DNA from: a virus
Lineage: Duplodnaviria; Caudoviricetes
DNA length: 36,482 nt
Direction: 5' to 3' (one strand)
Virus record (IMG/VR): IMGVR_UViG_3300012347_000345
Location: 1 to 36,482 of that record
Shown piece after piece: positions 1 to 36,482 of this stretch. The translations under genes and the position numbers were made by a program. Numbering within the stretch: position 1 is the first letter of the stretch; the number at the start of each line of letters is the position of its first letter. The notes beneath the pieces are model-generated. The model had not been told where the DNA came from and searched no databases. It saw only the letters and a program-made list of their open reading frames with translations.

Positions 1-55
1 GCAAAAGAAAGGCTAATTAACTAGGTGTTTATTATGGCTTATTAAAGCCTAAAAA
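1..55. repeat. Terminal direct repeat, left copy (circular assembly overlap)
   Basis: Positions 1-55 are identical to 36428-36482; 55 is a common assembler k-mer size. Confidence 0.95.
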
Positions 56-205
56 ACCTTATTGCCTTAATACTTTAATAAATTGATTTTAAGCAGTTAT
101 TATTGCTTGCAATGTGATTGTATTATCTAGGCAATAATAATGCCTTAGAATTAAGATTTAGTGCCTTAAAAACGATTTTACATTTAAACTTTAAACTAGC
201 AAAAC

Positions 206-457
206 ATGAAAAGCCCAATTTCGCCAAATGATCAAAAGCAAAAATTTAAAAACCTATTATTTAGAATTATTCTAAAAAAGCACATTCGATGCCAAGGAAA
301 TCCTGGATTTCTGCCCCAAGCACATTTGGGTAAAAAAGCTGATAGTCCCAGGAATTTTTGGGGAAAAATTTCAAATTTGATCGGAATACTTTTGTGGATT
401 ATCGTTGGGCTTAATATTATTATCACTTTTTTAATTTATAAAATTTTATTTCAATAA
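206..457 (+). CDS. Hypothetical protein with C-terminal transmembrane helix
   Basis: A-rich leader before ATG; hydrophobic C-terminus LIGILLWIIVGLNIIITFLIY. Confidence 0.5.
   Translation: MKSPISPNDQKQKFKNLLFRIILKKHIRCQGNPGFLPQAHLGKKADSPRNFWGKISNLIGILLWIIVGLNIIITFLIYKILFQ
259..277. promoter_or_regulatory. Fur-box-like palindrome ATTTAGAATTATTCTAAAA
   Basis: Near-perfect palindrome with related copies at 32886, 32964, 33013 and 33880. Confidence 0.55.
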
Positions 458-460
458 ATG

Positions 461-493
461 TTTGCAAATATTATTAATAATTGTTTACATTTG
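461..493 (+). promoter_or_regulatory. Bacteroidota sigma-A-type promoter of the RHH gene
   Basis: TTTG (461-464), 21-nt spacer, TACATTTG (486-493); matches the TTTG/TAnnTTTG consensus. Confidence 0.75.
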
Positions 494-518
494 TAGAAGA
501 TATAACACCAAGAAAAAA

Positions 519-707
519 ATGAAGATTAAAACGATAGAAAATCCTAAAAAAGCAGGTCGCCCACAGGGTGAGCCAACATCGGTAATTTCAGTAAGAATCC
601 CAACCGCATTAAAGAAAGAAGTAGATGAGAGATTCGGGATCGGTTGGCAAGGAATGTTTAAGGACTTTATTAAAGTCTATTTAATGGACAAAAATTCCAC
701 AATTTAA
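519..707 (+). CDS. Ribbon-helix-helix (CopG/Arc-like) DNA-binding protein
   Basis: AGRP motif then alternating strand VISVRIP and helix ALKKEVD; start moved from 462 to the ATG at 519, downstream of the promoter. Confidence 0.7.
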   Translation: MKIKTIENPKKAGRPQGEPTSVISVRIPTALKKEVDERFGIGWQGMFKDFIKVYLMDKNSTI

Positions 708-788
708 TAGCAGTAGATTGTTTTTCATATAGTTGATAGGTTAAAGGTGATTATTTAAAGGGGTAGAATTTTTTTCTGCCTCTTTTTT
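708..788 (+). ncRNA. Candidate 3'-UTR antisense RNA element ending in a terminator
   Basis: TGTTTTTCAT (719-728) and ATAGGTTAAA (736-745) are complementary to early-gene leaders (TTTAACCTAT...ATGAAAAAC). Confidence 0.45.
757..788 (+). terminator. Intrinsic terminator
   Basis: AAAGGGGTAGAA / TTCTGCCTCTTT stem followed by a T tract. Confidence 0.8.
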
Positions 789-850
789 CAAAATTATTTT
801 TTCCTATTTAAAAAATGAGGCACTTTTTTGAAAATCATAAATCTGGAATT

Positions 851-952
851 ATGAAGCACCTTGATGAAATTAACCACAAATTTGTAGCTATTGCCTATTG
901 GATTATAGCTATTTGCTCGGTTGTTATACTACTTAAATGTTGCAACCTATGA
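851..952 (+). CDS. Small membrane protein (33 aa)
   Basis: Read by eye as MKHLDEINHKFVAIAYWIIAICSVVILLKCCNL; ATGA overlap with the next gene. Confidence 0.55.
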   Translation: MKHLDEINHKFVAIAYWIIAICSVVILLKCCNL

Positions 953-1164
953 CACCGAAAGAACAAGCAGAAGAATTAGTCAATAAGTTTAATTATGGCA
1001 ATAAACATTTCTTAATGCCTGATGCAAAACAATGTGCATTAATTGCAGTGGATGAGATTCTTGAAATATGTTCACTTGATTGTATATCCAATTTACATAA
1101 TCATGAATTTGAAGCCAAGTTTAATTATTGGCAAGAAGTTAAAATAGAAATAAAAAACCTATGA
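949..1164 (+). CDS. Hypothetical phage protein (MTPKE...AKQCALIAVDEI...YWQEVK type)
   Basis: ORF track, start refined to 949; paralog follows immediately. Confidence 0.75.
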   Translation: MTPKEQAEELVNKFNYGNKHFLMPDAKQCALIAVDEILEICSLDCISNLHNHEFEAKFNYWQEVKIEIKNL

Positions 1165-1340
1165 CACCGAAAGAACAAGCTAAATCATTTTATGTTCAAG
1201 CATTAATGCAAGGGTATAATGAAACGATTGCCTTAGAGATGGCAAAGTTCGCAGTTGATAAAGTTATCAATTATGGTGAATTGGATAGAATATCAGAGAG
1301 TTTTTGGTATGATGTATTAGAAGAACTCGAATCAATGTAA
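1161..1340 (+). CDS. Hypothetical protein, diverged paralog of 949-1164 (59 aa)
   Basis: Read by eye as MTPKEQAKSF...AKFAVDKVI...FWYDVLEELESM; ATGA overlap with the previous gene. Confidence 0.7.
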   Translation: MTPKEQAKSFYVQALMQGYNETIALEMAKFAVDKVINYGELDRISESFWYDVLEELESM

Positions 1341-1341
1341 T

Positions 1342-1479
1342 ATGAAAATAAGACTAACAGTATTTATGAATAGGCTTGAAATTTTGCCTTGCATCACACT
1401 CCACAAATGGAATAAGAGTGCATCAATTTATTTCTCTTGGATTATTTTCTCATTAGGCTTCGGGATCAAATGGAAGTAA
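1342..1479 (+). CDS. Hypothetical protein (45 aa)
   Basis: Read by eye as MKIRLTVFMNRLEILPCITLHKWNK...GIKWK; fills the gap in the operon. Confidence 0.55.
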   Translation: MKIRLTVFMNRLEILPCITLHKWNKSASIYFSWIIFSLGFGIKWK

Positions 1480-1820
1480 TATACGGAACTGTACCAAGTA
1501 AGTCTAACTCATATCGCTTTAGTGGTAAGTTTATGTATAAGACTAAGGCTTTAAAAGATTATGAGGCTTCTTTTATTGAGCAATGTACTTTTTATAAGGG
1601 AGCAAAAATAGAAGGTAACATCAAAATTATGCTAAAGGTTTACTACCCTAATAGGAAATCTGATTTAGATGGAGTTACCAAAGCCGTACTTGATTTGTTG
1701 CAAAAAGTAGAGGCTTTTGATAATGATAATAAGGTTGCAGAATTATTTTTATACAAAGGATTGGATAAGGAAAATCCAAGAATTGAATTTTTGATTGAAC
1801 CAGTAGATTATGTAATATAG
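1470..1820 (+). CDS. rusA: RusA-family Holliday junction resolvase
   Basis: VPSKSNSY, KSDLDGVTKAVLDLLQ, FDNDNKV and NPRIEF motifs; ATG at 1470 preferred. Confidence 0.88.
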   Translation: MEVIYGTVPSKSNSYRFSGKFMYKTKALKDYEASFIEQCTFYKGAKIEGNIKIMLKVYYPNRKSDLDGVTKAVLDLLQKVEAFDNDNKVAELFLYKGLDKENPRIEFLIEPVDYVI

Positions 1821-1947
1821 TCAGGTGGCGGAATTGGTAAACGCAAAAGCCAACTCGTATTTGGAAGCGAGTATAAATAAGACAATCCTGAGTTCGTGGC
1901 TGACAAGCTGGCACTTGGGCTTACAAGTTCGAATCTTGTCCTGACTA
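1819..1947 (+). ncRNA. tRNA-like RNA with an expanded central (anticodon/variable) region
   Basis: Acceptor stem AGTCAGG/CCTGACT, D arm GCG-GAATTGGTAAA-CGC, T arm ACAAG-TTCGAAT-CTTGT; 129 nt; no encoded CCA. Confidence 0.8.
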
Positions 1948-2022
1948 CTTAGTTTTTTTTAAAAAATCGTAGCGTCCAAACTTTGATTAACTAAAACTTG
2001 ACTGATGGAAAGACATCATTTT

Positions 2023-2104
2023 TTATACCTTAATAGGTACAAATATGATGATATTTATCAACATTATACCTTAAAGGGTATTATAATGATGGATTTTTAC
2101 AACA
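2023..2104. repeat. Degenerate 41-bp tandem duplication, each unit with a TACCT-N4-RGGTA palindrome
   Basis: Units 2023-2063 and 2064-2104 share 30/41 positions by manual alignment. Confidence 0.7.
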
Positions 2105-2128
2105 TTTTTTAACTAAACCAAACACACA

Positions 2129-2245
2129 ATGAAAGCAAAACTTAAAGACTTGTATTGGATCATGGTAGAATTATTCATAGCTATCATTTACATCCCAATA
2201 GATTATTTCAGAGAACTTTTTAACCTAAATTCAAACCAAAAATGA
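2129..2245 (+). CDS. Small hydrophobic protein (38 aa)
   Basis: Typical leader AACCAAACACACAATG; ATGA overlap with 2242. Confidence 0.55.
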   Translation: MKAKLKDLYWIMVELFIAIIYIPIDYFRELFNLNSNQK

Positions 2246-2610
2246 CACAAAAAGAATCACACAAATTTCTTACATACTACTCGCTATGTAATTTCATGAC
2301 CGACTTTATCGAAGATAAATGGTCAAATTCATCTCACAATGTTAAGAAAGTTAAATACCTAACTAACCAATTAAAAGGTGAATTAGAGAAGTCTATTAAT
2401 CACATTTTTGAATCAAAGCAAAATGGTGGTGTAGATATGAATAATGTTCTTGATCAGTTTGTTAATGCCAGCTTTGTAATGGAGTTCTTTTTTAATGTAG
2501 GATTGGAAATGGACTTAATGGATGAAGATAAGAAAGTAGAGTTAAACGATAGAATGAACAAGTTATTGCAAGAATATAACATAGACTTAAATAAATATGA
2601 AGGTAGATAG
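2242..2610 (+). CDS. Hypothetical protein
   Basis: ORF track; coupled with neighbouring genes. Confidence 0.75.
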   Translation: MTQKESHKFLTYYSLCNFMTDFIEDKWSNSSHNVKKVKYLTNQLKGELEKSINHIFESKQNGGVDMNNVLDQFVNASFVMEFFFNVGLEMDLMDEDKKVELNDRMNKLLQEYNIDLNKYEGR

Positions 2611-2962
2611 CATAGTAGAATCAGTAAGAGAAGATTTGCATAATCGTTCTCAGGTAGGAATCAAAAAGTATAATAATACTCTTGATCGTGAAGATTTAGA
2701 AGCAACCGATTGGATTCAACACGCATACGAAGAATTACTTGATGGGGCTTTGTACCTTAAAAGACTAAAAGGTGATGTTAAGGAAACAAATGAGCAATTT
2801 GATGAAGTTGTCAGGGGATACTTCAGAGTAACAAAAGAATTATCTGTTAAAGAAAAGATTATCGAAACTCTTAATAAGGTTATTTTATCCCAGGAGCAAG
2901 AGATAAAAGAACTTAAAAACGAAAAATATTTACAAGAAAAAAGAAGGGCTTGGCATTATTAG
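2597..2962 (+). CDS. Possible MazG-like all-alpha nucleotide pyrophosphohydrolase with a coiled-coil tail
   Basis: GIKKY..TLDR.DL...W..HAYEELLDGALYL contains an EExxD acidic motif. Confidence 0.5.
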   Translation: MKVDSIVESVREDLHNRSQVGIKKYNNTLDREDLEATDWIQHAYEELLDGALYLKRLKGDVKETNEQFDEVVRGYFRVTKELSVKEKIIETLNKVILSQEQEIKELKNEKYLQEKRRAWHY

Positions 2963-2973
2963 AGCCCTTTTTT
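2944..2973 (+). terminator. Intrinsic terminator overlapping the stop codon
   Basis: AAGGGCT...AGCCCTT followed by a T tract. Confidence 0.7.
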
Positions 2974-3013
2974 ATTTTTTTTGATTAATTTTTAAATATT
3001 TTTTAATATTTAT

Positions 3014-3044
3014 TTTGTTGTTATATAAATGTTTACTAATATTG
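3014..3044 (+). promoter_or_regulatory. Promoter of the replication/recombination operon
   Basis: TTTG (3014-3017), 19-nt spacer, TAATATTG (3037-3044, one mismatch to consensus). Confidence 0.6.
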
Positions 3045-3072
3045 TACAACAAACAACAAAAACAATAAAACA

Positions 3073-3312
3073 ATGAAAAAGCAAATTTACTCAATCGAAT
3101 TAATTTTAGCCCTTTTAGGGTTTCAGGTAGATGATTTCTTCATCATCTCATTTTGGAGAACAAGCGGAGAAACTTCACTTCAATCACACTATTCGGAAGA
3201 AATGTTCAATAAGTGTCAAATGTTATTAAATCAAGATTTCATTTATACTTATGATAATAACATTCATCAATATTTAAATCAAAAAATCAATTTACGAATC
3301 TCATTATCTTAA
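3073..3312 (+). CDS. Hypothetical protein
   Basis: ORF track; A-rich leader. Confidence 0.7.
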   Translation: MKKQIYSIELILALLGFQVDDFFIISFWRTSGETSLQSHYSEEMFNKCQMLLNQDFIYTYDNNIHQYLNQKINLRISLS

Positions 3313-3335
3313 TTTCAATTTAAACAAACACAATT

Positions 3336-3977
3336 ATGTCAATTATCGCTAAATCAAGCGGAGGTGGAAGCATCGAACGCAAAGTAGTACCAGCAGGAAA
3401 CCATGTAGCAAGATGCTACGGTATGATCCAAATCGGTACAGTGGAGCAAGAGTACAAAGGGGAAAAGAAAATGCTACATAAGGTTATGGTAGATTTCGAA
3501 TTACCTATGGAAACGGCAGTATTTAAAGAGGGTGAGGAGGCAAAGCCTTTTGTGATCTCAAAGGACTTTACTTTGTCATTTAATGAAAAATCAACACTTC
3601 GTAAAATGTTAGAGTCTTGGAGAGGTAAAGCATTTACGGATGCGGAAGCAGCAAACTTTGATATTTCTAAATTAATTGGAGCTCCATGTATGCTTAACAT
3701 TGTTCATAAGGCATCAGCTGATGGCACAAAGACTTATGCAAATATCACGGGAATCACTCCAATGCCTAAAGGATTGCAATGCCCCGATCAAATTAACCCA
3801 ACTAGATTATTAGCTTACGATGCTTGGAATCAAGATTTGTTTATGACTTTACCTGAGTGGTTAGCAGATAAGATTAGTGCTACACCTGAGTACAAGGCTA
3901 AGTTTGCAATGGATACACCTAAGCAAGAAGCATTTAATTTAGACAAGGTTGAAGAAGAAGATTCTTTGCCATTTTAA
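3336..3977 (+). CDS. Phage single-stranded DNA-binding-like protein
   Basis: PAG.H.ARC, TLS..EKS.LRK.LESWRG and LIG.PC motifs of a widespread phage OB-like family; acidic C-terminal tail EEEDSLPF. Confidence 0.7.
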   Translation: MSIIAKSSGGGSIERKVVPAGNHVARCYGMIQIGTVEQEYKGEKKMLHKVMVDFELPMETAVFKEGEEAKPFVISKDFTLSFNEKSTLRKMLESWRGKAFTDAEAANFDISKLIGAPCMLNIVHKASADGTKTYANITGITPMPKGLQCPDQINPTRLLAYDAWNQDLFMTLPEWLADKISATPEYKAKFAMDTPKQEAFNLDKVEEEDSLPF

Positions 3978-4001
3978 TTTACATTTTAAATAATAAATAC
4001 A

Positions 4002-4211
4002 ATGAAAAAATTTGTAAAGATTACGACAAGAGAAGGTGATGCTATTATTCGGTCATGGGTTGATATTGATATTATTGTTGAATTACATCAAAATTCAATT
4101 ACCCAACAAGGCAATAATGAGGGCACTTTGATTTATTATGAAGATGAAATTGAAGATAATAAACAAATCAATATTATAAATTTTGCAGATACAATAGATT
4201 CTTTATATTAA
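4002..4211 (+). CDS. Hypothetical protein
   Basis: ORF track. Confidence 0.7.
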   Translation: MKKFVKITTREGDAIIRSWVDIDIIVELHQNSITQQGNNEGTLIYYEDEIEDNKQINIINFADTIDSLY

Positions 4212-4223
4212 TCACAACACACA

Positions 4224-4505
4224 ATGACACGAAACGCAAACAAATTAGTCAAAACTATTGAACGCAGTATTGGCTACAAAGCAAGATTTGTTTTCAAATT
4301 TGGAAACTTAGAAGAAGATTTAGAATCTGAAATTTTAGGAGTTACGGAATCGGGGAATATGGTTATCATTAACCACCCCGATCCATTCCTAAACTTCTCA
4401 ATCATGGAGGAACATATTACTAAGGGAAAAAGTGAAATGTTGCCAAAATTAGTTAAGCAAATGTGTATCCCAATCAATAACATTTTAGCATTTAAGTTAT
4501 TATGA
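4224..4505 (+). CDS. Hypothetical protein (best target of the candidate sRNA at 10720-10796)
   Basis: ORF track; typical leader. Confidence 0.75.
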   Translation: MTRNANKLVKTIERSIGYKARFVFKFGNLEEDLESEILGVTESGNMVIINHPDPFLNFSIMEEHITKGKSEMLPKLVKQMCIPINNILAFKLL

Positions 4506-4723
4506 GTAAATCAAAAGAAAAACTACCAATACCTAGAGGTAGGAGTTATTCGGAGTTGTTTCAAGAAACGGCAATTCAATTGAATAAAGATAAAAAACTC
4601 CCATACCGAGGCAGAGAATATACAATAGGAATTGTACAATCTCACGCATATAGCAAGATTAATGATCCACAAGTTGAAGAATATTTAAAACGCATCGCAA
4701 ATGAATGGTATAATACCAAATGA
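4502..4723 (+). CDS. Possible small DNA-binding protein
   Basis: AIQLNKDKKLPYRGREYT resembles the A..LN..G...RG..W pattern of recombinase-type DNA-binding domains. Confidence 0.45.
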   Translation: MSKSKEKLPIPRGRSYSELFQETAIQLNKDKKLPYRGREYTIGIVQSHAYSKINDPQVEEYLKRIANEWYNTK

Positions 4724-4898
4724 CACAAAGTGGCAAGAGCAACAAGAGATTCTCTCAAATGCCCATTGGGAGCAAATATTCCAACTATTAGAGTTCATGG
4801 TTAATGGGATATACCCAGATGACTTTGATGAGTTAAGCCCAAGTGGAGATGTAAGAGATTATTTTAAAGCCAAATATCAAGTAACATTTAAAAACTAA
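4701..4898 (+). CDS. Hypothetical protein
   Basis: ORF track. Confidence 0.65.
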   Translation: MNGIIPNDTKWQEQQEILSNAHWEQIFQLLEFMVNGIYPDDFDELSPSGDVRDYFKAKYQVTFKN

Positions 4899-4903
4899 AC
4901 CAA

Positions 4904-5644
4904 ATGAACACACCCGAAATTATTGAAAAACTAAAAGATGACAATGAATACTACAATGGATTTGGTAGAAATTATTTATCAAATTCGGACATTGGTGTCT
5001 TATTGAGAAATCCAAAAATGTTTGGAGTGCATGGAGAAAAAACTCTTGCAATGCTTCAAGGAGGATATTTTCATACAGCTTGCTTAGAGCCTCATAAATT
5101 AAAAGATTTTCCTTTAGTTGATGCTTCTACTCGTACTACTAATTTATATAAAGATGCTTGCAAAGATAGAGGCTTAGACTTTATGCTTTTGACTAAGGAA
5201 GCGGAAGAAGTAGATTATATGGTGAAAGCACTAAGAAATAATCGTGATCTATCTAAATTAGTTTGGGATAATGGTTGCAAATATGAAGTTCCAACTACGG
5301 GAGTAATTATGGATTTACCATTCAAAGGGAAAGCCGACATTATTAATGGGGATATGATTTATGATCTGAAAACAACAACATCGTTGGATGACTTCAAGTA
5401 TAGTGCTAAGAAGTATAATTATGATTCTCAAGCTGCAATCTACCAACAATTATTCGGGAAAAAGATGGCATTTATTGTCATTGAAAAGGGAACTAATCGC
5501 TTAGGATTCTTTCAATGTTCCGATGAGTTTATTGAAAATGGCTGGACTAAGGTTGCCAAAGGAGTTGAGGTTTATAACAACTTTTTCGGAGTGAACTCTT
5601 ACATGGACATTAATCAGTATTACATCAACTCTTACTTATTTTAA
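4904..5644 (+). CDS. PD-(D/E)XK exonuclease, RecE/exonuclease VIII-like
   Basis: LSNSDI, G..FH...LEP, KGKADII, YDLKTT and Y.YDSQAAIY motifs. Confidence 0.85.
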   Translation: MNTPEIIEKLKDDNEYYNGFGRNYLSNSDIGVLLRNPKMFGVHGEKTLAMLQGGYFHTACLEPHKLKDFPLVDASTRTTNLYKDACKDRGLDFMLLTKEAEEVDYMVKALRNNRDLSKLVWDNGCKYEVPTTGVIMDLPFKGKADIINGDMIYDLKTTTSLDDFKYSAKKYNYDSQAAIYQQLFGKKMAFIVIEKGTNRLGFFQCSDEFIENGWTKVAKGVEVYNNFFGVNSYMDINQYYINSYLF

Positions 5645-5646
5645 TT

Positions 5647-6042
5647 ATGAGAATATTATTAGACCCAATTTTTAAATCAAAAGATAGAGTTTATCATTAC
5701 AAATATGGTTGGGGAACAGTTATGGAAATTCATAATGGAGTAAACCAAAGAATTTTAATAGAGTTTGATGAGGTTAAAAATCTAATCCGTGAAATGAAAG
5801 CAGAAGAAAATCTTTTATCATTTGCCGAATACACTCTTAAAGGCTTCTCCCAAGAAAGACCTGAAGAATTGCCAAATAAAGGTGATATTGTTTGGATAAG
5901 AAATGAATTTCCAAGCGAATGGGAAATTGGATATTTTTTAAAGAAAGAAGGTAATACATATTATATTTCATCCTCTAAAGGCTCACAAGGGTGGAGAAGT
6001 GCAGGACTCGAAATGACAACAACTGACCCATACGAAAAATAA
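5647..6042 (+). CDS. Hypothetical protein (probable tandem small beta-barrels)
   Basis: DRVYH..YGWGTV and KGDIVW.R patterns. Confidence 0.65.
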   Translation: MRILLDPIFKSKDRVYHYKYGWGTVMEIHNGVNQRILIEFDEVKNLIREMKAEENLLSFAEYTLKGFSQERPEELPNKGDIVWIRNEFPSEWEIGYFLKKEGNTYYISSSKGSQGWRSAGLEMTTTDPYEK

Positions 6043-6047
6043 TACAA

Positions 6048-6251
6048 ATGAACACACAACGAGAAATACTACGAAATGAACAAGGTATCATAATCAATGA
6101 ATTAGGAACAACCTTTAATGAATTTGGTCAAAACCTTTATAATCAATTAAATCTTAATTATTACAAACTTTATGGCAAAGCAATTAACCCAGCAAGAAAA
6201 AGCACTCAAAGACAATCGTTTAATGGTACAAAAACTAATAGAGGAATATGA
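6048..6251 (+). CDS. Hypothetical protein
   Basis: ORF track; ATGA overlap with 6248; competes with the overlapping ORF 6172-6363. Confidence 0.55.
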   Translation: MNTQREILRNEQGIIINELGTTFNEFGQNLYNQLNLNYYKLYGKAINPARKSTQRQSFNGTKTNRGI

Positions 6252-6472
6252 AGAACTTAAAAGTATCCCCAATTGCAATCCTATTAGTGTTATCGCTTAT
6301 AACTATTTTGTCATGGAGTTCAAAATCTCAGATGATGAACACGCAAATAGTCTTGGAATATAAATTTAGTGAGTTTGATGATAGTTTTCATGAAGATTTT
6401 GATTCTACTTATTATTACTACGGGTGTCAATACAATACTTTCAAACTAAATCATAAATGCAATGGCAAATAA
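6248..6472 (+). CDS. Hypothetical membrane-anchored or secreted protein
   Basis: N-terminal hydrophobic stretch IAILLVLSLITILSW. Confidence 0.55.
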   Translation: MKNLKVSPIAILLVLSLITILSWSSKSQMMNTQIVLEYKFSEFDDSFHEDFDSTYYYYGCQYNTFKLNHKCNGK

Positions 6473-6689
6473 ACAAACCGCAATGATGCAGATGCTTGAG
6501 TTCATTCATACTTTAGGTGAAAACTATGAAAGTAAGATGCACGCAGTCCTATGTCAAGAAAAAGCCATAGAACTTCTTGAAATAGAAAAAGAGCAGTTAA
6601 AAGATGCTTATTCTAATGGTGTTGTTAGGCATCTACATAGTAAAACTATATTATCAGAAGAATATTACAACGAAACTTATGGCAAATAG
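6462..6689 (+). CDS. Hypothetical phage protein (KQTA...EKEQ...YYNETYGK type)
   Basis: ORF track; paralog of the next gene. Confidence 0.75.
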   Translation: MANKQTAMMQMLEFIHTLGENYESKMHAVLCQEKAIELLEIEKEQLKDAYSNGVVRHLHSKTILSEEYYNETYGK

Positions 6690-6882
6690 ACAAACTCCAG
6701 TGGAATGGTTAATTCAAAGAATTATTCATTCAAGTAATCTGCCAATTGAAACAATTAATGATCTAATTTTTCAATCAATAGCAATAGAGAAAGATGAGAT
6801 TGGTAGAGCATACCAAGAAGGACTATTAGATGGTATGAATCACTCACCTAAAGATTATTATAATAGAACTTATGGCAAATAG
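6679..6882 (+). CDS. Hypothetical phage protein, paralog of 6462-6689
   Basis: MANRQTPVEW...EKDEI..AY..G...YYNRTYGK; start refined from 6604 to 6679. Confidence 0.75.
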   Translation: MANRQTPVEWLIQRIIHSSNLPIETINDLIFQSIAIEKDEIGRAYQEGLLDGMNHSPKDYYNRTYGK

Positions 6883-7138
6883 AAACGCAACAATTACCCA
6901 AGATGAACTAAAGTGCCCAAATTGCTCATTTGACTACTCAAAGACAAAACTTGTTGAAAGATTTCTAAAAGTAGGGAATAAGGTGACAATGAGTTTTAGT
7001 TGTGATTGCAAAAGAAGATTGGTTATTAGGCACATGGTTAATTTTATAAAGATTTACGATGTAACCGAAATTCGCAATAAGCAAAACTTAAAAGCTAAAA
7101 TGGATAGAATTAAATCTAAGCAAAATGGAGCAATCTAA
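6872..7138 (+). CDS. Putative zinc-ribbon protein
   Basis: CPNC...CDC cysteine pairs; basic C-terminus. Confidence 0.6.
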   Translation: MANRNATITQDELKCPNCSFDYSKTKLVERFLKVGNKVTMSFSCDCKRRLVIRHMVNFIKIYDVTEIRNKQNLKAKMDRIKSKQNGAI

Positions 7139-7367
7139 GCAAGATGAATATTACCAAATGGCAATTGATTGGGTAAATGATTTTATTCAAAATAATGATG
7201 AAATGATTGATTTTAAATGTTTTGATGGTGTAACTATTTTTAATTCCCATTTGACATTATTAGTCTGGAAGCAAAGGCTTGAATTATCAAAGAATCGTGA
7301 AAAACACGCATCATTTTTAAAGATTAAGAAATTTAAAGATTGGTATAATGAAAAACAGAAAATATAG
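7125..7367 (+). CDS. Hypothetical protein
   Basis: ORF track. Confidence 0.7.
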   Translation: MEQSKQDEYYQMAIDWVNDFIQNNDEMIDFKCFDGVTIFNSHLTLLVWKQRLELSKNREKHASFLKIKKFKDWYNEKQKI

Positions 7368-7578
7368 AGTCTTAGAAATAGATAATCGTTTTTTCCCGCA
7401 AGAGAAAAGATGGTTTTGGTGGGTGTATTTAGATAATATGGTAGAAAGCATTACTTGGAGTGGAGAATTTAAAAATCATTCAGAGTGCTGGGATTTAAAT
7501 GAAGCAAAAGATGTGATAAGAAAGCGAAAGTTATGGCTAAGAATTAAATATAAACAACCAATAGTTCACAATTATTAA
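7348..7578 (+). CDS. Hypothetical protein
   Basis: ORF track; KYRV...FFPQ.K.WFWW pattern. Confidence 0.7.
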   Translation: MKNRKYRVLEIDNRFFPQEKRWFWWVYLDNMVESITWSGEFKNHSECWDLNEAKDVIRKRKLWLRIKYKQPIVHNY

Positions 7579-7593
7579 CTAATCAACAACACA

Positions 7594-7992
7594 ATGAAAC
7601 AATTTAATATGTTTGGATCGGAATTAGATCCTAGTCAAGAAGAAAAGAAATATAGTTCAAAGATTGAGTCCCCAATTTATGAGCCTAAATATCAAAAGCC
7701 TCATATTATGGAACTTTGCGATAAATCTAAGACACATAGGCTATTGAAAGAGATTGATTCTTCGGATTTACCAATTGAAGAAAAGAATTTCTTAATGGAT
7801 GCAGCAAGAAGGCATAATGTATTTAATTATGAGAAAATTGCCGATTATTATGCAAAGTCATCAAAAGAAATGCAAGATCTAATGGAAAGAAGTGGTCTAG
7901 TGATTATTGACTTTGAGAAAGCAGTACAAAATGGATACATTAAACTTTGTGAAGAAATTAGAAAACAATACCTAGAAGAATATGGAGAATAA
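7594..7992 (+). CDS. Helical protein coupled to the glycosyltransferase gene
   Basis: KY..KI..P.YEP, FL..AA.RH.VFNY.KIADYYA and ME.S.LVIIDF.KA pattern; overlaps the start of the GT gene. Confidence 0.7.
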   Translation: MKQFNMFGSELDPSQEEKKYSSKIESPIYEPKYQKPHIMELCDKSKTHRLLKEIDSSDLPIEEKNFLMDAARRHNVFNYEKIADYYAKSSKEMQDLMERSGLVIIDFEKAVQNGYIKLCEEIRKQYLEEYGE

Positions 7993-8806
7993 TTTTGCGG
8001 TGTTTATTCTAACACATGGTAGGCCAGATAATGTAAAAACATTAAGTACAATTAGAAAGTGTGGATACACTGGCAAAGTTTATTTTATTGTAGATAATGA
8101 AGATAAAACAATATATAAATACATTGAAAATTTTGGAGATGAGTTTGTGAAAGTTTTTGATAAAAAAGAAATGGCTAATAGTGTTGATGAAGGCAATAAT
8201 TTTGATGAAAGAAGAACTATTACTCATGCTCGAAATGCTTGCTTTAAGATAGCCAAAGAGATTGGTATAACTTATTTTGTACAACTAGATGATGATTATT
8301 ATTATTTCGGGTATAGATATGATACGGGAGCAAAAATTATCAAAAATTTAGATCGTGTGTTCTCAATTATGCTTGATTTTTACAAAGGTATTAATGCTAA
8401 ATCAATAGCATTTGGTCAAGGAGGTGATCACATTGGTGGATTTAGTGGAATTAAGCTAAAAAGAAAGTGTATGAACTCGTTTTTTTGTAGCACCGAAAGA
8501 GAATTTCAATTTATTGGTGCAATGAATGAGGATGTCAATACCTATACAACTTTAGGAAGTAGGGGTGATCTATTTTTCACATTTACTAACATACAACTTG
8601 ATCAAAAAGATACACAAAGTCAAACAAATGGAATCACCGATATGTATGTTCGATATGGTACTTATTGTAAAGCATTTACTACTACCATGATGCACCCAAG
8701 TAGTGTTAAGGTGTCAATGATGAATAGTAATCACCCTAGAATACATCATACAATAAAATGGATCAATACAACACCAATGATTTTAGACCATAAACACAAA
8801 AAATAA
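7982..8806 (+). CDS. GT-A fold glycosyltransferase, TET-associated (TAGT)/GREB1-like
   Basis: FILTHGRP N-terminus, ARN, QLDDDY (DxD), MNSF and NEDV motifs. Confidence 0.78.
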   Translation: MENNFAVFILTHGRPDNVKTLSTIRKCGYTGKVYFIVDNEDKTIYKYIENFGDEFVKVFDKKEMANSVDEGNNFDERRTITHARNACFKIAKEIGITYFVQLDDDYYYFGYRYDTGAKIIKNLDRVFSIMLDFYKGINAKSIAFGQGGDHIGGFSGIKLKRKCMNSFFCSTEREFQFIGAMNEDVNTYTTLGSRGDLFFTFTNIQLDQKDTQSQTNGITDMYVRYGTYCKAFTTTMMHPSSVKVSMMNSNHPRIHHTIKWINTTPMILDHKHKK

Positions 8807-8807
8807 T

Positions 8808-9284
8808 ATGAAAACCAAACAATTAGCATTAGGTGATTTCTTGCAAGAGTTATTGAGCAAATTTCACTTCGCAATCAAAGATCAAGAATTACTTGATTCA
8901 CTTAATGAAACAAAGTTAAGTGCAACCGAAGGGTTAGAATTAATTTATCACATTGATAAACCAATAGCAATTCCACAAATTCCAAAAGTGAATGCTCATG
9001 ATATACTTAAATGGGTCGATGAAAAAGAGGAGCATTTCAATAAATTTTGGGAGATGTATGATAAAAAGATTGGCACAAAAGATGCAAAAACAAAGTTTTT
9101 AAAGCTACCAATGAAAGATATTGAGAAAATATTTGAAACTTTGCCACACTATTTAAAATCAACACCCGATATAAAGTTTAGAAAGCATCCCGTTACATAC
9201 CTTAATCAACGCACTTGGGAAGATGAAGGGTATATGCCAAGGGGCATTAATAGACCAAATGTGGTGAACCCATTCAAGTTTTAG
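8808..9284 (+). CDS. Replication initiator/helicase-loader-like protein
   Basis: F..FW..Y.KK.G...A...F and HP.TYLNQ..WEDE motif of phage replisome-organiser C-terminal domains; lies directly before dnaB. Confidence 0.65.
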   Translation: MKTKQLALGDFLQELLSKFHFAIKDQELLDSLNETKLSATEGLELIYHIDKPIAIPQIPKVNAHDILKWVDEKEEHFNKFWEMYDKKIGTKDAKTKFLKLPMKDIEKIFETLPHYLKSTPDIKFRKHPVTYLNQRTWEDEGYMPRGINRPNVVNPFKF

Positions 9285-9299
9285 TAAAACAACAACACT

Positions 9300-10658
9300 A
9301 TGAAACAATTAGACAAAGTAGCATTTACCGATTTAGATGCCGAAAGGGAAATCTTAGCCCTTTTAATGAATCACCCAAGCTATACAAAAGACATTCAAAA
9401 GATTATCACTCCCGATGTGTTCCACTTTGGAACAACTAAGGCGGTATATTTGACTTGTGTTGAATTATTTTCCGAAAAAGGCACATTCACTCAATCAGAT
9501 ATTATTATTCGCTTAAAATCAAAAGGAAGCAATGATTGGGTAGATGTAATGATGGCATCTACAACACGAACTCCATTAAATGCCCAAGAGGTGATCTATT
9601 ACCTAGCCGAGCTCAAGGGTAAAAGAGATATTCTTGCAATGAGTAGAGAAGTAAATAATGCCTTAGTAAATGGTGAAGATTATTTCTCAATCATTGATAA
9701 GATAAATAAAGTTGCATCTACCGATATTATTCAAGATGATACAAATGAAGTTATGGACATGAAGTCTGCTTTAAGTTGTGCGGTTGAAAATATTGGGGAT
9801 GTGATGACTAATGGTAGCTTATCAGGAGTTCCAACGGGTTACAACATCTTAGATAATGTTACAGGTGGTTGGTTAAAGGGTAATGTTATCCTATTTGCTG
9901 CACGACCTGGGCAAGGAAAGACTATTTGCCTTCTTGAACATTCACGATGTGCAGGAGAGATGAATAAAAAGGTATTATTCTTATCCTTAGAGATGCCTGT
10001 TGTATCATTGATATACCGAATGATTAGTGGGCAATTAGATGACTCAACTCCTTATTCTAAAATCAAAACGGGTAGAATTGATATTAATCAATTTAGCAAT
10101 ATCCAAAAGCAAGCGGTTACTAACCTTGAAAAGCTACCTATCACTTGGTACGATGGAGCAAACCGAGATATTAATTACCTATCCACTTTAATACAAAAGA
10201 TTGTCCGTGAAAAGCAAATTGATATGGTAGTTGTGGATTACCTGCAACTAATAACAGATAGTTCAATAAGAAGTAACGATGAAACGGCAGTAGTAGGCTC
10301 GGTATCAAAAAAGATTCAACAATTGGCAAAGAAGTTAAACATTCCTTTCTTATGTGCAGCTCAATTGAATCGCCAATCGGAAGGGAGAAACTCTCACCGA
10401 CCTAAGTTATCGGATTTGCGTTCTTCAGGTCAAATTGAGCAGGATGCTTCGGTTGTAATAGGCTTATACCGAGATGACTATTATAAGTACGAGAAAGCAA
10501 AAGAAGAAGGGAATAGCAATGTAGTGTATGACAATGTAATAGAATACATTTTCATGAAAAATAGAGATGGGGATACTCGAACCGCTGATTTATTTATAGA
10601 TGTAGCAACGAGTAAGATTAGGGAGCTAAATCCTTCTTATCAATCTCCAGGATTTTAG
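9300..10658 (+). CDS. dnaB: Replicative DNA helicase
   Basis: AARPGQGKT Walker A, SLEM, VVDYLQL, QLNR, P.LSDLRSSGQIEQDA and KNR.G motifs. Confidence 0.97.
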   Translation: MKQLDKVAFTDLDAEREILALLMNHPSYTKDIQKIITPDVFHFGTTKAVYLTCVELFSEKGTFTQSDIIIRLKSKGSNDWVDVMMASTTRTPLNAQEVIYYLAELKGKRDILAMSREVNNALVNGEDYFSIIDKINKVASTDIIQDDTNEVMDMKSALSCAVENIGDVMTNGSLSGVPTGYNILDNVTGGWLKGNVILFAARPGQGKTICLLEHSRCAGEMNKKVLFLSLEMPVVSLIYRMISGQLDDSTPYSKIKTGRIDINQFSNIQKQAVTNLEKLPITWYDGANRDINYLSTLIQKIVREKQIDMVVVDYLQLITDSSIRSNDETAVVGSVSKKIQQLAKKLNIPFLCAAQLNRQSEGRNSHRPKLSDLRSSGQIEQDASVVIGLYRDDYYKYEKAKEEGNSNVVYDNVIEYIFMKNRDGDTRTADLFIDVATSKIRELNPSYQSPGF

Positions 10659-10682
10659 TTTGATTTCATAGTGTTTTTTTAG

Positions 10683-10715
10683 AATACCCATTGACTTTGT
10701 TGGTGGGTATTTTTG
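10683..10715. terminator. Bidirectional intrinsic terminator ending the replication operon
   Basis: AATACCCATTGAC / GTTGGTGGGTATT stem followed by a T tract. Confidence 0.8.
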
Positions 10716-10719
10716 TTTT

Positions 10720-10796
10720 TAAAAGCAAAAGTCGGAGATATTCCCCGACCTTGCTAACCAAACCACAACACCCAATGAAACACGATGAACGCATTA
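10720..10796 (-). ncRNA. Candidate ~70-nt small antisense RNA with its own promoter and terminator
   Basis: Minus-strand -7 box TACCTTTG (10797-10804); body complementary to the start regions of 4224, 7594, 9300 and 2129; hairpin AGCAAGGTCGGGGA/TCTCCGACTTTTGCT followed by a U tract. Confidence 0.55.
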
Positions 10797-10804
10797 CAAA
10801 GGTA

Positions 10805-11950
10805 TCAAAAAATATGTGTTATCCTACAAATCTGACCATGCTCTTTTGAGTGTAAGAAACCTTCAATAGCTTTAATCCCTCCTACACCATAACCGTTGCG
10901 GTGATGCCATGAATCATTACCACTTGGGCTTCTTAATGATTCAATATTCAAGCCAATCATATCCCTTGAGGTTTTGTGATGGACATGATGGGTATAAAAA
11001 TATCTATGCTTAGTTACTCCCCAATCAACTTTAGCCTCCTCAGCCATTAGTAAACCTAAGTCTGCCTGTTTTGCACCATCGCCATGAGTAGTACCAATAA
11101 GATTTTCAAAATATCGGTAATATTTCCGATGTGCAATTGAGCAATCGAATGTAATATTGGTAGAATGTCTAAACCAAGATTTGATTGCATCTGCCAAAAA
11201 GAAACCATTAGTATAATCATGATTAGAAGGATTGAATACTACATGAACATCTGCTACACTTGTTAGCTTCTCAATAACCTCAACATAAAGTTGTTTAGCC
11301 ATTAAGAAGTTGTCGTACCACATTTGGCAAACATCTTGAGATGTACCCGAAGTTGTCGTATTACGAGGTGAATCAACATGGAGAATATCATTGCCAATAA
11401 CCAACATTATTTGGTCAATGTTGAATCCTTTTACCTTTTGCAAAATACCCTCAACCCCTTCATGGACTCTCTTAACCGCAATGTGAGAATTGTAATCTTC
11501 ACCAGATTCGAAAGCGGTAGCTAATTTACCAATATGCACATCGGCAGGATCAACAACGAGCAAATGTCCATCAACTAAGAAATCTCTTTCAATGTAGGGA
11601 TATTTAGGAGAGTGAGCATCCATCTTCTCAATGATTTCATCTCTTAGATTCTCATAAGTTATTTGGTTTTTGTCTAAGCGAACCGCAACCGAATAATCCT
11701 TTGTCTTATCCCAATATAAGCTAACCCCATTTATATCAATACCTCTTTCTTCGCAATGTTTTGCAAGCCCAGGATTGTCTTGTTGTCTTGCTAACTTAGC
11801 TTCCATCTTAGAAATACCCTTACGGATTGTTTCAGGATTAAATGAAGTTCCTTCAGTTGCCCTTCTTGAAGCTAATCCCTTGCTAACTCCTTCGTTTTTG
11901 AATATCGCAAAAGCATCTAATACTAATTGCGAATAAGTTTTCTTTTCCAT
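10805..11950 (-). CDS. Calcineurin-like metallophosphoesterase
   Basis: DVH, GNDILH, SNHD, HGD and HHVHH motifs. Confidence 0.85.
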   Translation of the reverse strand: MEKKTYSQLVLDAFAIFKNEGVSKGLASRRATEGTSFNPETIRKGISKMEAKLARQQDNPGLAKHCEERGIDINGVSLYWDKTKDYSVAVRLDKNQITYENLRDEIIEKMDAHSPKYPYIERDFLVDGHLLVVDPADVHIGKLATAFESGEDYNSHIAVKRVHEGVEGILQKVKGFNIDQIMLVIGNDILHVDSPRNTTTSGTSQDVCQMWYDNFLMAKQLYVEVIEKLTSVADVHVVFNPSNHDYTNGFFLADAIKSWFRHSTNITFDCSIAHRKYYRYFENLIGTTHGDGAKQADLGLLMAEEAKVDWGVTKHRYFYTHHVHHKTSRDMIGLNIESLRSPSGNDSWHHRNGYGVGGIKAIEGFLHSKEHGQICRITHIF

Positions 11951-11955
11951 TAAGA

Positions 11956-12405
11956 TTATTTAGGAAATATGATACGGAAGTAGATATACAATCCGATTAT
12001 AAGTGTTTCAATAAGAATCGTAATTAATGCCCATTGTGGGATAATATTTGTGCGTACATACTTTGTAATTACATTTGAACTACTTGATAGCTTTGCTTTA
12101 TACATTAGTTCATATACATTCACAATTGAATCAATGTCAATAGTAGCCTGAATCTTGCCTTTTAAGGAACGAATTATAACCTTCCCTTGTGGTAGGTTAG
12201 ATTTGTAATAAAAGTCCTTTAAACGCAAAGAATCACACGGATTTTCGATTGTTAGAGTGTCATGTACCGACTTGTAGATGTATCTATCTACATTACGAGT
12301 AAAAGTATCAACCTTAATGGTTTCTTTTACCTGTGTAAATTGCTTAGTTGGCTTACAAGAGCAAACCGTTACAATTAGTAACGCTATGAATATTAAGTGC
12401 TTCAT
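11956..12405 (-). CDS. Spanin-like lipoprotein (possible unimolecular spanin)
   Basis: Signal peptide with lipobox (VCSC) plus a C-terminal TM helix; follows the endolysin gene. Confidence 0.65.
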   Translation of the reverse strand: MKHLIFIALLIVTVCSCKPTKQFTQVKETIKVDTFTRNVDRYIYKSVHDTLTIENPCDSLRLKDFYYKSNLPQGKVIIRSLKGKIQATIDIDSIVNVYELMYKAKLSSSSNVITKYVRTNIIPQWALITILIETLIIGLYIYFRIIFPK

Positions 12406-12416
12406 GTGTTTGGGTT

Positions 12417-12875
12417 TTATGAGAAGTAGATTTTAGCTTCTTCTTCTCTGCGTTTGGCTAATCCTGGAATAACTCTACCACCACCACGATTCCACTTTCT
12501 AAATTCATCAGCTATCTTAGGATTAAATGGATTGCCATTAACTAATCTAAGAAGTGTTGAACTTTTTAAGGCAGAAGTTCCACAATTGTAGGCAAATGAA
12601 ACCAAAGCATCAAAGTTGCCCTGACTAATGTCATCTCTACAATAAGAATCAACTGCTTTCTCAAATGAAACTAAAAGAGCCATCAACAATGTTGTGGCTT
12701 CTTCTTCGGTAATCGGGGGATCGGTAAGTTTAACTTTATGCCCATCCTCGTAGTAGGTGCTTCCGAAACCTATCGTAGGCACGGAAGAAGGGCACAAATA
12801 TGGCTTAGATTTAAAGCCTTCGTATTTTTTAATTAGATTTAGCCCTTGTTGGCTTACTTTTGTGATTTTCATCAA
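12417..12875 (-). CDS. Endolysin, GH24 lysozyme
   Basis: EG...PYLC....PTIGFG (E-x8-C-x5-T), FDALVSFAYN.G and GL..RR..EA motifs. Confidence 0.93.
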   Translation of the reverse strand: MMKITKVSQQGLNLIKKYEGFKSKPYLCPSSVPTIGFGSTYYEDGHKVKLTDPPITEEEATTLLMALLVSFEKAVDSYCRDDISQGNFDALVSFAYNCGTSALKSSTLLRLVNGNPFNPKIADEFRKWNRGGGRVIPGLAKRREEEAKIYFS

Positions 12876-13137
12876 GTCCTAATTTGTGTTTTAAATCGGA
12901 GTTTTCGGTTCTAAGTGAGTGAACCTCTTGTGTTAGAGCATCCACTTTATCACTTAATTCCTTTACCTTATCAGACATCTCTTGTGCCATCTCTCTCCAG
13001 ATTTTTATAGCCTCTTGTGTATTAGTAATTTCACTTCCTTGAACCTCAACATTTTCTTTCTTGCGACCAAAAAGCCAAGAGATGAAAGCACCGATAGCAC
13101 CTGTAATCGAAGGAACAATTATATCATCTAAATTCAT
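12829..13137 (-). CDS. Putative holin (single TM plus coiled coil)
   Basis: N-terminal TM followed by RKK and a coiled coil; immediately upstream of the lysozyme; start 13137 or 13158. Confidence 0.55.
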   Translation of the reverse strand: MNLDDIIVPSITGAIGAFISWLFGRKKENVEVQGSEITNTQEAIKIWREMAQEMSDKVKELSDKVDALTQEVHSLRTENSDLKHKLGLDENHKSKPTRAKSN

Positions 13138-13466
13138 TACGATTGAGGAGTTATCCAAGGCAATGGAAGTGTAACAATAGGAGGATTCTTTTGGAACTCA
13201 ATATCATTTACTAAACTAGAATCAATAGCAAATACATTAAGACCTTCGTTAAGCCAAGATTCAACTTGTGCTTGAGTTAGATCTGGATAGGCAGTAAAAT
13301 CGGTAGAACTTGGAGTAGCACAACCCATAGTACCATAAGATTCGGCAATGTAACTTCCATCGGTAGCATTTCTTCTCCAATGAACAACGGATACAACATC
13401 TTGTAAGCCACCTTCTTGGGGCTTAGTATCTAATTGTACAACAATCCACTTAAATTCTACTGCCAT
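13137..13466 (-). CDS. Conserved small tail-fibre-associated protein
   Basis: W...L....GL..VV..VHWR, F..Y.DLT..QV..W and LPW pattern; follows the fibre genes. Confidence 0.65.
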   Translation of the reverse strand: MAVEFKWIVVQLDTKPQEGGLQDVVSVVHWRRNATDGSYIAESYGTMGCATPSSTDFTAYPDLTQAQVESWLNEGLNVFAIDSSLVNDIEFQKNPPIVTLPLPWITPQS

Positions 13467-13471
13467 ATCTA

Positions 13472-13861
13472 TTATAGTTCTATTTCTTCTGCTTGCTTAA
13501 ATTCGACTCCTTTAACCCAACCATTCAAGAATGGGTAAGAATCTAAACCTTCTGGATTAATTACATGAATTGGCTCAAAGCTAATTTCAGTTAATAATAA
13601 ATCCTTTAATTGAGAGTTTAGCTTTTTAACCCCTTCTTTATTAAAATTATATTCACCTTTTTCATTTAATAATAAGTTTCCATCTTTATCAACAGAAGCA
13701 TTATCTAAACGAAGTTCCTCTTTCTTTTCATTAAACTCATCAAGTTGCTTTTGGATTCTTTCTCCAATCTTGATTAATTTCTTTTGACCTTTAGTCTTTC
13801 CTTCTCCTACCGAAGCATTTAAGAATTGAACAAGTGTCAATAATTCTGCATTTGTTTTCAT
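13472..13861 (-). CDS. Hypothetical helical protein
   Basis: Start refined to the ATG at 13861, downstream of a promoter. Confidence 0.75.
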   Translation of the reverse strand: MKTNAELLTLVQFLNASVGEGKTKGQKKLIKIGERIQKQLDEFNEKKEELRLDNASVDKDGNLLLNEKGEYNFNKEGVKKLNSQLKDLLLTEISFEPIHVINPEGLDSYPFLNGWVKGVEFKQAEEIEL

Positions 13862-13891
13862 TTTGTTTGGATGTTTATGTTTTTGATTGAG

Positions 13892-13899
13892 CAAATATA
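13892..13899 (-). promoter_or_regulatory. -7 promoter box TATATTTG upstream of the lysis-containing block
   Basis: CAAATATA on +; intergenic, ~30 nt before the ATG; no clear -33 element. Confidence 0.6.
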
Positions 13900-13924
13900 A
13901 TAATATTTATTAATTAAGTTACAC

Positions 13925-15037
13925 TTACGCTTTTTTAACAAATCCATTAGAATCAACATATAAATCTCCTGCAATCAAATTAGATGAAGTCAAATCCCCA
14001 ACATTAAGTTTATCAGTAGTAAACACTCTTTTAGATTTTAAACTTAATTCATTATATGAACTTCCTACATTAGAATCTACTTCAATAACTATTTGATTTG
14101 TTGTACCTTTTTTAAATGCGATATAACCTACATTACCAAATCCATTTCTCAAAAATATACTTGCATTAGCATCGCCACTTGTTGTTGTTGCCGATATATT
14201 AGAATTGCCAATAATAGTTGCATCTGTAAATATTGGTATTATCCCAATGCTACCACTACCACTAATATTACCTCCACCACCTCCGCCTGTGCTATATTGA
14301 ACTCCATTAACCCTAAATGTGCCCGTAACATTGACATCACCATTAACTTGCAACACACCGCCACCACTAACACCACTTGTAGTATTAATAAGTATATTTT
14401 TAGATGAGTTTATTCTCATAGCCTCACTAAATCCAATATAGAACCCCATGTGTGCAGCATTTAATAGTAATGGGATTGATCCATAAGTATTATTTACCGC
14501 ATTTAAGAATATCGAATCATCGGTACTATTTAAAGAAGCCTTACCAACACCAAAGTTAATGTTAGAAGAAGGTTGAACTGTTAGCTTATATAAACTTGTA
14601 GTAGTGCCAATCATAAAGCTACTTCCATCATCGGAGGCAATACTATTAGTCAAAGATGTTGCACCACTCCATTTAGTTAAGAAGTTAGTTGTACCACTAC
14701 CCGATACACCACCACCACCACCTGTTCCAATAGAAGTACCATTAATACGAAATGCACCCGTGATGTTAATATCTCCAACAACATCTAACTTATAAGCTGG
14801 AGATGAATTATTAATCCCAACATTCCCCGTGTTGTAGTAAATATTAGCACCACTTGTAGTCCATTGCGTTGCAGGAGAAGTGGTAGTTAAAATATTACCA
14901 CTTGAATCAAATGCAAGGTATCCCGCTACTGTACCCGTAAATGAGGTAGTAGAAGTATAAAATGGAAAAGTTAGCTTACCCGAAGAAGCCCCTTTCACAT
15001 AATTAATTAATTCCGATAAATCAGTATTCTTTGACAT
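13925..15037 (-). CDS. Tail fibre / receptor-binding-type protein
   Basis: GNVGIN..SP..KLDV.G repeats and Gly/Ser/Thr-rich modules. Confidence 0.75.
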   Translation of the reverse strand: MSKNTDLSELINYVKGASSGKLTFPFYTSTTSFTGTVAGYLAFDSSGNILTTTSPATQWTTSGANIYYNTGNVGINNSSPAYKLDVVGDINITGAFRINGTSIGTGGGGGVSGSGTTNFLTKWSGATSLTNSIASDDGSSFMIGTTTSLYKLTVQPSSNINFGVGKASLNSTDDSIFLNAVNNTYGSIPLLLNAAHMGFYIGFSEAMRINSSKNILINTTSGVSGGGVLQVNGDVNVTGTFRVNGVQYSTGGGGGGNISGSGSIGIIPIFTDATIIGNSNISATTTSGDANASIFLRNGFGNVGYIAFKKGTTNQIVIEVDSNVGSSYNELSLKSKRVFTTDKLNVGDLTSSNLIAGDLYVDSNGFVKKA

Positions 15038-15048
15038 CTATTTTATTA

Positions 15049-18000
15049 TTATGGGAATGTTACAGTTACGGCATCCCAATTTGAACAAGTTATTGCTACT
15101 ACACAAGTTAATCTACATCCACTATCGTAAGCTGAATTTTGAACCTCAAAATATCCATTTTGGTTATTACGACCAACACCTGCTATACCATTTCCTGCTT
15201 GTTCTCTTAAATCCCACCACCTTTCATTTGGATTTCCAGAAGTATTGTAAGCAATACCAGCAGTGTATTTTAAATACCAAATCTCAGCTAAGTTACCCGA
15301 AGTTGTTCTTGTTGCATGGAAAGTAACCTCATATTGAAATTGAACATTATATCCTGCTGCGACTGTAAATCTCATATTGGTAGCAGTGGTATATGAGTTC
15401 ACATCCATGGTACGAGAGTAAATCCGATGACCACGATTATCTGAACTAATATTTAACCTAATGCCCGATGCTTTTAAATCCTTTCCTAAAAATAAACTTC
15501 CGCTTGTATCAAGTGTCATTAAGTTTGTCCAATTGGTATCACCCCAACCAGAACCACCATACCAACGCAAATAACCTGAACCATCATTGTGAAACAACCA
15601 TTTATAATTAGCTGATGTATTTCTTAAGCACATTGAAGCGAAAGTTCCCACAATGGACAATTGTTCAGTATATCCGCCTCCCCAATCATCATTGATAACA
15701 GTTGAACCATTTGCTTCTAATGCCCCATTAATTACTGTTTTATTATTAGCAAGATAAAGCCAACCAGATGTACTATTCTTTACATATAAATCATTGCCAT
15801 TTTGATATATTTGCGAAGAAGTACCAGTTGATGTATTTGTAAATGTTAAATATGGAGTTGCCTTACTTATTGTTAAGTCGCCCGTTAATGTTCCGCCAGT
15901 TAGTGGTAAATATGAGCCACCCCCACCACCACTCGATGAAATAACTCCACCACTAATTGTGATGTTAGTTCCTGCCGTAATTACAGAGCCATCAGCAGCT
16001 AAGATTTGTGCTGAAGTACCACCCGATTTAACAAATGAAGTTGCAGTTACAGAACTCGAAGAAAGTATAGTTCCAATTACATGAAGAACCGCCGAAGGTG
16101 TAGCCGTTCCAATACCAACATTTGTTGAGTTACTAAAAATCAACGAATCTCCAAGTACATTAGAAGAAGTAAACTTAGGTACATAACCCGTAGTTCCACT
16201 ACCATTAATCCCACTTGAAAGACTTGCGGTGTAAGAAACAAAATCAACTATATCATTACTCACAACACCCACACCTAATACAACGGTAGTTCCATTGGAA
16301 GCGGTATAATCAGAAGTACTTAATCTTGCACCATTGACATACACATCAACTAATCCAACTGTGTATCCACCCGTGATTGTAAAGGTAGTTTGACCCGAAG
16401 TAGCAGTAAATGACTGAACATTACGCATCCCACTTCCTGGGGTAATTGTCCATGATCTATCCGCACTTAAATCATAAGAAGTTCCATTAATCGTAATTAA
16501 TCGAGAAGTAGGAGTATAAGAAGTATTATCATAAGAGATAGTAGTTCCAATAATCTTAACAAACCCTGTACCACTTAAAGCAGATTGTTTAGCATTAAAT
16601 GTTGTCCAATCCGCAGAACTTAAATAACCATTAGCAGCATTAGTTGCTTGTGCAATTGAAATAACATTTGCATTTATACTCAATGGCAACGAAGCAGTTG
16701 TTATTCTATTTGTATAAGCAGTATCCCATTGCGTTTGCTTTGCATCGGTAGGCAATGAATATCCTAATGCAAAAGTAATTGCAAGAGTTCCCGAAGTAGT
16801 TATAGGAGAACCACTAACGGAGAATCCCGTTGGTACTGAAGCTGCCACCGAAGTAACAGTTCCACTGCTTGTAGAACCCGTTGAAACACTTCCATCCGCC
16901 ATTAAAAACTCAGTAGATAATCCACCACTTTTCTTAATAGAAGAAGCAATTAAAGAACCATTGATTTGGACTAAATCAGTGCCATTATCAGTTGTTGTAC
17001 CCCAAAGTAATCTACCTAATGAATTAACTCTACCTCTTTCGCTATTCTCAACTAAGAAAGCTAAAGAATGAAATGTAGATGTTCCAATTTGGAACACGCT
17101 ATTAAGAGTATTCATGAAGCCCTTAATAGACATATCGTAGTGCATAACACCAATATTACCTGCACCTGTCTTGCCTCTTACAATAAAGTTAGTAGCAGAA
17201 GAAGTCCATGTTGGAGTTTGCCCAACAAACATATTGCCATCGGAATTAATTCCTACCTTCTCAGAGTTAGATCCATTTGTGTAGAATTGAATTCCACCAC
17301 CAGCTTTCTTAGCTACAATAGCAGCATCTAAAGAAGTATTAGCTTGATAGTGAGCATCAGTACCAAACATTGCAGTTTCAGCACCGTTTTGATAAGCACT
17401 AAACATACCACCACCCGTTGGACCATTATTATCAACAATTAGTTTAGTATAGGCAGTAGTACCCTTTAAATCCATTAATGAACGAGGTGTGATTGTATTT
17501 ACACCAATCAATCCACCATCTGTCCAAAAAGGAGAGTTAAGGAACAATGTTGCATCATTAAAGTAAGGGATATAACCCTTAGTTCCGTGCATATCCTTAT
17601 TCTTCCACACATTAAGTGTAGTGTCATACATAAGGAAGTCATCAAGAACAGGATTGATTATACGAACATTATGTAGTTCATCTAATTCATACCCATTATC
17701 AACCTTAACAAATATCTTTCCATTAACGGCATGAGCATAAACAACCCACCCGATAATAATTGTATGCTGAGGTGCTTGTGGCTTAACATTAGTTAAGTAT
17801 CCTGCATGAGTAGGGGATAAGTAAAGCACATCTCCATCTACCCAAGTTTCTAATCCATCATAAGACTTAGCACCCGTTGTATTAATCTTATTGATGTTTC
17901 CTGAGGTAGTAATAAAGCCTTCTTGATTATTAGTAATACTTTCAGTTACTAAACCAATAGTAGTTGCTGAATTTGGGTCATTATTAGCTTGTGCTAATAC

Positions 18001-18621
18001 AACTGCAAGTCTTTGACCTTGTGCCCCACCTTCGGCAACAGAACGAATCCTAACGGCTCTAAAGTCTGCCTCATTTAATGTAGCACCTGTTTTGTTTACT
18101 ACACGAAGAACTTGCTCTTGACCTAACTGCAAAGTAACATTTCCACCTTTTAATTTAAGGTCGGCAGTTCCATCTGTATCATTCCAAACAAGAGTTCCTG
18201 GAGTAGTAGGTACATTTGCGGTAGTTGGTGTATTATCTAAGTGTAAGAACCCACCACTTAATCCAAACTCACCTAAATCTACATTCTCGGTTGCACCAAC
18301 ATAAGGGACTGTATAATCAAGATTGGCAATAATGATACCCATTACCACATTGTTAATCAATGGGCTATCGGGGTAAACACGGACATTACGAGTATAATTA
18401 ATATTCCATTCTGCACCATGTGAACGAATCCAAACATAGAAGTCAGTCATTTCAGTAACCTCAACATCTAAGTCAGGGTCATCTAATTGAAATGTAGTTG
18501 GAGTTTCTTCAGGGAATGTACCTGCAATAGTATAACCATAGTCAATGTTTCCAGCAGGAGGCATAGGAACATACCCCTCGGAAGTAAACTCTTGAAATAC
18601 TCTTAATGTCTTTATTGCCAT
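15049..18621 (-). CDS. Long tail fibre protein
   Basis: 1190 aa, G/S/T-rich; NGYELDELHNV, VGIGT.TP, YLPLTGGTLTG and GTVTSV modules. Confidence 0.85.
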   Translation of the reverse strand: MAIKTLRVFQEFTSEGYVPMPPAGNIDYGYTIAGTFPEETPTTFQLDDPDLDVEVTEMTDFYVWIRSHGAEWNINYTRNVRVYPDSPLINNVVMGIIIANLDYTVPYVGATENVDLGEFGLSGGFLHLDNTPTTANVPTTPGTLVWNDTDGTADLKLKGGNVTLQLGQEQVLRVVNKTGATLNEADFRAVRIRSVAEGGAQGQRLAVVLAQANNDPNSATTIGLVTESITNNQEGFITTSGNINKINTTGAKSYDGLETWVDGDVLYLSPTHAGYLTNVKPQAPQHTIIIGWVVYAHAVNGKIFVKVDNGYELDELHNVRIINPVLDDFLMYDTTLNVWKNKDMHGTKGYIPYFNDATLFLNSPFWTDGGLIGVNTITPRSLMDLKGTTAYTKLIVDNNGPTGGGMFSAYQNGAETAMFGTDAHYQANTSLDAAIVAKKAGGGIQFYTNGSNSEKVGINSDGNMFVGQTPTWTSSATNFIVRGKTGAGNIGVMHYDMSIKGFMNTLNSVFQIGTSTFHSLAFLVENSERGRVNSLGRLLWGTTTDNGTDLVQINGSLIASSIKKSGGLSTEFLMADGSVSTGSTSSGTVTSVAASVPTGFSVSGSPITTSGTLAITFALGYSLPTDAKQTQWDTAYTNRITTASLPLSINANVISIAQATNAANGYLSSADWTTFNAKQSALSGTGFVKIIGTTISYDNTSYTPTSRLITINGTSYDLSADRSWTITPGSGMRNVQSFTATSGQTTFTITGGYTVGLVDVYVNGARLSTSDYTASNGTTVVLGVGVVSNDIVDFVSYTASLSSGINGSGTTGYVPKFTSSNVLGDSLIFSNSTNVGIGTATPSAVLHVIGTILSSSSVTATSFVKSGGTSAQILAADGSVITAGTNITISGGVISSSGGGGGSYLPLTGGTLTGDLTISKATPYLTFTNTSTGTSSQIYQNGNDLYVKNSTSGWLYLANNKTVINGALEANGSTVINDDWGGGYTEQLSIVGTFASMCLRNTSANYKWLFHNDGSGYLRWYGGSGWGDTNWTNLMTLDTSGSLFLGKDLKASGIRLNISSDNRGHRIYSRTMDVNSYTTATNMRFTVAAGYNVQFQYEVTFHATRTTSGNLAEIWYLKYTAGIAYNTSGNPNERWWDLREQAGNGIAGVGRNNQNGYFEVQNSAYDSGCRLTCVVAITCSNWDAVTVTFP

Positions 18622-18623
18622 TG

Positions 18624-19214
18624 CTAATCTTCTTTTTGCCCTATTGGACTAATCCAACAATCTTCCGTATAAACCTTTGTATAATAAGCCAAATTTACAT
18701 TATCTGAACCACTACTACAACTTAAATGCTTTTCCAATGTTGGGTATGATTCCGTTTCATCGTAGATAGTATCCAAGTTAGTCCAAGTTACCGCATTTAA
18801 TGCAGTTGCTTCGGGGTCTAAAGAGTAGTTAAATTCGATTTCCCCTGCTATTTTCTTCATCTCTAACCAAACACCTTCGGTAACTCCTAAAGTGGCTGAA
18901 ACGCCAAAAGAAATGCTTCCATCGACCTTTATTCTACGGTATATCTTTAGTTCCCCCAAACCATCAAGAAACATTCCAACAAATGGAACATTATTCTTTG
19001 CCTCTTGGCGAAATTGTAAACCAGCTTTTGCTTCAGTAGTGTCAAATGTAAAGGTGTTTAGGTATGCGACTAATCTAAATTCGGGTAATGTTTCTGTCCA
19101 TCCATAGACATATCCTGTATCAACAGAAGTGGCAAAGTCGCCACTCCCATACATCTCAATCGCTGAACGACTAACATAATAAAAATATCCTATTTCTCTT
19201 GTTTCTATTGGCAT
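18624..19214 (-). CDS. Tail protein with a probable ConA-like beta-sandwich
   Basis: AKAGL.FR, WL.M.K.G and YS.D...WT motifs; located in the tail region. Confidence 0.6.
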   Translation of the reverse strand: MPIETREIGYFYYVSRSAIEMYGSGDFATSVDTGYVYGWTETLPEFRLVAYLNTFTFDTTEAKAGLQFRQEAKNNVPFVGMFLDGLGELKIYRRIKVDGSISFGVSATLGVTEGVWLEMKKIAGEIEFNYSLDPEATALNAVTWTNLDTIYDETESYPTLEKHLSCSSGSDNVNLAYYTKVYTEDCWISPIGQKED

Positions 19215-19302
19215 TGTTATTCGGGTATAAAATCATCCATAAAGAAGGCAACAAATCTATCAAATAATGAACCTGCACCACCTGCTTGACCAAGGTCAGT
19301 AC

Positions 19303-21267
19303 CTACCCCATTACGATTTTTTTTTTAGAGGAACTAAGTTCCTGATACACGATGTTGTTTTCAACATCAAATAGTGTACAATTTATTGAAGGCTCAATCT
19401 CGTTTGGAGTAAGTTCCATGAATACTACATCGGCAGTACAATCTCTTTCATTAAATTTCATTGAAAGAGGGAAGAACTTCTTGTCCGCTAATGCACCTTG
19501 AACAGGGAAGTTATAAATAGCCCCATATTCTAAGTTCTTCCCAATAATAGTACCTGTAAAAATATTACGATAATCTGAATATTGATTAAGAACATTCCTA
19601 ACTGATAACTCTTGAATCTTATATGCGTATTCCTCATTTCTTTCTACAAACAAATTGCTAATACTATAACCCGTATCACCATTAGTAATATTAGATTCAT
19701 CCGTAATTGTATTTACCCCATCTTGCTTCAAGATGTAACTGCCATTAAAAACCTCAATTGTACTTGGATTAATTGAAGTATCTTTTGGGTTAGTAGCAAT
19801 AGTGCTTTCTAAGTTATATGGCAATACTGTATTAACTCCATAAGTTGATTCAACATTAAAGTAAGTTACAATTTGATTGTACAATCCCTCAAAAGCTGGA
19901 TAAAAATACATTCTAAAATAAACTGTGCCATCATAAGGAACACTTACATTGGTTTCAGCAGTAGTATCAGTTTTATAAATTGAAGGGTTAGATGTACCCC
20001 AAGTTCCGCTAACCAAATACTTTGTTGTTTGAGTTGGAGATTCTAATCTTACCTCAAATCCTATATAAGACAAAACCCCTAATGTATAAGAGAATGTTTC
20101 ATCATTATTAACATACACACTTGCTTCAATGTAAGCACCAATGTCATTAAATGATACACCCCATTCTTGAGTAGCATTATTTAAACATGGATAAACACTC
20201 CCACCATGAGTGAAACTTGTCCAAGATAATGCAGTAAATGGTGTGCCAGATGCGTTATCAAGAATTGTTAATGTAGCATCACCCCCTAATCCATCTGTTT
20301 GATATTTCTCATAAACAAACAATCCTGGGACATCCTTAGAAAATATATTAAAATTGCTATTAAGAATATTATCTCCATTGTAATACTGATAATCAATTTG
20401 TGATTGCTTATAAAATCTACGAATCTTTCTTTTTGGCTCTGCTACAATCAAGAAATCAGTTCCATGATTGTATTGCTTAATAGTACCGCTACCAATATAT
20501 AATCCATCGTTATTATACTTATCTGTACTATAAACACCAAAAGCTAAATCTTTGGGTTTAACTAAAAACCATTGACCCCTATTTTGATATATGACAATGT
20601 TAAATAAATAGGACAAAGACTTCATGATTACATCAACACCAAATGGTTGATTGCCTTTTTGTCTAAATATATTAGTGTATGTCCCGAGTACATCAATAGT
20701 CCTTATTTCAGGCAAATTGTAACTCAAGTTCTTTAATTTTAACAATACATTGAACTCGTAATTATATCCAATAAATCTTAAGGCACTTGCAATAATATCT
20801 TTAAATGAATTAAATCCATATAATTTACGACCATTAGTTTCCCTTAATGTTGCGTTTTTAAATGCACTTAATCCATCAATAGTTTTAAATTCAATAGCAG
20901 GATACTTCAAGAATATATCTTCTTCGCACAACTCTGGAGAAACAAATCCTGTCCAAAACAAAGCACCATCACGATAGTATTCTAACACATATTCTTTCTC
21001 ATCCTCAGAGATAATAGAATCCATGTTAATTGCACCACCTAATACTTTAAATGATAACACACTACCACGAATAGGGTAGAAGATGTCATCATCAGCAGTA
21101 GGATAATCAATCTCAACGGGTGTAGCTTGTCCATAAGGAATATCCGTTATTGATCCACTATAATCTTTCTTTAAGATTAATACCTTACACTTTGTCGTTA
21201 ATAGAGTTGCAAAAGGCTTGCAAGTTCCATCAAATTCAAATCGGTATTTAGTTCCGTATCCTATCAT
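19303..21267 (-). CDS. Tail tip/hub protein
   Basis: Follows the tape measure gene; FWTGFV..., TIDGL..., QNRGQW pattern; A10 run near the C-terminus. Confidence 0.7.
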   Translation of the reverse strand: MIGYGTKYRFEFDGTCKPFATLLTTKCKVLILKKDYSGSITDIPYGQATPVEIDYPTADDDIFYPIRGSVLSFKVLGGAINMDSIISEDEKEYVLEYYRDGALFWTGFVSPELCEEDIFLKYPAIEFKTIDGLSAFKNATLRETNGRKLYGFNSFKDIIASALRFIGYNYEFNVLLKLKNLSYNLPEIRTIDVLGTYTNIFRQKGNQPFGVDVIMKSLSYLFNIVIYQNRGQWFLVKPKDLAFGVYSTDKYNNDGLYIGSGTIKQYNHGTDFLIVAEPKRKIRRFYKQSQIDYQYYNGDNILNSNFNIFSKDVPGLFVYEKYQTDGLGGDATLTILDNASGTPFTALSWTSFTHGGSVYPCLNNATQEWGVSFNDIGAYIEASVYVNNDETFSYTLGVLSYIGFEVRLESPTQTTKYLVSGTWGTSNPSIYKTDTTAETNVSVPYDGTVYFRMYFYPAFEGLYNQIVTYFNVESTYGVNTVLPYNLESTIATNPKDTSINPSTIEVFNGSYILKQDGVNTITDESNITNGDTGYSISNLFVERNEEYAYKIQELSVRNVLNQYSDYRNIFTGTIIGKNLEYGAIYNFPVQGALADKKFFPLSMKFNERDCTADVVFMELTPNEIEPSINCTLFDVENNIVYQELSSSKKKIVMG

Positions 21268-23498
21268 TGTCTGCCTGTTACTCTAAGTGTTGTTTCTAAA
21301 GATTTATTAATTTGGTATCCCGTTTGTGTTGCCGTAATTGCACCCGTAAGGTCAATAGCTAATCTAATAGTTTGTGCTGAATAAGATGAACCACCATAGC
21401 TATAATTGCTACCTGATGACTTTTGAGCAACCGATTGAGTTTGACCACTCATACCACCTGTTTGCTTAGGTTTAGATAAAGCAGAACTAACTCCTTTCAA
21501 TAATCCCCCTACTGCCATCAAAGCTAAACCTCCTAATAATCCAGCGGTTGCTCCTGCTGGAGTAAACATAGAAGTTAAAAATGTTTGTACCGCAATCATT
21601 GCTTTTGAAGCCATTACGATACCAAGACCAATCTTAACAAACATATCACCTAAAGCACTTAAAATTCCTGCACCAAATCTACTAATAGCCTCACCGATGT
21701 TCCCTCCATCGCCTATAAATGAAAACATATCAGCAAATGAAGATGAAACAGTTTGTGTCATTTCATCAACTGAAGCAGAAATAGTATTAGCAACACCAAC
21801 AAATGCCATCTTCATTTTCTCGGCAGTATCTTGTGCCAATTTTAATGCAATCGTAGTTCCTGCTGCAAACTTTGCTAATTGTTCATCAGATAATGCCTTA
21901 CCTAACATTCCACCTTCCATCCCTGGAAGTGGTTTAATTAATGACATTAATGCACCTTTTCTTTCGGCATCAATTTCACCTTGAAGTTGAACAACTTTTA
22001 ATAAATATAACTTAGTAATATTAGCAGTATCTTCACCATATCTTTCAAATTCTGCTTTTTGCTTTAAGAAAGCATCATGCAAATCAGCTAATTTCTTCCT
22101 ATTTCCCTCAAGCCCAATATTATTTATAGCACTAACTGCATCAGCACTCATTTGCTTTAATTTTTTCAAATGAGCCCCATATTCTTTTGTTTGAAAATCT
22201 GTACCAGCAATAACCTCAATTCTTTCTGATTTTTTACCTTTTGATGGGCTTTTGCTTGGATCTTTACTGAATGATGCCAAATAACTTTTATCAGTTATTC
22301 TTCTCATTCCAGTATTCTTCATTTGTCTTTCAATGATATTTTCGTTATCACTTTTTTTACCAAATGAATCTAAATAATCATGGAAATCTTTAACATACTT
22401 TTTAGCCTTATCTCCAAATAATTCAGCTACCCCTAAATCAAGTTCTCTAAGCCAATTCTTAGCATCTTCTCCTTTAAATAAATTATTAAAATCTTCGAAT
22501 GCCATACCAGCACCCTTAAATCCTTTTATAATTAAATCTAATCCAATAGCAATAGCGGTAAGCAAATCCTTTAATAGATTACCCCAAAAATTGCTTGAAC
22601 CAACTTGAGCATTAAGTGATTCAAAGTTTTTACCAATTTGAGCCGTTAATGTTGCTACATGCTCATATAAACCCCTGAAATCAAATGTCTTATCTAAATC
22701 TTCGCCAAGTTTAGCTAATGTAAATGAAATGCTTTCAGACATTTTATTAAATGCCCCTGCTAAAGTCTTTGATTGCTCATCAGCCATTCCATAAAATCTA
22801 CCACCATAAGAGGTAGCTGAATCGAATGCCTCCGCCACATCTCTAACTGAGATTTGCCCATCGTGCATCTTTTGAGTAAGAACCGCCATTGATTGACCTG
22901 TCTTATCTGAAATAGCTTGCAATGGGTTGAACCCTGCGTTGATCATTTGGCGAGCCTCTTGCCCCATCAAACGACCCGATGCAGTTACTTGACCAAATGC
23001 TAATGATAATCTTTGAAACTTATCAGCATTACCGCCTGATATATCCCCAAGATTTTTTGTAATAGGTATAACTTGTTGAGCAGTTAATCCATATTGTAAT
23101 AATGTTTGAGCCCCTTTAACAATGTCTTGAAATTGCATAGGAGAATTAAGTGCTTGCTCTTTTAATTGAGCCAACATCTTATCTGCTGATTCAGCACTAC
23201 CTGTAAATACCCTAAATGAAACTGATATTTGTTGTAATTCAGCAGCAGTAGTTAATGCAGCTTTACCTATACCAATAATAGCAGTTGTAATGCCAGCAGT
23301 AGTCAAGGCTATGCCAATAGATGAGAAAGCGGATGAAATGGATTTTGAAACCCCATCCATACTACCACTAATCTGATTACTACTTCTTTGTGTGCTTGAG
23401 GCTAATCTTGACAATTGAGATGACAAACGACTAAGTTTGTTCATCGCATCATCTACATCTGCTCCAATTTTTATATAAAACTCATTAGTTTCTGCCAT
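21264..23498 (-). CDS. Tape measure protein
   Basis: Tape-measure N-terminal motif LSLAFGQV.ASGRLMGQE.RQMINAGFNPLQ; Ala-rich helical sequence. Confidence 0.93.
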   Translation of the reverse strand: MAETNEFYIKIGADVDDAMNKLSRLSSQLSRLASSTQRSSNQISGSMDGVSKSISSAFSSIGIALTTAGITTAIIGIGKAALTTAAELQQISVSFRVFTGSAESADKMLAQLKEQALNSPMQFQDIVKGAQTLLQYGLTAQQVIPITKNLGDISGGNADKFQRLSLAFGQVTASGRLMGQEARQMINAGFNPLQAISDKTGQSMAVLTQKMHDGQISVRDVAEAFDSATSYGGRFYGMADEQSKTLAGAFNKMSESISFTLAKLGEDLDKTFDFRGLYEHVATLTAQIGKNFESLNAQVGSSNFWGNLLKDLLTAIAIGLDLIIKGFKGAGMAFEDFNNLFKGEDAKNWLRELDLGVAELFGDKAKKYVKDFHDYLDSFGKKSDNENIIERQMKNTGMRRITDKSYLASFSKDPSKSPSKGKKSERIEVIAGTDFQTKEYGAHLKKLKQMSADAVSAINNIGLEGNRKKLADLHDAFLKQKAEFERYGEDTANITKLYLLKVVQLQGEIDAERKGALMSLIKPLPGMEGGMLGKALSDEQLAKFAAGTTIALKLAQDTAEKMKMAFVGVANTISASVDEMTQTVSSSFADMFSFIGDGGNIGEAISRFGAGILSALGDMFVKIGLGIVMASKAMIAVQTFLTSMFTPAGATAGLLGGLALMAVGGLLKGVSSALSKPKQTGGMSGQTQSVAQKSSGSNYSYGGSSYSAQTIRLAIDLTGAITATQTGYQINKSLETTLRVTGRQ

Positions 23499-23811
23499 TA
23501 CTCAATAGAATTAACCCACTTTTTAACTATTTCATCCGAAAGATACTCTTTTTCTTTTGATTTTTCTAAATCCTTACCTATATTGTCAATCCACAATGGT
23601 ACAATCTCTTGAGGCTGTTGCACATCCTTACCTCCCATTGCTGCTAAAGATGCCCACATAAGATTCCTTATTGCATCCCATTGCTCTGCCTTCCTAAACT
23701 CAAAGCCGTGTTCATAGTCAAGAAATTCTCCTAAAGTCATTCTTTTCCACTCCCACGGCTTCAAACCTGTTCTATAAATTCTTGTGAGCATATTGCCCCA
23801 AGTTATTTCTA
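23498..23811 (-). CDS. Tail assembly chaperone, -1 frameshift (gpGT-like) segment
   Basis: The -1 frame from A AAA AAG (23812-23818) reads VEITWGN into MLTRIYRTGLKPWEW..MT..E. Confidence 0.8.
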
Positions 23812-24180
23812 CTTTTTTTTTGCTTGTGTAGCTTTTGGTGCATCTAAATCACTTGGCATTAAATCCTTAGTAATCCATTCTACAACAGTAATTACCTGAG
23901 TTTGCATCAACCACTTTGTTGCAATCATTTTAGCACTTTTAATCTTTGTGATTAAAGCATCTGCATCTTCTTCATGACCATTGATGTATAACCAATAAAT
24001 ATGACCACTAAGCATCATATCACGAGTTACCTCAATAAGTTTAGATGGATTGCTTTCATACTCTTGCATATTGATTAAGTCATTGAAGTCGCCTCCTAAC
24101 TCCTTAACATACACATCGTTAATGCTACCTAAAGAAAAGTCAAAGTTGATTTTTTTGCCTTCAAAAGTAATACTTCTCAT
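23809..24180 (-). CDS. Tail assembly chaperone (gpG-like)
   Basis: Between the major tail and tape measure genes; ends in a slippery sequence; start refined to 24180. Confidence 0.82.
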   Translation of the reverse strand: MRSITFEGKKINFDFSLGSINDVYVKELGGDFNDLINMQEYESNPSKLIEVTRDMMLSGHIYWLYINGHEEDADALITKIKSAKMIATKWLMQTQVITVVEWITKDLMPSDLDAPKATQAKKK

Positions 24181-24204
24181 GTTTTTTGTGTTTGTGGGTT
24201 TAAA

Positions 24205-24236
24205 CAAAAAGGGTGAAGAACTAAATCCTCACCCCA
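24205..24236 (-). terminator. Terminator after the major tail gene
   Basis: GGGTGAGGA/TCTTCACCC stem with U tract on the minus strand. Confidence 0.7.
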
Positions 24237-24260
24237 AATGTAATCAATTATTTTTGATTA

Positions 24261-24674
24261 TTAAGCACCTACGACATCCTTAGTCAATGCTCCTGTACCT
24301 TGCAATGTAATCTCAACAGTTGCAATCTCTTGATCACCAGCTTGAACTGGCTTAGAAGCCACATAAGCAGTACCTGTAAGAGTTGTATCTGCTACTGTTG
24401 CAGTCTTGAATGATACAGTTAAAGCAGTTTGGTCTAACCAAGCAGTCAATAACTCATCATAAGTGTAGTTTGAACCACCTTCTGCGTAATCAACTTGAAT
24501 AGTAGATGTGATTGACCAAGACTTACGACCTGGAATCTGAGTTGCCCATGCACCACTATCTTTGCTTGAAGTTTCAATCATTGAAGTGGATAAATCGATA
24601 CTACAAGTAGTTTCGTTTGCTATTTTTTTAGTACCTACGAAGATGCGTAAGTCTGTTCCTTTTACTAATGCCAT
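24261..24674 (-). CDS. Major tail tube protein
   Basis: IETSSKDSG.W...IPG.KSWS and ITLQGTGAL motifs. Confidence 0.88.
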   Translation of the reverse strand: MALVKGTDLRIFVGTKKIANETTCSIDLSTSMIETSSKDSGAWATQIPGRKSWSITSTIQVDYAEGGSNYTYDELLTAWLDQTALTVSFKTATVADTTLTGTAYVASKPVQAGDQEIATVEITLQGTGALTKDVVGA

Positions 24675-24681
24675 TTTATTA

Positions 24682-25125
24682 TTAATTTAATTGATTTAAC
24701 AATTGACTGAAAATTATATTTTGTTCTACTTGCCATCCTGTTGGCAATTGTAATATTACGGAATTTGTTTGATATTCACAATTGATGACCTGCCAACCCG
24801 TAAGGTATTGACTAAATCCATAAGTGTTATTAGAAGTAATAATTCTTGCAATGATAAGATTGGAAATATCATTCACTTCCTTCTTACCACCTTCACTTGA
24901 ATCGTATCTTTGGATAACACTAATTTCAATAGTTGAATCTCTTTGAAAAGTATCCTTACTTCTTTCTCCTCTTGAAATTTGATTCCCTAAAATAATAACA
25001 GGATATACTGCACCTTCGGGAACAATTTCATCATAAACACCAACTGCTTGACTATTATAAGTGATTCCACTTAATGCTTGGTAGTATGCCTTCCGTAAAT
25101 CAAATGCACTATCCTTGTTTATCAT
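24682..25125 (-). CDS. Tail terminator/completion protein
   Basis: A.Y.AL, VYD.VP..A.YP motif; gene order. Confidence 0.75.
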   Translation of the reverse strand: MINKDSAFDLRKAYYQALSGITYNSQAVGVYDEIVPEGAVYPVIILGNQISRGERSKDTFQRDSTIEISVIQRYDSSEGGKKEVNDISNLIIARIITSNNTYGFSQYLTGWQVINCEYQTNSVILQLPTGWQVEQNIIFSQLLNQLN

Positions 25126-25559
25126 TTTAGTAAATTTTTCATTAATGTACTTGTCTTTCTATTTAAACTTCTTCTTGCAATAATATAGTGATGCAAAAAG
25201 TATCTTCTTGGTCTAACCGACATTCTTGGATTGCCTCTTCTGAATTTCAAAGCAAAGTCTGAGAACTCACTATATTCAGCATTTAACCTAAATTGATTTC
25301 CAGTACCAAATTCTTGATAAGGGGAATGACCAGCTCCGAAACCTATTTTAATATTTGGGCTTCTCTTTGATCCTAAATTGCTTCTATATTGACTATTCTT
25401 TAGTTCGCCTGTATCAACAGGTGCACTTGACCTTGACCTCATCTCAATGTAATCTGCTTCTTTAAGCACATTTTCACCAATTTGCTTATCAAGCCTATTC
25501 TTTGCTCTTTCAACTTTATTTTGAAGAACCTTTAATCCTGCGAAAGTTAGTTTAAGCAC
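25122..25559 (-). CDS. HK97 gp10-like neck protein
   Basis: APVDTG.L..S and Y.EFGT motifs; GTG start at 25559 preferred. Confidence 0.82.
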   Translation of the reverse strand: MLKLTFAGLKVLQNKVERAKNRLDKQIGENVLKEADYIEMRSRSSAPVDTGELKNSQYRSNLGSKRSPNIKIGFGAGHSPYQEFGTGNQFRLNAEYSEFSDFALKFRRGNPRMSVRPRRYFLHHYIIARRSLNRKTSTLMKNLLK

Positions 25560-25902
25560 TTCTTCTTGTTGCTTTAAAAGTAAGTTTTGTTTTTGTAAAG
25601 TCTGGATCAATAATATTGCTTAAAGCATACTCAACTCCATTAACTTCTAAAATATCAGTTGTTATTGGAATGAATGAGTTGCGATAACGCATTTCTCCTT
25701 CAAAGGATTGATTGACACCAAACTTAGAGCTTTCAATGTTTCGGATACCTCCGTAGTTGCCATAAAAAGAACTTGTTTCCGCAAAGTATATACTTGTCGT
25801 ATAGCTTGAATAAGTTACTCCAGATAAACCACCTGCACCATCGGATGTAGCCGATAGTTTGCGTTTAAATGTACCTTTAATTCGATTAAGTTTGTTATAC
25901 AT
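25552..25902 (-). CDS. Head closure (head-tail adaptor) protein
   Basis: DGAGG and RYR motifs; gene order. Confidence 0.72.
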   Translation of the reverse strand: MYNKLNRIKGTFKRKLSATSDGAGGLSGVTYSSYTTSIYFAETSSFYGNYGGIRNIESSKFGVNQSFEGEMRYRNSFIPITTDILEVNGVEYALSNIIDPDFTKTKLTFKATRRSA

Positions 25903-26431
25903 AAATAGGGCGATAATGTCTTATTCTGTCCTTAATTGCTTTTAATGCAAGTCTTTTATCTTCTACCTTATTGTCGAAATCTACGGCAATAATATCAAGA
26001 ATTGAGTTCTCAATATCTTTAGGTAATGAAGTGAATCCGCATACATAAGTTATTTTAATGCCACCGCCATTATAAGCACTTAATTTTGTTTTCTCTCCAC
26101 TTAATTCATAATCAGTATCAAGAATAAGTGCTTTATTATCAAAATCAACTACCGTAGTAATTGACTGAATAGGTGCAAATGGCAACATAACTGTACCATT
26201 GATTTGAGTATAAGATAATCTTACTGTTTTAGTCTTTAAACCACATTCAGTAAATAATTCAACCTCACGAAAAGCGGAAGCTAATAAAGCCGTAAGTTTA
26301 TCATCTTGGTCATCAAAATCAATGTTCAAATGCTCCTTAACTTGTGCTAAAGTTATAGGAATAGGTAATGAATCTGATGTTACCACCAAATCCATCCCTT
26401 GAGTTTTAACCGCTTCTAATTCGTAAGCCAT
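25895..26431 (-). CDS. Head-tail connector (gp6-like)
   Basis: ITL..VK.HL.ID...D..L..L..SA and LP..P..SI motifs. Confidence 0.85.
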   Translation of the reverse strand: MAYELEAVKTQGMDLVVTSDSLPIPITLAQVKEHLNIDFDDQDDKLTALLASAFREVELFTECGLKTKTVRLSYTQINGTVMLPFAPIQSITTVVDFDNKALILDTDYELSGEKTKLSAYNGGGIKITYVCGFTSLPKDIENSILDIIAVDFDNKVEDKRLALKAIKDRIRHYRPIYV

Positions 26432-26628
26432 TATTTCTTCTTGAATACAGGTTTATCAGCTTTATCCTTATCTGCTTTAACAGTTGCAGATTTCTCTAAA
26501 ACCTCTACTAATTTTTTGTTATTTAAAACATCTGCACGATCATCCGAACATTCGAAAATATCACCTGCATTACGCAAAGCATTAGTTTCTAAGTCATGGA
26601 AAATAGTCAATACTTTTACCTTTGCCAT
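26431..26628 (-). CDS. Small head-associated protein
   Basis: V...F.D.....R..GD.FE....RA..L pattern; follows the capsid gene. Confidence 0.7.
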   Translation of the reverse strand: MAKVKVLTIFHDLETNALRNAGDIFECSDDRADVLNNKKLVEVLEKSATVKADKDKADKPVFKKK

Positions 26629-26648
26629 TATATTATTATTTAGTTTTT

Positions 26649-26686
26649 AAAAAATAAGCCTACTGTTCTTATGGGAAGTAGGCTTA
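26649..26686 (-). terminator. Terminator after the major capsid gene
   Basis: TAAGCCTACT/AGTAGGCTTA stem with U tract. Confidence 0.8.
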
Positions 26687-26719
26687 CATAATTAACAAAA
26701 AACAAAACAAAAAGATATA

Positions 26720-27904
26720 TTATGCTACCACAAAAACACCTTTTCTCATTGCTGAACCGAAGTAGATTGGCAATGCGATTGATTCCTCAACACGAACAGT
26801 TACCAAGTTTTTAGTGAAGTTATCACCATCTTCGTAAGCGAACTCAGTCATGATGTTATCTTCGAACAACAATTCTGCTGCACGGTTCATATCACCTACT
26901 AAGAAGCTATTTGCATCAATGATGTCAGTAGCAATTACAGGAACACCAGCGATAGACAAGTTACCACTTGCAACTAAAGAAGGGAAAGAGTAACCTGCAC
27001 CTGATTCTTTGTTGATCAACAATTCCATGAAGTCGATTGGATTAACCAAAACAACATTTGGAGTAAAACGAGCAGCCTTCAATTGTGCGATAGCGTTAGC
27101 TAACTTATCCCAACGATTAGAAGAAGTTGTTACTGAACCTGATGGAGTGTAAGAAGTAGCTGATTCCCATAAGCCTACGAAATCAGAAGTACCTGCAGTA
27201 TCTAACAAGTTAGTATCTTCAACGATTAACAAATCTTGTACCATTTGAGTAGATACGAAGTTTTGCAACCAAGATAAGCGTTGTAACATTTGCTTAGAAA
27301 TCTTTGCGTAAGCAGCGATTGTCTTAGGAGTTACCTCTGTGATTGTGAAATCGTAATCCACTTGAGCCTTAGAAGCACCTTCAGTTTGGATTGCAGGAGC
27401 ACCTTCACCACTTGTTTTCTTAGCAAACTTGAATACACCATTTTGCTCAATTGTAGAAGAACGCATCAAATCACGCAAGTGAATTTGGCGGAAAGGATCA
27501 GTCAATACAACATTTGACAAACCAGCAATCTTAGAAGCCCAATCAGAACCAATGTTTGCAGGCAAAGTCATTGTACCTACTGCTTTCATGTTCAATCCGA
27601 AAGCTGCATCACGGCGAGCACCTAAAGCCTTAAATTTATCAGCATTAGCTTCGAAAGCCTTAGCCATGAAGTTCTCAGGTTGAGAAGATACATTCTTTTG
27701 GTTTGCATCTAAGATAGAATCAGCTAATCCTTTTTCTACCAATCCTAATTTCTCCTCTAAAGAAGCAAATTTCTCACCTGCATTCTTAACTTGGTTAGTC
27801 AAATCATCAATGTTCAAACCTTCGATTTCACGACTAACACCTTTTTGAATCATTTCGTTAAGGTCGCCTTTTACTTCCTCAACTAATTTTTTAATATCCT
27901 CCAT
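26720..27904 (-). CDS. Major capsid protein, HK97 fold
   Basis: N-terminal coiled-coil delta domain; EG..K, TIA....ISKQML, G.PV, GD and FTKNLVTVRVE motifs. Confidence 0.95.
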   Translation of the reverse strand: MEDIKKLVEEVKGDLNEMIQKGVSREIEGLNIDDLTNQVKNAGEKFASLEEKLGLVEKGLADSILDANQKNVSSQPENFMAKAFEANADKFKALGARRDAAFGLNMKAVGTMTLPANIGSDWASKIAGLSNVVLTDPFRQIHLRDLMRSSTIEQNGVFKFAKKTSGEGAPAIQTEGASKAQVDYDFTITEVTPKTIAAYAKISKQMLQRLSWLQNFVSTQMVQDLLIVEDTNLLDTAGTSDFVGLWESATSYTPSGSVTTSSNRWDKLANAIAQLKAARFTPNVVLVNPIDFMELLINKESGAGYSFPSLVASGNLSIAGVPVIATDIIDANSFLVGDMNRAAELLFEDNIMTEFAYEDGDNFTKNLVTVRVEESIALPIYFGSAMRKGVFVVA

Positions 27905-28632
27905 TATTTAAACGAGTTTTTTAATTGTTGTAAAAATTCTAATTGTTGTTTTTGGATTAATTCTTCTGGATTAATCGCTTCAAGAGTGGTTGCAATCTCC
28001 GACTTCTCTCTACCATTAATTAGCTTGAACATTTCCGACTTGATAAAGTTATACTCAATTTCTAACAATTCATAGGATTCATCCTTTAAATTTCCTTTAC
28101 GCAACATTTTGTAAAGTTTTTCAAATCTATCTGATAACCCTTTAGCATCCAAGGATTTTAACCCTAAGAATGGTGTATCGGGATTAGCAGCCCATAAAAC
28201 TGAAGAAAACTCATATAATTTAACTTCTTGAATCTCATAATAAGGAATCCCGTTTTTAGGCTCTACTTTATCCTCTTTAATTGTTGAGAACCCAATTGAG
28301 TGTTGGTTGATCAATCCTTCTTCGTAAAGTTTAAGAATGTCCTCACCAACTTCGGTATCAACAATTTTAGCTTCAAAGTAAAGACCAAAAGAATCTTCCT
28401 TTAAGACTTGTGGCTTTCCAAGAGGCTTAGAAGAATCATGGTCATGTAAGAACCAAATTTCATTCTTGCCATCTACACCTCTTTCTTTAATGGTTTTAGA
28501 AAATGCACCAGGCATAATCATATCACCATGTAAATCAATATTACCAAACTTAGCTGCGTAACCCGTAACGATTCGCTTTTCGATGTCTAAGTCAGTAATC
28601 TCTCCATCAGACTTTATTTTATAATCTCTCAT
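27904..28632 (-). CDS. HK97-family prohead protease
   Basis: GYAA.FGN.D..GD.I.PGAF, HD, SIGF and LYE.S.V...ANP motifs. Confidence 0.95.
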   Translation of the reverse strand: MRDYKIKSDGEITDLDIEKRIVTGYAAKFGNIDLHGDMIMPGAFSKTIKERGVDGKNEIWFLHDHDSSKPLGKPQVLKEDSFGLYFEAKIVDTEVGEDILKLYEEGLINQHSIGFSTIKEDKVEPKNGIPYYEIQEVKLYEFSSVLWAANPDTPFLGLKSLDAKGLSDRFEKLYKMLRKGNLKDESYELLEIEYNFIKSEMFKLINGREKSEIATTLEAINPEELIQKQQLEFLQQLKNSFK

Positions 28633-28649
28633 ATCTAATTCAATATTCG

Positions 28650-28679
28650 CAAATATAACAAAAATTAATTATTACCAAA
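28650..28679 (-). promoter_or_regulatory. Internal promoter for the protease/capsid genes
   Basis: Minus strand TTTG (28676-28679), 18-nt spacer, TATATTTG (28650-28657). Confidence 0.7.
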
Positions 28680-29411
28680 CTATACAAACATAATGCCACA
28701 ACGGCAATTAACCAATTCGGATACAGGTGCACTATTATCGCCTGGAGCATTCATTGGGAATCCTCCTACGATAAACTTTTCAGAAATGCCAATAGCAGGA
28801 TAATCAGCCATAGCACCATGTGTTGCTCTCTCTTTTCCATCCATTGTTACTATCCACTTTTTCTTAATTTCTTTTTTCTCCAATTTAGCCCACTCTAAAC
28901 TTGCAAGATTCATAATCTTAGTTGTTTCAGTTCTTGCAATCATTTGGGCACGAATAATATTCTTTTGCGTAAGATACAAAGCAAGCAAAGTGATAATAGC
29001 ATTAGCAGATATTCCTTGGCTAACCTTGTCCTCTACAAATCGCTTTATATCGTTCTTAATTGTTCGAATGATACCAAGTATCACAATGAACTCTAAAAGG
29101 TTGTTAAAAAGCAAAAGAACTGCCAAATTCCATGCGTTATTAAACTCATCATCTTCGGCTTTCTTATTAGTTGTGTTTAAGAACTCATTTTGCTTTCTCC
29201 CAAACTTATAATAAGCATCTTTAAGAATCTCCATCATCCACTTATCGCTAAAGTGCGATGTGATGTGAAATGTGCTTGGATTTCTACCATCAAGGCTTTT
29301 AATGTAAGCCTTTGTTTCAATGTTTAATTTAGTTTGTAAGAAAGCATAAAATCCTCTTTCGTTTATATCATGCCTTCGTGCCCATGCTCGGATGTATTGT
29401 GATTCTTTCAT
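28680..29411 (-). CDS. Minor head morphogenesis protein (Mu gpF / SPP1 gp7-like)
   Basis: RA..IARTET, K.W....D...R..H and NCRC motifs. Confidence 0.88.
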   Translation of the reverse strand: MKESQYIRAWARRHDINERGFYAFLQTKLNIETKAYIKSLDGRNPSTFHITSHFSDKWMMEILKDAYYKFGRKQNEFLNTTNKKAEDDEFNNAWNLAVLLLFNNLLEFIVILGIIRTIKNDIKRFVEDKVSQGISANAIITLLALYLTQKNIIRAQMIARTETTKIMNLASLEWAKLEKKEIKKKWIVTMDGKERATHGAMADYPAIGISEKFIVGGFPMNAPGDNSAPVSELVNCRCGIMFV

Positions 29412-29545
29412 TTCTTGTTTCTAAATATGCGTTCAACCTTTTTGCGTTCAATTCTTTTATGCTCAGGCTCATAAGTAATCATGAACCCAAGCAAGAAAGA
29501 AGCAACTGCACTAACTATAACAATAATTGAAGTGATATAATCCAT
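29408..29545 (-). CDS. Small membrane protein (45 aa)
   Basis: Read by eye as MDYITSIIVIVSAVASFLLGFMITYEPEHKRIERKKVERIFRNKK; fills the gap exactly, with an ATGA overlap. Confidence 0.65.
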   Translation of the reverse strand: MDYITSIIVIVSAVASFLLGFMITYEPEHKRIERKKVERIFRNKK

Positions 29546-29547
29546 AA

Positions 29548-30930
29548 TTATTCAGTTTCATCAGTTCCAATAATCGGAGAACCGATAGTGTTAGGGTCAA
29601 TATTCAAGCTACCAATTGGCACTTGATTAGATTTAATATAAACATTTTGCATAATAGGGTCATTTGTTGGCTCAAAGTCCATAAACACCCTTTTCTCATC
29701 TTGAGTAAGAACACCATCAAGTTTCTCTAAGATTGTCGCTGCATCCAAGAAGTTTTGCTTCATCTCTGGATAAGCATCAACATCAAAGCGTAAAATGTAT
29801 TGAGATGGGTTAATGCTCATTGTAGGAGCAAGCCATGCAAGCATTTTTTCCAATACTTTAGATTGCAATGGAATAACGCAGTTAATAATCATTCTACGGA
29901 TAAAGTGAGCCAAGTTGCTTTCAGTCAAGTTATCTGAGTTCAAAAGAACATAAGGATAGTGCCATAAACGACACAACTGCTCGGTAGATAACTTACTCAT
30001 TTGGCGAAGGTCTAAGTCAATGTTACTCGTAGATAGCTTTAAGTAACCCATCTTAGTATTTGAGAAGGCAATACGACCTTGGTTTGCCGAATTGTAAACT
30101 TTGTCATAAACTCGGTCTTGCAAATCCTGATAACCACTTCCACTAATATCTTGAACATTAGGGTCATCGGTATAAAGCATACCAACCGCACCACGAGTTT
30201 CGTAATTCTCAATTGCTACTTCCTCACCGCTATTAGCTTTTTGTAAAACACGAGAACCAGCTTGCAAAGGAGAGAATCCACGAGGAATGCTCAAGAAGTT
30301 GGTTTCGTTGGGATTGAATGAACGGAACGATAAGAAAAACTTAGGGTCAATGTTTTGCACATTTAAAGAGAAAATGTTATACCCAATAATCTTACGGAAT
30401 CCATCTGTAACGATTTGGTAGTCGTTAGCAGCGATAACATGAAGTCTTGCAATTTTGCCTTTTTTGATTGGATCTTCCTCCGCATAAATACCAACATCAC
30501 CTAAAAGCAAGTACCAAGAGAAAATAGCCTCAAAAAACTCTTTTGTTGTTTGGTAATTGTTTGGTTGTCTTAATAATGCCAAAATTGGATGTTCTTCCAA
30601 TTCCTTTAAGTTCTTCTTCTTAATGCCATTAGCTTCCATGATACTTCTATCATTTGGTCGCATCATTAAGGATTTAAATCTTTCCGCCTTCTTTACATCA
30701 ACCTTATTAGCTTGATATAATTCTAACGGAACTTCAACGGCACGAGATGCAATATCACTAATGATTGCATACACATCCACATTCTTTTCGTATCCATTTT
30801 GAATCGCATCACGATAGTCAGCGTTGTATAAAGAATAAGTTTGCCCACCCATGAAGATTTGTTGTTGCTTCATTTGTTGGCTTTCAATTGAAATGGCTTT
30901 CTTGCCAGTAATAAAATCGAATAATCCCAT
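29548..30930 (-). CDS. Portal protein (HK97-type)
   Basis: VYA.I..IA, HP...LL..PN, LLLG, G.SPL and LT.DE.R motifs. Confidence 0.93.
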   Translation of the reverse strand: MGLFDFITGKKAISIESQQMKQQQIFMGGQTYSLYNADYRDAIQNGYEKNVDVYAIISDIASRAVEVPLELYQANKVDVKKAERFKSLMMRPNDRSIMEANGIKKKNLKELEEHPILALLRQPNNYQTTKEFFEAIFSWYLLLGDVGIYAEEDPIKKGKIARLHVIAANDYQIVTDGFRKIIGYNIFSLNVQNIDPKFFLSFRSFNPNETNFLSIPRGFSPLQAGSRVLQKANSGEEVAIENYETRGAVGMLYTDDPNVQDISGSGYQDLQDRVYDKVYNSANQGRIAFSNTKMGYLKLSTSNIDLDLRQMSKLSTEQLCRLWHYPYVLLNSDNLTESNLAHFIRRMIINCVIPLQSKVLEKMLAWLAPTMSINPSQYILRFDVDAYPEMKQNFLDAATILEKLDGVLTQDEKRVFMDFEPTNDPIMQNVYIKSNQVPIGSLNIDPNTIGSPIIGTDETE

Positions 30931-30933
30931 CGT

Positions 30934-32316
30934 TTAAAAAATTAAAAGTTTCTTTTTTGAATACTTTGTATAAATCGCATATCTAATAGCATCAAGTGCG
31001 TGGTTAAAATCATCTATTGGTTTATTGATTGGTTTACCACCAACCGTTAGCCATTGATAATTGTCCACTTCTTTCTTGATATTCTTTGACCTACGAGTAT
31101 AATACACTTCATACTCTCGTAATTTACTAATACCAGCATTAACGGAATCGTTCCCTTTTACTGCTTTGAGAACTTTGACACCAGCTCTGCGTAATTCCTC
31201 AATTGATTTTGGATCAGCACTATCGGCATAAATCTCCCCATACTTATCGGGGTACATTTCAATCCTTTTGACCAAATCGGAATTAGTTAATCCTTTATCG
31301 TAAATTACTTCGTCAAGGTACAACTTATTACCAATTTTAGCAATTCTCACTAAAGCGGTTGGGTCATTAGAGAATCCAAAGTCAAGCCCACTAAAAATAA
31401 CCTCGGCATCCTTCGGAAAGAACTCGCACACTTGCCAATCATGATAAATCAAGGATTCACTACTTGGCTTAGGATTTTGCTGATAAAGTGATTCAAAAGT
31501 AAAAGGTTCATTTTTCTTAACCTTTAATAGCTTCTCAGCACTATGTTTAGCCTCCCATAAAGCCTCACCTTCTTTTCTGTGATCATAATCATTCTCGGCT
31601 CTTTCTCGGATAGCGGGAAACTCAATAATTGTCCAATCATCATCTCTTTCAAGCAAACGACCAGCTAAGTCATCATCGTACCACCGAGTTTGGATAATAA
31701 TTTGTGCTGAATCGTTATGTAAGCGAGTTTCGAACACATCGGTGTACCAATTCCACAACTGCTCCTTGATAATGTTAGATTGAGCCTCTTGGCGGTCTTT
31801 TAAGGGGTCATCTATAATACCTAAGTCCACGGCAGTTCCTGTTAGTGAACCACCACGACCAACGGCTTTTAAATAACCACCTGTTCCAACTACTTGAAAA
31901 AACTCGGCGGTTCGAATAGCTTCACCTTTCTTTTCACTAACACGAGTGTCGGGGAATAATATCTTATACTCATCACTCGTGATTCTTCTTTGGATCTCGG
32001 CACTAAATTGTTCAGCTAAGGTTGCGTTATAAGATGCAAGAGCAATCTTTAGATTAGGCTTCTTACCCAAAGCATAAGTCGGGAAGCTACGAGTTGATAA
32101 TTCAGACTTTCCGTGTTGAGGAGGTACAAATATCATTAGCTTCTTAATCTTGCCATCAAGAACCATATCCAAATGGTCGGCAATAACTTTATGAAACCAT
32201 TGCATATCATAGTCAGGCTTGATATACTTTACAAAGTTATCAAATGACCTCCTCGAAATCTCTCTCCTCAATATCTCTCTCTCGAAGTTCCGAAAGTCGT
32301 TGTCTAATTTCTTCAT
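30934..32316 (-). CDS. terL: Terminase large subunit
   Basis: PPQHGKS Walker A, IIDDP.K, TRW..DDL.G, GLDFGF.NDP and NH..DA.RY motifs. Confidence 0.96.
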   Translation of the reverse strand: MKKLDNDFRNFEREILRREISRRSFDNFVKYIKPDYDMQWFHKVIADHLDMVLDGKIKKLMIFVPPQHGKSELSTRSFPTYALGKKPNLKIALASYNATLAEQFSAEIQRRITSDEYKILFPDTRVSEKKGEAIRTAEFFQVVGTGGYLKAVGRGGSLTGTAVDLGIIDDPLKDRQEAQSNIIKEQLWNWYTDVFETRLHNDSAQIIIQTRWYDDDLAGRLLERDDDWTIIEFPAIRERAENDYDHRKEGEALWEAKHSAEKLLKVKKNEPFTFESLYQQNPKPSSESLIYHDWQVCEFFPKDAEVIFSGLDFGFSNDPTALVRIAKIGNKLYLDEVIYDKGLTNSDLVKRIEMYPDKYGEIYADSADPKSIEELRRAGVKVLKAVKGNDSVNAGISKLREYEVYYTRRSKNIKKEVDNYQWLTVGGKPINKPIDDFNHALDAIRYAIYTKYSKKKLLIF

Positions 32317-32722
32317 CGCTTAATTGTCTTGGGTCTATAATGTCTTCTCTAACTACCTTTTCCATTTGAATAGCTTGTAATGCCTTTCCATGTTGAAACT
32401 CTAACATAAATTGAGTGTTCTTCATTTCACCATTCTTAATATCACCTAAGATGGCATTGGCTACTACGGCAATGAAACCAGGGGTTTGAGAATCGGTTGC
32501 TACTCTTTTGATCTCACTTACAGTCATTGATTGAACTAAAGCGGTAACACTCATTACATCATGCCTACTTAGCTTGACATCAAGAATATCACCAGCTTCT
32601 TCGATGACTTTCCTAATCATACTCTTTGGTCTTCCATTAGGATTGCGAACCTCACCCTTTTGAACAGGCTTTAAGTTCTTAATACTATTTGGGTGAACCT
32701 CTCTTTTCTTTTCTTCACTCAT
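32240..32722 (-). CDS. terS: Terminase small subunit
   Basis: NL.P..KG..RNPNGRPK motif; directly upstream of terL. Confidence 0.8.
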   Translation of the reverse strand: MSEEKKREVHPNSIKNLKPVQKGEVRNPNGRPKSMIRKVIEEAGDILDVKLSRHDVMSVTALVQSMTVSEIKRVATDSQTPGFIAVVANAILGDIKNGEMKNTQFMLEFQHGKALQAIQMEKVVREDIIDPRQLSDEEIRQRLSELRERDIEERDFEEVI

Positions 32723-32818
32723 AAGTGTAGTTGTTTAAGGGTTTCAAATTGGGTTTATATTTTTTTTATGTGGAATTGATTTTTACTTTCTTTTTCAAAA
32801 TTGGCTAACCGAAAATAT

Positions 32819-32852
32819 ATTACACTATATCATTACACTAAGTATTACACTA
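32819..32852. repeat. Three direct ATTACACTA repeats next to the candidate late promoter
   Basis: Copies at 32819, 32832 and 32844; possible minus-strand -7 box TATTTTCG at 32810-32817. Confidence 0.7.
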
Positions 32853-32883
32853 AAGAGTATAATAATATAATATATATGTTTTC

Positions 32884-33033
32884 TTATTTAGAACGAATCT
32901 AAATAACACCTAACTACTTAATAACCAAACCTTTATCTATGAGTTTTACCCGATTTTTGCCTTATTTAGAACCAATCTTAATAATGTTTACACCACAAAC
33001 ATAACACTTCTTATTTAGATTCAATCTAATTTC
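32884..33033. promoter_or_regulatory. Three Fur-box-like palindromes (TTATTTAGA-N5-TCTAAATAA type)
   Basis: Copies at 32884-32906 (perfect 9-bp arms), 32962-32984 and 33011-33033. Confidence 0.6.
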
Positions 33034-33728
33034 TTTGTTTTTACCTAATTTTTAAATGCGGTGTTTACATCTATTACCTATATTTTCCTAGGTTTTTTTT
33101 GTTGGGTACCCCGACTAATTTCAGTAACCCCTCTTTGCTCCCCACCTTTTGGGATCACCCCCTCAAATGCTCCAATACAGCCCAATAACACCAAATAACA
33201 CACCTATGCGGGTGTAATCATGTAGTTACAAAGGTATCCCCACGGTGGAGGGTGTAGTAGTAAGGGGGTAGCCCACCACCTAAAACCATATAATAGCAAT
33301 CCCAATAACCCACCAAAGTGAAACAATATAACACCCATAGATAACACCCATAGATAGCCAACATAGTAAGCCAATACACCCAACTAGATAAACCACATAA
33401 ACACACACACCTAGCTAAGTAGATCCACCTAGGTAAGCCAATCAATACAACATAAAACAATAAGGTAGTAACATGAGTAACTAACATAACCCAACTAGGT
33501 AAATAGGTTAATGAATGTGATCACCTAGGTAATAGCATGAGTGTACTAATGTGATCAGACATAAGATCCAATTTAAGGTACTATATCTTTAATCTAAGAG
33601 AGTTTATAAGTAAGGATAATAATCATAAGGGTAACCATAATAAAGTGCCTTAGATGCAAAAAGTACCTAGATCATGCTAGATAAATGTTTACGGGAATAG
33701 AATATATACTTTTTTATTATACTCTATT

Positions 33729-33807
33729 ATTACACTTAATAGAGTAATTAAGAGTGCAATATATGGTGTAATAAGAGTGTAATATATAGTGCAATAAAGG
33801 GTATAAT
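33729..33807. repeat. Phased RGTGYAAT array, inverted relative to 32819-32852
   Basis: Copies at 33741 (degenerate), 33753, 33765, 33776, 33788 and 33800 (degenerate); period 11-12 bp; one opposite-orientation copy at 33729. Confidence 0.7.
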
Positions 33808-33879
33808 CTGTAATTGGTAAAAAAGTGATTTATTTTAATTACACAAGTGCTTAGGATAAGTATTTTATATCATGTCGCT

Positions 33880-33898
33880 ATTTAGAATGATTATAAAT
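33880..33898. promoter_or_regulatory. Fur-box-like palindrome upstream of the first early promoter
   Basis: ATTTAGAATGATTATAAAT. Confidence 0.5.
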
Positions 33899-33929
33899 AT
33901 TGATCGAAATCAAAAATAGTTTAATTGAT

Positions 33930-33962
33930 CTATTGTATATTTGTAAACAAGTATTATATTCG
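33930..33962 (+). promoter_or_regulatory. Early promoter P1
   Basis: TTG...TATATTCG; a 31-bp block is identical to 34542-34572. Confidence 0.75.
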
Positions 33963-33996
33963 CATATCATTTAAACACAACAAAAAATAAAACATT

Positions 33997-34287
33997 ATGA
34001 AAAAGCAACTTTTAAACTCAATCACAACTAATAATTTCCTAGTTAATCTTTTTGCTTCATTGGGCATTATTTCAATTTTAGGGCTTGTATCTTTTCCTTT
34101 TATGGGCTTGCCTTCATTGGCTTTTATTTGTGCCGTTTTAGTTCCTTTATTCTTTGTCCTTATGAGTTCAAGCGAAAAGGATTTGTACACCGATTTAAAA
34201 GAGGCAAAAGATCAATTAGGTTTATCAATGTTCACAAATGATAAAGCCCTATTGAAAAAATGCTTGCAAGTTGCTAAATCAATTTAA
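33997..34287 (+). CDS. Early membrane protein (two TM helices)
   Basis: Hydrophobic N-terminal half; first gene after P1. Confidence 0.7.
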   Translation: MKKQLLNSITTNNFLVNLFASLGIISILGLVSFPFMGLPSLAFICAVLVPLFFVLMSSSEKDLYTDLKEAKDQLGLSMFTNDKALLKKCLQVAKSI

Positions 34288-34311
34288 TAAACCTTTAAAA
34301 AATAAACACTC

Positions 34312-34524
34312 ATGAAAAACTTGACACCTACACAAAAAAGAAATTTATTAGCTGATTTGATCACCTTAAAATCTCAATGTGGTTATGATATAATTCACCT
34401 AGTTGGGCAACCGCTAAGCTATTTTGATTTCGAAAAGGTAAAATCTTTAATAAATGAAATTGCAATAGAATACCAAGAAATGACAGGTCATGAGTTTTAT
34501 TTTACCTATTCAGAAAGAAATTAA
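34312..34524 (+). CDS. Early hypothetical protein
   Basis: ORF track; typical leader. Confidence 0.72.
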   Translation: MKNLTPTQKRNLLADLITLKSQCGYDIIHLVGQPLSYFDFEKVKSLINEIAIEYQEMTGHEFYFTYSERN

Positions 34525-34541
34525 AAAATATTTTTATCTAG

Positions 34542-34574
34542 CTATTGTATATTTGTAAACAAGTATTATATTTG
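34542..34574 (+). promoter_or_regulatory. Early promoter P2
   Basis: TTG...TATATTTG; duplicate of P1. Confidence 0.78.
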
Positions 34575-34608
34575 TACAAGAAATCAATCACACAAAAAAA
34601 ACAACATT

Positions 34609-34797
34609 ATGAAAACCTTTCAAACTACCTTACAAGTTATTTTATTGATCCTTTCAGGCTTATCTCTTATGCTTATCATTAAGCAAGTTTTAGAAAGCAA
34701 TTATAGCACAAATCACCTATGCTTAATTATTGTTTTTTGTTTACCTGTTATATTTTGCTTTGTATTATCAGCAAGTTTATTAAGCCAAAAGAAATAA
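34609..34797 (+). CDS. Early membrane protein (two TM helices)
   Basis: ORF track; hydrophobic. Confidence 0.68.
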   Translation: MKTFQTTLQVILLILSGLSLMLIIKQVLESNYSTNHLCLIIVFCLPVIFCFVLSASLLSQKK

Positions 34798-34824
34798 TCA
34801 TTTAACCCATAAACACAAAATAAG

Positions 34825-35004
34825 ATGCAAAACATAGAAAGAATTAAGGTATTAAAATCAAGAATGCAGTACCTAAAAAACAAGTTAGCTTTTTGTGATT
34901 CATCAGTTTTTAAAATCACTTTTTTAGCATTCACAAAAGCACAAGATGAATGCTCACTACTTGAATCACTTGAATATCAAAAAAACAAAAATTACCAATT
35001 TTAA
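34825..35004 (+). CDS. Early hypothetical protein (59 aa)
   Basis: Read by eye as MQNIERIKVLKSRMQYLKNKLAFCD...NYQF. Confidence 0.6.
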   Translation: MQNIERIKVLKSRMQYLKNKLAFCDSSVFKITFLAFTKAQDECSLLESLEYQKNKNYQF

Positions 35005-35037
35005 TAACAAATCTTTTGACCCTTAAATTTTACTACC

Positions 35038-35175
35038 ATGAAAAACACAACTAAAAAAGAAATTATCGAATTATTCCTAGGAGAGGATAAATTCACAAAA
35101 TCAGATATTATGGAAACCCTAGGAATTTGGGCAGTGATCTTTATAGCCTTAATTTTTGCTTCTTTATTATCTTAA
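35038..35175 (+). CDS. Early small membrane protein (45 aa)
   Basis: Read by eye as MKNTTKKEIIELFLGED...LGIWAVIFIALIFASLLS. Confidence 0.62.
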   Translation: MKNTTKKEIIELFLGEDKFTKSDIMETLGIWAVIFIALIFASLLS

Positions 35176-35209
35176 TTAACAAATCCTTTAACACTTAAAA
35201 AATACTATT

Positions 35210-35653
35210 ATGAGCAACTTTAATAAATACGCATTTTTAGATGATCTAAAAACTTTATTGCTAGATGAAGTAATAAACGAAAATTTAACTGATATAGACT
35301 CAATTCAAGATTTTATTCATGAGGAATTAGAGAGGCAGGTAATGTATTCTAGGGATTGTTTCGAAATTGCTATGGATCTAAATCTAACTGATTTTAATGA
35401 TTTCGAACTAGGAGTACCTACAAGCATTTATCAGCTTGCTTATATGGGTCTTTATGAGTTTACAATTGAAAATTTTGATCATGGACTGATTGAGTCAGCA
35501 ATTGAGTATAAAGATGAATTTATAAAATTTGTTTTTAGCGATAATTGTATAAATGTGGAGGGTGGGAAAACTAAAACACAATGCACTCAATACTCAAAAG
35601 CATTTACTCAAATTGAATTGCTAGAATACTATTTAAAAGAATATTCATATTAA
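35210..35653 (+). CDS. Ocr-like acidic DNA-mimic (anti-restriction) candidate with an extra C-terminal domain
   Basis: About 24 D/E against 5 K/R in the first ~104 aa; TDIDSIQDFIHEELERQVMYSRDCFEI resembles T7 Ocr [27 protein letters not shown] as recalled; early position. Confidence 0.6.
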   Translation: MSNFNKYAFLDDLKTLLLDEVINENLTDIDSIQDFIHEELERQVMYSRDCFEIAMDLNLTDFNDFELGVPTSIYQLAYMGLYEFTIENFDHGLIESAIEYKDEFIKFVFSDNCINVEGGKTKTQCTQYSKAFTQIELLEYYLKEYSY

Positions 35654-35679
35654 TTTTTAACCTATAAAACACAAACACA

Positions 35680-35829
35680 ATGAAAAACTTTCTAGTAACA
35701 TATTTTGATACCAGATTGCAAATCGAAAGAAAAGAGATTTACTATTCAATTTCTTTAAAAGATTGTGAATCAAGTTTTGATTTCAGAAATCCAGATTACT
35801 TTATTTTAGATATTCAAGAAATAGAATAA
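35680..35829 (+). CDS. Early hypothetical protein (49 aa)
   Basis: Read by eye as MKNFLVTYFDTRLQ...ILDIQEIE. Confidence 0.65.
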   Translation: MKNFLVTYFDTRLQIERKEIYYSISLKDCESSFDFRNPDYFILDIQEIE

Positions 35830-35852
35830 TTAACCTATAAAAATTTAAACTC

Positions 35853-36020
35853 ATGAAAAATTACAAAGCAGTAAGATGTTACGATTCAGATTATATAAGT
35901 GAAGGTAAAAAAGTTTTTTATGTTACGATTGAAACAGATATAGATGTTTTAGATTATATTTCTTTTGATACAGAAAACGATGCATTTACATTTATAGATT
36001 TTTATAACAATAAAAAATAA
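35853..36020 (+). CDS. Early acidic hypothetical protein (55 aa)
   Basis: Read by eye as MKNYKAVRCYDSDY...FDTENDAFTFIDFYNNKK. Confidence 0.65.
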   Translation: MKNYKAVRCYDSDYISEGKKVFYVTIETDIDVLDYISFDTENDAFTFIDFYNNKK

Positions 36021-36024
36021 CACC

Positions 36025-36255
36025 ATGAAAAGATTTAGAATAAAACAATCAGATGAAATTATCGCCAATGTTAGGCATAGGGGTGAAATAGTAGGAAAAT
36101 GCTATTTCGACTGCGGAAGCACTAAAATAGATCAAATAGTAGCTAGCATGAGAGAAAGAATAGACTGGGAATTAAAAGGAACAGGTAAAAGAATTGAAAT
36201 AATGATTTATAACCGATCAACAGACAAAGTAAAATACATTGACACCTTTGCATAA
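36025..36255 (+). CDS. Early hypothetical protein
   Basis: ORF track. Confidence 0.72.
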   Translation: MKRFRIKQSDEIIANVRHRGEIVGKCYFDCGSTKIDQIVASMRERIDWELKGTGKRIEIMIYNRSTDKVKYIDTFA

Positions 36256-36262
36256 AGACATT

Positions 36263-36378
36263 AAGCCCCAAATAGGGGCTTTTGTCGTTTAAATAGGGGC
36301 TTACTTTATTTTTGCCTCATGTAATTAAATTAGCCCTATTTGGGCTTTTGTTGTTTTAGCCCTATATGGGCTTTATTT
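36263..36378 (+). terminator. Three tandem AGCCC-N5-7-GGGCT terminator hairpins
   Basis: Hairpins at 36263-36281, 36332-36346 and 36358-36372, each followed by Ts. Confidence 0.75.
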
Positions 36379-36427
36379 GTTTAAGCCTTACCAATGTATC
36401 AAGCGAAGCAATTCGAAGCGATACACG

Positions 36428-36482
36428 GCAAAAGAAAGGCTAATTAACTAGGTGTTTATTATGGCTTATTAAAGCCTAAAAA
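36428..36482. repeat. Terminal direct repeat, right copy
   Basis: Identical to 1-55. Confidence 0.95.

Follow-up and report, generated by a model that had tools for sequence, protein, structure and literature searches.

A conserved two-block element downstream of a putative ribbon-helix-helix gene mirrors the early leaders of a phage and is likely an RNA

The locus and its genome setting

We analyzed a window of 36,482 nt, a complete, circular virus record whose ends overlap by 55 nt. It carries genes for an HK97-type head, tape measure, lysozyme, DnaB and RusA, and a scan of 41 ORFs showed no integrase. In Bacteroidota, ribosomes do not respond to Shine-Dalgarno sequences, and sigma-ABfr promoters follow the consensus TTTG-N19-21-TAnnTTTG. 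The leaders of the window are A-rich and have no Shine-Dalgarno pattern, and its promoter boxes read TAnnTTTG; these features point to a Bacteroidota host. A terminase 85% identical was found in a Bacteroidetes metagenome bin (L316), the assignment of which may be wrong. Genes were assigned by layout to early (33997-36255), middle (851-10658) and late (the minus arm) classes. Since the record is circular with a terminal overlap, the early genes sit immediately upstream of a 62-aa ORF, and the element described here (708-788) follows that ORF. The features of this region are:

461..493, plus strand: predicted host-type (sigma-ABfr) promoter of the RHH-like gene, with TTTG at 461-464, a 21-nt spacer and TACATTTG at 486-493
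482..489, unstranded: candidate operator TGTTTACA, overlapping the -7 box of the RHH-like gene
519..707, plus strand: 62-aa ORF, likely a ribbon-helix-helix (RHH) DNA-binding protein, with an N-terminal GRP motif
719..728, plus strand: block 1, TGTTTTTCAT, the complement of AUGAAAAAC(A) and equal to the 5' block of the FopS consensus
736..745, plus strand: block 2, ATAGGTTAAA, the complement of the early-leader tag TTTAACCTAT; AGGUUAA is in the FopS consensus too
757..788, plus strand: predicted intrinsic terminator, a 12-bp stem including G-U pairs, with a U tail
33997..36255, plus strand: early gene block of nine small ORFs, called early from position and promoters

The early block has host-type promoters with -7 boxes at 33936, 34548 and 34567, its leaders carry the tag or variants of it, and several near-repeated GC hairpins (AAGCCC...GGGCTTTT) lie at its end (36260-36380). 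Upstream of the RHH-like gene, an ORF at 206-457 has a position kept in relatives and a poorly conserved protein, and may hide a non-coding element. After the terminator, positions 790-850 hold a conserved promoter-like stretch (AAAATTATTTTT ... TTTTTG AAAA) that could be a middle promoter; in L020, L022, L023 and L294 this stretch precedes the element instead, and in several relatives it is directly followed by what we take to be a NUMOD4/HNH-like gene (L294:380-870; the first post-terminator ORF in L005, L014 and L015). Further along are two small tandem ORFs, each starting MTPKEQA (949-1340), and a ParB-like ORF adjoining a TET-associated glycosyltransferase (PF20691; 7594-8806), possibly a DNA modification pair.

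The 62-aa protein had no sequence match in Pfam, PHROG or PDB, and 12 relatives were found in the 50% library. The AF2 model built from 24 sequences (pLDDT 77) has two helices after VISVRI, the strand not being called in the monomer. Nearly all rows of a fold search with the model were RHH proteins (Z 2.6-4.0, none reaching Z 5), including DinJ (Z 3.7, rmsd 2.1 over 41), NikR (Z 3.6), the PutA RHH (Z 3.3) and Arc (Z 2.9); Foldseek with the first model gave no useful match. The nearest named Atlas clusters, which we use as a lead only, were RHH_1, NikA-like and TacA1 (0.90-0.91). The protein is likely, not proven, to be an RHH protein.

The -7 box of the RHH-like gene is kept in relatives, and the TGTTTACA motif that overlaps it recurs at early promoters, 33942 and 34554. 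Copies of TGTAAACA/TGTTTACA lie at 482-489, 32985-32992, 33062-33069, 33942-33949 and 34554-34561, two of them upstream of the small terminase gene. The wider pattern TGTWWACA has six copies in the control region, between or on promoter boxes, and none elsewhere in the genome; over 12 near-complete genomes, a hand sum gave 44 copies in the control region (about 1/7 of the length) versus 29 elsewhere. This distribution makes TGTWWACA a candidate operator, at which the protein would act as a repressor.

The element and its match to the early leaders

The sequence-only reading had described the segment after the RHH stop as the reverse complement of an early-leader consensus. This proved exact, 714-745 giving the 32-mer it quoted, and the early starts lie where it placed them (TTAACCTAT at 35830, TTTAACC at 34801, ATGAAAAAC at 34312, 35038, 35680); ATGAAAAAC occurs at 7348 too. 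The tag TTTAACCTAT has one copy per strand in the whole genome, at 35656 (plus) and 745-736 (minus). The element mirrors the leader consensus as two blocks rather than any single leader, with 7 nt between blocks versus about 14 nt in the 35680 and 35853 leaders.

Over 13 aligned sequences, the terminator stem is paired in all 156 cells, with compensating changes in 6 of the 12 pairs, a score reached by none of 500 shuffles. The plus strand folds better than shuffles (z -2.25) and the minus strand no better than shuffles (z -0.61). Because the plus strand folds and the stem covaries, the predicted RNA reads the anti-leader strand. The 5' part of the element has no consensus structure in the 13 aligned relatives; block 1 is unpaired in the consensus fold and partly paired in the single window mRNA (unpaired probability 0.37-0.60). 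A generic promoter/terminator scan, whose promoter type differs from the host type here, missed the terminator at 757-788. No plus-strand TAnnTTTG box was found between 486 and 3899, so a small RNA would be derived from the 3' UTR. A query of sequencing runs with 1-2400 listed no RNA data set carrying the region, which argues in neither direction.

The tag block, ATAGGTTRAR, follows the gene in all 15 viral relatives (56-100% protein identity), in which the flanks diverge. Of 20 metagenome loci, 19 were viewed (L289 was not among them) and three lacking full downstream sequence were left out; the AGGTT(A/T)A block is kept in 15 of the remaining 16, the exception, L297, having block 1 only. Of the 15 viral relatives, 11 have a form of block 1, which one clade, L006-L009, lacks. 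Some changes break the DNA match and keep G-U pairing: GGTTGAG (L015), GGTTAAG (L014, L290) and TAT for CAT (L005). The distance from stop codon to element varies from 4 to 110 nt, with about 90-110 nt inserted in some relatives. In L294 an entire gene, presumably NUMOD4-like by its sequence features, lies between stop and element, yet block and terminator remain together; the view of this locus as a loss of the element was rejected when the element was found downstream of the inserted gene.

The minus strand reads ATG AAA AAC behind the tag, and 708-788 could belong to a 15-codon ORF of that strand, as its leader and start, or be the relic of an inverted early gene. We find this hardly credible. 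Neither the frame nor the length is constant among close relatives, L005-L009, L014 and L015 have no ATG, and tag and ATG are 3-7 nt apart, where 10-14 nt is usual; a relic would not retain 10 nt at 56% protein identity. The small minus-strand ORF was rejected on these grounds.

The element is not universal, since the cultured Flavobacterium phage lillamy9-1, which shares the exonuclease, has no tract after that gene and no match to our model R1. Its genome (L287) has intergenic repeats with GTTATAAC or TAACG between leftward genes at 3000-8800. For the more distant homolog P0018 no locus was found. In a motif scan of viral contigs (24 of 64 parts), a terminator came after the pattern at 5 of 103 distinct sites and at 0 of 103 in the other orientation; the reversed pattern gave 1 of 106 and 0 of 106, a weak difference from a filter that missed two known family members. 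Model R1 had no matches in 61 Bacteroidota genomes, which shows little, as about 79 candidates per genome were scored of up to thousands.

The early leaders typically have TTTAACCT about 20-24 nt before the ATG, mostly then ATGAAA. With our own ORF caller on 14 genomes, TTAACC was found in 33 of 75 early, 12 of 323 middle and 1 of 299 late leaders, and Watson-Crick runs of at least 8 with the genome's own element in 47, 54 and 16 of them, respectively; in these counts homologous leaders recur, and a filter for A-rich leaders was applied to the early set alone. In a non-redundant set of 85 leaders, 40 have TTAACC, and in 37 of these its start is between -20 and -24. Tag variants are mixed, a C-to-T change at position 6 (9/67) keeping the pairing and a T-to-C change at position 8 (9/67) breaking it. 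In the window itself, runs of at least 8 join the element to 7 of its 9 early leaders and to 19 of 293 coding-strand tiles. Two predicted targets are:

35656..35688, plus strand: best predicted target, leader and start of the 35680 ORF (-25.5 kcal/mol, in the best 0.1% of coding-strand tiles)
35830..35860, plus strand: predicted target, leader of the 35853 ORF (TTAACCTAT tag), with a Watson-Crick run of 9

Unconstrained duplex energy was not specific: the 35680 leader is the sole early leader among the 21 best non-self tiles of 7286, the 35853 duplex (-14.9 kcal/mol) is matched by 17% of tiles, three of nine early leaders are in the best 5% of tiles, and the 36025 leader is worse than the median. 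Against base shuffles, with up to 10 leaders per class, the element beat 40 of 40 on early leaders in 12 of 13 genomes, with a median z of -4.0 for early, -1.5 for middle and -1.1 for late leaders. Our case rests on conservation and on the matched changes described below, with energy excluded.

An ordinary U-rich pre-terminator tail could mirror A-rich leaders by composition, and G/U-rich RNA pairs promiscuously in predictions. Composition-preserving shuffles do worse than the element, however, and the GG core is nearly invariant in relatives whereas the stem varies; shuffles and matched changes make this explanation very improbable. Nor do pairing predictions carry a sign of effect, and the A-rich stretch of the leaders is partly looped out between the blocks, so that the RNA might raise or stabilize translation of early leaders, or act solely in cis on its own mRNA. 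This too seems very unlikely, if slightly less so: the start codon lies under block 1, an arrangement that goes with repression in FopS and GibS (PMC11697453, PMC7366714). Cis pairing was rejected, the RHH-like gene's own leader pairing weakly (-8.8 kcal/mol) and having no tag.

In a clade at about 50% protein identity the block reads ATAGGTTTAAG (GGTTTAA type). Among non-redundant early leaders (L297 excluded from both sets), TTAACC is found in 1 of 29 leaders of this clade versus 40 of 85 of the window's group, and TTAAAYYT in 6 of 29 versus 1 of 85. The window block pairs better than the GGTTTAA block on 62 of 85 own-group leaders versus 14 of 29 other-clade leaders; on own-clade leaders the GGTTTAA block has no absolute gain (-5.0 vs -5.7 kcal/mol), and the relative preference alone shifts. 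The predicted strand of the 62-aa protein also differs in this clade, so this covariation, taken alone, would fit a protein site as well. A second group, found via the exonuclease and with another genome layout, has TTTTCAT...ATAGGTTTA, immediately followed by early genes of that strand; in its downstream leaders, which include non-early genes within 5 kb, TTAACC occurs in 0 of 38 and TAAACC in 6 of 38 versus 1 of 85. Either matched change amounts to a single event in one lineage, and the leader counts share ancestry.

The changed protein strand would fit a reading of TTTAACCT as a DNA site or a site bound by protein (an operator, roadblock, promoter element or recombination boundary), with the inverted copy behind the RHH-like gene as a further site, e.g. 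one that drives an antisense transcript into it. The tag stands at a fixed distance before early genes, like the start-associated sequences of mycobacteriophages (PMC3203893), and a TAATTTTG box lies on the minus strand at 796-789. Such a site would account neither for the anti-AUG block and the changes compatible with G-U pairing, nor for the fixed position ahead of a terminator on the same strand, the likeness to FopS and the sister elements, which share the design and differ in sequence; and a separate candidate operator sits at the early promoters; we consider it quite unlikely. Judging from these comparisons of sequence, 708-788 is a real, selected element, likely an RNA, with a conserved two-block mirror of the early-leader tag and start codon.

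Sister elements B and C

Two further tracts of this kind follow the DnaB and exonuclease genes:

10659..10714, plus strand: element B, a TTTGATTTCATAGTGT tract (10659-10680) after the DnaB stop, then a terminator hairpin
10721..10804, minus strand: element C, a G/U-rich tract (10780-10754) with its own terminator, directly after the exonuclease stop

The tract and hairpin of element B were found in the 12 genomes compared, plus three more, and are degenerate in G009. G012, G013 and G015 have the variant TTTTCCA, their element B mirrors TGGAAAATC, and starts of the ATGGAAAA form occur in their early genes. Element C opens with the -7 box TACCTTTG (10804-10797) and was found in all 12 genomes holding DnaB; in G013, ACG replaces ATG on the opposite strand, and CGT in the element keeps a G-U pair. 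Duplex z scores against shuffles were -2.5 (early), -2.4 (middle) and -0.7 (late) for element B, and -3.2, -4.0 and -0.9 for element C.

A cascade had been proposed from the sequence, in which later transcripts end in an anti-start-codon RNA against earlier genes. The sister tracts agree with it in being conserved, in pairing by prediction with early and middle leaders and in sparing late ones; early and middle genes are not separated. Both the RHH gene and the element C unit have a host-type -7 box, so neither has to be a later transcript; with host-type promoters in front of both, the element RNAs may be produced from the outset and take effect as they accumulate. Double repression and a timed cascade are what we infer rather than observe. 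We can picture a timetable of translation that Bacteroidota phages would keep by means of FopS-like RNAs, with class address tags in leaders free of Shine-Dalgarno sequences, three terminator-capped anti-leader RNAs (after the RHH gene, DnaB and the exonuclease) that turn off early and then middle genes, late leaders that avoid the tags, and an RHH transcript that represses twice; as a whole this scheme is conceivable and rather doubtful.

A survey for enrichment of TTTCAT just before terminators had also been proposed. Taking the exonuclease gene as anchor, we gathered 79 loci, discarded 4 that lacked an end and kept 39 non-redundant ones, of which 19 have a terminator within 100 nt. TTTCAT is enriched there, in 10 of the 19 spacers, two of the 10 belonging to the window's own family, versus a shuffle mean of 1.0 and maximum of 4 (500 shuffles), and sense ATGAAA is in none of the 19 stop-to-hairpin spacers. 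Related units after the exonuclease gene begin with a TAnnTTTG-type box.

Proposed mechanism and known systems

The best Rfam match of 718-792 was FopS (RF04319), with 22 bits (E 0.1-0.42; model positions 1-71) versus a gathering cut-off of 56. The window had no Rfam match at gathering level, and 10600-10900 gave none worth noting; a search of 5 of the 61 Bacteroidota genomes found no FopS. FopS of Bacteroides, which shares both blocks, is the closest description (PMC11697453). In that paper, FopS pairs beside the start codon to block translation, the mRNAs it represses are those of host SusC and glycoside hydrolases, and RbpB is its binding partner; FopS-14 is a 3'-UTR-derived member, and a FopS sequence was noted in one Caudovirales phage (PMC11697453). 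The likeness extends to the blocks UGUUUUUCAU (identical at 719-728) and AGGUUAA, their order, the length and the terminator, which align over the whole model. Like FopS of Bacteroides thetaiotaomicron, the element has a predicted single-stranded 5' seed and a predicted intrinsic terminator in about 65-70 nt, and its pairing over the start codon is predicted (PMC11697453). FopS is multicopy in Bacteroidaceae chromosomes, whereas each phage record has one strong copy of the element, and it has host mRNA targets, whereas here prediction points to early genes of the phage itself, which show matched changes. By analogy the element would work like FopS while falling outside the family by its own test, and homology and convergence are both possible.

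On balance we favor 708-788 as a FopS-like small RNA that would pair in trans with phage early mRNAs and block ribosome loading. The host polymerase would transcribe the RHH-like gene from its -7 box and stop at 788, and the tail would accumulate within the mRNA or as a processed 3' fragment. The tag would be bound by block 2 and AUGAAAA by block 1, so that the two duplexes enclose the A-rich stretch at -3 to -14, which drives initiation in Bacteroidota (adenines -3, -6, -12 and -13 in Flavobacterium; PMC6847099). The pairing would block initiation, as in FopS (PMC11697453), and the protein of the same transcript would repress early promoters at TGTWWACA, so that one unit would halt new early transcription and silence existing early mRNA. 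This agrees with the sequence-only reading in the anti-leader element against early genes and in the likely RHH protein, for whose proposed role as a repressor a candidate operator was found.

A real RNA could instead be mainly host-directed, either a FopS mimic against envelope and transporter mRNAs that start with AUGAAAA or an RbpB-like sponge, the tag then being a host-style leader feature. Both blocks are common with FopS, whose targets are host SusC mRNAs (PMC11697453); on a sample of 40 host leaders, the element does better than all of 30 shuffles (z -3.6); 47 of 212 host leaders have a run of at least 8, block 1 fitting host starts; and 18 of 20 hand-picked host sites with tag and ATGAAA open ORFs of at least 60 aa, including SusD-like and secreted proteins. 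The best-conserved block, however, is the anti-tag, and the tag is in 1 of the 212 host leaders (from four stand-in Bacteroidota genomes); the pattern had 126 matches versus 100 for the control in 61 genomes (hand sum), and the block changes along with the phages' own leaders. We find a mainly host-directed RNA improbable, and host side effects plausible.

To our knowledge, early-gene shut-off in small phages without their own RNA polymerase or sigma factor is poorly known. For small RNAs of virulent phages, targets are known in few cases (PMC4933390). If the FopS-like reading is true, a shared leader tag and one mirror RNA would give compact control of a mosaic, fast-changing gene block, any newly gained gene with the tag joining the controlled set, and phage RNAs would be linked to the host FopS family, whose phage-borne spread was merely suggested. 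The pair of 70-nt RNA and tag is testable in Flavobacterium or Bacteroides and could be a programmable translation switch in the phylum.

In the literature searched, which included few subscription papers, no paper described a phage RNA directed at a leader tag common to early genes. The c4 RNA of P1/P7 and the CI RNA of P4 are phage-encoded trans-acting antisense RNAs against own transcripts; unlike the element, they are immunity RNAs with few targets in one operon and no gene-class leader tag. GibS is a trans-acting RNA of Bacteroidota with two seeds that pairs over start regions without Shine-Dalgarno sequences, and differs in being 145 nt long, host-encoded and directed at two direct targets (PMC7366714). 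GcvB acts on multiple targets, silencing ACA motifs that lie before start codons and enhance translation, and the G/U tract of element C mirrors leaders of this kind; GcvB differs in being enterobacterial and host-encoded and in acting beside a Shine-Dalgarno sequence (PMC3879156). The start-associated sequences of cluster K mycobacteriophages are likewise an asymmetric tag before many start codons, with a single opposite-strand site in three genomes, and their authors left open whether an RNA or a protein reads them; they differ in being a 13-bp G-rich motif of Actinobacteria phages, for which the accessible text shows no antisense RNA (PMC3203893).

Two-block tracts with a terminator were also seen in other phages, at L130:293-351, where the tract comes after an apparent capsid gene, and at L113:293-358 (25.5 and 35.7 bits with R1, respectively). 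Another, with a strong terminator, lies on the minus strand of a viral contig of 51% GC (L032, around 417-438), and is possibly nearer to true FopS.
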